Positions 1 to 64,000 of a DNA stretch of 64,000 nucleotides are shown piece after piece. The DNA lies in sequence record OR352954; one strand, given 5' to 3'. Both the position numbers and the translations under genes were made by a program. Every line of letters starts with the position of its first letter. The stretch's first letter is position 1. This DNA is from Escherichia phage AV124. The notes beneath the pieces were generated by a model that ran no database searches, was not told where the DNA came from, and worked only from the letters and a program-made list of their open reading frames with translations.

Positions 1-2
1 AA

Positions 3-194
3 AAAGATCTTGATCTTATCCATAACGTGGCCTTTTTGATTAGCGAGCTTGAAGAATATGTTGACGAACTAGATCTGAGCATCTATGATGACTACAGTGA
101 AATGAAATCAGCACAAAAAGAAGTGCTCAAATTATTGAAAAATCTCAGACGAAGGAGAGAACATGAAATTCAACGTAGACGATTTGGTCGCTAA
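3..194 (+). CDS. 3' end of an upstream gene (partial), unknown function
   Basis: Open frame from window edge to TAA at 192-194; acidic, helix-like translation; overlaps start of next gene. Confidence 0.3.
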   Translation, partial: KDLDLIHNVAFLISELEEYVDELDLSIYDDYSEMKSAQKEVLKLLKNLRRRREHEIQRRRFGR

Positions 195-1125
195 AAAACT
201 GGTAACCAAAAAGACTTACACCGAAGGCCCGTTCGCGGGTCTTTCTGTGCTGAAGTATAAGAACAATGTGTTCTGGGATAACCTGTGGCATACTGACCCA
301 CGACTGCTTGAGTGCCGTGGCATGGTTGTTGATGCAGAGGACAACGTTGTTATCTGGCCTTTCACGAAGATCTTCAACCGCTTCGAGAATAACACGGATG
401 TCCCTCAGGACCAGTTGGTATGCGTACCTCGTAAAATCAACGGCTTTATGGCAGCAATGAGTATTTACAATGGGGAGGTGATTGTATCTACCACAGGAAC
501 ACTTGATTCTGATTTTGCACAAATGGCAAAAGACAAAATCATTGGCTCTATGCCTGACGGAATGCTTGACTATTTCGTGAAGAACGCTGGACCTTGCACA
601 CTTATCTTTGAGATATGTGATGATAGCGACCCGCACATCGTCGCAGAAGAAGCAGGTGCTTATCTGATCGGTTGTCGTGTTCATTTAAGTGGTGGTATGC
701 TCCCAGAATGGGACCTTGATAAGGTCGCAAATCGTTATGGGTGGAAACGTGCTGGTTGGGACAACATGCTCTTCAGCGATGTTGTTAAGGCCTCTCAAAG
801 TGTTAACCATGAAGGTTTTGTTGTTCGCGATGTTGACACCAATGAGCTATTACTGAAAATCAAGTCTCCACATTACCTTGCGAAGAAATTCCTGATGCGC
901 GGGGGTGATAACAAGTGGGACATGATCTGGGATAACCCGAAAGAGGCCAAGAAGCGTATTGACGAAGAGTATTACGAGTTGCTTGACCATATCCGCGAGT
1001 ATTACTCTAAAGATGACTGGGCTGGGATGGACTCTCAAAAACGTCGTCAGGTTGTTGAAGATTATTTTGCGATTGAAGACCTCTTTGATCGCGATAGTCG
1101 TTTTTACGTTGGAGTTCAAAAATGA
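163..1125 (+). CDS. RNA ligase-like covalent nucleotidyltransferase (Rnl family)
   Basis: AGGAG RBS; motif I KINGF (KxNG), motif IV EGFVV, motif V LLKIK in correct order. Confidence 0.5.
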   Translation: MKFNVDDLVAKKLVTKKTYTEGPFAGLSVLKYKNNVFWDNLWHTDPRLLECRGMVVDAEDNVVIWPFTKIFNRFENNTDVPQDQLVCVPRKINGFMAAMSIYNGEVIVSTTGTLDSDFAQMAKDKIIGSMPDGMLDYFVKNAGPCTLIFEICDDSDPHIVAEEAGAYLIGCRVHLSGGMLPEWDLDKVANRYGWKRAGWDNMLFSDVVKASQSVNHEGFVVRDVDTNELLLKIKSPHYLAKKFLMRGGDNKWDMIWDNPKEAKKRIDEEYYELLDHIREYYSKDDWAGMDSQKRRQVVEDYFAIEDLFDRDSRFYVGVQK

Positions 1126-1466
1126 TTGTCTGGCTTGACGATTTAAGAGACCCTAAAGACTACGGTTATCCTGATGCATTGTGGTTCAAGACCTCTCAGA
1201 AATTTATGGATTTTCTTGATAATCGGTCAAAGTTCTATCGTTATGTCACAGAGTGGCATTTCGACAATGACCTCGGTGAAGATTCAGAAATGGAGGGCTA
1301 TGACTGCCTGTTAGCCTTGGAAGAGAAGCTTGTGTATGGGAAACTTCCTGTGCATGATGCTAAACTCTATGTCCACACGTCTAACCCTTCTGCTGCACAA
1401 AAGTTCATGCTTGCAAAAGAGAGCTTCTCGAAGTATCGTATTACGATCTTGAGAAACAATTACTGA
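1122..1466 (+). CDS. hypothetical protein
   Basis: ORF with ATGA start/stop overlap to upstream gene. Confidence 0.5.
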   Translation: MIVWLDDLRDPKDYGYPDALWFKTSQKFMDFLDNRSKFYRYVTEWHFDNDLGEDSEMEGYDCLLALEEKLVYGKLPVHDAKLYVHTSNPSAAQKFMLAKESFSKYRITILRNNY

Positions 1467-1475
1467 GGAGAAGAG

Positions 1476-1883
1476 ATGGAAAAGACTCTGATTATCCTGC
1501 GCGGTGTGTCTGGTGCTGGTAAATCTACAGTTGCAGATATGCTAGCAGAATGTTTGTGGCCTATCTGTGAAGCAGATAAATTTCACTACACGGAAGATGG
1601 TGTTTACGACTGGAAACCTGAAAATATCCAGGCAGCGCATAAATGGTGCCAAGATCAAGTAAAGGAAATGATGGAATGGAAATTTCGTAAAATCATCTTG
1701 TCTAATACTTCTACCAGTGAAAAAGAACTGAAACCTTATCTTGATCTCGCTGCGGAGAATGGGTATCGTGTTATCAGCCTAGTGGTCGAGAACCGCCACG
1801 GGAATGATTCTATTCACAGTGTTCCGCAGGAAACTCGTGATGCTCAAGAGCGTCGTCTGCGTAACTCATTGAAATTACAGTAG
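1476..1883 (+). CDS. small P-loop kinase (polynucleotide-kinase-like)
   Basis: Walker A GVSGAGKST near N-terminus; RBS GAGGAG. Confidence 0.4.
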   Translation: MEKTLIILRGVSGAGKSTVADMLAECLWPICEADKFHYTEDGVYDWKPENIQAAHKWCQDQVKEMMEWKFRKIILSNTSTSEKELKPYLDLAAENGYRVISLVVENRHGNDSIHSVPQETRDAQERRLRNSLKLQ

Positions 1884-1893
1884 GAGGAAATAA

Positions 1894-2670
1894 TTGAGGC
1901 GTTTAATTGTTATTAGTGGCGCTGGTTTCTCTGCCGAGAGTGGTGTCCGTACATTCCGTACAGATACTGACTCCGGTAAAGCTCTGTGGGATGAATACGA
2001 CCTTGAGGAGGTTTGTAACATACACGCCTTCCGTGGTAACTTCTACCATAAAACGCACATGTTTTATAACAAGCGTCGTGCAGAGTTACCAACGGTACAT
2101 CCGAATGCGGCGCATCTTCGCGTGGCTGAGTGGTACAAACGTTATCCTGGGCAGGTTGTTAACATGACGACTAACGTTGATGACCTTCTGGAACGTGCGG
2201 GTGTCCCTAAAGAAGATACTCTTTACATACATGGTTATCTGAAAGAGATCCTTGTTAAAGATGCTTTCACCAAGAAGATAAAGGTTGTCGATATTGGTTA
2301 CGACCAAATTGATCCTGATGATTATGATTGGTGTAAACCAAACGTAATTTTCTTTGGTGAAAATGCCCCGGCGTATGGACCTATGTATGATACCTTAGAG
2401 TCCTTGACAAACCAAGATCTTGTAATTGTTGTTGGTTGCTCAAACACGGTAATCAACTTCAACTGGGAGTTGTTCCCTGCGGTTGTGCGGGGGACTAAAG
2501 TTGTTGTTGTCAATCCTGCTATTAGGTATGATGAACAAATGATGTATGAGAATGCGGGTGTTCTTGTATATCGTACCGGAGCTGTTGATGCCTTTAATAA
2601 TCCCGGCCTTATCAAGATAGTTGAGAATCACCTTGAAGGTAAGACACCATTGCAAAGCAAGGAGAAATAA
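1894..2670 (+). CDS. Sir2-family NAD-dependent deacylase / ADP-ribosyltransferase-like protein
   Basis: GAGFSAESGVRTFR (Sir2 GAGISxxSGIPxFR), NVDDL, IHG, PNVIFFGE motifs. Confidence 0.65.
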   Translation: MRRLIVISGAGFSAESGVRTFRTDTDSGKALWDEYDLEEVCNIHAFRGNFYHKTHMFYNKRRAELPTVHPNAAHLRVAEWYKRYPGQVVNMTTNVDDLLERAGVPKEDTLYIHGYLKEILVKDAFTKKIKVVDIGYDQIDPDDYDWCKPNVIFFGENAPAYGPMYDTLESLTNQDLVIVVGCSNTVINFNWELFPAVVRGTKVVVVNPAIRYDEQMMYENAGVLVYRTGAVDAFNNPGLIKIVENHLEGKTPLQSKEK

Positions 2671-3983
2671 TGCAACAAGTAAACAGTACACTGTACGCCC
2701 TTAATAAAGATGGTTCTTTCCAGTGTTGGAAGGTGTTTATTGCTGGTAATCAGGTAGTTGTAGAGTTTGGCAAGGTTGGTGGTAAGAAGCAACAAAAGGT
2801 TACCACCTGTGAACCGAAGAACGTTGGACGTTCTAACGAAACCACCGCAGAACAGCAGGCATTGGTTGAGGCGGTTTCCAAATGGGAGAAACAGGTTCGC
2901 CTTGGATATCGTGACGATACAAGCAAGCTTGAGCAGGAAGAGAACTTCTCCCCAATGCTGGCCCATGACGCAATTAAACGTTCAAAATCAATAGTTTATC
3001 CTGCATACGTGCAGCCTAAGCTAGATGGTGTACGTGCTCTGGTTACTCTTGATGCAGATGGCTTCCCACAATTCAATAGCCGTGGTAACAAACTGTATCC
3101 TGTACCGCTTGATTCTGAGTTGTCTGAACAGGTTAAATCCCTTTCTGAGCATTCCGGGTTTGACAAATTCGATGGGGAGCTGTACATTCATGGTCTGAGT
3201 CTGCAAAAGATTGTCGCTCTTGCTAAGAAGTGGCGTACACCAGAGCAGATCGAAGAAGAGATTGAAAAGGATTATCAGTCTGACCTGAAGCGCCATCAGA
3301 AAGCTATTGACAATGGGGAAGACAGTTGGAAAGATTTCGATGGTGATGTTTACTCTGTCGCAATCGAACCAGTTAAAGATGTTGATCGTTATGGCGGCTA
3401 TTCAAGCCTTGACCTAGAGTACCATATCTTCGACATTCCGTGTTCAAATAAACCTTGGATGATTAACGATGGGATTTCAGACTATACAGATAAGGAGTGT
3501 CGATACAAAGACCTTATGGACACTGACCACTTCACCTCTGTTATTAAAGCAGATAAAATAAATGTGGTCCAAGGGAATGTCTTTGACACTGAGGATGAGG
3601 TTAAGCAATCAATCGGACATTTTATGCAGCAAGGCTTTGAGGGTGCTATCATCCGAAATTTCAAAGGTGTCTATGAATTTGGTCAGAGATCTTCTGATCT
3701 CCAGAAATGGAAACTTTTCCAAGACGGTGAGGCTAAAGTCCTTGATTCTGTGGAAGATAAGAACGGTGAGGGTGTATTACTCTGCGAAGAGAAAGATGGT
3801 ACACGTTTCAACTGTAAAATGAAGGGAACCCACGCAGAGAGATCTCAGGAACGAATGCTCCTGCTGGTGGGTAAGTTTATTAACTTCACGTTCCAGGCTA
3901 GAACTGATGATGGTGTTCCTCAGTTTGCCATAGGCCAAAGCGTTCGTGAACTCGATACATTAACATGGGAACCTACTTATTAG
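2670..3983 (+). CDS. ATP-dependent DNA ligase
   Basis: Motif I KLDGVRAL, motif III FDGELY, motif IV EGAIIRN, motif V LQKWKLF. Confidence 0.8.
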   Translation: MQQVNSTLYALNKDGSFQCWKVFIAGNQVVVEFGKVGGKKQQKVTTCEPKNVGRSNETTAEQQALVEAVSKWEKQVRLGYRDDTSKLEQEENFSPMLAHDAIKRSKSIVYPAYVQPKLDGVRALVTLDADGFPQFNSRGNKLYPVPLDSELSEQVKSLSEHSGFDKFDGELYIHGLSLQKIVALAKKWRTPEQIEEEIEKDYQSDLKRHQKAIDNGEDSWKDFDGDVYSVAIEPVKDVDRYGGYSSLDLEYHIFDIPCSNKPWMINDGISDYTDKECRYKDLMDTDHFTSVIKADKINVVQGNVFDTEDEVKQSIGHFMQQGFEGAIIRNFKGVYEFGQRSSDLQKWKLFQDGEAKVLDSVEDKNGEGVLLCEEKDGTRFNCKMKGTHAERSQERMLLLVGKFINFTFQARTDDGVPQFAIGQSVRELDTLTWEPTY

Positions 3984-4038
3984 CGTATATAATGTCGGTA
4001 TAAATGATTCTTCTACACCAGTCTACTCAAATGGAAAC

Positions 4039-4574
4039 ATGGATGTCTATTACTCAAGATGGAAAGACATCCTTAAAAGATGCTATTCTGAAAGCTTTCA
4101 TGCAAACAACCCTTCCTACATTGGATGCTCTGTTTGTGAAGAATGGAAAACATTTTCTATCTTTAAGGCTTGGTTAGTAGGTTCTGGATTTGATGGAACA
4201 CAGGTTATTGATAAAGACCTTTTGTTCAGGGGAACAAATTGTACAGTCCAGAAACTTGTGTTTTGATTGATTCAGAACTTAACTCTTTTTTAGCGATTGG
4301 CGGTAGAGGTTCTCACTTGCCCCACGGGGTTGGTTTGCAAAGCGGTAAATGTGTAAAACCTTATACAGCAAAGATTAAGGACTCTGTTAAGACAGAGTAT
4401 ATTGGAAGCTATGAGACAGCAATGGATGCTCATAAGGCTTGGCAAAATAGAAAATATCAGGCAGCATGTAATCTTTCTTTAAGGTATGATGACCCAATTA
4501 GAGCATACATTGTAAACGCAGCAAATAGGATTTTAGAAGATATAGAAAACAATAGACAGACAAAGGAGATATAA
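4039..4574 (+). pseudogene. frameshifted AP2-domain homing-endonuclease-like gene (paralog of 21765..22349)
   Basis: ORFs 4039..4266 and 4239..4574 align end-to-end with the intact paralog; single-nt frame change near 4236-4245. Confidence 0.5.
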
Positions 4575-5035
4575 TGGGATTTTATCGTAAAAAACCTGTA
4601 GAGGTTGAAGCACATAAGTTTGACGGATCGTCAACCAGCGCAGGGCAGATCCATAATTGGATGGAAACTGGTGTGTGGAAGGATTCCGAAATCCACACTC
4701 GTGATTGTGGTCGTACTGTAGAGATAAAAACCCCAGAGGGGGTGGTTGTAGCCTCTGCTGGGGATTATGTAATTAAAGGGGTGGCTGGAGAATTCTATCC
4801 TTGCAAATCAGAAATTTTCCATGCAACATATGACCCGCTGGAAGACACTGATCGGGAACCTGGGAACTACCCAGCTAAAGCAATCCGTAAGGGTGATGAG
4901 ATCATGTTTTGCGGAAAGGTTTATACCGTAACGAATACTGGTGCGATGGGGGAGGATGTTATCCTGACTCTCGGCGATGGTTCCCAAATCCCTGTGCGCC
5001 CGGATACTCAAATTATCGTAACAAAGGCACAGTAA
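4574..5035 (+). CDS. hypothetical protein
   Basis: ORF, ATGA overlap with upstream ORF, RBS AAGGAG. Confidence 0.5.
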   Translation: MGFYRKKPVEVEAHKFDGSSTSAGQIHNWMETGVWKDSEIHTRDCGRTVEIKTPEGVVVASAGDYVIKGVAGEFYPCKSEIFHATYDPLEDTDREPGNYPAKAIRKGDEIMFCGKVYTVTNTGAMGEDVILTLGDGSQIPVRPDTQIIVTKAQ

Positions 5036-5036
5036 A

Positions 5037-5387
5037 ATGATCTGGTATTGGCTGGCGCTACTAGGCGCATCATTTGTAACAGGAGGCGGCATTTATACCG
5101 CTTACAGATTCCGAAAAGATAAGCTGGATGATTTCTTTGACTGGGTTGCTGGAAAGGTTAAACGTCTGCTGATCATCTGGGTATTTGTTATGGGCCTTGT
5201 TACGCTGGCCCTTACTGTCCCATTATGGAATACTATGACTTGTCAGTTCGACGGCTGGGCCGCGAATACAGAGACCAGTTATTCATGGTACAAATCAACC
5301 TGCCTGTATAAAAGCAAGACAGGGGCATGGCTACCTTTAGGTATCAGTCGTGATCAACCGCAAGGAGATGGTGATGCATCAAATTAA
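5037..5387 (+). CDS. membrane protein
   Basis: Two hydrophobic helices in translation. Confidence 0.45.
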   Translation: MIWYWLALLGASFVTGGGIYTAYRFRKDKLDDFFDWVAGKVKRLLIIWVFVMGLVTLALTVPLWNTMTCQFDGWAANTETSYSWYKSTCLYKSKTGAWLPLGISRDQPQGDGDASN

Positions 5388-5628
5388 AGAAAATACTGTA
5401 GATTTTGAAGCGCATATCTACGATTCTGCGATGAACGACAACTACAGATGGTCAATTCGTCCAGATCCTGATCTGCCAGGTTCAGTTAACCTTTCTTACA
5501 ATGAGTTAGCTCATTATGACAACCGTTCTCGCCAAGGTTATGAACAGCGGGGTATGGTAGGTTTCGATAAAGAAACTTGGGAAAAAATTAAATACGCCAT
5601 CGATGGTGTTTTTGAAAAAACAATTTAG
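5374..5628 (+). CDS. hypothetical protein
   Basis: ORF; AAGGAG RBS before internal ATG. Confidence 0.4.
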   Translation: MHQIKENTVDFEAHIYDSAMNDNYRWSIRPDPDLPGSVNLSYNELAHYDNRSRQGYEQRGMVGFDKETWEKIKYAIDGVFEKTI

Positions 5629-5636
5629 GAGATTTA

Positions 5637-6314
5637 ATGAAAGAAGCTTATGATACTCTGAATGCTATGCTGCGCCCAACCTCTCTTGTTAAGTATGCGA
5701 AACATGTTGTAGATTGGAATTCTATCGCAGCCTCTGCAAAGGGTGAATTTACCCCATTGGAAAAGCAGTGGGAGTTTGTAGGAGAGGAGTTACAAGAAAC
5801 CGTTACAGCATTAATCGAAAATGACCGTAAGGAAGTTGTTGATGGAGCGTGTGATTTGTTTGTTGTGGCGTCGTATGCTTATTGGTTGAGTAATAACTAT
5901 TCGCTATCCTCAGATAAATATTTAACTTATAATCCTGACCTTAAGTTTTCTCCTGGTAAAGCTTTGGATGCTTTTGCGAATGATGACTATGAGGGGATGC
6001 TTAAATTGAGCACAGCTTTGTTGTTTGGTCTTGATATGCAATTGCATAAGAACATGCATAGCGTTCTGGAATCTAATGATTCTAAATATCCAACACTTAG
6101 TGAAATTCAGTCTTTGCATAAAGACCTTGACTTGGCAAAAGCCCTTGAGGCAGAATGCACCTGTATCGAACAGCGTAATGGTGGACGCTATGAAGGTGTT
6201 CATTTCTCCATTGTTGATGAGAATATGAAAGAAGAGCCACGTGTCGTATTCTTCGACAAAGGCGGTAAAATCATGAAGCCAGGGACTTTCAAAAAACCAA
6301 ACATTATTGTTTGA
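5637..6314 (+). CDS. hypothetical protein, possibly MazG-like NTP pyrophosphohydrolase
   Basis: EFVGEELQE ... DGACDLFVV resembles MazG EExxE/D motifs; weak. Confidence 0.3.
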   Translation: MKEAYDTLNAMLRPTSLVKYAKHVVDWNSIAASAKGEFTPLEKQWEFVGEELQETVTALIENDRKEVVDGACDLFVVASYAYWLSNNYSLSSDKYLTYNPDLKFSPGKALDAFANDDYEGMLKLSTALLFGLDMQLHKNMHSVLESNDSKYPTLSEIQSLHKDLDLAKALEAECTCIEQRNGGRYEGVHFSIVDENMKEEPRVVFFDKGGKIMKPGTFKKPNIIV

Positions 6315-6339
6315 CAATCGTATCGGGGTCTGTATAATG
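6312..6339 (+). promoter_or_regulatory. sigma70-type promoter (TTGACA-N16-TATAAT)
   Basis: Perfect consensus hexamers. Confidence 0.55.
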
Positions 6340-6366
6340 ACCCCATCAAGACAAAAGGAGAAAGAA

Positions 6367-6591
6367 GTGGAAGAAAATATTGATTATTCTGAAATTGTTG
6401 CCTTGGCTAAACGCCTTAAAATGACCATCATGAATCGCGGGGCATCTTCCCGTCATGTTATCCGCTTCACAATGAAGCGTCGTTGGGGCGGCGTAAAGAA
6501 ATACGCTTATGAATGCACACTCGGAACTCTGGTAGCTCATGTAAACCAGATCGAGAGAATGGGCGGAAAAATTGTCGGAATTGACAATTAA
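6367..6591 (+). CDS. hypothetical protein (GTG start)
   Basis: AAGGAG RBS then GTG downstream of consensus promoter; track ORF 6307 start lies upstream of promoter. Confidence 0.4.
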   Translation: MEENIDYSEIVALAKRLKMTIMNRGASSRHVIRFTMKRRWGGVKKYAYECTLGTLVAHVNQIERMGGKIVGIDN

Positions 6592-6594
6592 AGT

Positions 6595-6622
6595 TTGACA
6601 AATAAAACTGAACGGTTATACT
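6595..6622 (+). promoter_or_regulatory. sigma70-type promoter (TTGACA-N16-TATACT)
   Basis: Consensus -35 and near-consensus -10, followed by AAAGGAG RBS and ATG 6654. Confidence 0.5.
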
Positions 6623-6653
6623 TACCACACTAAACCAAACAAAGGAGCAATAT

Positions 6654-7013
6654 ATGCCACGTATGCCAAAAATCAAAATCGAACTGATCACCTCTCTGCC
6701 ATCTGACCCGGTTCAGCGTAAGCGCCTGAAAGATAGCGTAACTGAAGTGGTTGATCTCCAGCGTCAAATCGCTGATCTGAAAGACCAGATCAAAGATATT
6801 CGCTCTGTGGAGAAAGAAACGCATAATATCTCTCCAAAATTCTTCAATAGTCTCGTGAAGCGAGAGTATGATGTTCGTTTCGAAGCAGAAAAGAAAACCG
6901 CTGCATTAGAGGCCGAAAAAGAAGTCTTCACCGAGGCAGATATTCTTTTTGGTCGTGGAACACCCAATGTTGCACAGACTGAAGCAGATGATGGTGCTGA
7001 GGACACTGAATAA
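6654..7013 (+). CDS. hypothetical protein
   Basis: ORF with strong RBS. Confidence 0.5.
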   Translation: MPRMPKIKIELITSLPSDPVQRKRLKDSVTEVVDLQRQIADLKDQIKDIRSVEKETHNISPKFFNSLVKREYDVRFEAEKKTAALEAEKEVFTEADILFGRGTPNVAQTEADDGAEDTE

Positions 7014-7213
7014 TGAAATACTACCTAAATGGTGTTGGCCTCTTTGTCTTCATCTGTGTCGTATTCGGGTTTGGTGTTCCAACTCTGGTTTCTGCCAAAG
7101 ATACAATCAGTGTTATTGGCGGGTTTGCCTTAGTCTTCACTGCCCCGGTTGTCGTATGGTACTGGTTGCGTAAGGTCTTCATTCCGAAGACAAGCGCTGA
7201 AGGAGATCGATAA
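7013..7213 (+). CDS. small membrane protein
   Basis: Two TM-like segments; ATGA overlap. Confidence 0.4.
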   Translation: MKYYLNGVGLFVFICVVFGFGVPTLVSAKDTISVIGGFALVFTAPVVVWYWLRKVFIPKTSAEGDR

Positions 7214-7377
7214 TGTTGCTAAATCTGAAGGCGGCAACTTGGGAAAAGTTGCAGCACTTGGCAAAGTCCAAAGGTAAGTCTGCGGCATCTTATGTTGCAA
7301 AAATCGTAGATGACCACGTTGATGAAAACGTAAAGACTGAGTATAAAATCAAAGAGGAGAAACAAACTGATGCTTAA
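7213..7377 (+). CDS. small protein, possibly ribbon-helix-helix-like
   Basis: 54-aa ORF not in track; KAATWEKLQHLAKSKGKSAASYVAKIV pattern; stop overlaps SPFH gene start. Confidence 0.3.
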   Translation: MLLNLKAATWEKLQHLAKSKGKSAASYVAKIVDDHVDENVKTEYKIKEEKQTDA

Positions 7378-8260
7378 GAATATCAAACGCGTAGTATTTG
7401 CTGGACTGATCGCTCTGGGTGCAATTGGTCTGACTGGTTGTGAACGTGCAACTGTTCCGGCGGGTTATGTTGGTGTTAAGGTTGACCTGTATGGTGATGA
7501 GAAAGGCGTTCAGCAGCAAGAAGTCGGCGTTGGTAAATATTGGTTGACCTGGAACGAAGAGATCTATCAGTTCCCGACGTTTAACCAGTTGAACAACTAC
7601 GAACAACCGTTCAACTTCCAGACCAAGGATTCCATGACGGTTACTGCAAAGATCGGTGTTGAGTATTACGTTGACCGCTCCAAGGTTACCAAGATCTTCC
7701 AGACCTACCGTAAAGGCGTCCAAGAGATTACAGATGTCAACATCCGTCAGAACATCTCTGATGCGCTGATCAAAGAAGCTGGTACGATGGATATTGGTAC
7801 ACTTGCTGGTGATGGTAAATCTCAGCTTCTAGACCGAGTGACCAAGACACTGAAGCAGAAACTTGACCCGGTAGGTATCGTTATTGTAAAACTATCTTAC
7901 ACTGATGACCTTGGTTATCCTCCTCAGGTAACTGCGTCCATCAATGCTAAGATCGAAGCTACTCAGAAAGCTCTGCTGCGTGAAAACGAAATCCAGCAGA
8001 CTAAAGCTGAAGCTCAGAAACAAATTGAAGCAGCTCGCGGTGAAGCAGAATCCCAGCGACTTCAAGCTCAGGGCCAGGCCGATGCTAAAGTAGCTCTGGC
8101 AAAAGGTGAAGCAGAATCCATCCAACTGCGTGGTGATGCTCTCCGTAAGAACCCTGAAATCATGCAACTGGAAGCGATCAACAAGTGGGACGGTAAAACC
8201 CCGACCATTATGGGTGGCAACGGTGCAGTACCTTTCGTAAATCTGCCAGCAGGTAAGTAA
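7370..8260 (+). CDS. SPFH/band-7 (prohibitin/HflKC-like) lipoprotein
   Basis: Signal peptide with lipobox LTGC; SPFH core then Ala/Gln/Glu-rich coiled coil. Confidence 0.7.
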   Translation: MLKNIKRVVFAGLIALGAIGLTGCERATVPAGYVGVKVDLYGDEKGVQQQEVGVGKYWLTWNEEIYQFPTFNQLNNYEQPFNFQTKDSMTVTAKIGVEYYVDRSKVTKIFQTYRKGVQEITDVNIRQNISDALIKEAGTMDIGTLAGDGKSQLLDRVTKTLKQKLDPVGIVIVKLSYTDDLGYPPQVTASINAKIEATQKALLRENEIQQTKAEAQKQIEAARGEAESQRLQAQGQADAKVALAKGEAESIQLRGDALRKNPEIMQLEAINKWDGKTPTIMGGNGAVPFVNLPAGK

Positions 8261-8263
8261 AGG

Positions 8264-8292
8264 TTGACAAAAGGCCCGGTGATTAGTATCAT
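8264..8292 (+). promoter_or_regulatory. sigma70-type promoter (TTGACA-N17-TATCAT)
   Basis: Hexamers upstream of AAAGGAG RBS and ATG 8323. Confidence 0.45.
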
Positions 8293-8322
8293 CGGGTATC
8301 TACTTACAAAAGGAGATACACA

Positions 8323-8517
8323 ATGATCCGCACAAAAATTCTTATCGCAGCATTGCTGCTATCTTCTCCGGTATTCGCGACTGTAAACACTCTTGATTTG
8401 GTTGATGAATACACCGACGGAAGTTCTAAAGTCTGCATCTACAGCGACGGTAATCGCACAGAATCTGTTCTGAAAGAAGGTGCTGGTTCTTGTCCAAGTA
8501 AGAAAACATTTCATTGA
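8323..8517 (+). CDS. small secreted protein
   Basis: N-terminal signal peptide MIRTKILIAALLLSSPVFA. Confidence 0.45.
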   Translation: MIRTKILIAALLLSSPVFATVNTLDLVDEYTDGSSKVCIYSDGNRTESVLKEGAGSCPSKKTFH

Positions 8518-8521
8518 GGCA

Positions 8522-9031
8522 ATGATGCGAGTAACTGATAAATACGTATTCTTCTTCACATACCGGGATATGTTCAGTAATCACTACCGCCAAGTTATTC
8601 CTATTCGTTGTGGTGGTTACGAGTTTTTTACTGTAGAACATTACATGATGTTCCAGAAGGCAATGCTCTTCGATGACAAAGAAATTGCTTCCCGCATCGC
8701 TACGGTTGATAACCCGAATGAGGCCAAAGCTCTTGGTCGTCAGGTAAAAGGTTTCGACAACAGCGTCTGGGAAGAGAATAGAATGGATATTGTGACTTCA
8801 GGCCTTGTATTGAAAATGAAGGCCAACAGGTCTGTTCTGGAAGCGGCGCTTGGGCATCGGGATGCTGGTCGTAAGTTTGTGGAAGCCTCCCCTTATGATG
8901 CCATCTGGGGTGTTAAATTAAACGAATATGACACACGTATCGATGACCCAACCAACTGGCGGGGTTTGAATCTTCTCGGTGAGTGCTGGGAACGAGCTAT
9001 TGATATTGTTGTTGCTGCAACGTGGAGGTGA
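8522..9031 (+). CDS. NADAR / YbiA-family protein (predicted ADP-ribose N-glycosidase fold)
   Basis: FSNH, TVEHYMMFQKAMLF, PNEAKALGR, DAIWG motifs colinear with YbiA family. Confidence 0.6.
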   Translation: MMRVTDKYVFFFTYRDMFSNHYRQVIPIRCGGYEFFTVEHYMMFQKAMLFDDKEIASRIATVDNPNEAKALGRQVKGFDNSVWEENRMDIVTSGLVLKMKANRSVLEAALGHRDAGRKFVEASPYDAIWGVKLNEYDTRIDDPTNWRGLNLLGECWERAIDIVVAATWR

Positions 9032-9470
9032 TTTGAAATTAGAGATTGAACTAGTTCCAAAGACCGCGTGGTTTACTAATCTCCGATCTCGTCTCCCCAA
9101 AGCCCAGTGGGATGTTGTCAGAAAGAAGTGTTATGAGAAGGCCAATTATCGATGTGAAATCTGCGGGGGTAAAGGAACAAAACACCCTGTTGAATGCCAT
9201 GAGAAGTGGAATTTCGGAGACGGTAAGATAACTCTGATAGGTCTAATCGCGCTATGTCCTTCCTGTCATGAAGTCAAGCATATTGGTTTGGCAGGGATCC
9301 GTGGGCGGGGTGAAATTGCCCTTCGTCACTTTATGAGAGTGAATGAAGTGAGTCGCCATGTGGCAGAGAAATATGTTAAGGAAGGGTTTGATTTGTATCA
9401 TGAACGAAGCAAGCGCGAAAAGTGGGAATTGGATGTCCGGTATTTGGACGAGTATTTGAGTAAAGATTGA
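8979..9470 (+). CDS. HNH endonuclease
   Basis: CEICGG ... HPVECHEKWNF ... CPSCHEVKH zinc-finger HNH motif; start uncertain. Confidence 0.6.
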   Translation: MSAGNELLILLLLQRGGDLKLEIELVPKTAWFTNLRSRLPKAQWDVVRKKCYEKANYRCEICGGKGTKHPVECHEKWNFGDGKITLIGLIALCPSCHEVKHIGLAGIRGRGEIALRHFMRVNEVSRHVAEKYVKEGFDLYHERSKREKWELDVRYLDEYLSKD

Positions 9471-10012
9471 GAGGGCTAGTGGGTGATCGTGAGATTGAAG
9501 ATTTAAGGAGATGCCTTACATACGACCAATCAACCGGAATGTTAAGATGGAACAGTCGTCCAAGAGAGGATTTCAAATTCGATTGGACGTTCGAAAATTG
9601 GAATTCGAAGTGGGCTGGTAAGGAAGTAGATAGCATCGGAAATACAGGTTATTATCGCTTCTCTCTTAACTACAAGAGATATCTTGCACACAGAGCTATT
9701 ATAGCCATGACATACGGTTATTGGCCTTCTGTAGTAGATCACCTAGATGGTGACAAGTTGAACAATAGACTTAGTAATCTAAGGGCAACCACCCAGGCTG
9801 TCAACATGATGAATAAGTCAGGCTACAAAAACAATACCTCTGGTGTTACAGGAGTACACAAGAGAAAGGATAATGGTAAATATTCTGCATCGGTAGTCTT
9901 AAATGGCAAGAGAAAACATCTTGGCACTTTTGACACTATTGAAGAAGCCATTCGTGTTAGAGAAGAAGAACTTTCCAAGAGGGGGTTCTCCTCCTCTCAT
10001 GGAAGTTTCTGA
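9467..10012 (+). CDS. HNH homing endonuclease with AP2 domain
   Basis: HR...VDHLDGDKLNNRLSNLR HNH_3 motif then AP2-like GVTGVHKRKDNGKYSASV...LGTFDTIEEA. Confidence 0.65.
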   Translation: MRGLVGDREIEDLRRCLTYDQSTGMLRWNSRPREDFKFDWTFENWNSKWAGKEVDSIGNTGYYRFSLNYKRYLAHRAIIAMTYGYWPSVVDHLDGDKLNNRLSNLRATTQAVNMMNKSGYKNNTSGVTGVHKRKDNGKYSASVVLNGKRKHLGTFDTIEEAIRVREEELSKRGFSSSHGSF

Positions 10013-10026
10013 AAATAGGGGGAATA

Positions 10027-11148
10027 TTGGGTTATCCATACGATGAAAATTGGAAGAGTAAAGTCACGAAAGACTGCGTATTAGCTTTGGATCTCGACCA
10101 GACATGCTTTGTATCAGCCGCTGGTGCTGAAAAGAGGACGATAAAAGCAACACATATCAAAACAGGCAGGACTAAAATCTTCCGCAACAGAACAGAATTC
10201 TGGGGTTCCACCAAAAGGGTGGTGGGTGGGTGGTTGAAAGACCAGAACGCCAATATGGAGGTGAAGGCAAAAGCTGAAGGCAGGGAGTTTACTCCTTGGG
10301 GTCGTGATGATTTCCTCATCGAGGACATTCAAACCCCTGAGCCTGTGGAGAACTGCCTTCATATCCTGAAGACAAAGATCAATGCTATCTTTGAACACCT
10401 TGAGATGGAAAGCAATACAGGGATGGGTGTACTTGGTGGTGAGGGTAACTTCCGCCTTATGCTCCCAGCTCCAGAACGTTATAAGGGTAACCGTGAGGAT
10501 ACATTACGCCCACTCCTTCTTCAGGAAACAAGGGATTATGTTACCCGGAAGTATAACGCTAAGGTGATTAATGGTGTTGAGGCAGATGACTATCTGTCTG
10601 TTCTTGCCTATATGGGGTGGGAGAATTACCAGAAGACCGGGAAGTTCAACTACATCGTGGCATCGTTTGATAAAGACCAGAAAGGAAACCCTGGGCTTAT
10701 CTTCGACACCATGCGCGATTCAGAAGAGAAGACATGGAAGCACCCGATTCCTATGTTGATCGATGATTCGATGGGAGAAATCTGGATGGAAGGTAACAAG
10801 GTCAAGGGATGGGGACGTAAGTTCTTCGGTTACCAGATGCTTTGCGGGGACAGCTCAGATAACATCAAGCCATACCAGTGTTTTGATATTGCTGGACGTT
10901 TCGGTGATACGGCGGCATTCAACCTGATCGGACACCTTCAGGATGAGAAATCCATGTGGCAAGCGATCATTAACCAGTATAAAACCTGGTTCCCGAACGG
11001 TGTTGAGTTTACTTCGTGGGACGGCACACAACGGAAAATGAGTGCAGGCCAGTGGGCATCTATCATCTTCCAGATGGTCTACATGAAACGTTCTGCAAAT
11101 GATAAGACAACCCTTTCAACAGAGCTGCGTCGTGTGGGGGTTATATGA
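10027..11148 (+). CDS. FEN-type 5'-3' exonuclease / flap endonuclease
   Basis: VLALDLDQ, GVEADDYLSVLA, CGDSSDNIKPY motifs of 5' nuclease family. Confidence 0.55.
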   Translation: MGYPYDENWKSKVTKDCVLALDLDQTCFVSAAGAEKRTIKATHIKTGRTKIFRNRTEFWGSTKRVVGGWLKDQNANMEVKAKAEGREFTPWGRDDFLIEDIQTPEPVENCLHILKTKINAIFEHLEMESNTGMGVLGGEGNFRLMLPAPERYKGNREDTLRPLLLQETRDYVTRKYNAKVINGVEADDYLSVLAYMGWENYQKTGKFNYIVASFDKDQKGNPGLIFDTMRDSEEKTWKHPIPMLIDDSMGEIWMEGNKVKGWGRKFFGYQMLCGDSSDNIKPYQCFDIAGRFGDTAAFNLIGHLQDEKSMWQAIINQYKTWFPNGVEFTSWDGTQRKMSAGQWASIIFQMVYMKRSANDKTTLSTELRRVGVI

Positions 11149-11164
11149 TAACCGGAGGAGGGAT

Positions 11165-11488
11165 ATGATGATCGATAACTTAATCATGCAGGCAGTTATG
11201 AGGGATGCTGAGGCGCTGGCTGTTCCCAGCGTCAAGGGTAAATTCTTAGTCGCCACAGGATTGTGGCGCATGGTTGAGTCTGGTGATGATTGCTATGTGA
11301 TTTTCACGGATGACTATACGGATCCGAATGTTGCATTCACCGTGTTGCTTCTGGATGATTGCGAGCTGGTAGAAGGTGAGAAGCTGTTGATGTTAACAAG
11401 CGTTTTGCTAGACACTCAAGAATTCTCCCTGGTTGTGTTCAAGGACCAAAATGACTCGGAGGCAACCGATGAAGCTGATGTCGGTTGA
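11165..11488 (+). CDS. hypothetical protein
   Basis: GGAGGAG RBS before ATG 11165. Confidence 0.4.
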   Translation: MMIDNLIMQAVMRDAEALAVPSVKGKFLVATGLWRMVESGDDCYVIFTDDYTDPNVAFTVLLLDDCELVEGEKLLMLTSVLLDTQEFSLVVFKDQNDSEATDEADVG

Positions 11489-12083
11489 TCAGAGTCTTAG
11501 CCACTGTGCTGTTGTCATATTCGATGATGGGGTGCCTGTTTACCGGGAAATGATCAGAACAGGCTCAAACAATAGCAAGAGCAAGAAAAACAAGGATGTT
11601 ATTTATTTTGACAATGTTCATGAACAGATTAGATTCATTGTTGGAAGAATCCTTACTCTGGCTGAAGAACATCGGATTGACAAATATGTTATGGAGGCCC
11701 TTAGCCTTAGTTCTATAGGCAGCGCCACTCGGGATTTGGCTGGTCTGTTCTACTGTATTGTGTACGGGTTGTATCAGTCAGCAATTTTGGGGTATCAAGC
11801 GATTCATACTGTAGCCCCTACCTCTGTGAAGGCTTATGCCAGAGCACTTTTGCCTGAATCAGAACGCACAGTTGTTAAAGAAAAGGTTGACAAAAAGACC
11901 GGGAAAAAGGTATACTCCACAGGTCAGGTTAAAATGGAAAAATCGCACATGGTGAGAGCCGTAGATTGTGATTTCCCAGGTTGGCTTGACGGAATGACTC
12001 TTGCCGCCGGAAAGGCTGACTACGCAGATGCATATTTGATAGGGAAGAAGTTCTTGGAGGATATATCCGTAGGAAAAGAATAA
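11469..12083 (+). CDS. hypothetical protein
   Basis: ORF with GGAGG RBS; function not recognisable. Confidence 0.4.
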   Translation: MKLMSVDQSLSHCAVVIFDDGVPVYREMIRTGSNNSKSKKNKDVIYFDNVHEQIRFIVGRILTLAEEHRIDKYVMEALSLSSIGSATRDLAGLFYCIVYGLYQSAILGYQAIHTVAPTSVKAYARALLPESERTVVKEKVDKKTGKKVYSTGQVKMEKSHMVRAVDCDFPGWLDGMTLAAGKADYADAYLIGKKFLEDISVGKE

Positions 12084-12127
12084 AGAGTCGAGCATCCAAA
12101 CCAAAAGCAAGGAAGAAGCCAGTAGTT

Positions 12128-12622
12128 GTGCCATTAACACCGGAACTTTGGGTGAAAGATGCAAAGCAGATTGCTGCTTTCAGAAACAAATTGATTCTGG
12201 AGCAGCAAGGGTTAGATCCTATACTTGGCGAGCCACTTCGCAAGCCGTGCTTGGATCATGACCATTTCGAAGGTAAATGCAGAGGTGTCCTTAGTCAGTG
12301 CGTGAATACTTTTGAGGGATATGTCCTGAAGGCTTGGATGAAGTACGTTTCAGAGAATACTCAGACGTCGTTATCCACCGCTCTTAGAAATTTGGCAGAT
12401 TACTTAGAGCAAGACTTCAGTGGCTATCCGCTTCACGGCGGGTTTAAGAACGATATGTTGAAGTTTTTGAGAAGATGCACCAACGAGAAGATAATTGAAA
12501 GAGCTAAGGCTGACCTTGGCATAATTATCCCCGAAGGTACTCAGAAACAAGACAGCCTCTTGCTATACCTTACAGAGTTCGTCAAGCAGACGGAGGAAAA
12601 ACATGCCAAAGAAACCACTTAA
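12128..12622 (+). CDS. endonuclease VII-like (His-Me finger) junction-resolving nuclease
   Basis: CLDHDHFEGKCRGVLSQCVNTFEG matches T4 gp49 LDHDH...RGLLCNLCN...EG. Confidence 0.5.
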   Translation: MPLTPELWVKDAKQIAAFRNKLILEQQGLDPILGEPLRKPCLDHDHFEGKCRGVLSQCVNTFEGYVLKAWMKYVSENTQTSLSTALRNLADYLEQDFSGYPLHGGFKNDMLKFLRRCTNEKIIERAKADLGIIIPEGTQKQDSLLLYLTEFVKQTEEKHAKETT

Positions 12623-12806
12623 ATTCTTTTACAGAAATTGGCGAGGTAAGTGCGGATATCGTACTGTAGAAGAACCCGTCATGTGGTATGGGTCTACCCA
12701 GTATCACAAGAACTCTCAATGGTTTATTAGAGGTTATGATCTCGATAAACAAGACTTTAGAGATTTCGCTGTGAATGATATCATTGAATTCGTCCGAGAG
12801 GTGTAA
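12603..12806 (+). CDS. hypothetical protein
   Basis: ORF overlapping neighbours by short start/stop overlaps. Confidence 0.4.
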   Translation: MPKKPLKFFYRNWRGKCGYRTVEEPVMWYGSTQYHKNSQWFIRGYDLDKQDFRDFAVNDIIEFVREV

Positions 12807-13747
12807 TGCTACCTGTAGATAAAAAGATTATAGAACTTCATGAAAGCGGAATGAGTAACCGTGAAATTGCTCGCACATTCCTTGGAAAAGAGTCGAGAGA
12901 GTCATACATCCGTTTGGTTCTTAAGCGTCATAGCGCAGAGTCTACGCCTTTGACAAAGTCCTTAGTATCGGACTATAAGAAAGCTAAAATCCTGTTCTTA
13001 GACATCGAGACCGCACCGCTGAAGGGGCATCTCTGGAGTCTTTGGCAGAATGGAATTGGGCTGAACCAAATGGTTTCTGACTGGTACATGCTATCTTTCG
13101 TAGCCAAATGGGCTGACCAGGACGAGGTCATTTATCGCGATATCCGTGATAACTACGATAAGGAAAGTGATGCATCTATCCTTCAAGACCTGTGGGATTT
13201 GCTTGATGAAGCGGATTTTGTTGTTGGGCATAATGTCCGTAAGTTCGACATTAAGAAGATCAATGCTCGTTTCCTATTGAATGGAATGGATAAGCCATCA
13301 ACCTTCCGTATTATCGATACCATGCTTATCGCCAAAGCCCTGTTTGGATTCACCTCCAACAAGCTGGAATATCTGACCGATCGCCTGTGTACGAAATACA
13401 AGAAGTCTAAGCACACTAAGTTCCCAGGACACCTGCTGTGGGATGAGTGCTTGAAAGGTAACCCCGAGGCTTGGGATGAAATGGAAGAGTATAACAAGTT
13501 CGACGTTTTATCGAACCAAGAGTTGTACGAAATCTTCATGCCGTGGGATTCTCGCCTGCCTAACTTCGATCTTTATGTTGATGGTGTTCTTGATATGAGC
13601 GAGTGGATAGAGGATGGTTTCCATTACACCAATCTTGGCAAGTACCAACGTTACCGTCACAAGGTCACCGGGCAACAGCGCCGTGGGAGAACAAACCTCC
13701 TCTCGAAAGAGAAACGAGCGCAACTGCTGTCTAATATTTTGGTTTAA
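12806..13747 (+). CDS. DEDD-family 3'-5' exonuclease with N-terminal HTH
   Basis: Exo I FLDIET, Exo II GHNVRKFD, Exo III YNKFD; N-terminal SNREIAR HTH. Confidence 0.6.
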   Translation: MLPVDKKIIELHESGMSNREIARTFLGKESRESYIRLVLKRHSAESTPLTKSLVSDYKKAKILFLDIETAPLKGHLWSLWQNGIGLNQMVSDWYMLSFVAKWADQDEVIYRDIRDNYDKESDASILQDLWDLLDEADFVVGHNVRKFDIKKINARFLLNGMDKPSTFRIIDTMLIAKALFGFTSNKLEYLTDRLCTKYKKSKHTKFPGHLLWDECLKGNPEAWDEMEEYNKFDVLSNQELYEIFMPWDSRLPNFDLYVDGVLDMSEWIEDGFHYTNLGKYQRYRHKVTGQQRRGRTNLLSKEKRAQLLSNILV

Positions 13748-13752
13748 CTTCA

Positions 13753-13770
13753 AGGGCTTCGGCCCTTTTA
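13753..13770 (+). terminator. rho-independent terminator (GGGC-UUCG-GCCC + U tract)
   Basis: Hairpin gggcttcggccc followed by tttta. Confidence 0.5.
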
Positions 13771-13867
13771 AGGAGAGATTTTGGATATTAAGATTCCTGA
13801 ATTTGCAGATGATGATTGGTTGAGGGAGCAGTTTAATGCATTACAACAATATTCGGGGTACTGATGG

Positions 13868-14380
13868 GTGAAGATCTCTGAAAAAGACCTTTCCCTTCTG
13901 AAGAGGATATTCGAATATAACCCTGAAAATGGCACACTTGTATATAAGTGGTTACCGCGTAAAAAGGCGCTAATTGGCAAGACACTCTCTCCGAGTGTCT
14001 CAGCTTTTGGGTACAGACATGTTGTTATTGATGGTAGATGTTTTTACCACCATGTGATATGTTTTTGTATAGGGAATAATTGTACTCTTGCATCTTCTGA
14101 TGAGGTTGACCATAAAGACCTCTGCAAAGTAAATGATAAGCTTTGTAACTTACGTCTTGCAACTAAGTCTCAGAATATGAAAAACAGGCGTTGTTTTTCC
14201 AACAACAAAACTGGTCATAAGTGCATACAACTCTGCAAAAATGGCAAATACCGGGTTGTTGTTAGTTCAGATAAGAAAAAGACCCATGTTGGTTATTTTG
14301 ATGACCTTGAGAGCGCAATTTTAAGTAGAAACATAGCGTTGGGTGAACTTCACAAAGATTTTATTTTCGAGGAGGATTGA
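13868..14380 (+). CDS. HNH homing endonuclease with AP2 domain (GTG start)
   Basis: HNH_3-like DHKD...N..NLR and AP2-like GKYRVVV...HVGYFDDLESA. Confidence 0.6.
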   Translation: MKISEKDLSLLKRIFEYNPENGTLVYKWLPRKKALIGKTLSPSVSAFGYRHVVIDGRCFYHHVICFCIGNNCTLASSDEVDHKDLCKVNDKLCNLRLATKSQNMKNRRCFSNNKTGHKCIQLCKNGKYRVVVSSDKKKTHVGYFDDLESAILSRNIALGELHKDFIFEED

Positions 14381-14986
14381 TTGGACATATTGGTTTTAAA
14401 CGCCCCGCCACAGAGTGGTAAAGATGAGATCTCCGCATATCTGTGCAAAGGAAACCCAAACATCAATCACGAAGAGGTGAAGGAACTCCTTTTTGAGGTG
14501 GCTGTCCGTAGTGCCGGTATCTCTCGCGAGCTATGGGACTCTCTGTACACGCGTCGCTACAAAGAGAAACCAACACCTTACCTGATGATAGACGGCTTCT
14601 TTGTTTCTCCCCGCGAATGGATGATCCATTGCTCTGAGAAGGTAATCAAGCCGTTGTTCGGAAAGTCAGCATTCGGTAAAGCTGCTGTGGAAAAACTGAA
14701 GCAGACCTATGCCAACGATGAGGTGATTGTATTCTCTGATGGTGGTTTTGCTGAAGAAATCAAAGAGTTGTCAGATTATGCATACTCGACTGGTGGTGAA
14801 TTCTTCCTTGCACGTATCCACCGAAAAGGTTATGATTGGGGGAATGACAGTCGTAACTGGCTATACCTTGACGGTATCCGAGGTCATGAACGTGACTTCG
14901 ATAACAAAGAGGGCGGTATGATCGACTGCGCAGAAGAGATCCTTGAGTGGGCAAGAACAATTAGCTATGGAGAAGACGATGCGTAA
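14381..14986 (+). CDS. P-loop protein, possibly dNMP kinase
   Basis: NAPPQSGKDE resembles phage dNMP kinase SGKD P-loop; weak. Confidence 0.35.
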   Translation: MDILVLNAPPQSGKDEISAYLCKGNPNINHEEVKELLFEVAVRSAGISRELWDSLYTRRYKEKPTPYLMIDGFFVSPREWMIHCSEKVIKPLFGKSAFGKAAVEKLKQTYANDEVIVFSDGGFAEEIKELSDYAYSTGGEFFLARIHRKGYDWGNDSRNWLYLDGIRGHERDFDNKEGGMIDCAEEILEWARTISYGEDDA

Positions 14987-15581
14987 ACCGCTGAATATCG
15001 GTATTGATGTAGACCTGACCTTTGTGGATTCTGGTACTCCTTGGCTCCATTGGCTGGAGTTAGTATACGGCGTTAAGGCAGATGCTACCTTACCCCCGCT
15101 TAATCCACAGCGTAAGGTTTACTACAATCTTTCCAAGTATTTTCCCCCGGCTAAGGTAAATCAAGTCCCGCCGTTTGAGTTTTGGGAAGACCCGTACCTG
15201 TATGACAAGCTGAAGCCTTTACCTGGAGCTGTAGAAGCAGTTGCTACTTGGGCTAAAGCAGGCCATTTTAATCAGTTTGTATCTCACTGTAAAAAGGGCC
15301 ACTTTTCGTCTAAGGTGCGATTCTTAAAACGTGAGACAGAAGAGTTCTTCAGTCTTGAGCCAGGCTCAGGCCACGGATTCTATGCTACTAAAAACAAGGC
15401 TGGTATCAAGCTCGATGTCATCATTGATGACCGCAATGAGTTTCTGAACCAGTTCGGACCTGAAGTTATCAAGATTAAGTTTAAGACGCCATATGACCAG
15501 TCTGAAGATCTTAAGGTTTCTATCGATCTTGAAACTGATAATTGGGATGAGATTCGTGACTTTGTTATGGACATTTCCTAA
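14979..15581 (+). CDS. HAD-superfamily phosphatase (possible 5'-nucleotidase)
   Basis: HAD motif I IGIDVDLT near N-terminus. Confidence 0.45.
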   Translation: MRKPLNIGIDVDLTFVDSGTPWLHWLELVYGVKADATLPPLNPQRKVYYNLSKYFPPAKVNQVPPFEFWEDPYLYDKLKPLPGAVEAVATWAKAGHFNQFVSHCKKGHFSSKVRFLKRETEEFFSLEPGSGHGFYATKNKAGIKLDVIIDDRNEFLNQFGPEVIKIKFKTPYDQSEDLKVSIDLETDNWDEIRDFVMDIS

Positions 15582-15781
15582 TGAAAAGAAATAGATGTGA
15601 GGGCGGTGATTTCATCGCCCGTCAGGGTGAATGGTACGAAGTGTTTGATGAGAAAGATAATTTCATATACTCATTCAAAGCGACAAGTGACATGTGTAAG
15701 AATGTGCTTAATCGCTACTTGGTGTTCAAGGCAGATCTTGACCCAAATGTTAACTACAGAATTAAGAGGGTTGGAAAATGA
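15581..15781 (+). CDS. hypothetical protein
   Basis: ORF, ATGA overlap. Confidence 0.4.
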   Translation: MKRNRCEGGDFIARQGEWYEVFDEKDNFIYSFKATSDMCKNVLNRYLVFKADLDPNVNYRIKRVGK

Positions 15782-16095
15782 CAAAGAATGAAATGGCTGA
15801 ACACATCCGAACACAAGCAACGGATCGTGTCAATCGTGTGATCGAAGGTATGTTCCCAGGTACAGGCCTGACGGCAGACATCATGGGAATTGATGCTGAG
15901 TTTAATCAAGGTCTTTTTGATGACGTCTATTTGAACTTATTCTCTCTTCGCGAGTTGGAAGAGATCATTATTCCTCAGATAAAATACAAAGACCGCCTTG
16001 CTGAACTTGACCTGTTGGTTGAAACTGCGGTCGCTACCCGTATGGCTGAAAACCAAGACAAGATTATTGAGAAATTAGGAGCAATGAGTGAGTAA
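15778..16095 (+). CDS. hypothetical protein
   Basis: ORF, ATGA overlap. Confidence 0.45.
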   Translation: MTKNEMAEHIRTQATDRVNRVIEGMFPGTGLTADIMGIDAEFNQGLFDDVYLNLFSLRELEEIIIPQIKYKDRLAELDLLVETAVATRMAENQDKIIEKLGAMSE

Positions 16096-17119
16096 TTTGA
16101 TTTCCGTAAAAATTGTAGCTGATAGCATTTCCCCTTCTGGTGTTCGAATCACGACCTTCGAACTTGAATATCCACGAATAATCCATAGTGAGCTGATGAC
16201 TCACCGACTGTTGAGTCGGAATGCGATGAGCAGTCGTGCTATCCCGATCAATAAGATGATCGACCAAGTCCGTAGAAACCCGGCAATGCCTGTTAAGTTC
16301 GGTAAGAATCAGCCCGGAATGCAGGATGCTGGTGAGCACAATACCCCTATCACTGTTGTGAACATCCTGCCTGATGGAGAGAAGCACACAGAAACATACA
16401 CGGCTGAACAGTGGTGGCACAAAGCGGCTGTGAGTGCAAGCGTTTATGCTGATGGTTTTGCGGAGGCTGGTTATCATAAGCAGATCGCAAACCGTCTGTT
16501 GGAAGCATTCCAAAGAATGAAGACAATTGTCACCGCTACAGACTGGAATAACTTCTTCTGGTTGCGTGTTGACCCGGATGCTGACCCGACGATCTATGAG
16601 CTGGCTAAGGCAATGAAAGAGGCTAGCGATAACTCTATTCCAGACCCTCTTGAACCGGGACAGTGGCATACACCATACGTTGACCACGTTTATGGCTTTG
16701 AAGATATCGACGATAAAGAGTGTGCAGTATTTGAAGGTTATTGCGTTCTTGACGAAGAGAACAAACCTGTAATGCTGACTCTGGAAGAGGCTTTGGCTGT
16801 TTCCGCATCTTGTTGTGCTCAGGTGTCTTATCGTGTTCTAAATACGAGCAAAGAAAAGGCTCTGGATATCTACGGCAAGCTAGTCAGTGGTAATAAGGTT
16901 CATGCTTCTCCTTTTGAACATGTGTGTACCCCGATGGCTCATGCTGACCAGTTAAGTAGAACGGATTATGTTTTGTCTACTCAAGAGGTTAATCAAGAAA
17001 CCCACATGTGGGAAGAAGGAGTTACCCACGTTGACCGTAAAGGAAGATTCTGGAGTGGTAACCTTCGTGGGTGGGTGCAATTACGTCAATTAGTGCCTAA
17101 CAATTATGTTGAGGGTTGA
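16088..17119 (+). CDS. ThyX-like (flavin-dependent thymidylate synthase family) protein, divergent
   Basis: PRIIHSELMTHRLLSRNAMSSRA parallels ThyX RHR-X7-S signature but with THR; 343 aa, longer than typical ThyX. Confidence 0.45.
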   Translation: MSNLISVKIVADSISPSGVRITTFELEYPRIIHSELMTHRLLSRNAMSSRAIPINKMIDQVRRNPAMPVKFGKNQPGMQDAGEHNTPITVVNILPDGEKHTETYTAEQWWHKAAVSASVYADGFAEAGYHKQIANRLLEAFQRMKTIVTATDWNNFFWLRVDPDADPTIYELAKAMKEASDNSIPDPLEPGQWHTPYVDHVYGFEDIDDKECAVFEGYCVLDEENKPVMLTLEEALAVSASCCAQVSYRVLNTSKEKALDIYGKLVSGNKVHASPFEHVCTPMAHADQLSRTDYVLSTQEVNQETHMWEEGVTHVDRKGRFWSGNLRGWVQLRQLVPNNYVEG

Positions 17120-17531
17120 TGTATCTGGTTATGAGGGTATTTATCAGGTAGATACTGATGGTAATGTTTGGTCTCTTGAAAGGTGGGTTGAGAAAACCCG
17201 CCACGGAAAAAGAACAGCACCACAGCTTGTCCCTGCAAAGAAAAGAAAGTGTTCTGAGCATGGCACAGGTTATCTGACTGTTAGATTGGCAAATAAAGGT
17301 GTTATAAAGACTTTCAGAGTGCATAGGTTGATTGCTGAAGCTTTCCTACCTAACCCGCTTAACAAGCCCTTTGTGAATCATAAGGATGGCGATAAGAGGA
17401 ACAATAAGGACTCTAATCTTAAGTGGGTAACCGAGAAAGAGAATACCGAACATGCTATGGAAACAGGTCTGAAGCCTGAAAATCTGAGAGACCCCGTTAC
17501 TGGACGTTATGTAAGCGAACAACTGGAATAA
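17106..17531 (+). CDS. HNH homing endonuclease (NUMOD4 + HNH_3)
   Basis: GYEGIYQVDTDGNVWS, VHRLIAEAF, VNHKDGDKRNN..NL. Confidence 0.65.
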   Translation: MLRVDVSGYEGIYQVDTDGNVWSLERWVEKTRHGKRTAPQLVPAKKRKCSEHGTGYLTVRLANKGVIKTFRVHRLIAEAFLPNPLNKPFVNHKDGDKRNNKDSNLKWVTEKENTEHAMETGLKPENLRDPVTGRYVSEQLE

Positions 17532-17544
17532 ACGTAATTTCAGG

Positions 17545-17573
17545 TTGACAAAGATATCGTTAATTCGTATCTT
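17545..17573 (+). promoter_or_regulatory. sigma70-type promoter (TTGACA-N17-TATCTT)
   Basis: Hexamers followed by 5' UTR hairpin ggggcgcttttgcccc. Confidence 0.45.
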
Positions 17574-17628
17574 AGAAGCATATTAATTAGGGGCGCTTTT
17601 GCCCCTTGCTAGGCAGAATGGAGATTAC

Positions 17629-18108
17629 ATGAGTAAAGAAAAACGCAAGCCGCCCCAACATATTTCGGTCACCATTGACTTCCTGAGAACAGTCCCAGGG
17701 TTCGATGTCCAGAAAGATAATGACCTCCGCGCTGCCTTATACGCACTCGGTTTTCAGGTTACCGATAAAGATGGGAACCCGAAGCATGTAACAGTGCTTC
17801 AAAACAAAAATGTACGATGTGCCAATATGCCCTCAACGTATCGTAAGACAATGATTTTCGTTGGAGACATGCGCCCGGATTACAAGTATGCAAATATCTA
17901 TAATGGGGTAGAGATCCTTGACGTAGGTGTTTATTCAGGACGTGATATGGAATTCGTTCTTGATCTACCTTACGACATCCCCGTAACTGAAAAGGTTAAT
18001 ACTCGTAAGTACACCAAGCGCGGTGACCGACCAGAAGCATTTGAAATTACTTTCGACAGCGAAGCCGAAGCACGTCTGGGCAATATCTTTGGCCTGGAGG
18101 ATGAATGA
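17629..18108 (+). CDS. hypothetical protein
   Basis: GGAG RBS before ATG at 17629. Confidence 0.5.
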   Translation: MSKEKRKPPQHISVTIDFLRTVPGFDVQKDNDLRAALYALGFQVTDKDGNPKHVTVLQNKNVRCANMPSTYRKTMIFVGDMRPDYKYANIYNGVEILDVGVYSGRDMEFVLDLPYDIPVTEKVNTRKYTKRGDRPEAFEITFDSEAEARLGNIFGLEDE

Positions 18109-18335
18109 GTAAAGAAAAGACAAAGTGGAAAGACCGAGGCTTCGATGACAAACATCACTATGCTGGGTGGCTCTACTTTAATGATTTAACCGATGACAGT
18201 AAGATGTACGATGATGTTTACTATGATGAGTTTTCTGGTAAAATAGTTAACATCGTTGCGCCAGATCAAAACGAGAAAGACGATCAGGATGTTGACGAGG
18301 CAGATGATTTTTTGTCTCAATTTGAAGAAGAATAA
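18105..18335 (+). CDS. small acidic protein
   Basis: Asp/Glu-rich C-terminus; ATGA overlap. Confidence 0.45.
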   Translation: MSKEKTKWKDRGFDDKHHYAGWLYFNDLTDDSKMYDDVYYDEFSGKIVNIVAPDQNEKDDQDVDEADDFLSQFEEE

Positions 18336-18344
18336 GGGGAAAGT

Positions 18345-20657
18345 TTGATCAATACAGTTGTGAAGAGTGATGGCAGTGTGGTTCCATTTGAACCAGAACG
18401 TCTAAACAAGGCCGCTATCTTTGGTGATGACGGCAATGGTAACTGGTCGTACATCTCAATGGATGCATATAAGCGACTGTATGACGGCTGCACCACTCGT
18501 GAAGTTAACCAGGCATTGATCGACGCCTGTGTGAGTCGTAAAGACGAAGCCCATTCACGGATGGCTGGGCGCGTCCTGATTGGACAAATCTACAAGGAAG
18601 CTTTTGGTGGATTTAAGAAAATTCCAAGCCTTGCCGAGTTTTACCAGGACATGGTGACGCGTGGGTACTGGGAAGAAATGGGTTATACTGGGCCGGAGCT
18701 GTTAAGCTTTGATCAAGTCATTGACCACAGCAAGGACCTGAGTTATGGGTATGCTGTTCTGAAACAGTTCCGGGATAAGTATGGTATCAAAGATAACATC
18801 AACGATATCCTGTTCGAATCTCCTCAGATGATGTTTATGGGTATTGCTATGGCTGTTATGAAGAATATGCCATTATCCCGTAGAAAGAATGACGTCATCC
18901 GACTGTATACGTATCTCTCTGACCTTAAGATCAATGCACCAACTCCGTACCTGAATGGTCTGCGTACTGGACGTACAGGATACGCGTCCTGCTGCATCAT
19001 AAAGGCTGATGATACAGCGAAAAGTATTGGAGTTGCTCGTGAAGTAGCGTACACTATGACGGTAGCACAGGCAGGGATTGGTTATTACCTGTCCTCCCGC
19101 TCTATCGGCGATGGTGTTCGTGACAATACGATCAAACACATGGGTAAACTCCCGTATTACCGTGGAATTGATGTTGGTGTTAAGGAAAATCGTCAACAAT
19201 CCCGTGGTGGTTCTGCAACGGTGTCTTTCCTTGCGTTAGACCCGCAAGTTGAAGAACTGATGCGTCTGCGTAATCCGATGACGGTTACCTCAAAGCGTAT
19301 CAATACGATGGACTATTCGATTGGTGTCAACCACTCGTTCATGAATCGAGTAGCTAAGAATCTGGACTGGATGTTGGTGTCATATAAGGATGCTCCTCAG
19401 TTGCATGAGGGTATGTTCCGAATGACAATGCAGGAGTTTGATGCTGAGGTTGCCCGTGTAGCAGCAGATACTAAGATTCAAAAGACTTGGGTGAAGGCTC
19501 GTGATCTGGCAATGGAACTGATTACCCAACGTGCTGAAACTGGTCGTCTTTATGTTTACTGGCCTGACGAAATGAACCGTCATACGCCATTCCTTGAGAC
19601 AATTTACTCATCTAACTTGTGTCAAGAAATCTGTCTGCCAACAAAAGGGTATACAGATATGCGCAATATTTTCAACCCGACCATCGATGATGGTGAAGTT
19701 GCATTGTGCTTTATCGCCTCTCTGGTTGCTGGTCGTGTTTCCGAAGAAGAATACGAGGATGTTGCTTACTACACCGTCCTGATGATCGACAACGTTATGG
19801 ATATCATGGATTATCCGTATGAGAATATGAAGTACACAGCAGAATCTCGTCGTTCGATTGGTGTTGGCCTGACCAACCTTGCACACTACATCGCGAAACA
19901 CAAAGTCGCGTATGGTTCTCCTGAGAGCAAGCAGTTGGTTCACGATCTGGCAGAACTGCATAGCTTCAGTCTGCATAAGGCAAGTCTGCGACTGGCTAAA
20001 GAGCGTGGTGTTGCTCCGTGGATGAATAAGACTAAGTATCCGCAGGGTTGGTTGCCTATCGATACCTATAATAAGGCAGTTGATAGTGTTGTGAAGAATC
20101 CGAGCCTGAAGCAGGACTGGGAAACTTTGCGCCAGGAAATCATCGAAAATGGTGGTATCCGTAACAGTGTTCTGGAAGCTTATATGCCGAACGAAAGTTC
20201 ATCATTGGCTACCAACACAACAAATGGCCTGTATCCGGTACGTGACCATGTGATCTTCAAGAAATCCCCTCAAGGCTCTGTGCTGTTTATCGTGCCTGAG
20301 TATGAAGAGCTGAAGAAATATTACACGTCGGCTTGGGATATCGATACGAATGACTTGATTGATATCTATGCAATCATTCAGAAGTTCGCAGGGCAAGCAA
20401 TTAGTGCGGATCTTTACATCGACTATACCCAGTTGCCTGATGGTAAGATTTCCATGAAACAACAACTGGGATATCTGATCCGCGCCACGAAGATGGGGAT
20501 GAAGACATGGTATTACCTGAACTCCAAGGTTGGGGCTGGAGACTCCCTCACTGAGGAACTTCATGCTAAGGCAAAAGCTGAGGAAGAGACAAGAGCTGTT
20601 GCACCGTTTATCGCCGGGGATACTGAAGACCCTTATTGCGAAAGTTGTTCTTTATAA
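18345..20657 (+). CDS. nrdA: ribonucleotide reductase class I large subunit
   Basis: TTG start with RBS; SNLCQEICLP active-site motif; C-terminal CESC pair. Confidence 0.85.
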   Translation: MINTVVKSDGSVVPFEPERLNKAAIFGDDGNGNWSYISMDAYKRLYDGCTTREVNQALIDACVSRKDEAHSRMAGRVLIGQIYKEAFGGFKKIPSLAEFYQDMVTRGYWEEMGYTGPELLSFDQVIDHSKDLSYGYAVLKQFRDKYGIKDNINDILFESPQMMFMGIAMAVMKNMPLSRRKNDVIRLYTYLSDLKINAPTPYLNGLRTGRTGYASCCIIKADDTAKSIGVAREVAYTMTVAQAGIGYYLSSRSIGDGVRDNTIKHMGKLPYYRGIDVGVKENRQQSRGGSATVSFLALDPQVEELMRLRNPMTVTSKRINTMDYSIGVNHSFMNRVAKNLDWMLVSYKDAPQLHEGMFRMTMQEFDAEVARVAADTKIQKTWVKARDLAMELITQRAETGRLYVYWPDEMNRHTPFLETIYSSNLCQEICLPTKGYTDMRNIFNPTIDDGEVALCFIASLVAGRVSEEEYEDVAYYTVLMIDNVMDIMDYPYENMKYTAESRRSIGVGLTNLAHYIAKHKVAYGSPESKQLVHDLAELHSFSLHKASLRLAKERGVAPWMNKTKYPQGWLPIDTYNKAVDSVVKNPSLKQDWETLRQEIIENGGIRNSVLEAYMPNESSSLATNTTNGLYPVRDHVIFKKSPQGSVLFIVPEYEELKKYYTSAWDIDTNDLIDIYAIIQKFAGQAISADLYIDYTQLPDGKISMKQQLGYLIRATKMGMKTWYYLNSKVGAGDSLTEELHAKAKAEEETRAVAPFIAGDTEDPYCESCSL

Positions 20658-20664
20658 GTTGTAA

Positions 20665-20684
20665 GGGGCTTCGGCCCCGTTTTT
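20665..20684 (+). terminator. rho-independent terminator (GGGGC-UUCG-GCCCC + U tract)
   Basis: Hairpin ggggcttcggcccc followed by gttttt. Confidence 0.5.
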
Positions 20685-20695
20685 GAGGAGAGAAA

Positions 20696-21784
20696 ATGGC
20701 AGTTTTTAACGTAGAAAACACCGCACATAAGACTGGGGATTACCCACTGTTCCTTGGTCAACAGATGGGGATGTATGACTCCATCAATAAGAAGTACCCG
20801 CAACTATTTGATCTGTATAAAAAGCAGAAAGAACAGGATTGGTCAGAAGATGAAGTTGAACTGAGCCAGTCTATCACTGACTTTGCAACTTGCAGCAAAT
20901 CCACTTACGACGTCATGGTGCAGACCCTGATGTGGCAATGGGAAGCTGATAGCGTTGCAGCACAGTCTATCATCTGTCTGTTTGCACCCTTCATCACGAA
21001 TAGTGAACTGTTCGCCATGATGATGAAGCAATCAGAGATTGAAGTCTTACATGCTCTGACGTATTCTGATATTGTTCGCCAATGTCTGCCTAATTCTCGC
21101 CAGATCATTGAAGATATCCAGAACAACCAGGCAGTCCTTGAACGCTCTGGAGTCATTGTCAAATTCATGCGTGAATTAGAAATCCTCGGTGCTCGATACC
21201 GTATTGACCCGGACTCTGTTGACAAAGAAGAGATCCGTCGAGGAATTCTGAGAGCGATGTTCTCCCTGTTGGGTCTGGAAGGTATTGAATTCATCTCTAG
21301 CTTTGCCTGTACGTTCGCTCTTGCAGAACAGGGCGTCTTTGTCCAAGTAGGCCAGCTTGTGCAGAAAATTATGTTGGATGAGATGCTGCATACCAAGATG
21401 GATTTCGGGGTTATCGATATCCTTCTGAAAGACCCGGTATGGAAGGCAAGCTTTATCGCAATCAAACACGAGCTGAAAGCAATTCTGGATGAAGTTCGTA
21501 TCAATGAATATGGATGGGGCGATTATCTCTTTAGTGAAGGACGTGCGATCATCGGTTTGAACGCTCCGTTGCTGAAAGATTGGACTGACTGGAACTGTGC
21601 TCCGATCTACGATTACTACGGCATTGAAAAAGATTTCGTAGCACCAAAACGTGATCCTCTCCCGTTCATGGATGTTTGGATGAATCCTTCCAAGCAACAG
21701 AATGCGAATCAGGAAATGAGTAATACAGATTATAGGCTTAATGCTATAAACGACGACATAGGGGATGATACGTTTGATTTTTAA
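20696..21784 (+). CDS. nrdB: ribonucleotide reductase class I small subunit
   Basis: Two ExxH iron-ligand motifs (EVLH, EMLH); adjacent to nrdA. Confidence 0.8.
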   Translation: MAVFNVENTAHKTGDYPLFLGQQMGMYDSINKKYPQLFDLYKKQKEQDWSEDEVELSQSITDFATCSKSTYDVMVQTLMWQWEADSVAAQSIICLFAPFITNSELFAMMMKQSEIEVLHALTYSDIVRQCLPNSRQIIEDIQNNQAVLERSGVIVKFMRELEILGARYRIDPDSVDKEEIRRGILRAMFSLLGLEGIEFISSFACTFALAEQGVFVQVGQLVQKIMLDEMLHTKMDFGVIDILLKDPVWKASFIAIKHELKAILDEVRINEYGWGDYLFSEGRAIIGLNAPLLKDWTDWNCAPIYDYYGIEKDFVAPKRDPLPFMDVWMNPSKQQNANQEMSNTDYRLNAINDDIGDDTFDF

Positions 21785-22349
21785 TCTCGGTATTTGCGAT
21801 CTTCCCAGCAGGGACAAAGATGGTAAATTGACGCCCCACTATTCCAGATGGGTCAACATGTTAAGGAGGTGTTATGACCCTAAGTATCAGACAAGAAGAA
21901 ATTCTTATGCAGATACAACTGTTTGCCAAGAATGGTTGACATTCTCTAAATTTAAAGAGTGGATGGATCTTCAAGATTGGGAAGGAAAGGACTTAGATAA
22001 AGACCTTCTTGGGGATGGTACTATTTATTCACCATCTACGTGCGTATTCGTAACGCCATTAGTTAACCAGTTTACTAAAAGAAGCTCTGCATCTAGAGGC
22101 GACCAGCCTCTTGGTGTACATCTTAAAAGAAATGGCAGATACGGGTCTTGTATAAGGAAATATGGAAAGTTAGAGCATCTTGGATATTTCGAGAACGAGG
22201 AGGCTGCACATGTTGCTTGGCAAAGAGCCAAGATTGCTTATGGGAAGGAACTTTGTCACTTACAAACAGATGAGAGGTCTATCCTAGCGCTCACACGTTA
22301 CATTGCGAGGATAGAAGAAGACCTATTATTGAAAAGGAGAACAATTTGA
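21765..22349 (+). CDS. AP2-domain homing-endonuclease-like protein
   Basis: YSRWVNMLRRCY...CQEW N-terminal motif and AP2-like GRYGSCIRKYGKLEHLGYFENEEAAHVAW; sits between nrdB and glutaredoxin. Confidence 0.55.
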   Translation: MIRLIFNLGICDLPSRDKDGKLTPHYSRWVNMLRRCYDPKYQTRRNSYADTTVCQEWLTFSKFKEWMDLQDWEGKDLDKDLLGDGTIYSPSTCVFVTPLVNQFTKRSSASRGDQPLGVHLKRNGRYGSCIRKYGKLEHLGYFENEEAAHVAWQRAKIAYGKELCHLQTDERSILALTRYIARIEEDLLLKRRTI

Positions 22350-22609
22350 ATCTGAAGAATTCCACCTTCACCATTTATGGTAAGGATAACTGCTCACACT
22401 GCGTCCGTGCTAAGGAGTTTGCCATTGCAAACGGGATCGAGTATATCTACCTTACGCTAGGGAAGAATTATACCAAGGAAGAGCTGGTGGAGCAATGTGC
22501 CCCGGTTATTCCGCGCACCGTCCCGCAGATTTTCCGTGAGACGGACTCCTCTACGGAGTACATTGGGGGCGCTGACGAGTTCATTGCGTTTGTAAAAGCA
22601 AACAAATAA
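22346..22609 (+). CDS. glutaredoxin/NrdH-like redoxin
   Basis: CSHC CxxC motif near N-terminus; TTG start with AGGAG RBS. Confidence 0.6.
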   Translation: MNLKNSTFTIYGKDNCSHCVRAKEFAIANGIEYIYLTLGKNYTKEELVEQCAPVIPRTVPQIFRETDSSTEYIGGADEFIAFVKANK

Positions 22610-22620
22610 GAGGGTTTGTC

Positions 22621-24699
22621 GTGAAGGTTGTTAAAAGAGATGGACGTGTTGAAGATTACTCGGCTGAGAAAGTGACACGAGCGGTGAAAGCCGCTCTGTT
22701 AGCCTCGGGTCTTGACCAGGAAGTGGCTGATGAGAAGGCCCGTGGAATTGCTCAGAGAACCTTCAGCCTCTTCATGGCGACCCCTGTACGAAGTGTGGTA
22801 GATTTTCACCGGGAGGTTGAAAACCTCCTGATGGAAGACCCTGATCTTCGTGACGCTGCTCGCTGTTACATAGAATACCGTCATGACCGTGACAACGCTC
22901 GTGAAGGAAAAGGAAAACTGTATGCAGACATCACTGGATTCTTGGATCAATCGGCTGAAGAGTTTACCCGCGAGAATGCCAATAAACCAAGTTCCATCGT
23001 AAACACGCACAGGGACCTCTTAGCGGGGATTTTGAGTAAGCATGTGGCATTGACCCAGATACTTCCCAAAAACCTCTCAGAATGGCATACAAGCGGCTAT
23101 GGGCACATCCATGACCTTGATTACCTGGTAAGCCCTCTGACGAACTGTTGCCTGGTGAACTATCGGGACATGTTAGAGAACGGGTTTAAGATCGGTAATG
23201 CCCAGATTGAGAAACCAAAATCAATCGGTGTGGCTACCACGGTCTTGACCCAAATCATCCAGGCGGTTGCCTCAAGTCAGTATGGTGGGCAGACCTGCGC
23301 CCATATTGACGAGGGACTCAAGCAATACGTCGAAATGAGCTTCATGAAGAACGTGAAGCAGTACCGAAGTCACCGCAATGCATACGGCCCGACCAACAAG
23401 TTGGTGTACGATGCGATGCAGACCCTGATCTACCAGGTGAATACACTGATGAGCGTCAACGGTCAATCGCCGTTCATTACCATCAGTTTGGGGCTTGACA
23501 CCTCCATGTTTGGGCGTATGATTACTGCAAACTACTTGAAAGTCCACAAAGAAGGGCTTGGGAAGGACAAAGTAACCCCGGTATTCCCGAAGGTTGTGTT
23601 CTTCCTGCAAGAAGGTGTGAACATGAACCCGGAAGACCCGAATTACGATCTGAAACAGTTGGCTATGGAATGTTGTGTAGAGCGAATCTACCCGGACTTC
23701 ATCTCTGTCCCACTGAATAAGGAAGTCACTGGGTCAGCGGAAGGCAAGGTCACGAGTATGGGTTGCCGATCATTCTTGTCTAAATTCACCACGGAAAATG
23801 GTGAAAAGTACGACGGAAGGTTCAACCTGGGTGTTGTGTCGGTGAATCTGCCGATGATTGCTGCCGAAGCGAAGCAGAAAGGCGAGAGATTCTTCCCACT
23901 GCTCCGTTATCACATGGACATGGCCTATGAAGCGCATATGGTTCGTGTGAAACGGCTGATGGATGTGAAGGCATCTCAAAACCCGACTCTGTTCATGGAA
24001 GGAGCGCTGGCCCGGTTGAGACCTGATGAGCCGATCAGTAAGCTGTTCTTCAACGGTTATGCATCGATCAGCATCGGATATGTCGGCCTGGCGGAGGCTG
24101 TGGACATCCTCAACGGCAAAGAGGACAAGGAATATGCTATGGGAATCCTCGGGTACATGAAACTGGTGTGCGATGAGTACAAAGCCATGACGAACCTGTC
24201 TTTCAGCCTTTATGGGACGCCTGCGGAGAGCTTGTGCTACCGCTTTGCCACCAAACTGAAAGAAAAGTTCCCTAACTTCATAGAGAGGGATTACCTGACG
24301 AACTCTTTCCACCAACCTGTCTGGGTGCACAGCGATCCTTTCAGTAAGTGGGACTACGAATCGGGCTTTGCAAACATCAGTAATGGTGGAAACATTGGAT
24401 ATGTGGAAACTGCCAATTTGCGTGACAACTTGCTGGCTCTTGAATCCCTGATCGATTATGGGTACAAGAAGATTCCTTACTTCGGAATCAATCAGCCTGT
24501 GGATCAGTGTCTTAAATGCGGTCACAGTGGTGAGTTTACCGCCACGGCGAAGGGTTTTGAATGCCCGGCCTGCGGAAACCACGAAGAGGGGACGCTTTCG
24601 GTTATCCGTCGTGTATCTGGGTATTTATCTGCACCCAATTCTCGACCTTATAACAAAGGGAAGATGCAGGAAGTGGTTCAGCGGGAGAAACATCAGTGA
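22621..24699 (+). CDS. nrdD: anaerobic ribonucleoside-triphosphate reductase
   Basis: Glycyl-radical motif RVSGY and C-terminal CxxC...CxxC zinc ribbon; GTG start. Confidence 0.85.
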   Translation: MKVVKRDGRVEDYSAEKVTRAVKAALLASGLDQEVADEKARGIAQRTFSLFMATPVRSVVDFHREVENLLMEDPDLRDAARCYIEYRHDRDNAREGKGKLYADITGFLDQSAEEFTRENANKPSSIVNTHRDLLAGILSKHVALTQILPKNLSEWHTSGYGHIHDLDYLVSPLTNCCLVNYRDMLENGFKIGNAQIEKPKSIGVATTVLTQIIQAVASSQYGGQTCAHIDEGLKQYVEMSFMKNVKQYRSHRNAYGPTNKLVYDAMQTLIYQVNTLMSVNGQSPFITISLGLDTSMFGRMITANYLKVHKEGLGKDKVTPVFPKVVFFLQEGVNMNPEDPNYDLKQLAMECCVERIYPDFISVPLNKEVTGSAEGKVTSMGCRSFLSKFTTENGEKYDGRFNLGVVSVNLPMIAAEAKQKGERFFPLLRYHMDMAYEAHMVRVKRLMDVKASQNPTLFMEGALARLRPDEPISKLFFNGYASISIGYVGLAEAVDILNGKEDKEYAMGILGYMKLVCDEYKAMTNLSFSLYGTPAESLCYRFATKLKEKFPNFIERDYLTNSFHQPVWVHSDPFSKWDYESGFANISNGGNIGYVETANLRDNLLALESLIDYGYKKIPYFGINQPVDQCLKCGHSGEFTATAKGFECPACGNHEEGTLSVIRRVSGYLSAPNSRPYNKGKMQEVVQREKHQ

Positions 24700-25169
24700 A
24701 CTTCTGTGGATATGAACCCGTAGATTTAGTGAATGGAGAGGGAGTTCGCTGCTCCCTCTGGGTCAGCGGGTGTAGCCACGGTTGCCGTGGATGTTTTAAC
24801 CAGAAAGCTTGGTCATACACCTACGGTAATGAGTTTACAGCAGCACAATTGGAGAGGCTCATTGCTGATCTCGGCCGCCCCTTCGTGAAAGGGCTGTCCG
24901 TTCTGGGAGGGGAGCCGCTTGACCCGCAAAATGTTGATTCTGTTATCGAAATCCTGACTTCCGTCAGAGATTTTTACGGTGACAAGAAGGATATCATGTT
25001 GTGGACTGGTTACAAATTCAGCGAAGTTCCGGAACAAGTGAAGAATCTGGTTGACATAGTGATGGACGGCAAGTATGATGAATGCAATCCTACTACAAAA
25101 CGGTTCAGAGGATCGGACAACCAGAAAATGTGGACAAAACAAAACGGTAAGTGGATAGAGGAGAAATGA
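24696..25169 (+). CDS. nrdG: anaerobic RNR activating radical-SAM protein
   Basis: CSHGCRGC (Cx3Cx2C); ATGA overlap with nrdD. Confidence 0.8.
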   Translation: MNFCGYEPVDLVNGEGVRCSLWVSGCSHGCRGCFNQKAWSYTYGNEFTAAQLERLIADLGRPFVKGLSVLGGEPLDPQNVDSVIEILTSVRDFYGDKKDIMLWTGYKFSEVPEQVKNLVDIVMDGKYDECNPTTKRFRGSDNQKMWTKQNGKWIEEK

Positions 25170-25310
25170 ATGAGTAAGAAAGCACTGCGTAAGGCATATA
25201 CCAAGGAACTGGCTCTGGAACTGCGTGGCAAAAAGCCGAAGAATAAGCGTTATTCTGATGAAGAACTTCAGCAACTTGCAGCAGACGCTGCCGCTCGCGG
25301 GGGTCACTAA
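25170..25310 (+). CDS. small basic protein
   Basis: 46-aa ORF not in track; abuts nrdG stop; TAATG overlap with next gene. Confidence 0.3.
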   Translation: MSKKALRKAYTKELALELRGKKPKNKRYSDEELQQLAADAAARGGH

Positions 25311-25690
25311 TGCCAAAAAAGGCCGCAGTTGTAACCACGGACTTACGACCTTCTCTGGCAAAAGAGTTTGTCTCTCTGGTGTGGGACCGTCTGATCGGAG
25401 ATTTTGCTACCGGATTACAGATACAGGTTGAAAGCCTCCAGAATATGGTGAAGGGAGAGAAAGACGTTTATTTCGCCAAGGAAATCAAGGAGAAAAAAGA
25501 ACGACTTCGTAAAACTCTCTCTACAGAGGTTCAACAGAAAGTGTTTGATAAATTGGTCTGCCAACTGGCAGAGGCTTTGACAGAAGAAGAGCTGAGATAC
25601 GCGATCTTCCAAGAGAAGATTACGATCAAGATTCATGGGGTAGCCTCCCAGCTCGAAGCGGCTTTTGAAGAGGCGGTGGGAGAGGCCTAA
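25310..25690 (+). CDS. hypothetical protein
   Basis: ORF. Confidence 0.45.
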   Translation: MPKKAAVVTTDLRPSLAKEFVSLVWDRLIGDFATGLQIQVESLQNMVKGEKDVYFAKEIKEKKERLRKTLSTEVQQKVFDKLVCQLAEALTEEELRYAIFQEKITIKIHGVASQLEAAFEEAVGEA

Positions 25691-25708
25691 CCTGAAAAAG
25701 GAGGTCTT

Positions 25709-26263
25709 TTGAAACTTACGCTGGAACAACTCAACAAAATCTTTCCGAATGGCGCGAAGGCTGGTAGAAATGCCAAGTTTATCGGTCCTTTGAACGACTT
25801 GTTTGAGAAGGGCGGTATTAACACTGTCAATCGCATTGCCGGATTCCTTTCCCAAATCGGGGTGGAGTCCGCAGAGTTCCTGTATACCAGAGAGCTTGGC
25901 AACAATGCCTACTTTGATAAGTATGATACCGGACCAATTGCAAAGCGACTTGGCAATACACCAGAAAAGGATGGTGACGGAGCTAAGTACAAGGGACGTG
26001 GTCTGATCCAAGTCACCGGGCTTGCAAACTACAAAGCTTGTGGTAAAGCCTTAGGGTTGGATCTCGTCAATCACCCTGAATTACTTGAACAGCCGAAATA
26101 TGCAGTTGACAGCGCTGGTTGGTACTGGAACATGAGAAACATCAACGCCGCTTGCGATGCTGATGATATCACCAAAATCACCAAGCTGGTAAACGGCGGG
26201 ACTAACCACCTCGCAGAAAGAACTGCATACTACAAAAAGGCAAAATCTGTTCTAACCTCTTAA
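25709..26263 (+). CDS. glycoside hydrolase family 19 (chitinase-like) endolysin
   Basis: IAGFLSQIGVES and YKGRGLIQVTGLANY...AGWYWN resemble GH19 core; TTG start. Confidence 0.55.
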   Translation: MKLTLEQLNKIFPNGAKAGRNAKFIGPLNDLFEKGGINTVNRIAGFLSQIGVESAEFLYTRELGNNAYFDKYDTGPIAKRLGNTPEKDGDGAKYKGRGLIQVTGLANYKACGKALGLDLVNHPELLEQPKYAVDSAGWYWNMRNINAACDADDITKITKLVNGGTNHLAERTAYYKKAKSVLTS

Positions 26264-26273
26264 GGAGAACCAC

Positions 26274-27062
26274 ATGGGAAGAAGCAAAGAGGCTCGTGCA
26301 ACCAAACTCAGCGTTCGCCAGCAACAACGTGCTGAGAGACAAGCCAAGCACCACCCTAAATTCGATGAGGAAAGGAATAGCGCTCCACCGCTGACTCCTC
26401 TGAATGACAAGCAGCAAGATTACCTTCACAAGTTGCAAACTTGCAATATTGTTATCGCAAAAGGTATCTTCGGTACAGGTAAAACTTACCTAGCATCGGC
26501 CTACGCTGCTGATCTGCTCCGTAAGAATGAACTCGACAAGATCATTGTCGCTCGTCCTTATGTGCAGACGGGTAAAACCTCCGGCTTCAAACCGGGAACA
26601 TCGTTGGAAAAACTCTTCCCGTATGTTCGTAACATGTTAGACACCATCCGTAAACGTATGGGCGACGGTGCCTATTACAATGCGCTTAAAGATGGTCTGA
26701 ATGGGCGTATTGAAGTTCAGGAATTGGAAAGCATCCGTGGTCGTTCATTCGATGAAAGAAGCTATCTCCTGATCGACGAAGCCCAGCAGAGTACCCCAGA
26801 GGAAATGTTGAGTATCATCACACGTATCTCTGACAACTGTACACTCGTAGTTATGGGGGATGCCTCTCAGAAAGATATCCACGGCATCTCCGGTCTGGAG
26901 TGGGTGGAAGATTTCCTGAGCCGGAACGGGATCGCGGGTGTGGGTATTGTAAACTTCGACAACCCAGATGATGACATCGTCCGTGGTGGTATGGTTCGTG
27001 ACATTGCCAAGGCGTTAATCGCCGACCGTGCAGAAGGACGCTATACTCCACTGGCTTCGTAA
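26274..27062 (+). CDS. phoH: PhoH-like ATPase
   Basis: Walker A GIFGTGKTYLA; colinear PhoH-like layout. Confidence 0.8.
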   Translation: MGRSKEARATKLSVRQQQRAERQAKHHPKFDEERNSAPPLTPLNDKQQDYLHKLQTCNIVIAKGIFGTGKTYLASAYAADLLRKNELDKIIVARPYVQTGKTSGFKPGTSLEKLFPYVRNMLDTIRKRMGDGAYYNALKDGLNGRIEVQELESIRGRSFDERSYLLIDEAQQSTPEEMLSIITRISDNCTLVVMGDASQKDIHGISGLEWVEDFLSRNGIAGVGIVNFDNPDDDIVRGGMVRDIAKALIADRAEGRYTPLAS

Positions 27063-27071
27063 CGGAGGATT

Positions 27072-27710
27072 ATGGCTTATTATACAGGCGTGGGGTCAAG
27101 GGAGGCCCCTCCTGAGGTTATCAGCATCATGGAAGATGCTGGTTTCCGCCTTGCAAGGTGCGGATTCACCTTGAGAAGTGGAAAAGCAGGTGGCGCAGAT
27201 GAAGCATTCCAAGTCGGAATGCAAAAATATTACGAATCTCTTGACAATGGGAAGCAAGAAGAGTATCGTACACATTTGGCGGAGATCTATATCCCCTGGG
27301 ATGGATTTGCATCTGACAATGACAATCTCTGGGATTTCTGGGATTATCCTTTAGATTATCTTGATTATCTGATTCCCGACCAAAAGGTTGTACGTGAGGC
27401 ACTGGTTGAGGAGATTCATCCTAATTTTGAAGCTCTTAAAAGAAAAAGAGGAGCTTTTGCGCTCCATTCTCGTAATGTGCATCAAGTCTTGGGGGCCAAT
27501 ATCCTCGATCCACGTCCCTCTGCATTTTGTTTGTACTATGCCAAAGAAGATAGGAACGGAAATCCTAAGGGAGGTACTGCAACCGCAGTTAATTTAGCCA
27601 GAAAGTACGGAGTTCGGGTTCTTAACCTGAACACACCCGATAAACTAGCCTTGTTGGAGAGGTTCTTAAGGTCCTTGGAGGAAAAACGTGGCATCCAGAT
27701 TTCGCGATAA
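27072..27710 (+). CDS. DprA/Smf-like Rossmann-fold protein
   Basis: TGVGSR...SGKAGGADEAF...HSRNVHQVLG...GGTATAVNLARKYGVRV parallels DprA motifs. Confidence 0.45.
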   Translation: MAYYTGVGSREAPPEVISIMEDAGFRLARCGFTLRSGKAGGADEAFQVGMQKYYESLDNGKQEEYRTHLAEIYIPWDGFASDNDNLWDFWDYPLDYLDYLIPDQKVVREALVEEIHPNFEALKRKRGAFALHSRNVHQVLGANILDPRPSAFCLYYAKEDRNGNPKGGTATAVNLARKYGVRVLNLNTPDKLALLERFLRSLEEKRGIQISR

Positions 27711-27999
27711 GCTTAATAATTCTTATTGTCTCGTTAAAGTGGATGGACAGGGCTGGTCAGTTGGTAAAATCGGTAACAAAGTGATTTTCATTACTTACAA
27801 GGATGGTGGGATGAGAAACATTTGTAATACGGATGATACTGATTTATTCAGATACTTCCTGGAATCCATTGAGTACCAAAGTAAGCGAGAGTTATTCGTT
27901 GGTGACAAGGTGAACATTGACAAGTTCGGGCCGTACTATGTGGTAGATATTGGTCACCGTGAGAAAGACGGAAGTATTAAGTACCTTATAGCTCGATAG
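27688..27999 (+). CDS. hypothetical protein
   Basis: ORF. Confidence 0.4.
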   Translation: MASRFRDKLNNSYCLVKVDGQGWSVGKIGNKVIFITYKDGGMRNICNTDDTDLFRYFLESIEYQSKRELFVGDKVNIDKFGPYYVVDIGHREKDGSIKYLIAR

Positions 28000-28006
28000 G
28001 AGGAGT

Positions 28007-28501
28007 ATGACAGTTAGTATTCATGGGATTCTTTCCCATCGGAGACTGATGGAACTGAAGAATTGTAGAGTCGTCGAGCCTGAATTTTTCGAGTCCGAGG
28101 TGACAAAGTATTACAATCTCTATCTGAAGGTTGTGGCTGAGTCACTTTATAAAATGAATGACGGGTTCTTCACCCGAATGATTTATAGCCGTCCCGCTGC
28201 CGAGCGGGATGCCTCTTGGATGTTCCCGGATCGTCGTGACCTGCTGGAGCATTTGATTTACCTGGATGGGAAATCTCAGTACGTGAGTTTGACCAAAGAA
28301 GAGCTTAACCACTTTACGCTGTTGCATCAGGCAGCAGTAGCCTCAGAACGCGCCAAAAGGGTTCTTCTGTGCTTTAAGTACAGCGATCAAGTCCTTGTGG
28401 ATGATGATTCAGGGTTCAATATAGACTGGTTGTTACGGAATGCATACACATTACGACAACTGATTGTAGACGCGAATGGGGAGACACAAGATGCAGAATA
28501 A
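28007..28501 (+). CDS. hypothetical protein
   Basis: ORF with GGAGGAG RBS. Confidence 0.45.
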   Translation: MTVSIHGILSHRRLMELKNCRVVEPEFFESEVTKYYNLYLKVVAESLYKMNDGFFTRMIYSRPAAERDASWMFPDRRDLLEHLIYLDGKSQYVSLTKEELNHFTLLHQAAVASERAKRVLLCFKYSDQVLVDDDSGFNIDWLLRNAYTLRQLIVDANGETQDAE

Positions 28502-29408
28502 CGACAAAAAGAATTACTTTGGTTTCGGTGGGGGTTTTGGTGGGGAAGGTTCTTTCTGTTACCCAATGCCATCCCATGAGCATGTAATCTACATCCACGA
28601 TTTGGATTATATGGAAGATCACTTTAATAAATTACAACAAATTCGCCAAGCCAATCCCGACGATATGGTGCGTGTGATCATCAATACCTATGGTGGTCGT
28701 GTTGATATTGCAATGGCTTATGTGAGCGCGATGCGTGAGAGTCAAGCAACCGTGGTGACCCATGCAGAGGGGCAGGTGTGTTCTGCTGGGACAATCTTGT
28801 GGTTGGCTTGCAAAGAACGCACTGTAGCCCCGATGACGGAATTCATGTTCCACAACTATCAGGGAGGGGCATATGGAGACGGGGCCAATATCTATACCCA
28901 GGTGCTGTTCTACAAACAGCATTTCGATCGTTTAATCGATTATTTCTACAAGGGTGTTTTGACTGATGGGGAGATCAATACAATCAAGGGTGGTGGGCAG
29001 GTATGGCTGGATGAAGTGGAGATTACTAAAAGAACCCGTGCAGTAATCCTGGATGATAAAAATATCGAAAGGATGAAGTCAGGTAAAAATCCTATCGTAA
29101 ACCCCACTGGAAAACAGGCGGAGAAGGTTGCGGAGGAGAGTGTTGTTGGGACTGACGCTGAGAAATCAATTTGCTTGAAAGTGCATGTTGATGGGGAGGT
29201 TTTCTCTTTTGATGTAAGGACTCTAAAAGCCTCGGATTTCGATTCCTTTAATATTGACGAGATACAGAGTATTCTGTCACAGGTTGGTGCCTTGGCCCAA
29301 GGTGAGGAAGAACCTTTGGAGATTACCTCTCGTGATCGTAAGGCACTTATCGAAGCTATGCTTACAGCAGCTCAAGTAATAGTTGATACATACGGAGAAG
29401 ACGCATAA
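28491..29408 (+). CDS. ClpP-like (S14/S49) serine peptidase
   Basis: INTYGGRVDIAMA, GQVCSAG (Ser), MFHNY (His) in ClpP-like order. Confidence 0.5.
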   Translation: MQNNDKKNYFGFGGGFGGEGSFCYPMPSHEHVIYIHDLDYMEDHFNKLQQIRQANPDDMVRVIINTYGGRVDIAMAYVSAMRESQATVVTHAEGQVCSAGTILWLACKERTVAPMTEFMFHNYQGGAYGDGANIYTQVLFYKQHFDRLIDYFYKGVLTDGEINTIKGGGQVWLDEVEITKRTRAVILDDKNIERMKSGKNPIVNPTGKQAEKVAEESVVGTDAEKSICLKVHVDGEVFSFDVRTLKASDFDSFNIDEIQSILSQVGALAQGEEEPLEITSRDRKALIEAMLTAAQVIVDTYGEDA

Positions 29409-30091
29409 TGAGTGCTCCCCTGAAGAAAAAGGGGGAGCGTAGGGATTATGACGTCTATGAGACTCCTGAATGGGCCGTACAGGCCCTTTTGGATGTTATC
29501 CCTATCAACCCATCATGGACATACCTAGAGCCTTGTAGAGCGTCTGGGAGGTTCTATAATCACATGCCTCTCGGTTCAGCTTGGGGTGAAATTCGTGAAG
29601 GTGTAGATTATCTCAGTACCGATTATCCAAATCATGTTGATTGCATCATCACTAATCCTCCATATTCGTTGGCCCAAGAGTTTGTGACAAAAGCTCTTGA
29701 CGATGCCGATGTTGTGATTATGCTTTTGCGGTTAGGATTCCTTGAGAGCATGAAACGCTGGGAATGGTGGCAAGAGAATCCTATCACCAGTTTGATGGTG
29801 TTGTCTCAAAGACCATCGTTTACTGAAGATGGTAAAACAGATGGAAGTGGCTACGCTTACTTTGTTTGGGATAGAAAGAACAGGCTGAATCTTAAGCCAT
29901 TTTATTTTTTGGAGGGACAAGACGATGAGTGCCGCAAGCAAGATGCGAGGGATCGCAGAAATCGCAAACGCAGCAATCCCGCCCGAGATGAACCAGTTGT
30001 ACGACAACATGGTGGAGGGGATTCACCAATGTGCCAAGAAGGGACTTTTGGGGATGGGGATGGTGATAGATCTGCCGGATCACCTGCTTGA
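29408..30091 (+). CDS. N6-adenine DNA methyltransferase (C-terminal boundary uncertain)
   Basis: Motif I LEPCRASGRF, motif IV IITNPPYS; low-complexity Arg/Asp/Gly tail overlaps next ORF. Confidence 0.55.
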   Translation: MSAPLKKKGERRDYDVYETPEWAVQALLDVIPINPSWTYLEPCRASGRFYNHMPLGSAWGEIREGVDYLSTDYPNHVDCIITNPPYSLAQEFVTKALDDADVVIMLLRLGFLESMKRWEWWQENPITSLMVLSQRPSFTEDGKTDGSGYAYFVWDRKNRLNLKPFYFLEGQDDECRKQDARDRRNRKRSNPARDEPVVRQHGGGDSPMCQEGTFGDGDGDRSAGSPA

Positions 30092-30203
30092 TTATTTGCC
30101 TCATATTATTGCTGATCTTCGTGGTGGAGGTTTCGAGGTTGATGTCGTAGAAGTTGAACCCTCTATGCAAGGCATTAGAGCACGATTGTATATTACATGG
30201 TAA
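29925..30203 (+). CDS. hypothetical protein
   Basis: ORF ends immediately before strong terminator; overlaps MTase frame by ~167 nt. Confidence 0.45.
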   Translation: MSAASKMRGIAEIANAAIPPEMNQLYDNMVEGIHQCAKKGLLGMGMVIDLPDHLLDYLPHIIADLRGGGFEVDVVEVEPSMQGIRARLYITW

Positions 30204-30230
30204 ACCTGCTTCGGCAGGTTTTTTTTTTTC
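30203..30230 (+). terminator. rho-independent terminator
   Basis: aacctgc-ttcg-gcaggtt hairpin followed by T10. Confidence 0.7.
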
Positions 30231-30240
30231 GTTTTTTCAC

Positions 30241-30269
30241 TTGACTCCCTGCAAAGCTTCAATTATGCT
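30241..30269 (+). promoter_or_regulatory. sigma70-type promoter (TTGACT-N17-TATGCT)
   Basis: Hexamers directly after terminator, upstream of GAGGAG RBS. Confidence 0.45.
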
Positions 30270-30291
30270 TCTCGTATTAGAGGAGATTGCT

Positions 30292-30570
30292 ATGAAATTC
30301 TACATTTATCACCGTCCTATGCACACCATCAAATTCAAAGAGTACATGGGCGACCTGATCCATGTTTCTTGTGAAGATAAAGATTTCAGCCCGGATGGGG
30401 AGCGATGGAAAATTAAACGTTGCAATCGTCCTGAGGCTGTGTATAATCGATTGAACAAAATGCTAGCTTCTGGTGGCGTCCCTTCAGATGGTATTTATCC
30501 ACTATCAGACAAACGATCACTTAAGGATCTGGTTTCTTATATGAATACTTGGGAGAAACATAATGACTAA
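30292..30570 (+). CDS. hypothetical protein
   Basis: GAGGAG RBS before ATG; track ORF start 30154 lies within terminator. Confidence 0.45.
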   Translation: MKFYIYHRPMHTIKFKEYMGDLIHVSCEDKDFSPDGERWKIKRCNRPEAVYNRLNKMLASGGVPSDGIYPLSDKRSLKDLVSYMNTWEKHND

Positions 30571-30880
30571 TAAAACTTATACCGTTGTTAAAGACCTGTG
30601 CAATGAAAATATGGGAACACCATCAACTGTCGGACAAAGTGTAACAACAGTCGTGGCAGTTCCTGCTGACACCACTGTGGTTGTGTTCGATCAGGAAGGT
30701 CAGTTTTGTTTCACCTCTACAGTTCGTAGCGATGTATTTCTTACCAAGGGTGGGAAATCTAGGAGCAAAGATGGGTTTGGTGGTGCAATCCTAGACCGAA
30801 TTTTTGCTTTCCGTATCAACGGTGTTTGGTATGAGGGCAACGATGTGTATACGGCAGAAGAGCTGGGGATTAATGAATGA
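30563..30880 (+). CDS. hypothetical protein
   Basis: ORF. Confidence 0.45.
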   Translation: MTNKTYTVVKDLCNENMGTPSTVGQSVTTVVAVPADTTVVVFDQEGQFCFTSTVRSDVFLTKGGKSRSKDGFGGAILDRIFAFRINGVWYEGNDVYTAEELGINE

Positions 30881-31161
30881 ATCTTTATGCAAAGCTTACC
30901 AATCCGAATGCGGGTTGGCCTTATGATGGAAAACGAGCAAAAGAGTTTTTGAAAACTCACGAGGAGGAAGAAATTCTCTCTGTGCTTGAGGTCGCTATTG
31001 GTCGTAGCAGCACAGACATAACTCTGGAGGGGTATGGAAAAAACTGGAACAGTGTTCAGTTTACATTTTTCGTTGAAGGTGAAAATGGTCTTGAAGAGTA
31101 CGATATCTTCATGAATAAAAACAACCTGCCCCAAATTTATAAAACTTACGTGATGTGGTGA
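30877..31161 (+). CDS. hypothetical protein
   Basis: ORF, ATGA overlap. Confidence 0.45.
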   Translation: MNLYAKLTNPNAGWPYDGKRAKEFLKTHEEEEILSVLEVAIGRSSTDITLEGYGKNWNSVQFTFFVEGENGLEEYDIFMNKNNLPQIYKTYVMW

Positions 31162-31165
31162 TGGT

Positions 31166-31432
31166 ATGAAAGTAACTGCATTTGTGAAATATGATTTGTA
31201 TCCGTATTACGTTGTTCTTGAGGGCGACCTGCAAGATAATTTCGATGTGAAAACATCATGCGGTACATATAACCGTGGAAAGGTGATATGTGTCAGACCA
31301 ATTGATGAGTTTGGTAAACACCAAGAGGCTCGCAATACTATTACAAAAGAATATGATCGACTTCATCGTCAATTAAAGGTTGACGTGTTGAGGCATAACG
31401 GTGTAAACTTCATCAACACAGAAAATTTCTAA
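31166..31432 (+). CDS. hypothetical protein
   Basis: ORF. Confidence 0.45.
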   Translation: MKVTAFVKYDLYPYYVVLEGDLQDNFDVKTSCGTYNRGKVICVRPIDEFGKHQEARNTITKEYDRLHRQLKVDVLRHNGVNFINTENF

Positions 31433-31442
31433 GGAGAAAAGA

Positions 31443-31944
31443 ATGAGATCCATTGTTCCGGTTAAGGGCTTGGAGGGATTATACTCTGTTAACTTTTTCG
31501 GAGCTGTGTATTCTCATCGGTCTGAAAAATTTCTGAAACCAGAAAGAATGCCAGACGGATACCTACGTTATACACTAATTGATGAGAGGGGCAGAAAAAT
31601 ACGTAGGCAGGCCCATATCTTTACCTTGGAGTCCTACCCTGGAGGTATTTATCAAGAAGAGGTCAACCATAAGGACCACGTCAGGGATAACAATTGGATT
31701 GGAAACTTAGAGTGGGTGTAATGTAGAGCACGGGAAATCAAGAAGCTTCATAATTACATTTCCCGATGGCAGAAAAGAGAAGGTATTCAACCTCAGTAAG
31801 TTTTGCAGGGACAATGATTTACACTTGGGGGCAATGCATGAAATGGCAACGGGAAGGATTAGAGAAGGAAGATCCCTAAGAACTCACCACAAAGGTTATT
31901 TCTGTGAATATGACCAGGACTATACAGAATCAGGAGAATGGTAA
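31443..31944 (+). pseudogene. disrupted HNH homing endonuclease (NUMOD4/HNH N-terminal ORF plus out-of-frame C-terminal segment)
   Basis: 31443..31721 encodes GLEGLYSVN...VNHKDHVRDNNWIGNLEWV then stop; a +1 frame stays open ~73 codons to 31944. Confidence 0.45.
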
Positions 31945-33200
31945 TGCAAGATAAGAAGATCTATTTGGTTGGTGGAGCCGTAAGGGACTCCTTGCTCGGT
32001 AGGCCCGTGCATGACAAGGACTATGTTTGTGTCGGGTACACACACGAAGAGATGATCGCCGCCGGATTTACACAGGTTGGTGCAAATTTTGCAGTATACC
32101 TTCATCCTGAAACCAAAGAAGAATACGCACTGGCCCGTACTGAGCGCAAAACGGGTGAGGGCCATACTGGCTTTGAGACCTTCTTCAGCCCGGATGTAAC
32201 TCTGGAAGAGGATTTATCGCGTCGTGACCTGACGATCAATGCGATGGCTAAAGACATGGAAACAGGATTTATCATTGATCCGTTCAACGGTATGCATGAC
32301 CTGTGCAACAGGACTCTTCGTCATACCACTTCGGCATTCATGGATGACCCATTACGTATCCTGCGACTTTTCCGATTCAAGGCCCAGCTGGGTGATGGTT
32401 GGACTGTCGATCATGAGACATATAGTCTCGCTTACAACAACCGTTACCGCCTGGCAGAAATTAGCCCAGAACGCAAATGGAAGGAGATGGAGAAAGCTCT
32501 TAATTCCAACAACTTTATGAGTTATGCTTACGAAATGGCCGTGCTTGGTGAACTCCCAGAGCTAGATGCCCTTCATGGTGTAGAGCAACCACCTGAGCAT
32601 CATCCAGAGGGTGATGCCTTCATCCACACCCTGATGTGCCTGGAGCAGGCAGACAAAACCTTTTGCTCTCCTCAGGTGAAATTTGCGGTGCTGTGCCATG
32701 ACTTTGGAAAGGCGATCACTTTCCGTAAGTACGGTAATCTCCTCGGTCATGAAGAAGCTGGTCTTGATCCTGTGCGGACGCTGTGCAGTCGAATTCGAGT
32801 TCCTAACGAATTCAGGGATATTGCACTGTACGTGACAGAGCACCATACTCGTGTGCATTGCATTTTGGGCCGTGGGAATAATAAAGGAATCAAGCCACGT
32901 TCCATGATGAAGCTTTTCGAAGCCGCAGGTAACGTGGCTAGTCAGAAGACACAGGACAAGGTGTTTGCCTTAGCAGACGCTTGTTTCTGCGATGCCCGTG
33001 GTCGTGGTGCCACGCACGCAGATAAGGAATACCCGCAAGGAAAAATTCTCCTTGATGCTTTCGATGCGGTTGTAAATACGGACAGCAAGGCGGTATCTTC
33101 AGCAATGCTGGAGAAAGGAAAAAGCGGCAAGGAGATCGGTGAGGCGATCCGTGTTGCACGTATTGATGCAATTCGTAATGTCCTTAAGGAGAGATCATGA
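31938..33200 (+). CDS. CCA tRNA nucleotidyltransferase (Pol-beta head + HD domain)
   Basis: N-terminal GGAVRDSLLGRPVHDKDYV motif; C-terminal HD-type region. Confidence 0.75.
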   Translation: MVMQDKKIYLVGGAVRDSLLGRPVHDKDYVCVGYTHEEMIAAGFTQVGANFAVYLHPETKEEYALARTERKTGEGHTGFETFFSPDVTLEEDLSRRDLTINAMAKDMETGFIIDPFNGMHDLCNRTLRHTTSAFMDDPLRILRLFRFKAQLGDGWTVDHETYSLAYNNRYRLAEISPERKWKEMEKALNSNNFMSYAYEMAVLGELPELDALHGVEQPPEHHPEGDAFIHTLMCLEQADKTFCSPQVKFAVLCHDFGKAITFRKYGNLLGHEEAGLDPVRTLCSRIRVPNEFRDIALYVTEHHTRVHCILGRGNNKGIKPRSMMKLFEAAGNVASQKTQDKVFALADACFCDARGRGATHADKEYPQGKILLDAFDAVVNTDSKAVSSAMLEKGKSGKEIGEAIRVARIDAIRNVLKERS

Positions 33201-33655
33201 AACTTGTAAGTCACGAAGATTTTAACTTGTGGTGGATAAGACGTTCTCCAAAGAATATTATAGACGCGAAGGCAGAGTATGCTCGACTTGTGGCGAGATG
33301 TGATTACCCGGCTTGGGAATTCCTTAAGTTCTTGGAAAAAGAGGCGAACAACTTTAGGACTGCAAATGAAGGGAAAAGGAAATTTCTTGTGTGGAAAAAT
33401 GGAGAGCTTCCTTTCCGCATAGAGAAGGTGGAAATCTTCGATATAACTGAGTATGGGGCTGATCACGCAATCAGTTTTAAAGGAATTTCTTGGGCGACTC
33501 TGTTTGAGAGAACGCTGCTCAACCATGCGTTAGCAAGACTTTTCAACCTGGCAGACAGCCACACGGAAAAAGATGAGAAACTGCTTGAACTTGAATCTTT
33601 CCAACAGACCAGAAATGAACTTGGGAATTGGCTGGAGGAGCAGAATAATGCCTAA
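33197..33655 (+). CDS. hypothetical protein
   Basis: ORF, ATGA overlap. Confidence 0.45.
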   Translation: MKLVSHEDFNLWWIRRSPKNIIDAKAEYARLVARCDYPAWEFLKFLEKEANNFRTANEGKRKFLVWKNGELPFRIEKVEIFDITEYGADHAISFKGISWATLFERTLLNHALARLFNLADSHTEKDEKLLELESFQQTRNELGNWLEEQNNA

Positions 33656-33857
33656 GGACAAAGAGGAGTACACTTACGAGAAACACCATTTCTTTCTGGA
33701 CAAACACGCAGGGAAACAAGTTTGTGCTTGGTGCGGCTTAGTCGCCCTGCGTAACAAGGCCACAGACTGGTGTATCGAAAAAGGTTGTAATTATCGCTTG
33801 CATCCAAGCTACAAGGGTGCTATGTTTAAATACACAGAGTTCTTTAAAAAAGGATAG
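33648..33857 (+). CDS. small Cys-containing protein
   Basis: ORF with RBS; CAWCG..C motif. Confidence 0.4.
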   Translation: MPKDKEEYTYEKHHFFLDKHAGKQVCAWCGLVALRNKATDWCIEKGCNYRLHPSYKGAMFKYTEFFKKG

Positions 33858-33861
33858 AAAA

Positions 33862-34173
33862 ATGAATTATCTTGATGACGTTGTACTCCCTGTATGGAGA
33901 TTTATTTTTGATAACGCAGCCTTGTTGGTTATCGTTCTAAGCATCTTGGCTGGATTGTGTGTTGGTATCGTTTATCGTGCAGAGGATGATACAATCTGGG
34001 ATAAGTATGGAATACCGGCTTTTATAGCTGCTATGTGCGGTTTATTCCTTCCGGTGATTATAGGCTTGGGTATTCTACTTCTTCCTGCATTTATATTCCT
34101 CGCCATAACTGCGGCTATCAGTTTGGGGGTGTTCCTTCTGGTTAAGTTTGTGAAGGAAAGGAAAGAAAAATGA
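33862..34173 (+). CDS. membrane protein
   Basis: Multiple TM-like helices. Confidence 0.45.
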   Translation: MNYLDDVVLPVWRFIFDNAALLVIVLSILAGLCVGIVYRAEDDTIWDKYGIPAFIAAMCGLFLPVIIGLGILLLPAFIFLAITAAISLGVFLLVKFVKERKEK

Positions 34174-34385
34174 TTTTTGCCATTATCTATATTATTCTCA
34201 GTATTATCACAGCGGGAGCTGTAATTTATTACACCCTTCGTGAACAAGATTTGCTGAGGGTAGAAGATATTTTAACTTCCCTGATCTGCGGTGTTTTTTG
34301 GTGGTTAACTATTTTATGCGGCGCCCGTGCTTGGATAGGAAAGCATCTTAATAGCAGGACAGTTGTGTATAGGAGAAAGAAATAA
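34170..34385 (+). CDS. small membrane protein
   Basis: Two TM-like helices; ATGA overlap. Confidence 0.4.
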   Translation: MIFAIIYIILSIITAGAVIYYTLREQDLLRVEDILTSLICGVFWWLTILCGARAWIGKHLNSRTVVYRRKK

Positions 34386-34876
34386 TGAAGACACGCATGT
34401 ATTGCGTAGTAAATCAGTATATTGCAGGTATCCATGCCGGAATTCAGTCTGCTCATGCCATGACTGAAGTGTTCTTAGACTACCCACAGCGTAGGAACAA
34501 GGCCAGCAACCTGTTGTGGGACTGGGCGGATAGCGATAAGACGATGATCGTCCTTAATGGTGGCTACCAGTCAAACTTACAGGACCTTTGTTCAAAATTG
34601 CGGTTTCTCAGTGGCACTTACCCGTGGGCATTTTTCTGTGAAGAACACGATGCTCTAAACGGGGCAATGACAGCAGTTGCTGTTGTACTGCCGGAGTATA
34701 TGTACAACCCACAATACATGGAAGTTACGGATCTCGTATATCGACCAGGCCAACTCGTAGGGCCGCAGATTGCTAACCAGTACCGGGACGAGCTGGGCAA
34801 TGTGGTCCACAACTACACCCAAACAGAGAAAGACTTGATCACCATGATCAAATCCTTCCGCCTGAAAGGCGAATAA
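34385..34876 (+). CDS. hypothetical protein
   Basis: ORF. Confidence 0.45.
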   Translation: MKTRMYCVVNQYIAGIHAGIQSAHAMTEVFLDYPQRRNKASNLLWDWADSDKTMIVLNGGYQSNLQDLCSKLRFLSGTYPWAFFCEEHDALNGAMTAVAVVLPEYMYNPQYMEVTDLVYRPGQLVGPQIANQYRDELGNVVHNYTQTEKDLITMIKSFRLKGE

Positions 34877-34877
34877 T

Positions 34878-35252
34878 ATGAATGATGTTCGTGGTGATAC
34901 TCTCAAGGTCGGCGACTCAGTTTATATTTATTTCGGGTACAATGAACTAAAACCTGGTATTGTAAAGCAGATCCGTGGTAAGCTGGCTAAGGTGCTGGTT
35001 GATGCATACCCTAACCGGGAAGACGACGAGAGTCGTTATTCCCTATCTAAGTGGAAACCTGGTGTCTGCATGATCAAGGCTGATGAGCCTACAGGTTGGT
35101 ATCCCGACGAGGTTATCCTACTCTTAGAAGAGATCCGCAGGTTGCGGGATGAGGCCCCTAGTAACAAAGAAGGTTTACCGACTAAACAACTATGCCAATA
35201 CCTCTTGAATTATTGGGATAGAAAACGACCATGTAACCTAGTCTGTTCATAA
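34878..35252 (+). CDS. hypothetical protein
   Basis: ORF. Confidence 0.45.
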   Translation: MNDVRGDTLKVGDSVYIYFGYNELKPGIVKQIRGKLAKVLVDAYPNREDDESRYSLSKWKPGVCMIKADEPTGWYPDEVILLLEEIRRLRDEAPSNKEGLPTKQLCQYLLNYWDRKRPCNLVCS

Positions 35253-35261
35253 GGAGAGATA

Positions 35262-36332
35262 ATGGAAAAGTTTGAAGTGATGCGATGCTATTCCGGTAGC
35301 CTCGCTTATGGCACAAATCTTCCAACTAGTGATGTGGATATTCGGGGTCTGTTCTGCGCCCCACCTAAATTCATCCGCACGCCGTTCTTTAACATCAAAG
35401 AGCAAACCTTGGAAGATGAAGAGGATGGGAAGATTTATGAGTTGACAAACTTCATGAGATTGTTTTCAGAGATGAACCCCAACATCATTGAACTGATGTT
35501 TGTCGATGACAAAGACATTTTACAAACCTCTGAAGTTTATGAATATCTTCGCACAATGGCCCCGGCACTGCTGACCAGTAAGGTAGCGTTCTCCTTCTCT
35601 GGGTATGCGATGGCACAGCTTAAACGTATTCGCGGTCATGATAAGTGGATCAGCAATCCGCAGCCTGAAGAAAAGCCTACGCAAAAAGAGTTCTTCCGAT
35701 TAGTTCACAACTATAGTGAGAACGAATTCCTTGCCGGGGCAATTAAGCACGATCGCTTCATGGAAGCAATGAACAATCTCAACGATATGTGTATCCTTGT
35801 ACCTTATGGGAACGATATCTATGGGGTGATGGAAAACTTCAGTAGCTCAGGGATGTTCAATGCTAACGGTTCAATTCGCCATGTTGACTATCAGCAACTT
35901 TCTGACTCTGACAAGCGGAGAAAACCTGTCTTTATTGTCAAATATTTGGCAGAGGAACACAAACAGGCCAAAGAGAAGCATCGTAACTATTGGACATGGA
36001 AACAGAACCGAAATGAAGTTCGTCACCAGCTCGAAGTTGATTTTGGTTATGACACGAAACATGCGATGCACCTTGTGCGCCTGATGCGTATGGCAGAAGA
36101 GATTCTTTCTGATGGGAAGGTCCTAGTGAAGCGTCCTGATGCTCAGGAACTTCTCGACATCCGGGCAGGTAAGTGGACTCTTGACGAACTGCTCTCTTGG
36201 GCTGATGAGAAGGACCGTTATATTCGTGAGGATCTGTACAAAAAGACACAGCTTCCTAAAATGGCGGATCTTGACCTGTTTGCTAGGGTTCTCATGACGG
36301 CTCAGGATATGTGTTGGAGTAAACTGGTATGA
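35262..36332 (+). CDS. Pol-beta-superfamily nucleotidyltransferase (RlaP-like)
   Basis: N-terminal YSGSLAYGTNLPTSDVDIRGLF (GS...D.D motif). Confidence 0.45.
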   Translation: MEKFEVMRCYSGSLAYGTNLPTSDVDIRGLFCAPPKFIRTPFFNIKEQTLEDEEDGKIYELTNFMRLFSEMNPNIIELMFVDDKDILQTSEVYEYLRTMAPALLTSKVAFSFSGYAMAQLKRIRGHDKWISNPQPEEKPTQKEFFRLVHNYSENEFLAGAIKHDRFMEAMNNLNDMCILVPYGNDIYGVMENFSSSGMFNANGSIRHVDYQQLSDSDKRRKPVFIVKYLAEEHKQAKEKHRNYWTWKQNRNEVRHQLEVDFGYDTKHAMHLVRLMRMAEEILSDGKVLVKRPDAQELLDIRAGKWTLDELLSWADEKDRYIREDLYKKTQLPKMADLDLFARVLMTAQDMCWSKLV

Positions 36333-36541
36333 TTGAAGCACTGGTAGGAATATTTGGTGTTGCATATTCAATCATTGGCGTGATATACTCAATCAGGATG
36401 GAAAAGGACACAGTCCTTAAGCAAATCTATAAAGCCAAGACGGACCGGGACTGGTCTGAAATTTGTTTCACCATCGGTTTTGCATGGCCCTTCGGGGCCT
36501 TAATCCACTATGTTATGAGGAGAAGAAATGCGACAGCTTGA
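36329..36541 (+). CDS. small membrane protein
   Basis: TM-like helices. Confidence 0.4.
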   Translation: MIEALVGIFGVAYSIIGVIYSIRMEKDTVLKQIYKAKTDRDWSEICFTIGFAWPFGALIHYVMRRRNATA

Positions 36542-36700
36542 GTTTATGGGGAGAATGGTAGAACTGGTTTCCGAATGGCAATCAGAATATAAGATGCACA
36601 GGAATCTCTCCGAAGAGCCTGAGAACTGGCCCGACACCAGAGATCAGGAAGATTGGTTGGGTGATTTCTTTGTTTGGCTACAATGTAAGGGGTATACAGT

Positions 36701-36937
36701 ATGAGCTATGGGCCACTGACCGCAGAGCAGGCTAAGATCCTGCAAGACCGTTATTATGAGCAGCAAGGTATCAAGAAAGTTGTCTGGCCTTCTCCCGGTG
36801 ATGGTGATACCGGAACTGTGAAATGCATGCACGACGCTTGTCCTAATTGTGGTGGCACGGGTGTCAGAAAAGATGGCACTGGTTTATGCGTTCACGGCAT
36901 CTCTTGCCCTTGCCCTAAATGCAGCTTTAAGTGCTGA
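36701..36937 (+). CDS. Cys-rich zinc-binding-like protein
   Basis: CMHDACPNCGGTG...CVHGISCPCPKC. Confidence 0.4.
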   Translation: MSYGPLTAEQAKILQDRYYEQQGIKKVVWPSPGDGDTGTVKCMHDACPNCGGTGVRKDGTGLCVHGISCPCPKCSFKC

Positions 36938-37009
36938 ATCGTCCCTATCTTATATGATAACCCTGTTTTTCATGATAAAATGGATCTATCATTAAGATAG
37001 GAGGCTAGT

Positions 37010-37489
37010 ATGTTTCAAAAGATTGTACGTGAACACCCTATCCTTCGAGAGCACTGGCATACTCTGCTGGAAAAGGGTTTTATAGAAAACTCAAAAGGTT
37101 GCATCGCTCTCGTAAGGGAGCCTGTGACAGAAGAACGAGTTCTCGTCATAAGGGATGCCAAAAACGGCATCCTTTTTTCTATCAAAGTTGGTCGTCTGGA
37201 CGTCACTAGGGGTTCAAATACCATAAGACCAACAACTTACACTTTTCGTGTTGGAGACATGGGGAAGCTCTATCCAGAACATCTGGAAGAGGCCTTTGAT
37301 AGTTATGAAGGGTTCGAAGCCTCTATTCGTGATCTCTATAGATCGTTGGATAGGATTATCAGTGAACACAAGAAAACGCTAGGTGTAAAATACCGAGTAA
37401 AAGACTGGTTCAGAAATTCCAATAACCGCTGGTTTCTCCTAGCGGCAGTTCTCTACGGCCTGTTGACGGTATTTCTGACCTTGCACTAA
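37010..37489 (+). CDS. hypothetical protein with C-terminal TM helix
   Basis: AGGAGG RBS; hydrophobic C-terminus. Confidence 0.45.
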   Translation: MFQKIVREHPILREHWHTLLEKGFIENSKGCIALVREPVTEERVLVIRDAKNGILFSIKVGRLDVTRGSNTIRPTTYTFRVGDMGKLYPEHLEEAFDSYEGFEASIRDLYRSLDRIISEHKKTLGVKYRVKDWFRNSNNRWFLLAAVLYGLLTVFLTLH

Positions 37490-37501
37490 GAGGAGATTCT
37501 T

Positions 37502-37876
37502 ATGAGAGATCGTCAGGAGTATTATCGTCAGTATGCCGCCCGTCGTCGTGAGATTGATCGTCAGCGGCGTTCTACACCAGAAGGTAAAGCAGAACAACTT
37601 CGTATCCGTCTTGCCCGTATTGAAGCAGAGAAACGCGCTACCCTTCATAGTGAGTGGGATGAGTTTGTCAGGGATGAGGCTGATCACTTGTGTTCTGTTC
37701 GTTGTGAAGATACTGGTATCAAGTGGGAACCAGACCACATGCTACCACTAAGGGCAACCAAAGTATCCGGCCTTAACTGTGGTGATAATATACAGGTGAT
37801 ACCTGCAACTCTCAACAGGAAGAAGAAAAACCGTATGATTTATACCGAAATGAATGAATGGTTGAAAGATGTATAG
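37502..37876 (+). CDS. HNH endonuclease
   Basis: C..C...WEPDHMLPL...GDNIQVIPATLNRKK HNH-like motif. Confidence 0.5.
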   Translation: MRDRQEYYRQYAARRREIDRQRRSTPEGKAEQLRIRLARIEAEKRATLHSEWDEFVRDEADHLCSVRCEDTGIKWEPDHMLPLRATKVSGLNCGDNIQVIPATLNRKKKNRMIYTEMNEWLKDV

Positions 37877-37909
37877 AAAAAACCCGGCGATTGCCGGTTT
37901 TTTTTTTAT
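37877..37909. terminator. bidirectional rho-independent terminator
   Basis: A6-cccggc-gatt-gccgg-T10; plus-strand genes end to the left, minus-strand genes to the right. Confidence 0.65.
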
Positions 37910-38202
37910 TGACCTTTGGATAGCTTTTCTATCACGAGATGGTCTGAATCATCCAGGTGCATCAGGTGATCAACTCGGATATCATGCAGGTATGGGAGTC
38001 CATCAACGTGGCAAAGAAACCATGATTCGTGACGAGGATAATATCCATTTACACCGAGAACGGTCTTCTCCAGCACAAGACAACGTTTACCGTTAAGGAT
38101 ATTATTCTCCGAGAATCCATACAACAGGCAGATTGAATCAACACAAACCTTATGGTCTGGCTCATTACGATCAGGCATACCACTATCTTCTAATTTCAGC
38201 AT
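37906..38202 (-). CDS. hypothetical protein (opposite-strand cassette, gene 2)
   Basis: ATGCTGA start/stop overlap with upstream minus-strand ORF. Confidence 0.4.
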   Translation of the reverse strand: MLKLEDSGMPDRNEPDHKVCVDSICLLYGFSENNILNGKRCLVLEKTVLGVNGYYPRHESWFLCHVDGLPYLHDIRVDHLMHLDDSDHLVIEKLSKGQ

Positions 38203-38435
38203 TTTTTATCTCCAAAGTTAAGTTCGCCATTCAACTTTTGTACACGGTGCGGGAGAATTTCCTGCCACCACCAATCCTTCTCATGAAGACGATAAGACAC
38301 ATAGACCTCTACGGTATCCTCGTCCTTACGGACAGTCCTGGTATAGATATCCCGAATGGTTGCTTCGAATTGACCGTCAACAAGGACGACCTCGTAAATT
38401 TTGTACTTGTCTTGTTCAAGAATTTGTTCTGACAT
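38196..38435 (-). CDS. hypothetical protein (opposite-strand cassette, gene 1)
   Basis: AGGAGAT RBS before ATG on minus strand. Confidence 0.4.
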   Translation of the reverse strand: MSEQILEQDKYKIYEVVLVDGQFEATIRDIYTRTVRKDEDTVEVYVSYRLHEKDWWWQEILPHRVQKLNGELNFGDKKC

Positions 38436-38642
38436 TTTATCTCCTATTTGATTCTTTTTCCACCATGTTTTTCATAGATGGAGATGACTTTTTCTAAGTC
38501 TAGCACAGAAACGGTCTCGACAAACTCCACTCATCCTGTTCAAGCTCTTCTGCACAAGTAACACCGAAATCACTATAGTTCAAAATCAACCTCCTCTAAA
38601 GTCTGTACGGGGAGTATACCAACAAATTTGGTATCAATCAAC

Positions 38643-38672
38643 TGTTGACACGACCTCTTTTTCTGTCATAAT
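38643..38672 (+). promoter_or_regulatory. sigma70-type promoter (TTGACA + ATAAT-like -10)
   Basis: Consensus -35; resumes rightward transcription. Confidence 0.4.
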
Positions 38673-38842
38673 GCCAAGAAAAACAATTTCAGAGGAGAAA
38701 TCCTTGAGCATATTGTCAAAGCTGTCACCAACAACCAGAAAAAGAGAGACCAGTTTGAGAGAGGCTCATTAAATCGGGCAGTGATGACAGTGGCTATCGA
38801 TGAGCTTTTGTATGTTGGAGATTTCATAATGAAGAGGGGCGC

Positions 38843-38995
38843 ATGAAAAAATTCTGCGTCTATGGGTGGGTGAGCGTTGACAACGGCTGGTATTTGTGCA
38901 AATCTAGTGTCAGTGAAGACGAGCTTGCCAAGTTGCTGGACTACTACCGTAAAACTTGGCGTTATGTTAAGGGGATTTCTTACAATGAATAAATT
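38843..38995 (+). CDS. small protein
   Basis: 50-aa ORF not in track; ATGAATAA overlap with next gene. Confidence 0.3.
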
Positions 38996-39281
38996 TAGGC
39001 TAAAATGTCAGGGTGGGCGATGGTGGGTTCAGGAAAAGTTCTTTGGATTCATGTGGCTAACCATTTGGAATTCCTCTTTGACGAAAGAAAGTGCAATGGC
39101 AAAGATTGCAGAGCACGTTCAGGAAAAGGAGGATGAGTGCATTTACTATCCAACACAGGAAGAGATTATCTCCGCAGTCTCTGCTAAAATGGTGCGACCA
39201 AGTACACCTCCCTCTCCACCAGCAGACTACTCTTTAAAAAGGAGACAGATATGTTCGAATGGTTTAAGCGAAGAAAGCTAA
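38985..39281 (+). CDS. hypothetical protein
   Basis: Internal ATG of track ORF 38877..39281. Confidence 0.4.
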   Translation: MNKFRLKCQGGRWWVQEKFFGFMWLTIWNSSLTKESAMAKIAEHVQEKEDECIYYPTQEEIISAVSAKMVRPSTPPSPPADYSLKRRQICSNGLSEES

Positions 39282-39520
39282 ACCTGATAGGTACATCAAA
39301 GTGGCAAATCAACTGGACAGATACAGGGTGTCAAGAGAAAGGGGTGTGGCTATATTACCAGTCAGAAAGTGGTAGACGGGAGATCGAATCATCTGCCATT
39401 CCCTGGGTCTATAAAGGTATGGGTGGTGAAACTCGCCTCCCAGGATATCCTGAGGCCCTGACGTGGTTGCGAGGAGGCACCCTACCAAAAAGCTTTGTTG
39501 GTGTTAAGGAGACGTTATGA
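39251..39520 (+). CDS. hypothetical protein
   Basis: ORF. Confidence 0.4.
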   Translation: MFEWFKRRKLNLIGTSKWQINWTDTGCQEKGVWLYYQSESGRREIESSAIPWVYKGMGGETRLPGYPEALTWLRGGTLPKSFVGVKETL

Positions 39521-39762
39521 TTCAAGACGATTTTGAGTTGATAAAAAGAAACCTTCAGGAGTCTAGGAGCAATGGGATTTATTTCCGTGACCCGGCATGG
39601 CTGAAAGGAATTTACATCTATCTTTCCCAAAAAGGTAGTTTGTACATGGTCTACAACTTGGAGGACATGTTTGGAGGTGAGGGTTATCGATACACCCAGA
39701 TCAACGAGTACGATCTCCCTAACCTCGGTTGTAACTTTGAGATTTGGGAAGGTTCTGTATGA
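39517..39762 (+). CDS. hypothetical protein
   Basis: ORF, ATGA overlap. Confidence 0.4.
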   Translation: MIQDDFELIKRNLQESRSNGIYFRDPAWLKGIYIYLSQKGSLYMVYNLEDMFGGEGYRYTQINEYDLPNLGCNFEIWEGSV

Positions 39763-39935
39763 TTGAAATCTGGAAAACCTTGGGGTGTGTCATCATGACC
39801 ATTATTATGGGGACTGGCTTGGTGCTGACAACAGAATTCCGTGAATTCTTAGGGATGTTGTTGTTTGGAATGGCATTCGCATTCTGGGCTAACCTTTTCC
39901 TTGTCCGTTTTTGGCGGCTATTAGAAAATTATTAG
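39744..39935 (+). CDS. small membrane protein
   Basis: Two TM-like helices. Confidence 0.35.
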   Translation: MGRFCMIEIWKTLGCVIMTIIMGTGLVLTTEFREFLGMLLFGMAFAFWANLFLVRFWRLLENY

Positions 39936-39943
39936 GAGACCAC

Positions 39944-40102
39944 ATGGGAAGCACTTTTACTGTTCAATACTGGACAAACGCCTACGAAGGCGAGTATAAA
40001 TACTACGTGTTCTGGCAGGGCGAGAGCTTTGACGAGGCCATTCGGCAGATGGTAAAATGTAAGGACAAAGGCTACGGTTGCGTGAAGCTGGAATGGCGTT
40101 AA
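39944..40102 (+). CDS. small protein
   Basis: AGGAGA RBS before ATG 39944. Confidence 0.4.
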   Translation: MGSTFTVQYWTNAYEGEYKYYVFWQGESFDEAIRQMVKCKDKGYGCVKLEWR

Positions 40103-40300
40103 CATATGGGCGCGAAGCGCCGCGCCGCCTCAATCCAGTACCCCCGCTACGCCGGGGCCTGGATTTTGCCGTCGATCTTTTTGTGAAGGAGTTTTCGTGG
40201 AAAATGTTAAAAAGGCATTAGAGCATCTTGATACAACGCGTCCCGGTATTCGATGGGCGGAAGGAGTTTCTAAGTTAATACCGACACCGGGAGTTATGAA

Positions 40301-40495
40301 ATGACCACAGAAGAATACCTGAAAGAACTCTCTGATGAGCGACTGATTGAGTATGCCGAGACGGCAGAGAGTTACCTGGTAGAACACCCAGAACCTGAAA
40401 TTCTAAAAGGTCGTAGCCAAGTCCGTAAATGGGCCAGCTTTGCTCGTGAAGAGCTGGAACGTCGTAGATTAACGAAGGTGGGGAATGGAAAATAA
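40301..40495 (+). CDS. hypothetical protein
   Basis: ORF. Confidence 0.4.
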   Translation: MTTEEYLKELSDERLIEYAETAESYLVEHPEPEILKGRSQVRKWASFAREELERRRLTKVGNGK

Positions 40496-40805
40496 CATAA
40501 CCAGTCTTATTAGAAAGATAAGAGATATTTTCCCGCCTCAAGTAGACGTCAGTTGGGTAGGAAAAAACGGAAAATGTTATCAAGTAGCCTTGGTGCTCAG
40601 ACACATTTTCCCGGATTCAGAAATATGTTACTCCCCAAGTGAAGGCCATGTTTATACCAAAATAGGGAAGGTGTTCTACGATATAGAGGGGGCACATTTA
40701 TCCGTCCCTCCCGATACCACCAGATTGGATCATAACCGTGGGCACAAGCCGCACAGATGGCATAAAAGCTTTGGTGACATACCTATCGATAAATGGATAA
40801 TATGA
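40485..40805 (+). CDS. hypothetical protein
   Basis: ORF. Confidence 0.4.
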   Translation: MENNITSLIRKIRDIFPPQVDVSWVGKNGKCYQVALVLRHIFPDSEICYSPSEGHVYTKIGKVFYDIEGAHLSVPPDTTRLDHNRGHKPHRWHKSFGDIPIDKWII

Positions 40806-40806
40806 G

Positions 40807-41043
40807 ATGAACACCCTAAACACCTACACGAAAGTCTTTCACTTCTGGTGGCAAAATCTGGGAAGGCTCGATGTCGGCTCAAAAGATGAGGCACTCAGAG
40901 GTTGGCGAGACTGTATGCTTAAGCAGCACGAAATCAATGACAAAGGGAGTATCCTTCGGGGAACAGATGCTTATTGCTTGGGGTGGAACGCCGCTGTCGA
41001 GTTTATTCTTGGGGAGAATTACTATGGCTTACAGAACATTTGA
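40807..41043 (+). CDS. hypothetical protein
   Basis: ORF. Confidence 0.4.
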   Translation: MNTLNTYTKVFHFWWQNLGRLDVGSKDEALRGWRDCMLKQHEINDKGSILRGTDAYCLGWNAAVEFILGENYYGLQNI

Positions 41044-41227
41044 TGAATGGAACGCCCGTGGGAGGATCGTCAAAAAGGGCGAGAAAGCTATGGGTCACCT
41101 TCTTGACGGAACTGCTCTTTTTGGGAAGGAACAGACCAAAGGGAAAAAGAGTCGTGACTGGGGAGAGACTGACCTGGGTGATGCGCCAGACTCCTGGTAC
41201 ATGGGTGGGCCTGAGGATTATTATTAA
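41024..41227 (+). CDS. hypothetical protein
   Basis: Internal ATG of track ORF 40871..41227. Confidence 0.35.
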   Translation: MAYRTFDEWNARGRIVKKGEKAMGHLLDGTALFGKEQTKGKKSRDWGETDLGDAPDSWYMGGPEDYY

Positions 41228-41511
41228 TGAAACATATCCTACTGAAGAAGTGCAAACCTATAACCTACTGCAAATTCTGCAAAGCCATTGGTATACGCAG
41301 GCGTTGCACAGTTATGACGAAATACCAACCGCCGTGGGGACTGCGTGACTGGTACAAGCATTACGCCTGTGATGAACACAAACACCTGATTGAAGACCCC
41401 GACCCACGGGGAATCATGGAAGCTGCTGCAAAGAACCCTGCCCCACCACAAAAAGTTGCACGTGATGAGCACCACACAGAAGCTGACTATCAAACCTGGA
41501 TGAGGCTATAA
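41227..41511 (+). CDS. Cys-rich protein
   Basis: CKPITYCKFC...C...CDEHKH. Confidence 0.4.
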   Translation: MKHILLKKCKPITYCKFCKAIGIRRRCTVMTKYQPPWGLRDWYKHYACDEHKHLIEDPDPRGIMEAAAKNPAPPQKVARDEHHTEADYQTWMRL

Positions 41512-41940
41512 ATGATAAAACATTGCCATAATTGCAGTGCCTGTTGTGAAGTTATCGCCATAGATAACATCACGCACGAAGAATTTCACGAAAAGGTCAG
41601 GACCGGAAGAGTATCGGCTATCCACGGGGAGATGATGAAACCAATCTCCAGGGATGAGGCCTACAAACGGAATCCTCTTGTTGTTACAGGTCGTGAAGAG
41701 GTTGGTAAAGGAACAAAACACTTCACCAGCTACTTTACCTGCACAAAGCTGAAAGACAACAAGTGCTCAATATACGGGGATCGCCCGTACATGTGCAGCG
41801 GATATCCGTTCTATGACCGAGTGCCTGTGGACACACAATCACATGCTTCTCTGTGCAAGACACAGCTTCGCAGGAAGGACACCCCGTACTCCTCAACATG
41901 CACGTATGTCCCAAACCTGATCGCAGTCAAGAATATCTGA
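41512..41940 (+). CDS. CxxCxxCC-motif (YkgJ-like) metal-chelating protein
   Basis: HCHNCSACC N-terminal motif plus further conserved Cys. Confidence 0.4.
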   Translation: MIKHCHNCSACCEVIAIDNITHEEFHEKVRTGRVSAIHGEMMKPISRDEAYKRNPLVVTGREEVGKGTKHFTSYFTCTKLKDNKCSIYGDRPYMCSGYPFYDRVPVDTQSHASLCKTQLRRKDTPYSSTCTYVPNLIAVKNI

Positions 41941-41953
41941 CCCACACAACAAG

Positions 41954-41980
41954 GGAGCCTGAAGAGGCTCCTTTTCTTTT
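41954..41980 (+). terminator. rho-independent terminator
   Basis: ggagcc-tgaaga-ggctcc hairpin + ttttctttt; ends rightward block. Confidence 0.65.
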
Positions 41981-41994
41981 ATCTAAATTTTCCT

Positions 41995-42022
41995 TGACGT
42001 AAACAGTCAGCCCTGATATAGT
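41995..42022 (+). promoter_or_regulatory. sigma70-type promoter (TTGACG-N16-TATAGT)
   Basis: Hexamers just after terminator, reading into the non-coding region. Confidence 0.4.
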
Positions 42023-42029
42023 CATTATA

Positions 42030-43855
42030 CGCCAAATCTCCTGAAGCGGGAGGATACAATCACCACCCCTGCGTGAAAGGTTGCACATCCCATTAACACA
42101 CATAATATGAAGGGTCTCCCCGATATGTCGATAAAACACCATTTCATAAACACATTGCCGTAACGTGTCGATGCCATAAACATTACGGTGCGAAGCACTT
42201 TGCCAAAGGCAAAAACCTCCGGTGCTATAAATATATCGCCTTGGGCGATTAGCCAGAGGCTAACCCGTACACGGGTAAATATATCGCGTAAACAGGCCCC
42301 TGTTTTCCCCGTATAACCACCCCTTCCCCCCGTGGGGAAATCAAAACATACCCCCTGCCGAAAATATCACTTGCCGAAAAATATCATGGCTTGGTCCTTG
42401 GGTAAAAAATATTGTATTCGCACCATCTGCGGTGTTAGACGGACAGCTCCGGGCGTCAACTATCTTTACGGATCTTTACAAAATATCATGGGCAAGGTCG
42501 ATCCGGTTCCCGGTTCCTCGGGGCCTCTTCAGGCATGATAGTTACTTGCCGAAACTAATAATAATTGGGTGTGTCAGATAGCAAGCTTATGGTTTGCCAG
42601 CTTAGAGCACGATTTGCTATTGACTTGTTTATATTTATATGAATTACACCATTTAACATAAAACACGTTATACGCACTGACCAACAACGCATAGCAGACT
42701 AATAATGCCCCAATGTTACCAGTGTGACGCATAGGACAGCCGCTTCAGGTCATTACATGGTGTGACTGTTACTGTGGTGATAGTTTCATATGTGATTATT
42801 CATGTTTTAGGGTTGTTTTGTGAATGAGACGACGAATGAGAATCATTATTATTTCGATTTCGAATTCAATTTCGAAATGAGAATCATTCCGCAAATATAA
42901 ATATTTTGTAAATTTATAAATAAAAGCTTGACGAGGGAAGAGAATCGTGTTTAGCAATACATACTCTTTGAGCATCATTATCATTTGCGACTAATTCCCA
43001 TAAACCCTTGCTACGCAAGGGATTGATAGATATTTTCGATAATAAAAACACTTGACACTTCAGATAAAATCATGCTCAAAAACAAGCCTTTTCTCATAAG
43101 ATACGATCATCATTCTAATGGTTTGTCAACCATTAAACACGAATTAATTTGATTAAACTGCTAATTGTTTACAGGGTTTACTATCATCAGCGACACAATA
43201 ACACAATGCCCTTCGGGTTGTTTTCGCCACGGAAAACAATGTCCAGATTGACCAAAGGGGTTTTGTGAATCCCCTTTATCTGGACACAATAACACTAGGG
43301 CGATCAACGATAGTTGATCGGTGTTATCGTGGCGATGTGATAAAGTTTCATTGCTAATCATTACAGATGTAATGATAATATACTGTGATAATTTCGTCCT
43401 TGATCGTAGCGTCTACGAGCCACGATAACGCGAACGAGAATGCGATTTGTTCGCATTTGAGTTACCCTAGTGTTATTGTGTCGCTCGCTCCGCTCGCGCC
43501 ACTCCCCACGATTCGCGAACGAGAAATTTTATTGACAGAAAATGATTTCTATGCTCATAAAAAGCCAGTTCACACAATGAGTTAGATGAGGAAAGTTATC
43601 ATTATAGTGATTTATGCTCATATTCACTTCCAGTGCATAGAAATTCATGATTTATTCAGTTAATAACATGCGTTATTAATTAGGTGGGGTTGTGGGGTGA
43701 AAAGCCAGGACCGACACACAATTAAACGCAATATAAAGCGTTTTGAGCGTGGTTATCGGTTACCCTCATCATGGTATGTCTTGTGTTAGATCTCAATTAT
43801 GCACTTTTTTGCATAGCGGCGGGGCCGTGGTGTGGGTTGTTTATGGTGTGGATCT
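42030..43855. other. ~1.9-kb non-coding, palindrome- and repeat-rich region (candidate origin / regulatory region)
   Basis: No convincing ORF; numerous direct repeats, palindromes and nested inverted repeats. Confidence 0.5.
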
Positions 43856-43857
43856 GC

Positions 43858-43885
43858 AAAGAGAAAAGCCAGGTAAAAACCTGGC
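43858..43885 (-). terminator. rho-independent terminator for leftward block
   Basis: gccagg-taaaaa-cctggc hairpin; U tract on minus strand. Confidence 0.55.
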
Positions 43886-44142
43886 CTTTGTGTGATTGTC
43901 TTATGACTGGCTAGCCATATTGTTTTAGATAGTTTACAGCGGAAATTATTGCTTGTGCTCGGCTGTACTCTTCGCCGTTCACACGATAGCGCCGCGCGCC
44001 TTTATGGCACTGGGTGATCATAACCTGGATTATTCCATCCATAACATAGAATGCTTTACTTACGAATAAAATCATCTGATACTTTGCAACCGTGATCCGT
44101 GGCGTATGTTATCGCGTCATCAATTTTTAACATGTCACAACC

Positions 44143-44355
44143 TCATTCATTGATTAGTTTAAATTCCGCTTCAGGGTGATAAAGATCAGCCATATAGCGC
44201 ATTTTGTAATAGAAAGATACTTCCACAATGTGAGGCGCTTCGATTTCTATTTGTGTGATGAGAACGCTACCCGGCTTAAATCCTGGGGCGATGTCCGGTA
44301 ATTCGATAATCATTCCGCCTTTTAAATCTTTCGCTTTTACAGTTCCCATGATCAT
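44143..44355 (-). CDS. hypothetical protein
   Basis: ORF. Confidence 0.45.
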   Translation of the reverse strand: MIMGTVKAKDLKGGMIIELPDIAPGFKPGSVLITQIEIEAPHIVEVSFYYKMRYMADLYHPEAEFKLINE

Positions 44356-44585
44356 TAGCCTTTTTTACGTTTCATTACTTTGATCGCTTTTATGCCTTTT
44401 TGTTCGAAAAATTCCGGGCTTCGCAATTGTGCGGCACTGCTACGGCTTTTTACCTTAGTAGACAATACACCATAATAGCGCCCGTCATCATACTGACCAA
44501 TAAAATAAAAATCGTTTACGCCATATTTTTCATCCCCTGCTTTCTGGATGATTTCGGATAACTTGTCAATACTAATATTAATCAT
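44355..44585 (-). CDS. hypothetical protein
   Basis: ORF. Confidence 0.45.
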   Translation of the reverse strand: MINISIDKLSEIIQKAGDEKYGVNDFYFIGQYDDGRYYGVLSTKVKSRSSAAQLRSPEFFEQKGIKAIKVMKRKKG

Positions 44586-44633
44586 AATTGCTTTACCTCA
44601 AAGGATAGCGGGGCGGCTAGCGCCCCGGTTTGA

Positions 44634-44963
44634 TTATTTGTTAAGCTCTTTATATTCAGCGATCCAGCGGGTAAAAATCTCATACTGTTTTTGTGCTGCT
44701 TTCGCTGTTTTGTGAGAGATAACAGTTATATACCAGCAATTTCCTAAAACATAACCGGATGAATGATAAACCCACGGATATTTCGGATCGATCTCTTTCA
44801 GTTCTTTTTGACGTTCTGGGGACTCGCTCCAGACGTGAGAGACAAAATCAACGGCAGTATAACGGGGAACTTCAAGCGGGACACGCTGACCGAAAGCGTC
44901 AAACTTAAAATTGTGCGACTCTAAATGCTTGTCTAAAAAGGTGAAAAATTCTGATTTTGTCAT
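44634..44963 (-). CDS. hypothetical protein
   Basis: ORF. Confidence 0.45.
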   Translation of the reverse strand: MTKSEFFTFLDKHLESHNFKFDAFGQRVPLEVPRYTAVDFVSHVWSESPERQKELKEIDPKYPWVYHSSGYVLGNCWYITVISHKTAKAAQKQYEIFTRWIAEYKELNK

Positions 44964-45210
44964 TTCCGTTTACCTCGTCAAGTTGTTTTCGTTTGTTTGC
45001 CCTACGAGATAAATAATAATATAAGCGGGGATCGCTGTAAATAGCTCTTTACGTATCTTTACATTACTGTCGTTGTTGAGAGTAATTCTCATTACCGGAA
45101 TAGCGGGCACCTCCGGTGGCTTTCCTCCGGTATCCATCGTTGCCGCTTCAAAAAAGAATAGCAAAAACCAGGACCGAAAGCAAGCCCTAGAATTGTAAAG
45201 ATTTTGCCTA

Positions 45211-45678
45211 TCATACCAGGCCGGATCGCTTCGCCTTTGCAATGTCTGAATATAATTTCCTGAAGTATGCCGGGCCTCGCTCGTTTACTCTCACATATTC
45301 ATCACGCGCCGCCAACTGGTGATCGTCGGGTAATAACCCATGATAACCACTGCTAACAACGGCAATCCGCTTTTTGTTGCAGTCATAGTAAACATATGAA
45401 CCATCGGCTAGATAAATTGTGCAGTTCTGCCGGATGTAGGGTATCAAATACGCGTTGCCCTGGTGCCGGATTTTGTAAAGCGCCATTTGTCCATTGTAGA
45501 TCCGGCGGACGTGATAAGGGTCATTGATTGCCTGGTGAATGTTTTCCTTCCAGGCCTGGCGAGCGTTGCCAACATTACGGATCAGCGCTTCCACCTCTGG
45601 GATCACGACGTTAGCACGGGCGGCGGCTTTTGCCTGGTCTGATAATTCATCGTAATAAAACATTCGTACACTAATCAT
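45211..45678 (-). CDS. hypothetical protein
   Basis: ORF. Confidence 0.45.
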   Translation of the reverse strand: MISVRMFYYDELSDQAKAAARANVVIPEVEALIRNVGNARQAWKENIHQAINDPYHVRRIYNGQMALYKIRHQGNAYLIPYIRQNCTIYLADGSYVYYDCNKKRIAVVSSGYHGLLPDDHQLAARDEYVRVNERGPAYFRKLYSDIAKAKRSGLV

Positions 45679-45824
45679 TTTTTAATCCCCATGAAAGGAA
45701 AGCAAGCCAGATCGGCGGGGCGCAAGTGGTTAACACGTCGCCAGCCTTTTGGCGTTTCAACAAAAACGCGGTTTTCAATCCAGTGATAAATTTTACCAGA
45801 TCGCATATTGAGAAAACGTATCAT
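45675..45824 (-). CDS. small protein
   Basis: 49-aa ORF not in track; ATGA overlap with downstream gene. Confidence 0.3.
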   Translation of the reverse strand: MIRFLNMRSGKIYHWIENRVFVETPKGWRRVNHLRPADLACFPFMGIKK

Positions 45825-45873
45825 TTGCGTTTATCCGTAAAAGTTGCCCCGGATCGCCGGGGCCTGGTGTACA

Positions 45874-46644
45874 TTATGCCACAATGGCGGGACGGTTTAC
45901 AACGGTTGTTTTTACGTCCTGATAGGTATCGTGTTTTTTAACGGTAGCCTTAAACTTAACAACCGCGCCAACCGGGCCGAACTCTTTTGATCCGATGTAT
46001 GTTACTAGGTCATCGCCCTGGCGGACTTTGATAATATAGTATGATGATTGATTCCATTCATCAATTTTGAGATAAGAGAAAACGATCTCACCCTCAAAAA
46101 CCAGGCGATCGCCAATGTTACCGATCCAATTGCTTTTTAAATCCTCGGCTTTACGCTCGGCGCGTTTCTGGTCACGGGCTGCAATGTAACCATGATCAAG
46201 AGCATAACCCAAACACGCCGCGCTTAGTGCTTCCATTACCGGGCCGTTATCTGGCTTGTTTGCCATATCAGCAAAAAATAAAACATAGGATTCTTTAACA
46301 TCGGCAAACGTTTTACCGCAATGCTTGCCAAAAGGAAAGCGCCCCGCTTCGATTTCTTCGATCCGGGCGGTATCGACGATCGACAATTTACCGCGACGTT
46401 GCCCCAGCTCAAAATCTGCGTAGCCTGCAAAAACTTGTTCAAAGTTTTCTGTGTTGGCGATCCGCGCGGTTACTCGATCAAAATATTCCTTTGCTTTAGT
46501 TTCTGCTTTTTGGGGATCGGTTGAAAGATTGCAGATGTAAGAATCTGCAAAAACGCCACCGCCAAAGTTACGGCGGCGCAATGTATACATTGCATTCAGC
46601 TTGCCGGAGTCGATGTAATAGGTAACGGTGATTTTAGTAGTCAT
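45874..46644 (-). CDS. hypothetical protein
   Basis: 256-aa ORF. Confidence 0.5.
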   Translation of the reverse strand: MTTKITVTYYIDSGKLNAMYTLRRRNFGGGVFADSYICNLSTDPQKAETKAKEYFDRVTARIANTENFEQVFAGYADFELGQRRGKLSIVDTARIEEIEAGRFPFGKHCGKTFADVKESYVLFFADMANKPDNGPVMEALSAACLGYALDHGYIAARDQKRAERKAEDLKSNWIGNIGDRLVFEGEIVFSYLKIDEWNQSSYYIIKVRQGDDLVTYIGSKEFGPVGAVVKFKATVKKHDTYQDVKTTVVNRPAIVA

Positions 46645-46751
46645 TCTGTTTTACCTCGATTTGTGGGCCGTCGCATCATTGCCGCCCTATACATTAAATA
46701 TAATAAAAGTCGCTCACGTTTGCAAGCGACTTTTTAGATTAATTTTCTCAA

Positions 46752-47075
46752 TTAGTTAGCACGGAAAACATCGTTTACAATAGCAGTTGTAAACATCCAG
46801 ACCAGATCCGGGGTGGTTATCGGCAGGCTGTCAGCCTGTTTTATTGTTACTCCGCTTCTTTCAAGAGTGTAGGCGATAAAATGACGGTTTTCAAGTTTTC
46901 CACTATGTGATTGAATAGATTTTTCAGTACGGATCAGGACGGTTAAACGGTCCGCTTGTTCGCTGTCATTCTCATGACAAAACACTAACATGGTTTTTTC
47001 TCCCTGGCGATTAAAGTCACAATTAACATTATCGTTAACATTTTCCAGAAAGAAAAATTTGTTTGCCTTTTCCAT
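46752..47075 (-). CDS. hypothetical protein
   Basis: ORF. Confidence 0.45.
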   Translation of the reverse strand: MEKANKFFFLENVNDNVNCDFNRQGEKTMLVFCHENDSEQADRLTVLIRTEKSIQSHSGKLENRHFIAYTLERSGVTIKQADSLPITTPDLVWMFTTAIVNDVFRAN

Positions 47076-47146
47076 ACTATTTTACCTTTTTGTTAGTGGG
47101 CCAATCTTGCCCGGTCCAAGTAATATAGCCTAACCGGGCCGGGTGA

Positions 47147-47443
47147 TCAATGATTATTTTCTTTTTCGGCGTACATCTGGATCAAGCTGGCTGCGTCGAT
47201 ATTGTCAACAAAAAACGAGGATACCGCCACCGCCGGATCACCGTCTACTGGTTCACCATCCGGCATAGGTTCGACTTCTGGCGATGGTATGCACGCCGGA
47301 TTAATCCAGCGCCCATAGCGCTGATAGTCAACGGCGACGATCTCGCAAGTCAATTGATCATCATAGCTTTCTACTACATAATCGCCACACTGTTTTAAGG
47401 CTAGCGCACTATAAAAACACACACCCGCGAATACTTCGAACAT
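47147..47443 (-). CDS. hypothetical protein
   Basis: ORF. Confidence 0.45.
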   Translation of the reverse strand: MFEVFAGVCFYSALALKQCGDYVVESYDDQLTCEIVAVDYQRYGRWINPACIPSPEVEPMPDGEPVDGDPAVAVSSFFVDNIDAASLIQMYAEKENNH

Positions 47444-47453
47444 GTTAACCGCC

Positions 47454-47696
47454 TTATTTTTTCAGAGTAATGATCGGGCGCTTGTCGCCCTCTTTGACGC
47501 CAGGATCTAACGTATCGCAGATCCCCACTTGCTCACCCTTTTTCAAAGTGTAGCTGTTTTCGTACACCTCGCAAGCTTGTTCGTCATCAAAAACTTTCTT
47601 TACAGTCCAATCACATTGTAATGACATTGAACTAACAGAAATGTGACAAGCTAATAAAATAAATCCGAACATGGTAGCCGCCTTAATGGGGCGCAA
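47454..47696 (-). CDS. small lipoprotein-like protein
   Basis: Signal peptide with lipobox-like LLAC. Confidence 0.45.
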   Translation of the reverse strand: MRPIKAATMFGFILLACHISVSSMSLQCDWTVKKVFDDEQACEVYENSYTLKKGEQVGICDTLDPGVKEGDKRPIITLKK

Positions 47697-47710
47697 GGCC
47701 CCGCTATTGA

Positions 47711-48034
47711 TTATTTGTTGATCTGGTTTGTCTGATTATAGATCCCATATTGAACACGGGACACGGTAACAGATTGAGGGAGTAAGCAACGAACACGATC
47801 CGCGCGGTTGTCATATTTTTTAATATGCGCCGGAGTATTGTTGCGGGTAAACTTAACACGCAAACGTAATTTATTTGGATCGCGGTCATCGATGCCGGTT
47901 ACCACACCGAAAGCGATTTGGCCATAGTTATGATAAACCATTTTACCCAGAAATTTTGATTCAAGATCGGCGATGTTAGATTTTACGTTTTGCATGTTGT
48001 TTACCTTTTTCAGAGTGGCGGTGAATTCCGCCAC
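47711..48034 (-). CDS. hypothetical protein
   Basis: ORF. Confidence 0.45.
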   Translation of the reverse strand: MAEFTATLKKVNNMQNVKSNIADLESKFLGKMVYHNYGQIAFGVVTGIDDRDPNKLRLRVKFTRNNTPAHIKKYDNRADRVRCLLPQSVTVSRVQYGIYNQTNQINK

Positions 48035-48295
48035 TGATTAAAGGATAGCATAACGCCGACAGGATGCAACAAATATTTTTAGAATTGTTGAGAACTGTTC
48101 TCATATGCAGTGATATGCATAGAAAATCGCTGTTATGCAATTAGTTTCAACTGGTTACTAAATTTGTGGCGTTTTGAGCGTGGCGCGGCTATCCGATACC
48201 CTCTAAAACGCCCTCAAATCGATTCTAAGCGCTTCAATCTGTAGCCCTGGTAAGTGCATTGCTACGCTGAGATCTCGCTAAATTCACTTTTTTGC

Positions 48296-48323
48296 ATAAA
48301 AAAGCCGGGGATAATTCCCCGGC
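48296..48323 (-). terminator. rho-independent terminator / intergenic hairpin
   Basis: gccgggg-ataatt-ccccggc hairpin, U tract on minus strand; near-identical hairpin at ~49299. Confidence 0.5.
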
Positions 48324-48327
48324 CTGG

Positions 48328-48543
48328 TTACTCACCTGTTACGGCGTATCGCTGCAAATTACGTTTACGATCGGCAAGGCGTTTATTTAACTTCGGGTCG
48401 TACTGGTCCGGCGACCATTGAACCGCGATCCGTTCCGGCTTATGCCGTTTATTGTTACGCTCTCGCCGCTCGTTAGTCTCACCAAAAGCAAGGCGATCGC
48501 GCTGGCTTGTCATCTTCTCAAAGTTGCGGCTTTTTGCTGTCAT
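48328..48543 (-). CDS. small basic protein
   Basis: Arg/Lys-rich ORF. Confidence 0.45.
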   Translation of the reverse strand: MTAKSRNFEKMTSQRDRLAFGETNERRERNNKRHKPERIAVQWSPDQYDPKLNKRLADRKRNLQRYAVTGE

Positions 48544-48880
48544 GTTTTGATCCTCTGTGGTTGTATGTTTCCGCTCGCCATTCCGCGATCTGTTTTTTGC
48601 GATACTCGATCAGCTCTTCGATGTAGTCGAAAGATCCCTCTTTATGTACCAGGACCACGCCGCCCCGGTGTTTAATCTCACAAATCAGGCCGCTACCCTC
48701 CAAATCATTTAACGGCCCGGATCGCCTGGTGTGGTACTCCTCCCCCTGGAAGCAATATTCTATATAATGAAACATTGTTTTAACCCTGTACCAGTAGTAA
48801 AACCACTTCAGAACACGCCAGATCCTGACGTGAATTTTTGCATAATAACAAAATATGAGTAGAATCAAAAATTCTTTCAT
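48518..48880 (-). CDS. hypothetical protein with hydrophobic N-terminus
   Basis: Start at internal Met (MKEFLI) 1 nt after upstream stop; track start 48952 overlaps upstream gene. Confidence 0.4.
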   Translation of the reverse strand: MKEFLILLIFCYYAKIHVRIWRVLKWFYYWYRVKTMFHYIEYCFQGEEYHTRRSGPLNDLEGSGLICEIKHRGGVVLVHKEGSFDYIEELIEYRKKQIAEWRAETYNHRGSKHDSKKPQL

Positions 48881-48881
48881 A

Positions 48882-49277
48882 TTACGCCGCGCTGTTTTTA
48901 AATGGCTTATCCCATGATCCGAACTGTAGATCGATATAGTGACCAACATCAAAATAATCTGTCATCACGTCGCTATTGTTATAATTATCAGTGTCTAGCG
49001 CTTCAATGATTTTTTCAAGCGTTGCGGTAAACTCTTTATCACTCGAATAAGTATGAGCGTTATAATGGTTAACACTGATATATGTAAAGCCGTCCGGGTA
49101 TCCTTCTTTAACTGATTTATGATCCATTTTAGACACAAGATCAAACGGCGCGGATCGGATAGTGCAAACAATAGTTGAATAGTGACGGATCGCAAATGTT
49201 GCTTTCCAACCTTTGGGCAATACAGCTTTTACCGCTTCGACAATTTTCGCTTTCTTCTCTTTATTCATGTAGGCCAT
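48882..49277 (-). CDS. hypothetical protein
   Basis: ORF. Confidence 0.45.
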   Translation of the reverse strand: MAYMNKEKKAKIVEAVKAVLPKGWKATFAIRHYSTIVCTIRSAPFDLVSKMDHKSVKEGYPDGFTYISVNHYNAHTYSSDKEFTATLEKIIEALDTDNYNNSDVMTDYFDVGHYIDLQFGSWDKPFKNSAA

Positions 49278-49336
49278 TTTGTTTACCTTTTAGGTTATGC
49301 CGGGGACAATTCCCCGGCTTTAATCAGTATAGCGGT

Positions 49337-49849
49337 TTAAAGAATCTTTGCAACGTCTTTATAAGACCATGCAAAAAGAGAATTTTGCTTACCTGGTGCA
49401 ACGTCCGCCAGACGTCCAGCAAATCGGGCGCGGTTATGGGGGAACTCAAAGACTACCACGCGCCCGGATATCATTTCCACGCGATCACCGTTTTTCAGAA
49501 GTTTAATCCGGTCAATCAGTGCTTTATGCTCTTTTTTGTGTTTAACATGTTGACGACAAGCGGCGCGCCAATTAACGGAGAATTCATCTTGTTGCGTGGA
49601 TCGCTTAAGGAATTTTTCAGGACAATTGTAATAACACGGGCCGCAGGATTCATCCATATCTTTATAAAAAACCATACCATCTTTGCGGGAAAGGATTGTA
49701 ACACGAATGTAAAGACTTTCATCTCTCGCCCTTGCAAGCTGATAAACTTCATTGCCTACAATAGACGTTTCGATCACGCGGTTATCAGTCAGATAATTTT
49801 CAACAAATTTTTTGTTATTAAGATTAGAATAAATGCTAGTCCAGCCCAT
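49337..49849 (-). CDS. hypothetical protein
   Basis: ORF. Confidence 0.5.
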   Translation of the reverse strand: MGWTSIYSNLNNKKFVENYLTDNRVIETSIVGNEVYQLARARDESLYIRVTILSRKDGMVFYKDMDESCGPCYYNCPEKFLKRSTQQDEFSVNWRAACRQHVKHKKEHKALIDRIKLLKNGDRVEMISGRVVVFEFPHNRARFAGRLADVAPGKQNSLFAWSYKDVAKIL

Positions 49850-49917
49850 TTTATTTACCTCGTTTAGTGTTTAATTTGTTGGTGCCTGGTAATTATAGGC
49901 CCTTTCCGGGCCTGGTG

Positions 49918-50703
49918 TCAAATGATACGTTCGAATTTATCGAATCTTTTTGCGGATCTGCCGTGAACGTCGATCACGACGTTGGCGCGTTTACCATCGC
50001 ATAAGCCGCAATCTAAGCAGCTAATGTTGTGAGTGGTATTAACGCAAGTGATCTCGCCCTCCAGGCGGCGCATATTGTGAGTTTTCACGCGGAAAGTTTT
50101 ATAACCCTTGCGCCATGCTGTGATCGCTTGTTTTTCCGTATCGGCTGAGATCTGGCAAATGGTAGCGATACGATGATCAAAATTCTTATGGTGGATCTGG
50201 TGAGTGTACCCCGTATTGCCTTGCGTATGGTTGACCATGTTTTGCCATACCTCAAAAGGGACCGCCGCCGGATCGCCGTAGGAACCTAAACGGATATAAC
50301 GCCCCGCAAAATGTACCAGATCGCGAGAATCAAGATCTTTATAATTGCCTTTTTTGTAAGACTTCCAGACTGACAGCGGGGCCTGGTGTAATGTCACATA
50401 ACAAGCGCCGTTTAAGCTGGTACGATGGGGACACATACCGCAAACAGATGAATCAAGTTTTTTAGCGCTCGCTTCCAGTGGGCTAACATCCTCACGCATG
50501 ATCCAGGTTTGAACCATATCGCCAGTCTTATCGTTAGCGGTTGACATTGTAGCAATGACCACGATCGGGGCCTTATCCAGGACTGACGGGCCTTTATATA
50601 ATACATAACCCTTTTTTGCTGTGGATTTTTTACCCGGTACACTATGCACGATCTCGGATTCAGAGTTGACAACCAGACCATTATTAAGTTTAAACGTAGA
50701 CAT
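49918..50703 (-). CDS. hypothetical Cys-containing protein
   Basis: 261-aa ORF with CGMCPH and CLDCGLCDG motifs. Confidence 0.5.
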   Translation of the reverse strand: MSTFKLNNGLVVNSESEIVHSVPGKKSTAKKGYVLYKGPSVLDKAPIVVIATMSTANDKTGDMVQTWIMREDVSPLEASAKKLDSSVCGMCPHRTSLNGACYVTLHQAPLSVWKSYKKGNYKDLDSRDLVHFAGRYIRLGSYGDPAAVPFEVWQNMVNHTQGNTGYTHQIHHKNFDHRIATICQISADTEKQAITAWRKGYKTFRVKTHNMRRLEGEITCVNTTHNISCLDCGLCDGKRANVVIDVHGRSAKRFDKFERII

Positions 50704-50806
50704 TGCTTTTTACCTCGATTTATCGCGGCCCTTGCCGCCTGAGAAAACACTTTAGCAAGGGCGCTAACTGAAAGCAAGCGCCCAGGGTAAAATATTTTAT
50801 TTAGCT

Positions 50807-50964
50807 AGTGATAAGGTTTTTCCGTGGTTGATCCCAGGGATAACCCATTGCCCGGCGCCATCTTTAACAGGCTGACGTAAACGCGCCGCCGTGGTTACCT
50901 TGCTGTTAACATTACGGGCAAAAGCGCGGGCCTGGTCACGGGTAGTAAAAGAAATATTTTTCAT
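50807..50964 (-). CDS. small protein (first gene of leftward block)
   Basis: 52-aa ORF not in track; GAGG RBS; promoter-like TTGACG-N17-TAATAT upstream on minus strand. Confidence 0.3.
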
Positions 50965-51193
50965 GTTGTAGCCTCTTCAGTAGATGTAATTTTGTTTTGC
51001 CCTGGATTTTGGAGATCCTCACCTTTCCGGGCCAGATTGAATCCTCATCGCTTGCGCTTTACTCCACGCCCCACTATTTCAACCGGGGGCCTTGGATTCA
51101 CCCCGCCCCGGTGAGATGAATATTAAGTGATAGCGATCCCCGCGTCAATCCCCTGGATGAAAATAAATTAAAAATATTTTTGTTCGTGTGGGC

Positions 51194-51224
51194 TTGCGCC
51201 CCGGCCTGGTTAGTGTACTATATA
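51194..51224 (+). promoter_or_regulatory. promoter A (TTGCGC-N16-TACTAT) with GC hairpin in spacer
   Basis: First of three similar promoters; precedes small ORF 51253. Confidence 0.45.
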
Positions 51225-51252
51225 AGGACTCCCACAAATAAAGGTAAACGAA

Positions 51253-51438
51253 ATGGAAAACGCAAAAGTGATAACGAGTGAAACAATGGTTACCCTTTCC
51301 ACCTGGGAGACGGAAAGCGCAGCGCCCCAGGTTAGGATCGTGCCTTTACCCTTCGCGTTGAAAATGTATAATGCAGGATTTACCAGGGTGAGAATTGTTG
51401 CGGAAAATGGGGAAGTGATCGCGGACTCCTGGGAGTAA
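51253..51438 (+). CDS. small protein
   Basis: 61-aa ORF between promoters A and B. Confidence 0.4.
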   Translation: MENAKVITSETMVTLSTWETESAAPQVRIVPLPFALKMYNAGFTRVRIVAENGEVIADSWE

Positions 51439-51458
51439 AAAATATTTTATCACGGGGC

Positions 51459-51487
51459 TTGCAAACGGCCCCGACCTGGGTTATATT
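51459..51487 (+). promoter_or_regulatory. promoter B (TTGCAA-N17-TATATT)
   Basis: Same architecture as A; downstream ~120 nt lack an ORF. Confidence 0.45.
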
Positions 51488-51619
51488 TATCAGACAGGAG
51501 AAGAGACGCCACCCCCACGGCGGAAAGGCGGGGCTAACATACCAGGCGCGGCGATCTGGTTGGAAGGTGGATCGCCGGTAGCTCGCCTTAAGCCTGTTTG
51601 TAAAGAATTGTAAAGACGA

Positions 51620-51649
51620 TTGCAACCGGGGGTAGGATATACTATATTA
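51620..51649 (+). promoter_or_regulatory. promoter C (TTGCAA-N18-TATATT)
   Basis: Third member of the tandem set. Confidence 0.4.
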
Positions 51650-51818
51650 TACACATAGCGGGAACATTGAAACCGGAGTACAAAACACCGGGGGTGCCTA
51701 TCATTCAGCAAATGAGAATGATTACCATTCAAATAACTAAATAAGAATGCTTCTCATTCAACAAAAAATTTAAATATTGACTTCTGATTTTTCGTGTGAG
51801 ATACTGAGCGATACCCCT

Positions 51819-52030
51819 AAAAAATTTTTTCGCGTAAGAAAACAAATACGATCTGGAAATTGAGATCTCGATCGAGAACCGGGCCGAAAAATTTTTTCTA
51901 GAGAGAAAACAATTACGATCTCGATTTTGAAAAACCGATCGAGAACCCGGTTGATACAGAGAAAAATTTTTTGATAGTGAGAGCAAATACGTTTTTGAAA
52001 ACGAAAAGTCGATCGAGAACCCAGAGTTTG
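51819..52030. repeat. three tandem ~70-bp direct repeats (candidate iterons / regulatory array)
   Basis: Each unit has AAAAATTTTTT, AGAAAACAA(A/T)TACG and palindromic TCGATCGAGAACC core; unit starts ~51819, 51887, 51963. Confidence 0.6.
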
Positions 52031-52257
52031 CTACCTGAAAATTTGAGTTATCTTTTTCGCTTATTTGAGATAAATGTCCAATCTTGATGCCAAGATACCT
52101 ATAGCAATCATACACTTGTGCATCATTTTTCGACATAGCTCCCACAAAGGTTTGAGATAATCTACTCCCAAAACTCTTGATTTAAAAATTTGCAGGGAAG
52201 ATGAAATCCGTTTCAAAAACGATTTTGAAAACCATTTCGAATTTTAAAATATCTTTG

Positions 52258-52290
52258 GGATATTAAATATCATACAAATATCCCACAGTT
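52258..52290 (-). terminator. hairpin downstream of leftward gene 52298..53134
   Basis: gggatatt-N15-aatatccc inverted repeat in AT-rich context. Confidence 0.35.
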
Positions 52291-52297
52291 TTGAATC

Positions 52298-53134
52298 TTA
52301 TCTGGGATTGAAAATATCCTTCCATTTAATAATATCATAGGTTGTGCCTGTAGAAATTTCATACATTTTAATCTCATCTGGGGTCGGATTACAAATGTCA
52401 ATGAAAAATGTGCTCAATACAGAAATCAGGAACCGTTCTGTCTTTCCTGGGACTGTGTAAACAATACGCATATCACCGGGAATAGGAGAAATGGCCAAGG
52501 AGGTAGGGCCATTCATAAGTGTAACGGTATTATCAGCAATCTTGATACGACCATCGACACCATACACCAAATCATGGACAGAAGAATAATGTGCAAGCAC
52601 CTCTACTACCGGGTTACCGACAAGGTTCACGAGGTAATCAAGATACAGGTCTCGCCATCCACGATTCTGCATCATGTACCGTATATGGGAACCTCCATCA
52701 AACATCTCGCCCAGTTGCTCTGCGATCCAGGCAACACCATTTGCAATGTCTTCTCTGTTCCAAGTGTTGTCGATATCTAAAATATCCTTGCTGAACTTGT
52801 TCAAACGGCGCATAGCATTGAGTACATACTCACCTCTTTCAACGAAGGCACGTTCAGTGTCTTTTGCATAATCGAGAAGCCCTTCAACCTCTGATCCTGT
52901 GGCGTATTGCTTAAGGTCATCAAGCACACTTTCCACACTGGCCTTGGCCTGATTGAAAGTATACTCATCAGTCTCGTCAGTAGAGAATTCTACACCACCA
53001 AGGGCGTATGTAGCATCATCATAGAGCTTTTTGAGATCATGACGCATATCCGGGAAGTCATAACCAACCTTGTTATGAGGGATAAGTTCAAGAGTGTTTA
53101 AAATAGTAGTCATCGTATATCGTCCTGTAATCAA
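52298..53134 (-). CDS. hypothetical protein
   Basis: 278-aa ORF. Confidence 0.5.
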   Translation of the reverse strand: MITGRYTMTTILNTLELIPHNKVGYDFPDMRHDLKKLYDDATYALGGVEFSTDETDEYTFNQAKASVESVLDDLKQYATGSEVEGLLDYAKDTERAFVERGEYVLNAMRRLNKFSKDILDIDNTWNREDIANGVAWIAEQLGEMFDGGSHIRYMMQNRGWRDLYLDYLVNLVGNPVVEVLAHYSSVHDLVYGVDGRIKIADNTVTLMNGPTSLAISPIPGDMRIVYTVPGKTERFLISVLSTFFIDICNPTPDEIKMYEISTGTTYDIIKWKDIFNPR

Positions 53135-53394
53135 TCCTGAGGCGTTTTATTAAAAGGCAGTACGTTTGCCTATCTTACATGCTAAAAACCCCGCTACGGC
53201 GTTCCTACGCATCATACGGGGTATTCTAGCATCTGTTTTTCAGTCACGTTTCATTTGGTAGCGCATATACGCCATATTCATTCTGTGTTTGACGTTGTAA
53301 GTTACCGGAAGATGACCAAATACAAAGTAACAGACATCATACAGGATCTCCCAGAACTTAAAAACCAAATATTTAGACCGTTTTTCTAAGCTCA

Positions 53395-53805
53395 TCATCT
53401 CACCTCCACAGGTTCAATAAAATAGTTCTGGCCTTGTTTTGTTTGACAAAATGAACCAATGTACCAGACACCGCCGCCGCCATGCTGGGTGATACGGAGA
53501 ATATCATACCCACCAAGCTTTTCTGGTCTTTTGACACTTGCTGGTGCATCGACTATCTTCATCAACAAATCAAACCCAGACATTGACATCAGGAACTTGT
53601 TCCCGTCTTGATCGACCATTTCAATATTCGCAGCAGAACGACCACGACTGAATCCAGTATACTGGAGTTTCAGCTCTCGAATTTCATGACGATCGGAAAC
53701 ATCCACCTTATCTTCCATCTTCCAGTCATGGGCGTACCCGGTATACCAAGCATTACTGCCCTTCAGGTATAGTGCGGGGTATCCGCGCTTTCCTAACTTA
53801 GCCAT
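53395..53805 (-). CDS. hypothetical protein
   Basis: Internal Met start chosen to limit overlap. Confidence 0.4.
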   Translation of the reverse strand: MAKLGKRGYPALYLKGSNAWYTGYAHDWKMEDKVDVSDRHEIRELKLQYTGFSRGRSAANIEMVDQDGNKFLMSMSGFDLLMKIVDAPASVKRPEKLGGYDILRITQHGGGGVWYIGSFCQTKQGQNYFIEPVEVR

Positions 53806-54148
53806 GCTTACCCTCGTTCTTTTCAATACCAAGGATCATACCCTGGAGTTGCTGTTTCATTGGAATCAGGATTGGCATATCGTCAATCCAGACATCTGGT
53901 GTCCAGCGATTTTCTGCACACACCTGTGCCTTTTGTACACCACTACAGTAGATTATCTTGATATCCAGCTCATTAGCCCAGAACTCAATGTCCGAGTTAT
54001 TATCAGTCGGATATCGGAAGGTAACGAAACGAACATCAAAGTCACCCTCGATGACCATCAAATCAACAATGTGATGCCACATGGTTGGATTTAACGTGAA
54101 AGTATCATCGAAGTCAAGTGCTATTTTCTTTTTCTCGAATGGTTTCAC
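53798..54148 (-). CDS. small HAD-like phosphatase
   Basis: ALDFDDTFT HAD motif I. Confidence 0.4.
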   Translation of the reverse strand: MKPFEKKKIALDFDDTFTLNPTMWHHIVDLMVIEGDFDVRFVTFRYPTDNNSDIEFWANELDIKIIYCSGVQKAQVCAENRWTPDVWIDDMPILIPMKQQLQGMILGIEKNEGKHG

Positions 54149-54531
54149 TCAGCCTCCCACTTGACTACAATCCCATGTGCTGACAAATACTTTTCAACAC
54201 TGACCTTGCATTCCAGCCGACACGCATTATGTATTGCTGCCAAATCATCATTGCCGAATTCACCATCAACGTAATCAGATGGTAATCGGCGGGATGCTAG
54301 ATTCACGGTGACGGTGCGGGACTCCAACTGAGAAATCCGCTGCTGCACCTTCTCCAGCGCCTCTACCAGCGCGAGAACGTTGACAGGGTTAGCAAGACTA
54401 ATAAGATTTATCTTTGACTTATGAACGGTACAAATCTGATGGCCTTCCTCAAACCATTCACTGTCGTAATTTTTAATAACGCGCACTGCTGCCGCTTTCA
54501 GGCTCTGCGCCAGTTCGTTGATATCAATCAT
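54145..54531 (-). CDS. hypothetical protein
   Basis: Internal Met start after upstream stop. Confidence 0.4.
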   Translation of the reverse strand: MIDINELAQSLKAAAVRVIKNYDSEWFEEGHQICTVHKSKINLISLANPVNVLALVEALEKVQQRISQLESRTVTVNLASRRLPSDYVDGEFGNDDLAAIHNACRLECKVSVEKYLSAHGIVVKWEAE

Positions 54532-55174
54532 GCTGAGAATCCTTTTTATCTTCTTTTGTTTTGGCGGCTGCATCCAACTCTTCAGTATATTTCTTGATTT
54601 GAGCATCAAGATACTTAATGGTGCTATCAGCCAGTTGTTGTGTACGTGGTGACTCAACCACATTCTGACCTACATACGCTGCCAGCATCTTATAGGCCGT
54701 CTCTTTCTGCGGCATAAAGTTAGCGTACAGGATACCTAGGAAACATATAACCATGCCAAAGACTGCGATCTTACGTGGACCTTTGGTAACATCCTTTACC
54801 ACAACAGGTGTTGTTGATTGGCCTTCCTTCCGGGTTACTTTGTAGATTGTGGACTGCTTAATATCGTTGCTGGAGACCCTTCCATTCGGCAAGCGAACTC
54901 GAAGCGTATTATCACTGTTCCATACCGTAACGATTTCAATCGTATCCCCGGCCTTACATCCATTCCAGTCTTGATTAAGAATCAGGTTTTCACCTTCGAA
55001 GAACTGATACCCTAAGGCTGTACCATTCTTCTCAAGATCTTCATAAATCTTCTGACCGAAATAGCAACCGGCGTATGCGAGAGCAGAGATAAGCATCAGA
55101 GCAACCCAACCACCATAATTACCGTCTGTAGTCAGAACATCAATTACATAAATCAGAAAAGGCCATGAACCCAT
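54524..55174 (-). CDS. membrane protein
   Basis: N-terminal and central TM-like helices. Confidence 0.45.
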   Translation of the reverse strand: MGSWPFLIYVIDVLTTDGNYGGWVALMLISALAYAGCYFGQKIYEDLEKNGTALGYQFFEGENLILNQDWNGCKAGDTIEIVTVWNSDNTLRVRLPNGRVSSNDIKQSTIYKVTRKEGQSTTPVVVKDVTKGPRKIAVFGMVICFLGILYANFMPQKETAYKMLAAYVGQNVVESPRTQQLADSTIKYLDAQIKKYTEELDAAAKTKEDKKDSQHD

Positions 55175-55199
55175 TTTGTAATCTCCTCTTAGGATAACT

Positions 55200-55460
55200 T
55201 TAATTAAGTGTTAAATTTCCAACAGTTTCAATGAAGCCGAAGGGCATAGAGAATACCTTCACCATATAAATCTTGTCCTTACCATCTTCATAGTAAGGCA
55301 CAACTACAACATCATCAGCTCCCAGAGGAAGCATAGTCATAATCATACCAGAATCTACAACGTATTCAAGCACAGCTTCTTTGGTGGCAGGAATTTCTTT
55401 CTCTGTTTGTTTGCTTTCCAACAGGCCACCACGGTGTTGACGAATACGGATCGTTTTCAT
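55200..55460 (-). CDS. hypothetical protein
   Basis: ORF. Confidence 0.45.
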   Translation of the reverse strand: MKTIRIRQHRGGLLESKQTEKEIPATKEAVLEYVVDSGMIMTMLPLGADDVVVVPYYEDGKDKIYMVKVFSMPFGFIETVGNLTLN

Positions 55461-55668
55461 TTGTTGTCGGCCTCGCGCCGCCCCCAGTTAAGTCGTTCAT
55501 AAGATTCACTGTCGCCCATGCCTCCATCACATAAGCGAACAAGTTCGCACTTCCACACACATCTAACACCCGTAAACGGGTTAGCTCATGGCTAATCCAC
55601 TTGTGGATGACTGAAGTGATGAATCACTTCCTCTTGAAACTAACTATACACTAACTAAACCATAGATC

Positions 55669-55780
55669 AAGATCTTTTTATAAAGATCTATGTTTTATGT
55701 TTTTAAGATCTTATGTGTATTATTTTATATATGTATTCATGTGCAAAATTTGCATGACACGAGACGCAAAATTTGCATCA
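55669..55780. promoter_or_regulatory. operator-like palindromes (AGATCTTT-N4-AAAGATCT; two copies of TGCAAAATTTGCA)
   Basis: Palindromes between leftward genes, adjacent to wHTH protein gene. Confidence 0.4.
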
Positions 55781-56056
55781 CAAGACGGTGTACTCATACG
55801 TACTCATCCCTCTGCGTTCTGTAGATAGATACCCTAGTGCCACGAGGTTTTTTATGGATGTACTGATTGACCTTTCAGACACACCCGTAGCTTCACTAAT
55901 CGTTTTATAACTAGCAAAGTATTTCTTCCCTTTTGTCTCTAAGTATCCTGCCTTGTACTTTATGTGGAGCAGGACACGAAGATCTGTGCATGACAGGTTC
56001 TTATCATGCAGCTCTTTTTCGTCACAAGCTACCCACTTCTCACTCTTTTTTGGCAT
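55778..56056 (-). CDS. winged-helix DNA-binding protein
   Basis: ASYKTISEATGVSERSISTSIKNLVALGYL HTH signature. Confidence 0.45.
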   Translation of the reverse strand: MPKKSEKWVACDEKELHDKNLSCTDLRVLLHIKYKAGYLETKGKKYFASYKTISEATGVSERSISTSIKNLVALGYLSTERRGMSTYEYTVL

Positions 56057-56450
56057 CCAAGTATTTCTCCAAATGAGTGAGTACAACCCCTTGGGCATAC
56101 TCTTGAGATGCATCATTGTGGTGAAGAACAGCCAGATCACATCCAAGTTTGTGCAAACTCCTCTCGAATGGAGACAAGTGTGTCATCATAACTTCGACCA
56201 GACTAAGCTCTTCTTCTGTGATGTGGAGGGGATCATCCGTGAAATCCCTGGAGATGAGAATCTCTCTCTCACCTCCTTCTCCGTGACCATAGACCTCGAC
56301 AATCCTCCTGTTACAGAAAATTTCGTACTGATAGCCGTTCCAATCTTGACCGTCTTGGGCTTCAAAGTTCACAATGAGGCAACAACCAAGCCCCAACAAG
56401 AGTACCTGGAAATCCAAATTGTGAACAATTTTTTTATTTAAAGTGTTCAT
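56040..56450 (-). CDS. hypothetical protein
   Basis: ORF; co-oriented with neighbours. Confidence 0.4.
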   Translation of the reverse strand: MNTLNKKIVHNLDFQVLLLGLGCCLIVNFEAQDGQDWNGYQYEIFCNRRIVEVYGHGEGGEREILISRDFTDDPLHITEEELSLVEVMMTHLSPFERSLHKLGCDLAVLHHNDASQEYAQGVVLTHLEKYLDAKKE

Positions 56451-57873
56451 CTAAGTCCACAGCTTTTCCAAATGGTGGAATCCAACCCTTGCGCCCACCG
56501 CAGATAACCCAGAGAGTGTTGTACTTACGCCCCCAGCTTGAGCCACGATGTCTCAGGTCCTCTATGTAACCATCTGTGAAGATTATAACCTCTTTTGCCT
56601 TAGGAATAAACTCATCGATGTACTCAAAAGCACATGCAGCAGTTGTCCCACCAGTCGATGTAACTCTGTAATCCAGAATTTCCTTTATGTTATCCTGTGT
56701 GTACACGTTGACGTTGCCAACTTGGGTTGACCAACAGAACAATGTGATACGGAAACATTGGTACAGGGTGCTCAAAGCGATTATCTCATTGAAGATACGT
56801 GTCATTGTTTGACGAGAGATAGAACCTGAAACGTCAAAACCGATTACAATATCAACAGTCTCTGTTCTTTTTCTGCCAGGCATAACCATGAACTGTTTCT
56901 TAGTTAGAGCGCCGTGATCACGAAGGACTTTTGTCATTCCTCCTGATCGACGACCTAAGACCCGATAAGTACGGTCTGATTTAACACGAGAAATCATTCG
57001 CTGCTTAATGATTTGCAGGTAATTAATCTTCGGTTTACCTTTTTGTGCGATTAATTCTCTGGCTTCTTTTGGCCCTTCACCACCTGCGGCTTTCATAGCA
57101 GCGTCAATCATGTCCTCAGACCAAGACATATCCTCATCTTCCTGATCAGCAGACTTCTGTGGGTGTGGGTCCGTATACCCCAGGATGTCAAGGTCTTTAT
57201 CATAATCCCCTATGTGCGCTCCCAGCGGCTTACCTTCACCGTCACCAATCTCTTCCGGTAGTAGAGCATAAATCTCTTCAGCCGTTTTTCCCTCATATTG
57301 GTAATCGCAATAACAGTAAGCAAGGAAACCAAATTCTTTTGACTTATCAAACACTTGTCGATGAGTGAACCATTTCAAACTCTCGGCTTTCTGGCCCAAC
57401 TCCTTGACTAGGTCAGTATTGATATAGTGATCAGCGGCGATGTTGAAACGTTTGCGATCAAATGTTTTCCCACGAGACATGTGGTCGTTGGTGACATGGC
57501 GGACCTCATGCATCATGATGAATACAATTTCTTTCATGGTCTTTTGACGATAAAATACATTGATGTACTCTTTGTAATCATCTTTTTGCTGTTGTGTCAT
57601 CATCGGATGCTTGTCAATACGAGCAAAGACTTTTTTCTTGCGATCAGCAGGCATACCCATAATGAACTCTGGGTTAAAGTATAGATTGCGATGATCAGTT
57701 GCTGCGGTTGGAAGCCATGCACAGTCAACTATCAGCGGCATACCGCTTAATAATGTCCCATAGAATGGTCGATTAGTAAGTAAAGCGATGCGGGCAGACT
57801 GAACTCTCTTCAGTGCTTCATCAGCCAGTTCCATAATGCTTTCTTTTTCATCAGTATACATTCTTATCTCCAA
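56434..57873 (-). CDS. HExxH metallopeptidase-like + von Willebrand factor A domain protein
   Basis: HEVRH motif in N-terminal half; vWA MIDAS VIGFDVSGSIS in C-terminal half. Confidence 0.55.
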   Translation of the reverse strand: MEIRMYTDEKESIMELADEALKRVQSARIALLTNRPFYGTLLSGMPLIVDCAWLPTAATDHRNLYFNPEFIMGMPADRKKKVFARIDKHPMMTQQQKDDYKEYINVFYRQKTMKEIVFIMMHEVRHVTNDHMSRGKTFDRKRFNIAADHYINTDLVKELGQKAESLKWFTHRQVFDKSKEFGFLAYCYCDYQYEGKTAEEIYALLPEEIGDGEGKPLGAHIGDYDKDLDILGYTDPHPQKSADQEDEDMSWSEDMIDAAMKAAGGEGPKEARELIAQKGKPKINYLQIIKQRMISRVKSDRTYRVLGRRSGGMTKVLRDHGALTKKQFMVMPGRKRTETVDIVIGFDVSGSISRQTMTRIFNEIIALSTLYQCFRITLFCWSTQVGNVNVYTQDNIKEILDYRVTSTGGTTAACAFEYIDEFIPKAKEVIIFTDGYIEDLRHRGSSWGRKYNTLWVICGGRKGWIPPFGKAVDLDEHFK

Positions 57874-57910
57874 GAAAAAAGGCCATCAGTTACGATGGCC
57901 TTATTATAGG

Positions 57911-58171
57911 TTAATTCATCACCCTTTGCAATGCAATTTGGGGTAAAAATTCATCTATCCCCTCAACCCTGAAACCCCACGCTAATTGTGGACCAGGCGC
58001 TCCCGGAAGGTGAGGAACAGCAAACAAGACGATCCCATCAATAGCTCCGCGAATCGCGTTCTCTGTGAAAGTCTCTACCAGATCCCCGAAATTAAGACCC
58101 GGCCTGAAGCCAGCATTCAGCATTTTTTGCTCTGGCGCGGATGCAGGCCTGCCCAAGATATCTTCGTACAT
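57911..58171 (-). CDS. hypothetical protein
   Basis: ORF. Confidence 0.4.
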   Translation of the reverse strand: MYEDILGRPASAPEQKMLNAGFRPGLNFGDLVETFTENAIRGAIDGIVLFAVPHLPGAPGPQLAWGFRVEGIDEFLPQIALQRVMN

Positions 58172-59037
58172 TACACCACCTTGTTGAGCATTGCTGCAAC
58201 TTTTGGCAGGCTCAGGCCCGTCTGGATCATCAGTTGGGTCATCGCAGTTTCCATTTTCTTGGAGACAATGATGAAATTATCTTTGGCAAAGCCAATGTTC
58301 AGATCCAGAATCAGAATAGATTTCGGTTCTTCAGTTAATTTTTCACCAGATAAGGCACAGGTGTTGCGAATGTATCGTGCCTTAAATTGCGAATAGGTGA
58401 CCGATACAGACATTCCAGCCTCGTGGAAGGTGTTGCAGTAACGGGCATACGCCAATGCAACAGAGACGTCCTCAGGCAACTTCTGGGCCTCTTTCTGAGC
58501 ACTTGTCTCTTCCGCCGCAGGTTTTTGGTTGTGAACATGTTCTTCGGCATTATCCATAGCGTTCTGCATTGTCTCTTCAGTATTCATTTCGTTCTCCTGT
58601 TGTGGGATATATTTGGTTTTCAGTTTTTCAAGGTGGTCTTTGGACATGTTCAACATCATGGCCTTTACTATTTCGCGATCTAAAGGATCTTGAATCAGTA
58701 TAGATGTTGTCTTGTCAACTAAACGGTCCTTAAGTTGGTTTGCGCGAAGCATAACCACACAGACGTTTCCCCGGACATACCCTTTCGAGTCATCGATTCT
58801 CTCTATAGACGGATACCTTGGGTTAGCTTCCTCACCATCATTCGCGATGTTGGTACTGAAAGGTAGCCCCGTGTAATCACAAGAGCCGTGGCCCAAAAGC
58901 TTGAATCCGAGCATACGCATATCTTGCATTGTTAAATCACAGTCAAGGCCCCGTTTTCGAGCATTCAACTTCTTATGCTTCAAACGATTCCTCAACTTTT
59001 CCACTTCTTCAGGTGTAAACTCTTGTAATACAGACAT
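58171..59037 (-). CDS. HNH-like endonuclease-related protein
   Basis: CDYTGLPF...PSIERID...GYVRGNVCVV..ANQLK with a second degenerate copy. Confidence 0.4.
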   Translation of the reverse strand: MSVLQEFTPEEVEKLRNRLKHKKLNARKRGLDCDLTMQDMRMLGFKLLGHGSCDYTGLPFSTNIANDGEEANPRYPSIERIDDSKGYVRGNVCVVMLRANQLKDRLVDKTTSILIQDPLDREIVKAMMLNMSKDHLEKLKTKYIPQQENEMNTEETMQNAMDNAEEHVHNQKPAAEETSAQKEAQKLPEDVSVALAYARYCNTFHEAGMSVSVTYSQFKARYIRNTCALSGEKLTEEPKSILILDLNIGFAKDNFIIVSKKMETAMTQLMIQTGLSLPKVAAMLNKVV

Positions 59038-59072
59038 TTCTAACTCCTTGGGTCTTGCCCGTTCTTAGTAAG

Positions 59073-59140
59073 GTGATTATCACCATTCGGAAAAGGGTTG
59101 TCAACCCTTGATTTCTAAAAAGTGGCGGTGTATCTTTGTC
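59073..59140. promoter_or_regulatory. divergent promoter region with palindromes GGTGAT-T-ATCACC and AAGGGTTG-T-CAACCCTT
   Basis: Two perfect palindromes plus TTGATT-N17-TATCTT between divergent blocks. Confidence 0.4.
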
Positions 59141-59170
59141 CATTATTCGTATAAGAGGGTAAGTGAGATT

Positions 59171-60178
59171 ATGAGCAAAGTAGATATTAATGTAAAACCA
59201 AACGAGGCTTGGAATGAGGAGCGAGATTTCATAGATAAGTTGTTACAAGGGAAGCAGGCTGCTCAAGAGAGATTTCTTTCAACTTTTGAGAGGGACAGAC
59301 ATGTTGACAATCCCATCACCCGCTTTATCGAGTATCTTCGTGGGGTGGGGGATCAGAATCCTGTGTTGGAAATTGTTTTGTCTTGCCTTCATAAACTTCC
59401 CACACATGGCGGACCTTTTTATTGGGAATGGTTTGATGGTAATGATGAGGATGTGATGGATTTCGCTTTTGATATGAATCGGAAGACTACCTCTCATTCC
59501 CTATCCAGTATGGTGGCAGAGCATAGAACACATCGCACAGGCGGAAATCATCCTTGGTCAGATCGTTTAACAGAGACAGTGGAACTTTGTTTTCATGGTC
59601 ATGGGAATAGTGAGGCGTTTAAATGCTCGTTCTGGGATTTTTCACACCGTACCCGCAATTTTCTTTATCATTTGAAGCCTCTTCTTGAGGATATGTCGAA
59701 TGGGGATGACCTTCGTTTAGTTGTAGAGTATGCGAGTCATCAAAGAAATGCCTCGATATCGTGGAAGAATCTCCCTGCTGGTCGATTTGAACTTCTGCAT
59801 GTGAGGCTGGTTTGTGGTGACTTGGTTCTTTACTCTGACTATCTTGAGCCTTCGGCGTTCGATCGTGTTTGTAGCCAACTGAACCATTCTGTTATCAACA
59901 TCATGAACAGAAAGATCGCTAATAAGGCACGTAAAGCAATGTTCGTTTGTTCTCCGAAAGAAACGATGTTCCACTTGGAATATGACCCCAAGCTACAGAG
60001 CATGATGGAGGGGGACTCCCCGACAGAAGAAGAACTCATGATGATGTCTATTGCAGGATATGAAGATGAGTTTTGGCTTGACAACGTAAAATCTTTCGAT
60101 AGACTGAACATAAAACCCTTTAACCTAGAGGAAGCTGTCAAATGGTATCAACAGACAAGAGTTGTATTCAAGCTTTAA
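59171..60178 (+). CDS. hypothetical protein
   Basis: 336-aa ORF from internal ATG of track ORF 59108. Confidence 0.5.
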   Translation: MSKVDINVKPNEAWNEERDFIDKLLQGKQAAQERFLSTFERDRHVDNPITRFIEYLRGVGDQNPVLEIVLSCLHKLPTHGGPFYWEWFDGNDEDVMDFAFDMNRKTTSHSLSSMVAEHRTHRTGGNHPWSDRLTETVELCFHGHGNSEAFKCSFWDFSHRTRNFLYHLKPLLEDMSNGDDLRLVVEYASHQRNASISWKNLPAGRFELLHVRLVCGDLVLYSDYLEPSAFDRVCSQLNHSVINIMNRKIANKARKAMFVCSPKETMFHLEYDPKLQSMMEGDSPTEEELMMMSIAGYEDEFWLDNVKSFDRLNIKPFNLEEAVKWYQQTRVVFKL

Positions 60179-60651
60179 GTCCAGCACAAGAACTTGCTTT
60201 GGCAATTAAAATTGCAGCAGAAGGCCACCTGAATCAGAAAGATAAGGGTGGTAACCCGTACATCCTTCATCCACTGAAGGTAATGCACTACCTGAAGACT
60301 GATGATTTTCAGCTCATGGCTATCGCTGCCCTACATGATGTTATCGAAGATACTGACGTTATGGCGGCTGATCTCGTGATGATGGGATTCTCCAACCGTG
60401 TTGTCTGTGCAGTGGTCCTACTGACGAAGACACCAAACCAGTCACCAGAAGAATATTTTCAGGGTATTGCAAGCAACTACGACGCGGTTCGTGTGAAGCT
60501 TGCAGACCTGCGTCACAACTCTGACGTTCGTCGCCTGAAAGGTCTGACAGATAAGGATTTGTTGCGTGTTCGTAAGTATCACGACATGTATCTTCGTTTG
60601 ACAAAGATGAAAGAACACCACGAAGCGATCAACGTCTTATCTAAACTATAA
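60142..60651 (+). CDS. HD-domain (p)ppGpp/alarmone hydrolase (small alarmone hydrolase-like)
   Basis: HPLKV...IAALHDVIEDT...KLADLRHN motifs of RelA/SpoT hydrolase domain. Confidence 0.65.
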   Translation: MVSTDKSCIQALSPAQELALAIKIAAEGHLNQKDKGGNPYILHPLKVMHYLKTDDFQLMAIAALHDVIEDTDVMAADLVMMGFSNRVVCAVVLLTKTPNQSPEEYFQGIASNYDAVRVKLADLRHNSDVRRLKGLTDKDLLRVRKYHDMYLRLTKMKEHHEAINVLSKL

Positions 60652-60710
60652 AGGAGTGCCACTGATGACAATTAAATCAAGTGATGAATTTGAACTGAGG
60701 GGGATAAAAA

Positions 60711-61088
60711 ATGCCTGACTGGAAAACTACTCTTGACATAAGTGATATATGGTCTAAAAGAAATGGTGAATGCGGCAGAGAAGACTGGACAGACAAGACG
60801 GTGCATGAGCTTGCTAAGGAGATAGCTCGTCGTCTTGAACGGAAATTCCCTCGCGAGTCAAACTATGACAACTGGGATAATGGCTGCGATTATGAGCTGT
60901 GTGATATAATTGGCTATTTCCGGGATGTTTCAACATACCCAGATTGGTTAGCCTCTATTGCGGAATGTGAGAATGAGGGGTATGATGCCGACCCAATTCG
61001 CCATTATACACCCTTGCGGGAATTCAACGACATCATGAAAGATTTTTATGATTGGTGTGATGAAAATCGTGTTTGGGTGGATAAATAA
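60711..61088 (+). CDS. hypothetical protein
   Basis: ORF. Confidence 0.45.
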   Translation: MPDWKTTLDISDIWSKRNGECGREDWTDKTVHELAKEIARRLERKFPRESNYDNWDNGCDYELCDIIGYFRDVSTYPDWLASIAECENEGYDADPIRHYTPLREFNDIMKDFYDWCDENRVWVDK

Positions 61089-61151
61089 TCATTGCAATGG
61101 GGGAGGATCAAATGTATCCTGCTCCCGAATTTCATTTACAGGAGACAAATA

Positions 61152-62348
61152 ATGTCAAGTCGCAACATCTTTTCTGGTAACTGGATCACTTTGCGTGATC
61201 TCCCGCCGCTCGTACAATTTTGCCAGCGTCACAAACGTTCACTGATGATCTTCGGCGGGGCAGGTATTGGTAAAAGTCAGGCTGTGAAGCAAATTGCGGA
61301 TTCTCTTTTCGGGCCTGGTGATAACTTGGTAGACTTCCGCTTGGCTGATAAAGATAACACCGACCTCACCGGGGTGCAGATTCCATACACCGATGACAAT
61401 GGTGTTACTCGCACAGTGTACGCCTTGCCGGATTTCTGGCCTCGTGATCCTAACTGGAAAGGTATTGTGTTCCTTGACGAGCTTCTCCACGCCGAGCCTT
61501 ACCTTCAGAAACTGGCATTCCAAATCATGCTGGACCGTCGAATCGGGACCTACCAGTTCCCTGAAGGGGCTGTACTGGTTGCTGCTGGTAACCGTGCTGG
61601 GGATGGTACTGCCGTGACTGCACTGGAAGCTCCTTTGGCTAACCGTATGATGCTGGTAGAGCTTACCTATAGCGCATCGGTGTTCATCGAAGACTATGCC
61701 ATGCAGAACGGTATTCATTCGTCAATCATTGGTTTTCTGTCTCGTAAGAACAGTGCTATTGAAAACTATGAAGAAATGCTGGATATCGGGTGTCCTTCTT
61801 TCGCCACACCGCGTACTTTAACTTACGCCAGTGATGTATTGTACGATTACGATGCTAATTTGCTGCCTGCCAACCTAGCTAAGGTTGCTCTTCAGGGCTT
61901 CATTGGCACACCTTTAATGGCTGAACTGTGGGCATACCACACTAAGATTCGTAATATGGTCCCGATCGAAGACGTTATGAACGGTACTGCCCAAGACCCC
62001 GGAGACCTTCCATCCGATAGTTTGTGGATTTTAGGTTCCGAAGGTGCTATTTGGTTGCGTAAGGCTATTGCAGATACCAACTACACCGATGATCAGATTA
62101 TTGAATTCTCTGGTAACTTCCTACAGTATCTTTATGATCACTTTATGGACCAGAACCGAGACTTCGTAAGCTCTATTTTCCTGTCGTTCATTAAGGAAAA
62201 TGCATTCGGTAAGGCGCTGTTGACCACTGCAAGCAACCGTGACAAGCTTCCTGCACGTTTGTTGAAGGCAAAGCCCATCATAATGAAAATTATGGCAGAC
62301 TTCCAGGTCAACTACGCTGAAGATATTAAGCTTATCGAAGGAAAATAA
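61152..62348 (+). CDS. MoxR-like AAA+ ATPase
   Basis: Walker A GGAGIGKS, Walker B VFLDELLHAEP, sensor VAAGNRA; AGGAGA RBS. Confidence 0.55.
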   Translation: MSSRNIFSGNWITLRDLPPLVQFCQRHKRSLMIFGGAGIGKSQAVKQIADSLFGPGDNLVDFRLADKDNTDLTGVQIPYTDDNGVTRTVYALPDFWPRDPNWKGIVFLDELLHAEPYLQKLAFQIMLDRRIGTYQFPEGAVLVAAGNRAGDGTAVTALEAPLANRMMLVELTYSASVFIEDYAMQNGIHSSIIGFLSRKNSAIENYEEMLDIGCPSFATPRTLTYASDVLYDYDANLLPANLAKVALQGFIGTPLMAELWAYHTKIRNMVPIEDVMNGTAQDPGDLPSDSLWILGSEGAIWLRKAIADTNYTDDQIIEFSGNFLQYLYDHFMDQNRDFVSSIFLSFIKENAFGKALLTTASNRDKLPARLLKAKPIIMKIMADFQVNYAEDIKLIEGK

Positions 62349-62411
62349 TATTGACAGCCCCTCTTGGGGCTGTTATGCTTCATGTATCAAACAAAACGAG
62401 GATAGACTCAA

Positions 62412-62750
62412 ATGCAAATTACTGAAACTCTGAATGATCAACAACGTCTTATGTCTTTGGGACACAAAGAAGCTCTCCAACAGACATTCCCTATTTTCAA
62501 CGAGCTGACTGCTGACGGCTATGAAGTTGAGTTCTATTATGTGGATGGTTTTGGTGGCCTGACCATCGTTCCAAGCGTGAAGCGTATCCGCGTTAAGGCA
62601 AACCAAGAAGCGTTAGCGGATGCTGATTATTGTTCTAGCTTCGCGCACAAAGTACGCCAGTCTTTTGAATCGCGTCTGACTAATCCTAAATTCTTGGCAG
62701 GCCAGAAAATTTCTACCAGACTCAAACACAAGGGTCATTACAGTGTCTAA
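62412..62750 (+). CDS. hypothetical protein
   Basis: ORF. Confidence 0.45.
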   Translation: MQITETLNDQQRLMSLGHKEALQQTFPIFNELTADGYEVEFYYVDGFGGLTIVPSVKRIRVKANQEALADADYCSSFAHKVRQSFESRLTNPKFLAGQKISTRLKHKGHYSV

Positions 62751-62907
62751 TTCTGTGATCTACAAAAACCAGTTTCGTAACATCTGGCGCAAGTTTGTTA
62801 ACGGTAAAGGCTATGTGTCTGGTGACCAAGGCCTCACTTGGACAGAAAACGGTGCCTCTGAGGACTTGATAAAGCGATTACCTTATTACGTGGAGGTTAA
62901 AGTATGA
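62743..62907 (+). CDS. small protein (GTG start)
   Basis: 54-aa ORF not in track; ATGA overlap with next gene. Confidence 0.3.
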   Translation: MSNSVIYKNQFRNIWRKFVNGKGYVSGDQGLTWTENGASEDLIKRLPYYVEVKV

Positions 62908-63203
62908 TCCGTTCACCCGGTTTTGGTTATATCTACATCCCAGATTTCACTGGGGAAGATCGTCTTGTTAGGATCAGTGATCTTGACATCAGTGATATTG
63001 AAAATCAGGCACGATATGGACAGGCTGAAAAAGAGTGTTATATTCGTACAGATAATGGCTTCTGTCAGACAAGCTGGACATCGGGCATAACTGCAATGGA
63101 AGTTCTTGAGAAGATTGCTAAACACGATAAAGATAATCTTGGAGCCTTCCGTGATTATGCACATCGTAACCGGATTGTCTTAATGAAGGGGGAATTATGG
63201 TAA
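62904..63203 (+). CDS. hypothetical protein
   Basis: ORF. Confidence 0.45.
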   Translation: MIRSPGFGYIYIPDFTGEDRLVRISDLDISDIENQARYGQAEKECYIRTDNGFCQTSWTSGITAMEVLEKIAKHDKDNLGAFRDYAHRNRIVLMKGELW

Positions 63204-63523
63204 AAAACTTTTCGAATTCTGACGATATCCCTTCTTCTGTACCAATTACGGAAGAGCATTTCCAGATTGTTGGTAATGCGTGGGAGTTGGTTATGTCATA
63301 CAAACCAATTTGGTATGATGTTGAAGCACTTTCCTACTTCTTCGTGTTCTGCTCTAATCGAGACAGCATGTATAAGCCTGCTTGCGATGCTGTTGATCGA
63401 CTCTATGGTGAGATCAAGAATGAAGGTTGGAACGATAATCGAATTCAGCGTTTCAAGAACTTAGATGCTCTGTCGCGTGAAATTCATGATACGACCCCTG
63501 ATATGTTCGTTCAGGACATGTGA
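63197..63523 (+). CDS. hypothetical protein
   Basis: ORF. Confidence 0.45.
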   Translation: MVKNFSNSDDIPSSVPITEEHFQIVGNAWELVMSYKPIWYDVEALSYFFVFCSNRDSMYKPACDAVDRLYGEIKNEGWNDNRIQRFKNLDALSREIHDTTPDMFVQDM

Positions 63524-63795
63524 TGAGAGACATACCTGAGAGCAAGTATCAATGCTTCTGGAAGTGCCGCCGCTGTGGAACATTCCTACGCCTAGGTGTT
63601 AGGTATTGTGATTGCGGCTGTCAGGAGATCGTTGCAGAGCTTATAGGTCTCGATGTGCTGGCAAGTTATGGCTACCTTCCCGACCGAAAGGTAGAGGTTG
63701 AATTGAAAGGCCAAAAACCTAAAAGGTTAGAAGATTTGCGAAAAGCACAAGCGTATCTGAATGAACTTATCAAACTGGTGGAAGAAGATGGCTAA
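63520..63795 (+). CDS. zinc-ribbon protein
   Basis: CFWKCRRCG...CDCGC. Confidence 0.45.
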   Translation: MMRDIPESKYQCFWKCRRCGTFLRLGVRYCDCGCQEIVAELIGLDVLASYGYLPDRKVEVELKGQKPKRLEDLRKAQAYLNELIKLVEEDG

Positions 63796-63964
63796 GTTTA
63801 AATTCCAGAAATCTGAGCTAAACGAGTGTTGGTGGCTTGACACCGCCGACTGTGTTATGGCAGGATACACCTATCGACGGCATCGGGTTTTTGTTGTCTG
63901 TGCGAAAAATCGTGCGGATGCTATTGAATCCATGAAAGAGTTTAAAGAGAGGAGTTGCAAATGA
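63788..63964 (+). CDS. small protein
   Basis: Internal ATG with GGAAGAAG RBS. Confidence 0.4.
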   Translation: MAKFKFQKSELNECWWLDTADCVMAGYTYRRHRVFVVCAKNRADAIESMKEFKERSCK

Positions 63965-64000
63965 AGGAGAGCGAAGAGGCATTGCAGGCACTTAAATCTT
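63961..64000 (+). CDS. 5' end of a gene continuing past the window
   Basis: ATGA overlap, open to window end. Confidence 0.3.
   Translation, partial: MKESEEALQALKS

Follow-up and report, generated by a model that had tools for sequence, protein, structure and literature searches.

Overlapping extensions of viral genes through stop loss are established, as are T/A depletion and disorder in overprinted frames (PMC8227390, PMC8788219). Among them are the overlapping C-terminal extensions of genes A and C in the phiX174-like Microviridae, reviewed in PMC8227390. The 'ORF-ALT' remodelled genes, produced by overprinting upon downstream stop loss, were described by Rancurel et al. 2009, a work we take here as it is cited in PMC8788219. 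The closest arrangement by gene content is that of the rV5-type phages, in which a methyltransferase (MTase) of 177 aa ends on an ATGA that is shared with the start of the gp119 homologue. We found no published description in the literature of the overlap reported below.

Here, we analysed a stretch of 64,000 nucleotides (the window) from Escherichia phage AV124 (OR352954), a phage of Mydovirus-like type (Vequintavirinae). In this window an MTase gene runs out of frame into a downstream gene of 92 codons (ORF92). Our analysis indicates that this is probably a conserved out-of-frame gene overlap created by overprinting, that is, an 'overlapping extension' of the MTase C-terminus. Comparison of the related sequences shows an overlap that is old, clade-wide, and shaped by selection, and not the product of faulty sequencing or of a recent accident. 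The features of the locus are listed in the table.

Table. Coordinates of the features at the MTase/ORF92 locus in the window.
Feature	Coordinates	Strand	Description
MTase catalytic core, residues 1-168	29408..29911	+	Small, N6-adenine-type; NPPY at 83-86; without separate target-recognition domain
MTase C-terminal extension, residues 169-227 and TGA	29912..30091	+	Present in one homologue clade; stop avoidance and T depletion
Proximal tail, residues 173-189 (DECRKQDARDRRNRKRS)	29924..29974	+	Predicted basic alpha-helix; AlphaFold block pLDDT 86-87
Distal tail, residues 190-227	29975..30088	+	Gly/Asp/Ser-rich; predicted disordered; variable; absent from some lineages
Dual-coding segment	29925..30091		167 nt; ORF92 codon position 3 is MTase codon position 1
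ORF92 Shine-Dalgarno GGAGGG	29911..29916	+	8 nt upstream of ATG; also codes conserved 'EG' of MTase 'LEG'
ORF92	29925..30203	+	Full-length member of the rV5 gp119 family (phrog_12158), 92 aa; small alpha/beta protein
Intrinsic terminator	30202..30231	+	Begins inside ORF92 stop codon; stem-loop and T run

The MTase ORF (29408..30091, +) starts with the ATG at 29408 and comprises 227 codons, with no in-frame stop ahead of the TGA at 30089-30091. ORF92, which lies in the +1 frame with respect to the MTase, reads from the ATG at 29925 to the TAA at 30201-30203. The two are thus an overlapping pair that has 167 nt in common on the same strand in different frames. The first-pass annotation of the window had given the same ends for both ORFs and an overlap of about 167 nt, all of which hold on re-reading the ORFs, and it had rightly seen a strong terminator at the end of ORF92: from 30202 to 30221 there is an 8-bp stem (AAACCTGC/GCAGGTTT) with a TTCG loop, and a T run follows. 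Related phages have a stem-loop with a T run at the equivalent place. With an MTase frame free of stops and an ORF92 that has its own Shine-Dalgarno sequence and ATG, both frames are presumably translated.

In a profile search, the MTase core matched phrog_799 'DNA methyltransferase' with an E value of 1.9e-86, its sole strong family-profile match. None of the curated family models (Pfam, NCBIfam) passed: EcoRI_methylase reached 15.4 against 26.4 bits, and the MTase was below the cut-offs of both Dam (PF05869; 14.3 against 28.1 bits) and TIGR01712 (12.3 against 97 bits). The AlphaFold model had a mean pLDDT of 84, with values over 90 across roughly residues 20-168, and Foldseek searches with it returned the adenine MTases HsdM (2okc), PacII, CamA, and TaqI (E 1.7e-5 to 1e-4, probability 1.0). 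AlphaFold and Foldseek together indicated a SAM-dependent Rossmann-type MTase fold. The catalytic motif IV, (D/N)PP(Y/F), reads NPPY, and its N83, P84, and P85 do not vary among 50 homologues. By sequence and model, the protein is an N6-adenine-type DNA methyltransferase with putative activity.

The core ends with the motif PFYFL (residues 164-168, nt 29897-29911), past which the most distant homologues continue for 0-6 residues. Most homologues are 166-180 aa long and, outside the clade of the window MTase, end directly after PFY(F/W)(L/V); those of Certrevirus, A5-4, and Phapecoctavirus end at 169-179 aa. The alignment with homologous MTases that had been proposed in the first-pass annotation therefore places the native end of the domain at about residue 168, where distant homologues stop, in agreement with the end at about 29900 suggested there, and the deeper homologues, ending at 166-180 aa, have no tail.

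The extension is confined to one clade of MTase homologues, while homology to the non-overlapped gp119 of rV5 extends over the N-terminal half of ORF92. One frame is thus ancestral and widespread and the other phylogenetically restricted, as is typical of overprinting. The identical 684-nt ORF, together with the overlap, was found in at least 33 independently sequenced Mydovirus genomes, and versions of 660-684 nt were found in Seuna-, Henuna-, and Avunaviruses and in many metagenomic contigs. Most of the 12 loci from a scan of IMG/VR duplicate GenBank genomes. The overlap is 4 nt in rV5 and 23 nt, 68-104 nt (basic helix only), or 167 nt in other relatives, and the number of overlapped codons ranges from 8 to 55 by lineage. 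Among relatives nested in or near the clade, one (P0027/L039) has a stop after 8 overlapped codons and three (P0028, P0030, P0035) have MTases of 167-182 aa. Most of the tail has been lost in these relatives, for which it is dispensable.

The tail is 59 aa long, and from residue 173 it is encoded by ORF92 codons 1-55 read in the -1 frame. The residues past L168 include R9, D9, G9, E4, S4, P4, and K2, in line with the Arg/Asp/Gly-rich tail noted at first pass. Pooled over 17 lineages, the tails contain 15% R, 13% D, and 14% G, and F+Y+W+I+M+L make up 4% of the tail versus 30% of the MTase body. The de novo part is thus biased in composition and disorder-prone, as in other overprinted frames. 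The enrichment in Arg, Asp, and Gly results from the codon geometry, as each tail codon consists of a non-T base followed by ORF92 position 1, which is purine-rich, and ORF92 position 2.

The tail falls into two parts. A K/R cluster in the proximal part is present in most lineages; it is retained as RDRxxRRK in all four lineages with MTases of 194-205 aa, and is weak in Av-05 and displaced in L035. From about residue 191, the block pLDDT drops to 44-56. The mean pairwise amino-acid identity of the distal tail is 0.34, and part or all of it is missing from MTases of 194-220 aa. The possibility of a real disordered extension, raised at first pass, is largely borne out: residues 191-227 are predicted to be disordered, but residues 173-189 to form the basic helix. 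The tail also contains a predicted tryptic peptide, QHGGGDSPMCQEGTFGDGDGDR. A relative without a gp119 gene has a basic MTase tail of its own, GGWNKPRDRGKGKNKK, which is non-overlapping.

The tail frame is open for much longer than expected by chance. Among 80 other putative genes of the window, the median first stop in the same alternative frame is at codon 8, and the frame is open for at least 55 codons in only two. When ORF92 codons were replaced by random synonymous ones, 0.5% of the simulated sequences reached the observed open length. In eight diverged lineages, the tail frame is open for 47-55 codons versus a median first stop at codons 5-21 upon random synonymous recoding, which corresponds to P values for stop avoidance of 0.0003-0.047 per lineage, although these are not independent because the lineages share ancestry. 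The equivalent frame of rV5 gp119 has stops at codons 5, 21, 24, 28, and 37, and in the window the same frame has stops past the MTase stop, at codons 63, 72, 77, and 84.

The base composition of ORF92 agrees with this. T occupies 6 of 53 third positions in the overlap versus 19 of 36 downstream of it (p = 3e-5). At sites where T would not create a stop, the counts over 17 lineages are 65/552 in the overlap and 241/601 outside (12% vs 40%; Fisher 1e-28). There is no such depletion at the third positions of ORF92 homologues in rV5-type genes (0.28-0.30). In lineages with MTases of 194-205 aa, T is regained in codons 34-54 (18/63 against 37/294, p = 0.003), so that T depletion tracks the MTase stop where tails are shorter. 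This indicates that selection at ORF92 synonymous sites keeps the tail frame open and without codons that begin with T (stops, Phe, Leu, Ser, Tyr, Cys, and Trp), and that the younger frame is maintained by selection and not by chance.

ORF92 is the more constrained of the two frames. Amino-acid identity is 0.34-0.43 for the tail and 0.50-0.55 for ORF92, and the tail is thus less conserved; variability in the overlap at ORF92 positions 1, 2, and 3 is 0.34, 0.25, and 0.49, a pattern like that of ORF92. For these reasons, the selection detected is on openness and composition and not on a specific tail sequence; the comparison of identity and variability among lineages revealed no sequence-specific purifying selection on the tail. 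An impression from the window and GAP31, that the basic tail segment is better conserved than ORF92, did not hold over 14 lineages (ORF92 0.55, tail 0.43). Within Mydovirus, dN/dS had too little power, as only four columns are variable in 29900-30203 among nine sequences, and the background is mosaic with other low-diversity bins. The 3' part of ORF92 beyond the overlap shows conservation at synonymous sites, for which a promoter or a protein-binding site may be considered.

An alternative that we regard as unlikely, but the most serious of those considered, is a neutral run-on, in which the MTase reads to the next stop after bypass of the ancestral one and the functionless tail is tolerated. 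This would fit the faster evolution of the tail, the dominance of ORF92 codon periodicity in the overlap, and the low-complexity, mainly disordered nature predicted for the tail. All three variable overlap sites within Mydovirus alter the tail and only one alters ORF92, and several lineages have lost the distal tail and a few the whole of it. A neutral tail, however, is expected to shorten fast, since each lineage with a full-length tail has 12-21 ORF92 sites at which a synonymous change to T would create a stop, and the chance that all of them escape is 0.002-0.02 given the T frequency outside the overlap (28/107). Yet the frame remains open across 47 or more overlapped codons in 14 of the 17 sampled lineages, 12 of which end on the same Asp56 TGA. 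Neutrality also does not account for T depletion at sites that make no stop, or for its relaxation where the MTase ORF ends earlier.

The overprinted gene is itself well supported. ORF92 residues 1-92 match positions 3-94 of the 94 in phrog_12158 (E 2.7e-21), and through residue 84 their alignment with the non-overlapped rV5 gp119 contains no internal gap. The invariant residues A11, P19, V30, G40, and G43 are inside the overlap. The AlphaFold model has a mean pLDDT of 85.7, and its helices 3-13 and 20-38 are encoded in the overlap. In all lineages, a Shine-Dalgarno-like sequence (GGAGGG, GGAAGG, or AGAGG) and a start codon (ATG or GTG) are present at the homologous position. The position downstream of the MTase is the same in rV5, FV3, and all overlap lineages, and the full-length profile match and this synteny together place ORF92 in the gp119 family. 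The predicted N-terminal peptide is GIAEIANAAIPPEMNQLYDNMVEGIHQCAK. Taken together, the sequences indicate that ORF92 is a real and complete ancestral gene with its own Shine-Dalgarno sequence and ATG.

In the records and contigs that we inspected, ORF92 is often annotated as 49 or 86 aa or left out, as gene callers penalise long overlaps. We consider it highly improbable that there is no true dual coding and that ORF92 is a 49-aa protein from Met44 (nt 30054), with most of the overlap coding for the MTase tail alone. Several GenBank records (Mydo, PVP-SE1, GAP31, 4MG) carry the 49-aa annotation, and phrog_15143 (49 aa) matches ORF92 residues 44-92, but a call of 49 aa is the expected output of an overlap-penalising gene caller. 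The alignment of residues 1-43 with rV5 gp119, which is free of overlap, is gapless, and Met44 is not conserved, being Cys in rV5 and Thr in Hena1. The ATG at 29925 and its Shine-Dalgarno sequence are conserved, variability in the overlap tracks the ORF92 frame, and the predicted fold requires both helices encoded there.

Equally doubtful is a programmed -1 frameshift or transcriptional slippage at T TTT TTG (29905-29911), which would give MTase isoforms of 173 aa, ending at ATGA, and 227 aa. Read in the MTase zero frame, the heptamer fits X XXY YYZ in phase, the -1 product would finish exactly at the ORF92 start in an rV5-like coupled arrangement, and Av-05 has T TTT TTA at the same place. 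It is, however, a simple consequence of Tyr-Phe-Leu codons, and it is missing in Seuna- and Henunaviruses with the same overlap (TAT TTC CTG, TAC TTC CTG, TAT CAT TTG). The RNA downstream shows no unusual structure (z = -0.56) and no Rfam match. As the heptamer is non-conserved and a stimulatory structure is absent, we rejected this reading.

Three further candidates were also rejected. An RNA element behind the nucleotide conservation found no Rfam model past threshold (best E 0.08, 27.9 against 55 bits) and no unusual folding (z -0.56 and -0.02). An antisense ORF of 92 aa (29892..30170), considered as a third gene, is interrupted by stops in the other genera examined. An MTase-ORF92 fusion by a +1 shift is contradicted by stops in the ORF92 frame just upstream of the start in Hena1 and Av-05, and no conserved shift site was found.

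A sequencing or assembly indel that had made the long ORF from an MTase truly ending near 29911-29928, which the first-pass annotation had entertained and for which the T6 run at 29905-29910 directly upstream is a typical homopolymer-miscall site (with a -1 shift in this run, the TGA at 29926-29928 would become the stop), has virtually no remaining probability, because the ORF and overlap recur in the Mydovirus genomes, other genera, and metagenomic contigs counted above, equivalent long ORFs occur in genera without a T run at that place, and the dual-coding compositional signature spans the whole overlap. Homologues sharing the extension had been named at first pass as what would overturn its suspicion of the long ORF; they are found within the clade and not among the deeper homologues, and an extension common to the clade removes the reading as an error.

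We return to the preferred reading, an overlap made by overprinting. The ancestral state would have been of rV5 type, with an MTase of about 170-177 aa, without a target-recognition domain, whose stop overlapped the ATG of a gp119-family gene of 92-94 aa. In the Mydo-/Seuna-/Henuna-/Avunavirus lineage, the 3' end of the MTase would have shifted to the -1 frame relative to the downstream gene. The ancestral stop is missed because the junction of the two genes lies in another frame in this clade, and ribosomes translating the MTase would continue across the ORF92 ribosome-binding site and first 55 codons until the TGA made by xxT-GAT at the conserved Asp56 of ORF92. The lost stop codon suggested at first pass is thus probably right as an old evolutionary event, in which an rV5-type stop on ATGA was bypassed in the clade, and not otherwise. 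Both proteins would be made from one mRNA ending at the 30202 terminator. The useful part of the tail would be the proximal basic helix (173-189), which probably adds non-specific affinity for DNA to this minimal MTase. The last 35-40 residues, rich in Gly and Asp, would be a disordered run-on that is kept hydrophilic and has been shortened in some lineages.

A more ambitious version, which we offer tentatively as a possibility, takes the tail as a de novo functional module. The basic helix and the acidic Gly/Asp-rich disorder would give DNA affinity, and perhaps self-regulation, to the minimal MTase, and translation of the MTase through the ORF92 start would couple or throttle the gp119-like protein. 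If so, a large dsDNA phage would present a domain whose birth by overprinting can be traced, with no-, short-, and long-overlap stages all still found in living relatives.

The 227-aa annotation of the MTase is correct and needs no 'repair'. The biological role suggested by sequence and model is modest: as an accessory, the tail may help an orphan phage MTase to bind DNA. The kind of feature is already known and does not challenge current understanding. The coexisting overlap lengths form a natural series that is unusually clean for the study of C-terminal gain by overprinting, and along it the T depletion at synonymous sites shifts together with the stop codon.

Among known systems, the small phage orphan N6-adenine MTases (PF05869; TIGR01712 phage_N6A_met) are like the window MTase in size, NPPY motif, Rossmann-type SAM-MTase fold, and phage origin, but their models score it far below the cut-offs and its family is captured by phrog_799 only. 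As in the A and C genes of phiX174-like phages, the 3' end of a gene is extended into an alternative frame of its neighbour, the added segment is of later origin than the frame it overlies, and the composition bears the signature of overprinting. Unlike these, the gene is carried by a dsDNA myovirus of about 145 kb under little genome-compaction pressure, and the predicted extension is mostly disordered and spans 8 to 55 overlapped codons by lineage. The 'ORF-ALT' genes, as far as the citing account describes them, resemble the locus in joining a native-frame N-terminus to an alternative-frame reading of the neighbour as C-terminus, under an existing promoter and start codon; here, in contrast, the overlapped parent gene is intact and more constrained than the tail, and all stages of the overlap survive in related phages. 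The nearest relative is the rV5 gp118/gp119 pair, an orthologous MTase and small gene in the same order between a ClpP-like protease gene and the tRNA nucleotidyltransferase region. In rV5 the 177-aa MTase overlaps by the 4-nt ATGA with gp119 in the +2 frame, whereas in the window ORF92 is in the +1 frame and the overlap spans 167 nt; gp119, unlike ORF92, has no third-position T depletion, and five stops interrupt its corresponding frame by codon 37.

Our analysis bore out every element of what the first-pass annotation had noticed in the window, namely a 227-codon methyltransferase (MTase) ORF, its 167-nt out-of-frame overlap with a 92-codon ORF (ORF92) and a terminator right after the latter. 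Nucleotide identity in this region is 88.7–90.5% to Klebsiella, Raoultella and Proteus phages of the genus Mydovirus (Vequintavirinae).

Features of the MTase/ORF92 locus and its surroundings
Feature	Position	Remarks
ClpP-like protease gene	28476..29408	adjoins MTase upstream
MTase ORF, 227 codons	29408..30091	followed by a block of small genes
ORF92, 92 codons	29925..30203	overlaps MTase ORF by 167 nt, +1 frame
Intrinsic terminator	stem-loop 30202-30221, then T run	directly 3′ of ORF92
Decayed HNH candidate, 92-aa ORF	31443-31721, and on to about 31940	NUMOD4 motif and first part of HNH_3 only
CCA-adding tRNA nucleotidyltransferase gene	31938..33200	just downstream of HNH-like ORF

MTase residues 1–226 match phrog_799 ('DNA methyltransferase', E 1.9e-86), and the protein falls below the curated Pfam and NCBIfam thresholds. 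It carries NPPY at residues 83–86, has no separate target-recognition domain, and its predicted fold resembles the adenine methyltransferases HsdM, TaqI, CamA and PacII. The AlphaFold pLDDT is >90 over roughly residues 20–168. In a 50-sequence alignment conservation ceases at PFYFL (residues 164–168), and the most distant homologues stop 0–6 residues past it. Only 70 of the 585 matching records in the phage collection cover at least 80% of the protein; matches from rV5-type phages, Certrevirus, A5-4 and Phapecoctavirus, whose ORFs are 169–179 aa long, run from residue 1 no further than about residue 168.

The MTase of rV5-type phages, 177 aa long, stops on the ATGA that starts gp119, the ORF92 counterpart, which lies in the +2 frame. 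The ATGA is still there in the window's clade, but because ORF92 is in the +1 frame the MTase frame runs past the TGA in it (29926–29928) and stays open. This frame relation is common to all clade members, which differ only in the position of the first in-frame stop. The overlapped codons number 8 in locus L039, about 22–26 in three loci (L029, L028 and L037, the last a divergent one), 34 in L030 and 48 in FENT2. Most members have 55, their stop being formed by xxT-GAT where ORF92 has its conserved Asp56. The MTase core sequences were also placed in a neighbour-joining tree, which is rough and was not relied on for the order of events within the clade; it put the forms with a 'LEG' tail in one clade and the rV5- and CR3-type enzymes outside it. 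The MTase tail is best read as a C-terminal extension that arose by overprinting and overlaps ORF92.

ORF92, for its part, is a genuine gene at its full 92 aa: the phrog_12158 match spans all of it, and up to residue 84 it aligns without internal gaps to Seuna-, Henuna- and Vequintavirus homologues, including rV5-type gp119, a gene without any overlap. The invariant A11, P19, V30, G40 and G43 fall within the overlap, as does the coding sequence of helices 3–13 and 20–38 of its AlphaFold model (mean pLDDT 85.7, alpha-alpha-beta-alpha-beta-beta). A GGAGGG Shine-Dalgarno sequence lies 8 nt upstream of the ATG and doubles as the codons for the conserved 'EG' in the MTase 'LEG'; every lineage has a Shine-Dalgarno sequence at the homologous position, along with an ATG or GTG start codon. 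Most of the inspected public records and metagenome gene predictions (29925–30203 of the window and loci L001–L009 and L028–L036) give ORF92 a length of 49 aa (starting at Met44) or 86 aa (starting at Met7), or miss it. Gene-caller artefacts account for these short forms and for the cases of outright omission in GenBank and metagenome annotations. A search of 5.8 billion proteins gave no more than about 19 clusters of full or nearly full length. An antisense 92-aa ORF (29892–30170, minus strand) spans nearly all of ORF92; its frame is stop-interrupted in the other genera examined, and it is probably a by-product of T-poor third positions, not a gene.

When synonymous codons for ORF92 were drawn at random according to the codon usage of the phage concerned, the median position of the first MTase-frame stop was codon 5–21, and a frame open as long as observed had P 0.0003–0.047 in each of eight lineages. 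The same frame is stopped at codons 5, 21, 24, 28 and 37 in rV5 gp119, and at codons 63, 72, 77 and 84 in the window past the MTase end. Among 80 other putative window genes the median first stop in this frame was codon 8, and two reached 55 codons. At ORF92 third positions (the first positions of MTase codons), T frequencies are 0.06–0.11 in codons 2–54 and 0.36–0.53 in codons 56–91, the values in rV5-type genes being 0.25–0.31 in both parts. The depletion extends to sites where T would create no stop (65/552 inside vs 241/601 outside the overlap in 17 lineages; Fisher 1e-28), and T is back in the codons released in early-ending lineages (18/63 vs 37/294, p = 0.003). These patterns show that the tail is seen by selection, though weakly. 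A purely neutral run-on, with a tail devoid of function, is unlikely; it leaves unexplained the stop avoidance and a T depletion tracking the end of the ORF. Beyond composition, no evidence was found that purifying selection acts on a specific tail sequence.

Exclusion of T-initial codons takes out stops along with Phe, Leu, Ser, Tyr, Cys and Trp; this exclusion, together with the purine-rich first positions of ORF92, accounts for the Arg/Asp/Gly-rich tail. Variability in the overlap tracks the codon phase of ORF92 (0.34/0.25/0.49 at positions 1/2/3), and amino-acid identity is higher in ORF92 (0.50–0.55) than in the tail (0.34–0.43). By these sequence measures, the dominant frame is ORF92.

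Synonymous sites are unusually conserved also in the non-overlapping 3′ part of ORF92 (30092–30203). Across genera, conserved residues there have the identical codon at 0.75, vs 0.45–0.47 in the ClpP-like gene and the MTase body; CAT ATT GTT GGN GAT CTT CGT is nearly invariant (the window has ATT GCT replacing GTT GGN), and nine Mydovirus sequences show one variable column only. Dual coding cannot explain this. An RNA-structure signal was looked for in 30092–30203 and none was found, nor was an RNA family or unusual fold behind the nucleotide conservation.

A −1 shift on T TTT TTG (29905–29911, MTase zero frame) could in principle give a 173-aa MTase, with its stop at the TGA within the ORF92 start ATGA. 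Mydovirus has this heptamer and Av-05 has T TTT TTA, but it is missing from the other genera, and no stimulatory structure accompanies it. A sequencing indel, which the first-pass annotation had also offered, is ruled out by the many independent genomes with the overlap.

For the overprinted tail, AlphaFold predicted a helix at residues 173–189 (DECRKQDARDRRNRKRS; pLDDT about 86) and then disorder, which largely agrees with the disordered extension offered earlier as one reading. The proximal segment has 6–9 Lys/Arg in most lineages, kept in 4/4 forms of 194–205 aa. In L037 the tail is 29 aa long and very basic, and it is overprinted on that locus's gp119 homologue. In L038, a metagenomic relative, the MTase homologue (P0042) ends in a basic tail (GGWNKPRDRGKGKNKK) whose coding sequence overlaps no other gene; a terminator directly follows, and there is no gp119 homologue. 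Basic tails thus seem to recur in this family by different routes. From the predicted helix, the kept Lys/Arg and the basic tails of L038 and L037, we infer that the helix might be an accessory, non-specific DNA-binding element on a minimal methyltransferase. The tail is not essential, because a few relatives lack any.

Two further observations concern the surroundings. The 3′ third of the ClpP-like gene (29100–29400) is hypervariable against other Mydoviruses (27–54 variable columns/100 nt, vs 1–16 in neighbouring bins), and the protease-like protein seems to carry a divergent or exchanged module as its C-terminal part. The HNH-like ORF looks like a decayed homing endonuclease: stops break the frame beyond the partial HNH_3, and at the corresponding position in phage Mydo there is an HNH gene that is intact. 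Positions 31400–32100 gave no alignment to L001–L003.

Our literature searches did not find a description of this particular overlap, which is a sound finding of modest interest that serves annotation correction. Overlapping C-terminal extensions created by overprinting have long been known in phiX174-like phages and many other viruses (PMC8227390, PMC8788219).

Follow-up and report, generated by a model that had tools for sequence, protein, structure and literature searches.

An insertion-bearing RlaP-family nucleotidyltransferase encoded near a CCA-adding enzyme in a Vequintavirinae/Mydovirus-like phage, with a probable role in tRNA repair

The locus and its gene content

The window analysed here is the whole 64,000-nucleotide stretch of DNA from Escherichia phage AV124 (sequence record OR352954), and it is of the Vequintavirinae/Mydovirus-like myophage type. 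The 5-kb region around the gene studied is 90–92% identical to the corresponding DNA of Klebsiella phages K18PH07C1 and KB57 and of Proteus phage Mydo. An earlier note, made from the letters of the sequence, had placed a gene at 35262..36332 on the plus strand, and an open reading frame of 356 amino acids that begins with ATG was found exactly there. This is a real gene with a strong ribosome-binding site, an AAGGAG Shine-Dalgarno sequence, part of which falls within the stop codon of the preceding gene. That the reading frame did not arise by chance is clear because a word-indexed search recovered 1385 homologues of its product at E ≤ 1e-3. The protein is 97–98% identical to its orthologues in Mydo- and KB57-like phages, where it is labelled "nucleotidyltransferase", and the record of Mydo gp113 reads "putative nucleotidyltransferase; PF10127". 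Since the records of close relatives already name a PF10127 nucleotidyltransferase, identification of the family is not new. The features of the window that bear on the function of this gene are as follows.

163..1125, plus strand: T4 Rnl1-type RNA ligase, candidate sealing partner (RNA_lig_T4_1, 48.5 bits against a threshold of 28.3; PHROG 562, 4.4e-66)
1122..1466, plus strand: cREC_REC cyclic-phosphate-processing receiver domain protein, candidate for 3'-end healing (PF20274, 64.3 bits against 27)
1476..1883, plus strand: AAA_33 P-loop kinase, candidate polynucleotide 5'-kinase (Pfam AAA_33, 38.1 bits against 27)
30202..30221, plus strand: terminator-like hairpin followed by a T-run, probable upstream boundary of the unit (consensus scan)
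31938..33200, plus strand: CCA-adding enzyme, a class II tRNA nucleotidyltransferase with an HD domain (PolyA_pol 1.4e-20, HD, PolyA_pol_RNAbd; PHROG 2244, 4e-147)
34385..34876, plus strand: PTH2-like hydrolase of 163 amino acids, tentatively of the peptidyl-tRNA hydrolase 2 fold (Pfam PTH2; PHROG 3668 "hydrolase")
34878..35252, plus strand: DUF7205 gene, directly upstream of the RlaP gene (Pfam DUF7205, 1.1e-43)
35251-35256, plus strand: Shine-Dalgarno sequence AAGGAG, 5 nt before the ATG (direct sequence reading)
35262..36332, plus strand, stop codon within the span: RlaP-family nucleotidyltransferase gene (open reading frame, Pfam RlaP, PHROG 388, annotated orthologues)
37884..37897, no strand assigned: bidirectional terminator-like hairpin, probable downstream boundary of the unit (consensus scan)

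Between the two hairpins lies a tightly packed string of co-directional genes, in the order CCA-adding enzyme, small genes, PTH2-like hydrolase, DUF7205, RlaP, small genes and an endonuclease VII-like gene. In phage Mydo the site equivalent to the downstream hairpin is annotated as a terminator. The RlaP gene is probably co-transcribed with the genes for the CCA-adding enzyme and the PTH2-like hydrolase, in a transcription unit defined only by consensus terminator scans. The PTH2 identity of the hydrolase is only suggestive, as its Pfam PTH2 match (17 bits, E 0.007) is below the gathering score of 23, and the best PDB match of its profile (A2, nine sequences) was archaeal Pth2 (2zv3) at an E value of 0.043.

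The ligase, cREC and kinase module occupies the left end of the window and is followed by genes for Sir2 and a DNA ligase. The Rnl1-type ligase carries a motif I-like K-I-N-G and is situated ~34 kb upstream of the RlaP gene, not in the same operon. There were no tRNA genes within the 64-kb window. In the close relative KB57, DNA beyond the region that corresponds to the window carries 16 tRNA genes and also encodes a second RNA ligase (PF09414), the gene for which adjoins one for a Macro-domain protein.

Family membership and catalytic residues

The earlier note had proposed a Pol-beta-type nucleotidyltransferase of the RlaP-like kind, and this proposal was borne out by the family score, the catalytic residues and the predicted fold. 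The protein matched the Pfam RlaP family (PF10127) with 55.5 bits against a gathering score of 23 (E 8.7e-15), a match that was partial and covered model positions 23–141 of 249, or amino acids 8–124 of the protein. The match to PHROG 388 ("nucleotidyltransferase") was full-length, at 4.5e-79. An exhaustive search of 1.84 billion cluster representatives returned 5794 homologous representatives at E ≤ 1e-3, 617 of which were at E ≤ 1e-30. Scores for other families fell below their thresholds or were absent: Pfam NTP_transf_2 reached 16.3 bits against 21, and the PolyA_pol head domain (PF01743) had no match in the RlaP protein, while being present in the neighbouring product of 31938–33200. No family of PADLOC-DB v2.0.0 (2023), a library which may miss newer systems, matched at E ≤ 1.

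The N-terminal GS...D.D motif described earlier, YSGSLAYGTNLPTSDVDIRGLF, is present in the protein. In an alignment of 32 sequences with 51–97% identity (A1), residues G12, S13, D24, D26, E54 and D55 were invariant, as was a set of residues in the C-terminal domain. Conservation was also counted from an alignment of 120 divergent representatives, each of which stands for one 50%-identity cluster. Across these representatives G12, S13, D24 and D26, the residues of the GS...DxD motif, were at least 90% conserved, and the third carboxylate, D55, was 75–90% conserved. The third Asp of RB43 NrdC.11, like that of a canonical RlaP, is in register with D55 when the sequences are aligned. The conserved residues of the C-terminal domain are R250, N251, R254, E258, G262-Y-D264-T-K266-H267, H270, R273, R291 and D293; R250, N251, R254, E258, D264, K266, H270, R273, R291 and D293 were at least 90% conserved among the 120 representatives. 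This pattern of conservation points to a catalytically intact, active enzyme.

A canonical core split by an insertion

Comparison with other members of the family divides the protein into three parts.

35262..35636, plus strand: N-terminal Pol-beta nucleotidyltransferase domain, amino acids 1–125 (G12-S13, D24, D26, D55)
35637..36011, plus strand: subfamily-specific insertion, amino acids ~126–250 (hhalign gap against canonical RlaPs, low occupancy, AlphaFold2, Pfam limits)
36012..36329, plus strand: C-terminal helical (KNTase_C/HEPN-like) domain, amino acids ~251–356

The AlphaFold2 model built on alignment A1 had a pLDDT of 91 and a pTM of 0.72. The assignment in the earlier note had been staked on the prediction of a nucleotidyltransferase fold, and the model does match such folds. 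Foldseek searches of the PDB returned kanamycin nucleotidyltransferase ANT(4') with a probability of 0.99 over ~140 columns, and also LinB, MNT and HalB; matches to a CD-NTase and to HalB had E values of at least 0.13. There was no full-length match by fold or sequence in the copy of the PDB that was searched, which lacks the PfRlaP crystal structure, and neither the single protein nor the A1 profile brought up a meaningful PDB match by sequence. Among viral predicted structures (BFVD) there were 30 matches at E ≤ 1e-3, and short phage "nucleotidyltransferases" of 230–290 amino acids covered the whole core, with target-normalised TM-scores of up to 0.82.

The relationship to canonical RlaPs was evident in comparisons with two short phage proteins that match the complete Pfam RlaP model, gp138 of Bacillus phage Thurquoise (250 aa, positions 20–249) and gp64 of Gordonia phage RayTheFireFly (261 aa, positions 19–248, 125 bits). 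The A1 profile aligned to these proteins by hhalign with probabilities of 99.0% (E 3.5e-18) and 98.4% (E 7.4e-15), respectively. Alignments with canonical RlaPs consisted of two blocks, amino acids ~4–125 and ~250–352 of the query, with nothing opposite ~126–250. Both domains of the two short proteins align with those of the query and the motif R-x-EL-x3-[FY]G[YF][DN]TK is common to all three; unlike the query, neither short protein has residues equivalent to the insertion. From these alignments, the protein is read as a canonical RlaP core, transferase plus helical domain, that is split by an insertion of ~125 amino acids, and its C-terminal helical domain is judged to be homologous to the canonical counterpart. 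The Pfam match is only partial because the insertion interrupts the core.

The earlier note had described a long helical C-terminal region, a description that holds for the C-terminal part, in which AlphaFold2 places helices at 230–248, 252–261, 265–284, 294–301, 307–328 and 337–355. It does not hold as one helical stretch, since residues ~140–228 form an alpha/beta insertion with strands predicted at 145–150, 177–183, 186–191 and 224–228. The frame of the insertion is conserved, with the motifs GHDKWxNPQP and KxHxNYWxWKxNRN, and encloses a variable alpha/beta sub-insert at ~150–220 that had low occupancy and conservation among the 120 representatives.

The C-terminal domain was also considered as a possible active HEPN RNase, as R250-x4-H255 resembles the Rx4-6H motif. 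This reading was dropped because relatives in alignment A1 have Ser or Gly at the position of H255.

Conservation of the gene neighbourhood

The gene order CCA-adding enzyme, (PTH2-like), (DUF7205), RlaP, all on one strand, was found in 26 sequences, namely the window and 25 fetched loci. Identity to the query across these sequences ranged from 46 to 98% for RlaP and from 38 to 94% for the CCA-adding enzyme, the gene for which was always 1.0–3.8 kb upstream of the RlaP gene. Of the 25 fetched loci, 17 had a PTH2-like gene between the two. In closer relatives the DUF7205 gene lies ~350–390 nt upstream of RlaP, and the contigs L101 and L102 have a 69-aa version of it.

In two divergent phage contigs, L006 and L101, genes for the healing of RNA ends accompany this group. 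L006 has the order Metallophos phosphoesterase, AAA_33 kinase, CCA-adding enzyme and RlaP, with no annotated gene of another family between them; its genes for the CCA-adding enzyme and RlaP overlap, and its kinase shares 45% identity with the one encoded at 1476–1883 of the window. In L101 a T4-type Pnkp (AAA_33 plus HAD_PNKP) is encoded 5 kb upstream of the CCA-adding enzyme, which is followed by a 160-aa protein, DUF7205 and RlaP. For the window and the 25 loci, the operon-level partner of this RlaP is the CCA-adding enzyme, with a Pnkp or kinase nearby in L101 and L006. Among complete phage genomes, nearly equal numbers of records have a homologue of at least 60% identity for RlaP (67) and for the CCA-adding enzyme (69); the Rnl1-type ligase is more widespread (621 records).

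Distribution of the subfamily, fusions and inteins

The insertion-bearing RlaP subfamily appears to be essentially or mostly viral. A scan of prokaryotes with one genome per species (185,579 species) found only five contigs, all of them assigned to metagenome-assembled genomes, and it provided no cellular operon context. A relative was found in 345 phage records, which included Vequintavirinae, 121Q/Rak2-type and Lak jumbo phages, phiCbK-like phages and, with a match confined to the N-terminal domain, the NrdC.11 proteins of T4-like phages.

Some relatives are longer, for two different reasons. In proteins of 528–674 amino acids the RlaP portion is fused to a C-terminal RNase_T domain (DEDD 3'-5' exonuclease), as was seen in all six that were checked, a fusion that pairs 3'-end trimming with addition. 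The contigs that bear such a fusion were short and their gene context uninformative. In at least 13 cluster representatives an insertion of ~320–390 amino acids is found exactly between GYD and TKH of the conserved C-terminal motif. The one example that was read whole, in P0121, starts with Cys, contains a LAGLIDADG-like motif and ends in HGN, with Thr as the next residue, and by these features we take the inserts to be inteins. Functionally critical sites are typical locations for inteins.

Relationship to characterized enzymes

The family owes the name RlaP to Burroughs & Aravind (2016), who chose it for a link with RNA ligases (cited in PMC12776372 and PMC7824862). The biochemistry of the family has been described for RlaPs of Pseudomonas fluorescens and P. 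aeruginosa (PfRlaP and PaRlaP) by Carruthers, Fatma & Huang (bioRxiv, December 2025; PMC12776372). Both enzymes extended RNA 3'-OH ends by one or two NMPs with little NTP specificity, preferred Mn2+ and cleaved-tRNA mimics, and did not modify proteins, synthetic DNA or genomic DNA; PfRlaP also used dATP efficiently (PMC12776372). When Pseudomonas RlaP acted before ligation, aminoacylation of a tRNA that was missing one anticodon-loop nucleotide could be restored, and in the crystal structure the N-terminal transferase is followed by a C-terminal helical domain whose terminal helix packs back on the transferase (PMC12776372).

The phage protein is like these enzymes in belonging to PF10127 and in having a Pol-beta domain with three acidic residues followed by a helical domain, and their chemistry is presumed for it. 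This link runs via Pfam membership and the intermediate phage RlaPs, not via direct sequence comparison. The bacterial enzymes are of "cluster 1a" and are encoded within RtcB-RtcA operons, whereas the phage protein is viral and has the ~125-aa insertion, and its genomic link is with a CCA-adding enzyme, not directly with a ligase. T4 NrdC.11 and its RB43 orthologue are likewise phage RlaPs from genomes with RNA ligases in which Pfam covers the N-terminal half only. RB43 NrdC.11 is 27% identical to the protein over amino acids 7–122 (E 1e-12); however, the C-terminal halves were not aligned by BLASTP and in RB43 there is no adjoining CCA-adding enzyme. T4 NrdC.11 was placed in RlaP cluster 5, its function being given as unknown (PMC12776372). 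Class II CCA-adding enzymes are also members of the Pol-beta superfamily that add nucleotides to RNA 3' ends in tRNA repair independently of a template, but they differ in having a PolyA_pol head and HD domain and in adding a defined C-C-A to a tRNA that ends at the discriminator base.

A proposed role in tRNA repair

Our preferred reading, to which we would give a probability of roughly 0.6, is that the gene encodes an intact RlaP-family nucleotidyltransferase that makes untemplated additions of 1–2 nt to RNA 3'-OH ends and serves the phage in tRNA repair. What the analysis shows is that the protein belongs to the family, keeps its active site, is predicted to have its fold and is encoded in a conserved neighbourhood; RNA as the substrate, the number of nucleotides added, tRNA as the target and a counter-defence role are inferred. 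The role in tRNA repair is proposed because the CCA-adding enzyme and the PTH2-like hydrolase are probably co-transcribed with RlaP and because the genome encodes an RNA ligase, a cREC protein and a kinase. By this model, which draws on homology with the Pseudomonas RlaPs, D24, D26 and D55 would hold the NTP and two metal ions, and the RNA 3'-OH end would sit in the cleft between the transferase and helical domains. One or two nucleotides from NTPs would then be transferred to broken or trimmed RNA. The clients would probably be tRNAs that have lost nucleotides from their ends. Such a loss could be in the 3' tail, where RlaP would act before the co-transcribed enzyme rebuilds the CCA, or in the anticodon loop, where it would act before the phage ligase module joins the ends. 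The repaired tRNAs would enable translation to survive host tRNA-targeting nucleases.

To our knowledge, the discriminator base of a tRNA is not replaceable by a CCA-adding enzyme; an RlaP, by hypothesis, could supply it. The 3'-tail option gains interest because immunity by Cas12a3 trims this part of the molecule, with tRNAs cut 2–4 nt from the 3' end, as far as the discriminator base, and with viral counter-measures stated to be unknown (PMC12851939). We tentatively raise the possibility, which we consider rather doubtful, that the CCA-adding enzyme, PTH2-like, DUF7205 and RlaP group serves the phage as a repair kit for tRNA 3' tails, in particular those that host immunity has cut back beyond the CCA and into the discriminator base. 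If so, RlaP would first restore the missing nucleotide or nucleotides at the 3'-OH and the CCA-adding enzyme would then rebuild the CCA, with the PTH2-like enzyme freeing blocked acylated ends and the insertion of RlaP serving as a module that recognizes the tRNA acceptor end.

A different setting of the gene bears on another explanation, that RlaP acts on nucleic-acid 3' ends in phage DNA replication or recombination, extending or repairing RNA primers or DNA ends together with UvsX, UvsW and gp32, and not in tRNA repair. In a second large lineage, made up of 63 metagenomic loci and the contigs L003–L005, the RlaPs are 43–51% identical to the query and also have the insertion. The gene order in this lineage is rigid, namely gp32, UvsX, RlaP, a 172-aa protein, a 152-aa protein and UvsW, with UvsX directly upstream in 60 of the 63 loci, and no CCA-adding enzyme was found within 10 kb of RlaP in those 63 loci. 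The uvsX-uvsW setting would suit a role in DNA replication or recombination, and other observations fit with it: the DEDD exonuclease fusions suit DNA ends as well as RNA ends, canonical phage RlaPs are found near nrd genes (Thurquoise, T4 nrdC.11), and dATP is a good substrate for PfRlaP (PMC12776372). However, the 63 loci may be closely related phages, and their gene order may reflect shared ancestry and the clustering of early genes instead of function. Moreover, the conserved neighbours in the lineage of the window are tRNA-related and not replication genes, and DNA was left unmodified by both Pseudomonas enzymes (PMC12776372). We consider such a role in replication or recombination unlikely.

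The same chemistry could in principle be turned against the host, in that 3' tailing of host tRNAs or other RNAs would block aminoacylation, as with MenT/AbiEii-like enzymes, or mark RNAs for decay, and so contribute to host shut-off. Untemplated 3' addition with little NTP specificity is what RlaPs do, and on substrates with intact ends PfRlaP is expected to reduce the yield of functional tRNA (PMC12776372, discussion). A precedent is MenT3, described in PMC11541572 as extending tRNA acceptor ends and inhibiting translation. The gene, however, is linked to enzymes that restore tRNAs (CCA-adding enzyme, Pnkp, kinase and phosphoesterase, RNA ligase), not to nucleases or toxins, and the protein matched no AbiEii/MenT-type family in Pfam and nothing in PADLOC. 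An offensive or regulatory function of this kind is, in our view, quite improbable.

The earlier note had also suggested nucleotide signalling or its antagonism, and we regard nucleotidylylation of a non-RNA target (a small molecule or a protein, such as AMPylation of a host HEPN toxin), or the making or mimicking of a HalB-like oligonucleotide signal, as highly improbable. In its favour, the top solved-structure matches were ANT(4'), LinB, MNT-HEPN complexes and Hailong HalB, the C-terminal domain is HEPN/KNTase_C-like, and there was a faint NCBIfam MntA match (NF047752, 13.9 bits against a cut-off of 60, E 0.036). ANT(4') and MNT/HEPN-type proteins, which share the design of a transferase core joined to a helical HEPN-like domain, were matched at 15–17% identity and TM-scores of about 0.2–0.3 and act on antibiotics or proteins. 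At 356 aa the protein is unlike MNT antitoxins of ~100–140 aa, and no adjoining HEPN gene was seen.

Significance

To assign this gene product to the RlaP family of nucleotidyltransferases is routine and the call is already made in related records. The value added here is modest and lies in the definition of a viral, insertion-bearing subfamily, in its CCA and tRNA-3'-end neighbourhood, and in the exonuclease fusions and inteins. The gene stands for a large and mainly viral group (the 617 cluster representatives at E ≤ 1e-30) within a family for which the first biochemistry appeared in late 2025, on bacterial enzymes only. Among the major targets of bacterial anti-phage immunity are tRNAs, which are attacked by anticodon nucleases and, as has now emerged, also by the tail-cleaving Cas12a3. 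Apart from T4 Pnkp/Rnl1 and decoy tRNAs, little is known of the means by which phages counter such attack. The partnership of an RlaP with a CCA-adding enzyme provides a concrete, testable model for how a phage may repair tRNA ends that are short of nucleotides.

Insertions and fusions in the RlaP subfamily

RlaP appears, from sequence features, to be an intein host. At least 13 of the subfamily's cluster representatives have an insertion of ~320-390 aa placed exactly within the GYD|TKH motif, which is otherwise invariant; these are relatives from outside the window (P0121, P0123, P0126, P0129, P0139, P0142, P0160, P0185, P0206, P0208, P0242, P0247 and P0255). The intein features were read from P0121 alone among these carriers: its insertion begins with Cys, contains a LAGLIDADG-like stretch (VLIAGDGS), and ends with HGN followed by Thr. 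Fusions in which an RNase_T domain, a DEDD 3'-5' exonuclease, follows RlaP at the C terminus also recur in the subfamily: they were seen in proteins P0151, P0193, P0197, P0216, P0162 and P0176, and at 4238-6262 of the relative locus L099. The contigs bearing P0151 are short, and the neighboring genes on them had no Pfam match.

Gene neighborhoods of RlaP

Two small genes lie near RlaP in the window:

34385-34876, +, 163-aa protein, kept between the CCA-adding enzyme gene and RlaP
36701-36937, +, Cys-rich protein of 78 aa, a short way downstream of RlaP

The resemblance of the 163-aa protein to peptidyl-tRNA hydrolase 2 stays below threshold: it scores 17 bits in Pfam, where the GA is 23, and its profile hits PDB entry 2zv3 at an E-value of 0.043. 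H24 and several Gly are invariant in it. The 78-aa protein contains a DnaJ-like CxxCxGxG motif (CPNCGGTG) and had no match in Pfam.

In a second phage lineage, the genes around the RlaP orthologue follow the rigid order gp32, UvsX, RlaP, 172-aa protein, 152-aa protein, UvsW. This group is a replication and recombination module, and the gp32-UvsX-RlaP-UvsW order was seen in loci L024-L088 (63 loci) and L003-L005. Neither the 172-aa nor the 152-aa protein had a Pfam match.

Ribonucleotide reductase genes were found in loose but repeated proximity to RlaP genes (window 18345-24699 versus 35262-36332; relative loci L094, 1-3312, and L002, 4004-4990). In the window, nrdA/B/D lie 10-17 kb upstream of RlaP on the same strand, and in Bacillus phage Thurquoise nrdA/nrdB lie ~1 kb upstream of the RlaP gene gp138, with four small genes between. 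The T4/RB43 homologue is itself named nrdC.11. This proximity may be mere clustering of early nucleotide-metabolism genes.

RNA-repair genes and genome mosaicism

A tightly packed RNA-repair module and two adjoining genes occupy 163-3983 (+) of the window:

163-1125, +, T4 Rnl1-type RNA ligase, first gene of the module
1122-1466, +, cREC_REC cyclic-phosphate-processing domain protein, module
1476-1883, +, AAA_33 kinase, module
1894-2670, +, Sir2 gene, directly after the kinase
2670-3983, +, ATP-dependent DNA ligase, after Sir2

The genomes of close relatives include a second RNA ligase gene, of PF09414 type with a KLHGTN motif; in Klebsiella phage KB57 it lies with a Macro gene at 139417-141478 (32418-34479 of locus L098). 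The Macro-domain protein, annotated as "phosphatase", precedes this ligase in close relatives, and the KB57-type region is located just past the right end of the window. The two proteins are a putative second RNA-repair pair in the genome.

The Rnl1-type ligase shares 99.4% identity with that of Klebsiella phage VLCpiM5b but only ~72% with its KB57-group counterparts; for RlaP, by contrast, identity to the KB57 group is 97-98%. Judging from these identities, the AV124 genome is a mosaic.

Follow-up and report, generated by a model that had tools for sequence, protein, structure and literature searches.

A probable genome-terminus junction and a conserved strand-specific fold in the gene-free region of Escherichia phage AV124, a Mydovirus

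Introduction

What is the function of a roughly 2-kb stretch without genes, crowded with direct and inverted repeats, in the DNA of Escherichia phage AV124 (OR352954)? A preliminary description, made from the letters of the sequence, had proposed a packaging or injection-control site, an origin or a non-coding RNA locus, and had called its inverted repeats operator-like. Here we follow up these proposals in a 64,000-nt stretch of the record (the window; all positions count from its first base) and in related phages. The best matches of the window are Mydovirus phages (Ro1 at 90%, also KB57, KNP2 and BIS47), and on these matches the phage is a Mydovirus (Vequintavirinae, rV5-like); its large ORFs in the window include ligase, ThyX, NrdA/B/D and a CCA-adding-type enzyme, and no terminase gene is present in these 64 kb.

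As candidates for therapy, phages of the rV5 type (Mydovirus, Seunavirus, Vequintavirus) are often sequenced; the resulting records open at arbitrary points, mostly show the terminal repeat collapsed, and have spurious ORFs annotated over it. To our knowledge, no full account exists, T7 included, of the way in which phages with short exact repeats regenerate them at concatemer junctions.

Results

A gene-free region between two terminators

The ORF-free gap runs from 41941 to 43910 (1970 bp), slightly more than the 1.9 kb first described, and is bigger than any other gap in the window; its non-coding character and its place between two terminators were borne out. Measured as a stretch without an ORF of at least 75 aa it extends over 2414 bp, the runner-up in the window being 602 bp. 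The last + strand gene on its left (41512-41940) encodes a YkgJ-type Cys-cluster protein (phrog_14785, E=6e-82), a family label also carried by the counterpart gene in Ro1, 4MG and GAP31; on its right, the - strand block begins with ORF 43911-44075, and a terminator is annotated at the position homologous to 43868-43885 in PVP-SE1, Mydo and Gotham. Despite being non-coding, the region keeps 72-90% identity to relatives, with invariant blocks (Table 1).

Repeats are heavily concentrated here: 12-mer pairs number 7 (direct) and 14 (inverted), where Markov shuffles (n=300) average 0.19 and 0.46, and five coding control regions of equal length have 0-3. All of the repeats and palindromes listed in the preliminary description are present within a few bases of where it had placed them. 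Several of the short ones proved to be conserved sites, while others are chance matches or indel edges; the 7-mer TGTCGAT occurs at ~42126 and ~42166, and two occurrences alone are non-significant.

Table 1. Features of the gene-free region, by position in the window. A caret marks a boundary of the terminal repeat.
Feature	Position	Strand	Content or basis
Terminator-like hairpin, bidirectional	41951-41974		closes + strand gene block; terminator scan
Promoter-like site	41994-42022	+	TTGACG-17-TATAGT with preceding TG; promoter scan, 10/12 matches
Left spacer outside repeat, hairpin-rich, indel-prone	42023-42437		sequence and hairpin-cluster scan
Left boundary motif, predicted cleavage site	42432-42446	+	GTGTTA^GACGGACAG; conservation
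Direct terminal repeat, putative single collapsed copy, 514 bp	42438-42951		homology to DP and KPP-1 repeats
Invariant 18-mer	42470-42487	+	GGATCTTTACAAAATATC; 32-49 nt inside left end; identical in 16/16 sequences
Central conserved block	42607-42680		GCACGATTTG..TTGAC..ATTTAACATAA-ACACGTTAT-CG-AC; alignment invariants
Palindromic site, two copies	42835-42847, 42876-42888		AATGAGAATCATT; exact 13-nt direct repeat, 41-nt spacing
Right boundary module	42928-42956	+	TTGACG box, 18 nt, ..CGTGTT^TAGCA; repeat end 42951
Leader, repeat to structured element	42952-43188	+	sequence, conservation
Presence/absence insertion, 91 bp	43205-43295		78 nt with three hairpins plus 13-nt duplicated GACACAATAACAC
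Conserved structured element	43283-43485	+	fold, covariation, covariance model
Outer stem	43283-43300 / 43465-43482	+	GACACAATAACACTAGGG and its perfect reverse complement; 18 bp perfect, up to 21 bp with upstream arm copy
Hairpin 1	43301-43320	+	GATCAAC-gata-GTTGATC, 43302-43319
Inner stem, long-range	43321-43333 / 43419-43431	+	GTTATCGTGGC at 43323, GCCACGATAAC at 43419
Internal hairpin	~43357-43378	+	CATTAC-agat-GTAATG, ~43360-43375
Hairpin 3	43433-43463	+	
Inner-arm motif direct repeat, then second box	43503-43557	+	CCACGATT-CGCGAACGA; cf. 43419-43437
Non-coding tract, sequence conserved	43558-43867	+	blocks CAGTTCACACAA, TTAGATGA, TTATTCAGTTAATAACATGCGTTATTAA, AACGCAATAT, GATCTC; alignment
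Terminator-like hairpin, bidirectional	43868-43885		closes - strand gene block; terminator scan

The core of the region corresponds to the terminal repeat of relatives

Homology gave strong support to the idea of a packaging site or termini. Klebsiella phage DP carries an annotated 514-bp repeat_region at both ends of its record, and Klebsiella phage KPP-1 a 514-bp direct terminal repeat (DTR) at 116,316-116,829 that is backed by twofold coverage and a T7-type PhageTerm call (PMC9862379); positions 42438-42951 align to both without a gap over 514/514 positions, at 95.1% (DP) and 94.0% (KPP-1) identity, and the boundaries of this 514-bp counterpart are conserved across genera. Furthermore, the KP12 record begins at the base homologous to 42438, and the IMG/VR contig L028 terminates on the same boundary motif. 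The homologous repeat of Erwinia phage pEp_SNUABM_01 measures 509 bp; KPP-X1, another Mydovirus, received a DTR call from PhageTerm (PMC13064021), and Gotham, a Vequintavirus, has 459-bp repeats (PMC7471380) at both ends of its record, with homologous boundaries and the same layout of repeat, ~1 kb of non-coding DNA, terminator and leftward genes.

Together, the repeats of relatives, the record ends and the conserved boundaries indicate that the core of the region is a collapsed terminal-repeat copy, that is, a concatemer junction; on homology, 42438-42951 is the one putative copy of the 514-bp repeat that the assembly retains. Since the window holds only one copy of it, the ends of this phage are inferred from relatives at 94-95% identity. 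We consider it highly probable that the genome terminus, or concatemer junction, of a Mydovirus lies in this region, and that the phage packages DNA of unit length whose ends carry short, exact direct repeats. The terminal repeat as such is already known from these relatives and is not new.

Work with restriction digests and Bal31 found two phages from other genera of the subfamily, PVP-SE1 and phiTE, to be terminally redundant and circularly permuted (PMC3475682), and these older permutation data count against the terminal-repeat reading. As Seunavirus termini, the record ends of SalP219 were rejected, their 127-bp terminal identity lying inside the structured element described below and looking like an assembler overlap, as were those of LNA4, which was deposited as circular. 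We suspect that the 77-bp DTR reported for Macy (PMC12827599) is likewise an assembler k-mer overlap comparable to that of SalP219.

Boundary motifs and candidate sites in the repeat

The two ends of the repeat are marked by distinct motifs. In 16 Mydovirus and Seunavirus sequences both GTG(C/T)TA^GACGGACA on the left and CTTGAC..CGTGTT^TAGCA on the right are invariant; pEp_SNUABM_01 has TGTTA^GACGGACA and also the right-hand module; the annotated repeat of Gotham begins GGCGGACGG after GTGCTGCCA and ends in CTTGACAAAGAGGAGAAAAACTTGTC^. The boundary motifs and inner sites are thus invariant in Mydovirus and Seunavirus and present in Henunavirus, and the boundaries of Gotham are recognisably related. 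This conservation, read from the sequences, is what fixed, sequence-specific termini would be expected to display.

Inside the repeat, the 12-nt core of the invariant 18-mer, TTTACAAAATAT, has an inverted copy at 42901-42912 that ends 39 nt inside the right end, and these are exactly the two copies in the window, one per strand; AAATATTTTGTAAAT is likewise identical in all 16 sequences. GGATCTTTACAAAATATC is a candidate site at which the small terminase subunit, or else an accessory protein, would bind. The central block is the part to which the blastn match of pEp_SNUABM_01 is confined; its TTGACT (42620-42625) has no canonical -10 at 16-18 nt, and the promoter scan was empty here. Towards the right, the copies of AATGAGAATCATT bracket TTTCGA/TTCGAA repeats and are partly kept in Seunavirus as (A/G)ATGA(G/T)AAT..AATCATT, with related GAATG(A/G)GAATAC sites in the Gotham repeat; 42835-42888 looks like a putative protein-binding module within the repeat, and it falls in a 62-aa ORF whose coding capacity is not conserved.

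A conserved strand-specific fold beside the repeat

Some 240-330 bp rightward of the repeat, 43283-43485 is shown by comparison to be a + strand-specific, evolutionarily maintained, multi-branched fold, in which nested helices are enclosed by an outer stem of 20 bp, and as such it appears to be new and previously undescribed. Its minimum free energy is -93.5 kcal/mol (z=-9.3), and the covariance model built on it scores 219 bits, with one match in the 64-kb window. Pairing is kept in 99.9% of 1054 pair cells (22 sequences). Compensatory, both-sided changes affect 19 of the 48 pairs in the alignment fitted to the model, a count reached by none of 500 shuffles and set against at most 2 pairs in slid controls; an independent MAFFT/RNAalifold run gave 14 of 48. 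Changes on one side are all G·U on the + strand, with no A·C, and in 24 of 24 sequences the + strand fold is the more stable, by 6-18 kcal/mol. Since the sequences change while the pairing is kept, the nested repeats behave as helices and not as fixed protein operators, and the label 'operator-like palindromes' describes them poorly.

Gotham has the same architecture with unrelated arm sequence; its counterpart was assigned by position, fold and a short shared tract, and the covariance model found no match in this Vequintavirus at E<=1. The inner arm motif CCACGATAACGCGAACGA is invariant, Henunavirus included. A search of 41000-45000 on both strands against Rfam 15 returned no match at E<=1, and ARAGORN found no tRNA or tmRNA. 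In a metagenome scan with a 17-mer, 7 of 50 loci were true relatives, the others being chance matches without the partner arm.

The element lies 200-260 bp from the right repeat boundary in relatives from four genera and 332 bp from it here, because of the 91-bp insertion. This insertion, bounded by copies of GACACAATAACAC at 43192-43204 and 43283-43295, leaves a spare left arm of the outer stem upstream (43189-43204); it is missing in 14 relatives, whose HSPs overlap by 13 nt, and is shared only with PVP-SE1.

Between repeat and element, the leader carries a conserved inverted TTTGAGCAT (42966-42974), an inverted AAAATATC (43029-43036) and two hairpins, CCCTTGC-tac-GCAAGGG (43005-43021) and ATGGTTtgtcAACCAT (43118-43133). 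A further cluster of AAAATATC at 52246-52786 was dropped, as it lies within or beside coding sequence. The leader also holds the first of two TTGACA..ATGCTCA boxes (43052-43078), the second standing beyond the element at 43532-43557; the pattern TTGAC-N11-17-TGCTCA occurs twice in the whole window against 0.39 expected. Next to the second box, CGCGAACGAGAA forms a direct repeat (43429 and 43514) that is kept in all relatives, and a hairpin of 50 nt, inserted in Ro1 and Mydo, separates TTGACA from TATGCTCA. As ordinary sigma-70 promoters the boxes were rejected as unproven, given their wrong and variable -10-like spacing, and sigma-E and sigma-32 readings gave no fit by eye.

Possible roles of the fold

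It is tentatively proposed that the element is transcribed and acts as a non-coding RNA, within a + strand transcript of ~200-450 nt that starts downstream of the TTGACA box at 43052; the terminal repeat would then be a separate feature, and the RNA might serve, for example, as a primer or R-loop RNA in replication, as a cofactor of packaging or as a host-defence decoy. Every helix has compensatory changes, including the small hairpins of varying length and loop, and both the one-sided changes and the fold stabilities single out the + strand. Hairpin 1 and its extension in L028 carry G..A tetraloops (GAUA, GUUA, GAAA, GCAA), additional loop hairpins are tolerated in Mydo and LNA4, the two locus-unique boxes flank the element with a U-rich tract before 43532, and a functional non-coding RNA, the pseudo-ToxI of phiTE, is known in the same subfamily (PMC3475682). 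As the non-coding RNA locus that the preliminary description had offered, 43283-43485 is therefore plausible on its covariation and + strand G·U bias, but a canonical promoter in front of it was not found, the spacing from TTGACA to the -10-like sequence being wrong and ranging over 13-25 nt among relatives. Nor was a clear intrinsic terminator found, or an Rfam relative, and a perfect Watson-Crick stem of 18-21 bp would be unusual in an RNA and is more like DNA inverted repeats or RNase III substrates. A literature search found no transcriptomes for Vequintavirinae.

Those long, perfect arms are more at home in a second explanation, which we regard as somewhat unlikely: that the nicked or displaced + strand folds by the junction as single-stranded DNA. 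Such a fold could prime the leftward synthesis that duplicates the repeat, much as the hairpin intermediate of T7 would, either from its own 3' end or by recruiting a primase or an RNA polymerase; or it could prime the lagging strand near the end, as single-strand origins do in rolling-circle plasmids and in phages G4 and M13. No promoter is needed here, and the strand bias fits one folded DNA strand equally well because G·T is the best tolerated DNA mismatch. The position, ~200-260 bp from one repeat boundary, is constant over four genera, and the geometry is suitable, in that the 3' end of a + strand folded back at the right arm faces the repeat. T7-type phages need repeat duplication, and hairpin DNA occurs in T7 infection according to the summary in PMC4281155, which cites Chung and Hinkle 1990. 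However, a plain palindrome would suffice for this purpose, and the conserved nested branches and variable loop hairpins are left unexplained.

A role as an origin in general, or in injection control, was neither favoured nor contradicted by the comparison. Improbable in our view is an iteron-type replication origin in the right part of the region (42830-43520), at which an initiator would bind six 13-mers, G(A/C)CAC(A/G)ATAAC(A/G)C, beside AT-rich DNA. The 13-mers do form a family in both orientations (43192+, 43283+, 43321-, 43419+, 43470- and 43503+), even Henunavirus keeps CCACGATAACGCGAACGA unchanged, the most AT-rich stretch of the region (42800-43100, with GC down to 31-35%) is close by, and non-coding DNA with promoters is a frequent origin setting. 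Yet the five variable bases past the 13-mer and the intervening hairpins change coordinately with pairing kept, unlike independent protein sites, and in Henunavirus and Gotham the outer arms differ from the inner arms while remaining mutually perfectly complementary; pairing accounts for this pattern better than one shared binding protein would. Furthermore, GC-skew shifts here track the direction of transcription, as the authors of the rV5 study also concluded (PMC3606486).

A reading of the gap as coding DNA that has decayed or was mis-sequenced (pseudogenes or frameshift errors), with incidental repeats, is very improbable: several GenBank relatives annotate small 'hypothetical proteins' in the homologous region and real small genes exist in the left flank of relatives, but the annotated ORFs vary by record, and the commonest (42796-42984, - strand, 62 aa, across the repeat) has an interruption or a frameshift in 11 of 16 sequences and lacks third-position bias, its variable sites numbering 13, 7 and 10 over the three codon positions. 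The real genes belong to an optional cassette of 1-5 small genes, inserted cleanly between 41987 and 41994 (blastn breakpoints in KPP-1, DP, Mydo, 4MG, GAP31, BIS47, KpS8 and EC152), and not to a degraded homologue; with this clean insertion and the non-conserved 62-aa ORF, the suspicion that relatives would encode proteins here and expose frameshift errors was not borne out. The small ORFs of the region have no PHROG match, PVP-SE1 has no CDS over the homologous 2.27 kb, and the rV5 map marks the region as 'non-coding' (PMC3606486).

Discussion

If the region is a genome terminus, as we consider highly probable, virion DNA would have its first base at 42438, extend to the right over the entire genome and stop at 42951, the repeat having been passed a second time. 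The cuts, by terminase or by a nuclease associated with it, would fall at ..TGTTA^GACGGACA.. and at CTTGAC-N18-..CGTGTT^TAGCA.., in both cases 0-1 nt past a TGTT, perhaps guided by sites in and outside the boundaries: GGATCTTTACAAAATATC and its inverted partner, the CGAAAATATC copies of the left spacer and the AATGAGAATCATT pair. As in phages of T7 type, nicking and DNA synthesis would have to double the repeat at every junction. The fold would act as a non-coding RNA; otherwise it would be single-stranded DNA that folds back or primes synthesis during copying of the terminal repeat or replication of the ends.

The T7 terminal repeat measures 160 bp. With the 'DTR short' organisation of T7 type, as in KPP-1, DP and Gotham, the region shares a repeat of a few hundred bp in a non-coding junction, ends that are predicted to be fixed at conserved sequences, short repeated motifs flanking the repeat, and a single copy in circular or collapsed assemblies. 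Unlike T7, the hosts of this repeat are large myoviruses without a phage RNA polymerase, and the flanking genes run towards the repeat, between terminators, whereas the T7 repeat stands ahead of early promoters and genes. The lack of such a polymerase has been stated for CB7, a related phage (PMC7344957).

Closer to the fold itself is the T7 junction hairpin. PMC4281155 gives a summary of T7 repeat duplication in which hairpin DNA is an intermediate, and, as far as that summary of Chung and Hinkle 1990 goes, the shared elements are a fold-back inverted repeat in unique DNA on one side only and, likewise, a requirement for repeat duplication. Here the structure is a 200-nt multi-branched covarying fold, conserved across genera and known from sequence. 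In T7, the hairpin site is reportedly an inverted repeat beside the terminal repeat.

Other systems offer looser parallels. The M13/f1 minus-strand origin, G4 ori-c and ssoA are strand-specific, orientation-dependent folds of 150-300 nt with long stems, perfect or imperfect, and compensatory change; the element resembles them in being a strand-specific fold whose long stems are kept by compensatory change, but they serve circular single-stranded replication intermediates, and no sequence similarity is evident. We know of no single-stranded stage for this phage. The phi29 pRNA, encoded beside the genome terminus, acts in packaging. With it and with pseudo-ToxI the element has in common an RNA-sized structure in a gene-free stretch of a virulent phage, yet it resembles neither of them in sequence or fold, its transcription is putative, and the tandem repeat of 36 nt that makes up pseudo-ToxI is located elsewhere in the genome.

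The boundary motifs ..TGTTA^GACGGACA.. and CTTGAC-N18-..CGTGTT^TAGCA.. offer a simple aid to orient rV5-like genomes and to terminate them correctly. Furthermore, a covariation-supported, strand-specific structure at a fixed distance from one repeat boundary in four genera provides a mutable handle on repeat regeneration and, should it prove to be an RNA, would found a new conserved family of phage non-coding RNAs. A bolder and rather unlikely extension is that the fold represents a new class of cis-acting structure coupled to the terminal repeat, either a repeat-duplicating DNA device or a packaging or replication RNA, Vequintavirinae-wide and with every virion end dependent on it.

The remainder of the 2 kb would be spacer that tolerates hairpin-rich indels and, in relatives, the optional small-gene cassette. 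The tract at 43558-43867 has small hairpins only; no conserved ORF was found in it, and its ORFs have no PHROG match. A structure test of 43554-43800, the second conserved tract, gave a weak result (RNAalifold consensus -8.9 kcal/mol, 2 covarying pairs). On the other side of the repeat, the promoter-like site is the sole canonical sigma-70-type one in the region and is aimed at the terminal repeat; the small-gene cassette of relatives sits immediately ahead of it. The left spacer beyond it contains a triple hairpin (42235-42276) with TAAATATATCGC at its edges (42228 and 42276), and a 92-nt indel relative to BIS47 and L060. A genome-wide family of 'triple-hairpin' mini-elements was rejected, as the hairpin-cluster scan found a single perfect cluster in 64 kb (shuffles, 0-1), and the indel at 42184-42275, considered as a mini-element insertion, is without a clean target-site duplication. 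Close to the repeat, the spacer carries two GCCGAAAA(A)TATCA sites, GCCGAAAATATCA at 42357-42369 and GCCGAAAAATATCA at 42373-42386; CGAAAATATC is kept at the equivalent position in Seunavirus and Henunavirus, and Gotham has GAAATATC there.

Gene-free region and its relatives

The long non-coding stretch that the preliminary description placed at 42030-43855 is confirmed as both real and outstanding. Between the stop of a + strand gene (41940) and that of a - strand ORF (43911) no ORF exceeds 71 aa, the ORF-free gap here is the largest of the window (2414 bp versus 602 bp for the next, at a 75-aa threshold), and the converging gene blocks are each closed by a terminator-like hairpin (see table). 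Every repeat and palindrome reported earlier was recovered, displaced by a few bases at most, and of these the doubled 7-mer TGTCGAT does not exceed chance. The region holds 7 direct and 14 inverted exact 12-mer pairs, against means of 0.19 and 0.46 in 300 Markov shuffles and 0-3 pairs in five coding segments of equal length; its perfect 18-nt inverted repeat is far beyond chance. Outside this region, the window has genes of nucleotide metabolism and lacks a terminase.

Between 53 and 62 phage records match the region, exclusively from Vequintavirinae, with Raoultella phage Ro1 closest (~90%) and the Klebsiella Mydovirus phages next. The Seunavirus phages (PVP-SE1, 4MG, GAP31 and Cronobacter phages) match at 72-75%, which is high for gene-less DNA; PVP-SE1 has no CDS over the homologous 2.27 kb, and the rV5 genome map labels the equivalent box just 'non-coding' (PMC3606486). 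The small 'hypothetical proteins' annotated here vary between GenBank records. The commonest, a 62-aa - strand ORF (window counterpart 42796-42984), runs across the right-hand boundary of the terminal repeat discussed below and is broken by stops or frame shifts in 11 of 16 sequences; its variable columns split 13/7/10 by codon position. Of nine internal ORFs, none matched a PHROG family in a search in which the flanking gene did. At the left flank, KPP-1, DP, Mydo, 4MG, GAP31, BIS47, KpS8, EC152 and KB57 (one gene) carry a cassette of 1-5 real small + strand genes, inserted cleanly between 41987 and 41994 and absent from the window, Ro1 and KNP2. Because the cassette is a clean insertion and the annotated ORF is not conserved, the relatives do not point to proteins disguised here by frameshift errors, the alternative that the preliminary description had itself raised. 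The promoter-like site beside the insertion point lies downstream, not upstream, of it, and the left spacer that follows is full of hairpins and indels.

Two annotation problems were also seen in public records of relatives. In OY-series records (OY978796; H9/H16/H27: OY757067, OY979426, OY978784) the names 'terminase large subunit', 'major head protein' or 'tail fiber' are given to this non-coding DNA, as if the feature tables had shifted. In several other records (KB57_185-type CDS) the end of the terminal repeat is covered by an annotated ORF of 62-69 aa that is not conserved.

Probable terminal repeat and genome ends

The record of Klebsiella phage DP is linear and has a 514-bp repeat_region at both ends; for KPP-1, twofold coverage is reported at 116,316-116,829 together with a PhageTerm call of T7-type direct terminal repeats, 514 bp long (PMC9862379). 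Both repeats align end-to-end and gap-free with 42438-42951 (95.1% identity for DP, 94.0% for KPP-1), with no second match elsewhere in the window. Furthermore, the first base of the KP12 record is homologous to 42438, and an isolate contig from IMG/VR (148,842 bp) terminates exactly on the same GACGGAC motif. Direct terminal repeats are likewise reported for the Mydovirus KPP-X1 (PMC13064021), and 459-bp repeats for the E. coli Vequintavirus Gotham (PMC7471380), whose layout is that of the window: repeat, ~1 kb without genes, terminator, leftward genes. Throughout an alignment of 16 sequences from Mydovirus and Seunavirus, the left boundary falls between GTG(C/T)TA and GACGGACA, and the right boundary between CTTGACA-N-..GTGTT and TAGCA; both motifs also occur in Erwinia phage pEp_SNUABM_01 (Henunavirus), at a distance of 509 bp, and Gotham's repeat starts with GGCGGACGG and ends with CTTGACAAAGAGGAGAAAAACTTGTC. 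Given the homologous repeats, shared record ends and conserved boundaries, we read 42438-42951 as a probable collapsed single copy of the terminal repeat, that is, a concatemer junction. Of the functions first suggested for the region, a packaging site or termini thus gains support from the gap-free homology and conserved boundaries; the terminal repeat itself is already known in relatives.

Other reports disagree on the ends. On the strength of restriction and Bal31 data, PVP-SE1 and phiTE have been called circularly permuted (PMC3475682), and 77-bp direct terminal repeats were reported for Macy, a Ro1-like Raoultella phage (PMC12827599). We favour fixed ends, given the conserved boundaries and what sequencing reads showed for KPP-1, KPP-X1 and Gotham. 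Both ends of the SalP219 record share an exact 127-bp overlap inside the structured element described below, typical of assembler k-mer overlap; the Macy repeat may be an artefact of the same kind.

Positions of features in and around the terminal repeat
Feature	Position	Remark
Terminator-like hairpins	41951-41974 and 43868-43885	close the converging gene blocks
Canonical sigma-70-like promoter	41994-42022	sole one in region; opens left spacer
(C)GAAAATATC copies	42359-42368 and 42376-42385	outside left boundary
18-mer GGATCTTTACAAAATATC	42470-42487	invariant in Mydovirus and Seunavirus
12-nt core of 18-mer, inverted	42901-42912	inside second invariant block
(C)GAAAATATC inverted copy	43029-43036	outside right boundary
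Direct repeats of 91-bp insertion (13-mer GACACAATAACAC)	43192-43204 and 43283-43295	
Perfect 18-nt inverted repeat (outer stem)	43283-43300 and 43465-43482	

Several conserved sites accompany the repeat. The left copy of the 12-nt core starts 37 nt inside the left end and the right copy ends 39 nt inside the right end. The left (C)GAAAATATC copies are kept in Seunavirus and Henunavirus, with a looser match in Gotham; the right copy is less conserved. The AATGAGAATCATT pair noted earlier (42835 and 42876) is palindromic in each copy and partly conserved, with relatives in Gotham's repeat (GAATGAGAATAC, GAATGGGAATAC). Judged from sequence, these look like candidate protein-binding sites for the packaging machinery. 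Gotham also has five direct (T)GTTTACA(C/T) repeats with 14-18 nt spacing, 50-130 nt past the repeat boundary (positions 510-590 of its locus, L022), an array resembling those bound by terminase small subunits. In the window, copies of this motif are only isolated ones: TTTACAAAATATC within the repeat and, at 43166, TGTTTACA. Elsewhere, AAAATATC occurs 12 times in the window (3.8 expected), with three + strand copies at 52246-52786; with two copies within a - strand ORF (52298-53134) and one right beside it, this cluster was set aside as probably unrelated to the terminal-repeat sites.

Structured element beside the repeat

Right of the repeat lies a segment, 43283-43485, whose fold has an 18-bp outer stem that surrounds hairpin 1, a long-range 13-bp inner stem (GGUGUUAUCGUGG/GCCACGAUAACGC) carrying hairpins inside it, and also hairpin 3 (MFE -93.5 kcal/mol, z=-9.3); the nested palindromes of the preliminary description are arms of these helices. 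The element is single-copy in the window. With homologues drawn from GenBank loci, IMG/VR and metagenomes, RNAalifold recovered the architecture from 18 sequences with double changes in 14 of 48 pairs. When 22 sequences were aligned by fitting them to the model, pairing held in 99.9% of 1054 cells and both sides had changed in 19 of 48 pairs; none of 500 shuffles of this alignment matched any measure, and slid partners leave at most two such pairs. Five bases beside the conserved arm core alternate as TAGGG/CCCTA, GAGAG/CTCTC, GGGAG/CTCCC and GAGGG/CCCTC, while Henunavirus-like sequences replace the entire arm (GCCACCTATAAACGCTGATAG) with pairing still perfect. In Gotham an equivalent fold, with another arm again (GACATAATATAAAAGCAG), occupies the same relative position, and the tract after it is recognisably akin to 43479-43510; the covariance model did not detect this fold. 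Pairing in the element is certain and, as far as Rfam (no match) and the searched literature show, the covarying structure beside the repeat is undescribed. One-sided changes are all G·U on the + strand, whose fold is 6-18 kcal/mol better than that of the - strand in every one of 24 sequences.

The element may act as RNA, as suggested by its G..A tetraloops, its variable loop hairpins, its tolerance of insertions in loops, and two + strand TTGACA..ATGCTCA boxes, one on each side, with no further copies in the window. However, a canonical -10 element was not found for these boxes, their spacing ranges over 13-25 nt across relatives, and a 50-nt insertion splits the downstream box in Ro1 and Mydo. 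It may instead act as single-stranded DNA, in keeping with its long and perfect stems and its fixed distance to one repeat boundary (200-260 bp in relatives). In phages with exact repeats the repeat must be copied at every junction, folding back at the right arm would turn a + strand 3' end towards the repeat, and a hairpin DNA species described in T7 infection provides precedent (PMC4281155, citing Chung and Hinkle). An iteron-type origin, consistent with six related 13-mers and adjoining AT-rich DNA, is a weaker explanation, as partners change in coordination, which favours pairing.

Further right, 43554-43800 is conserved in sequence with slight consensus structure. An insertion of 91 bp (43205-43295), comprising 78 nt with three hairpins (one terminator-like) and the duplicated 13-mer, provides the outer stem with a second, spare left arm; it occurs only in the window and in Salmonella phage PVP-SE1, of a different genus, and is missing from 14 other relatives. 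Insertions of ~36-55 nt lie at differing non-coding positions in the window (42235-42276), Mydo, LNA4 and Ro1, each consisting of three adjacent short hairpins with recurring ATCGC..GCGAT and CCCG..CGGG stems, and resemble a miniature hairpin module that is mobile or prone to indels. The 64-kb window has just one perfect three-hairpin cluster, and its copy sits in a larger 92-nt indel.
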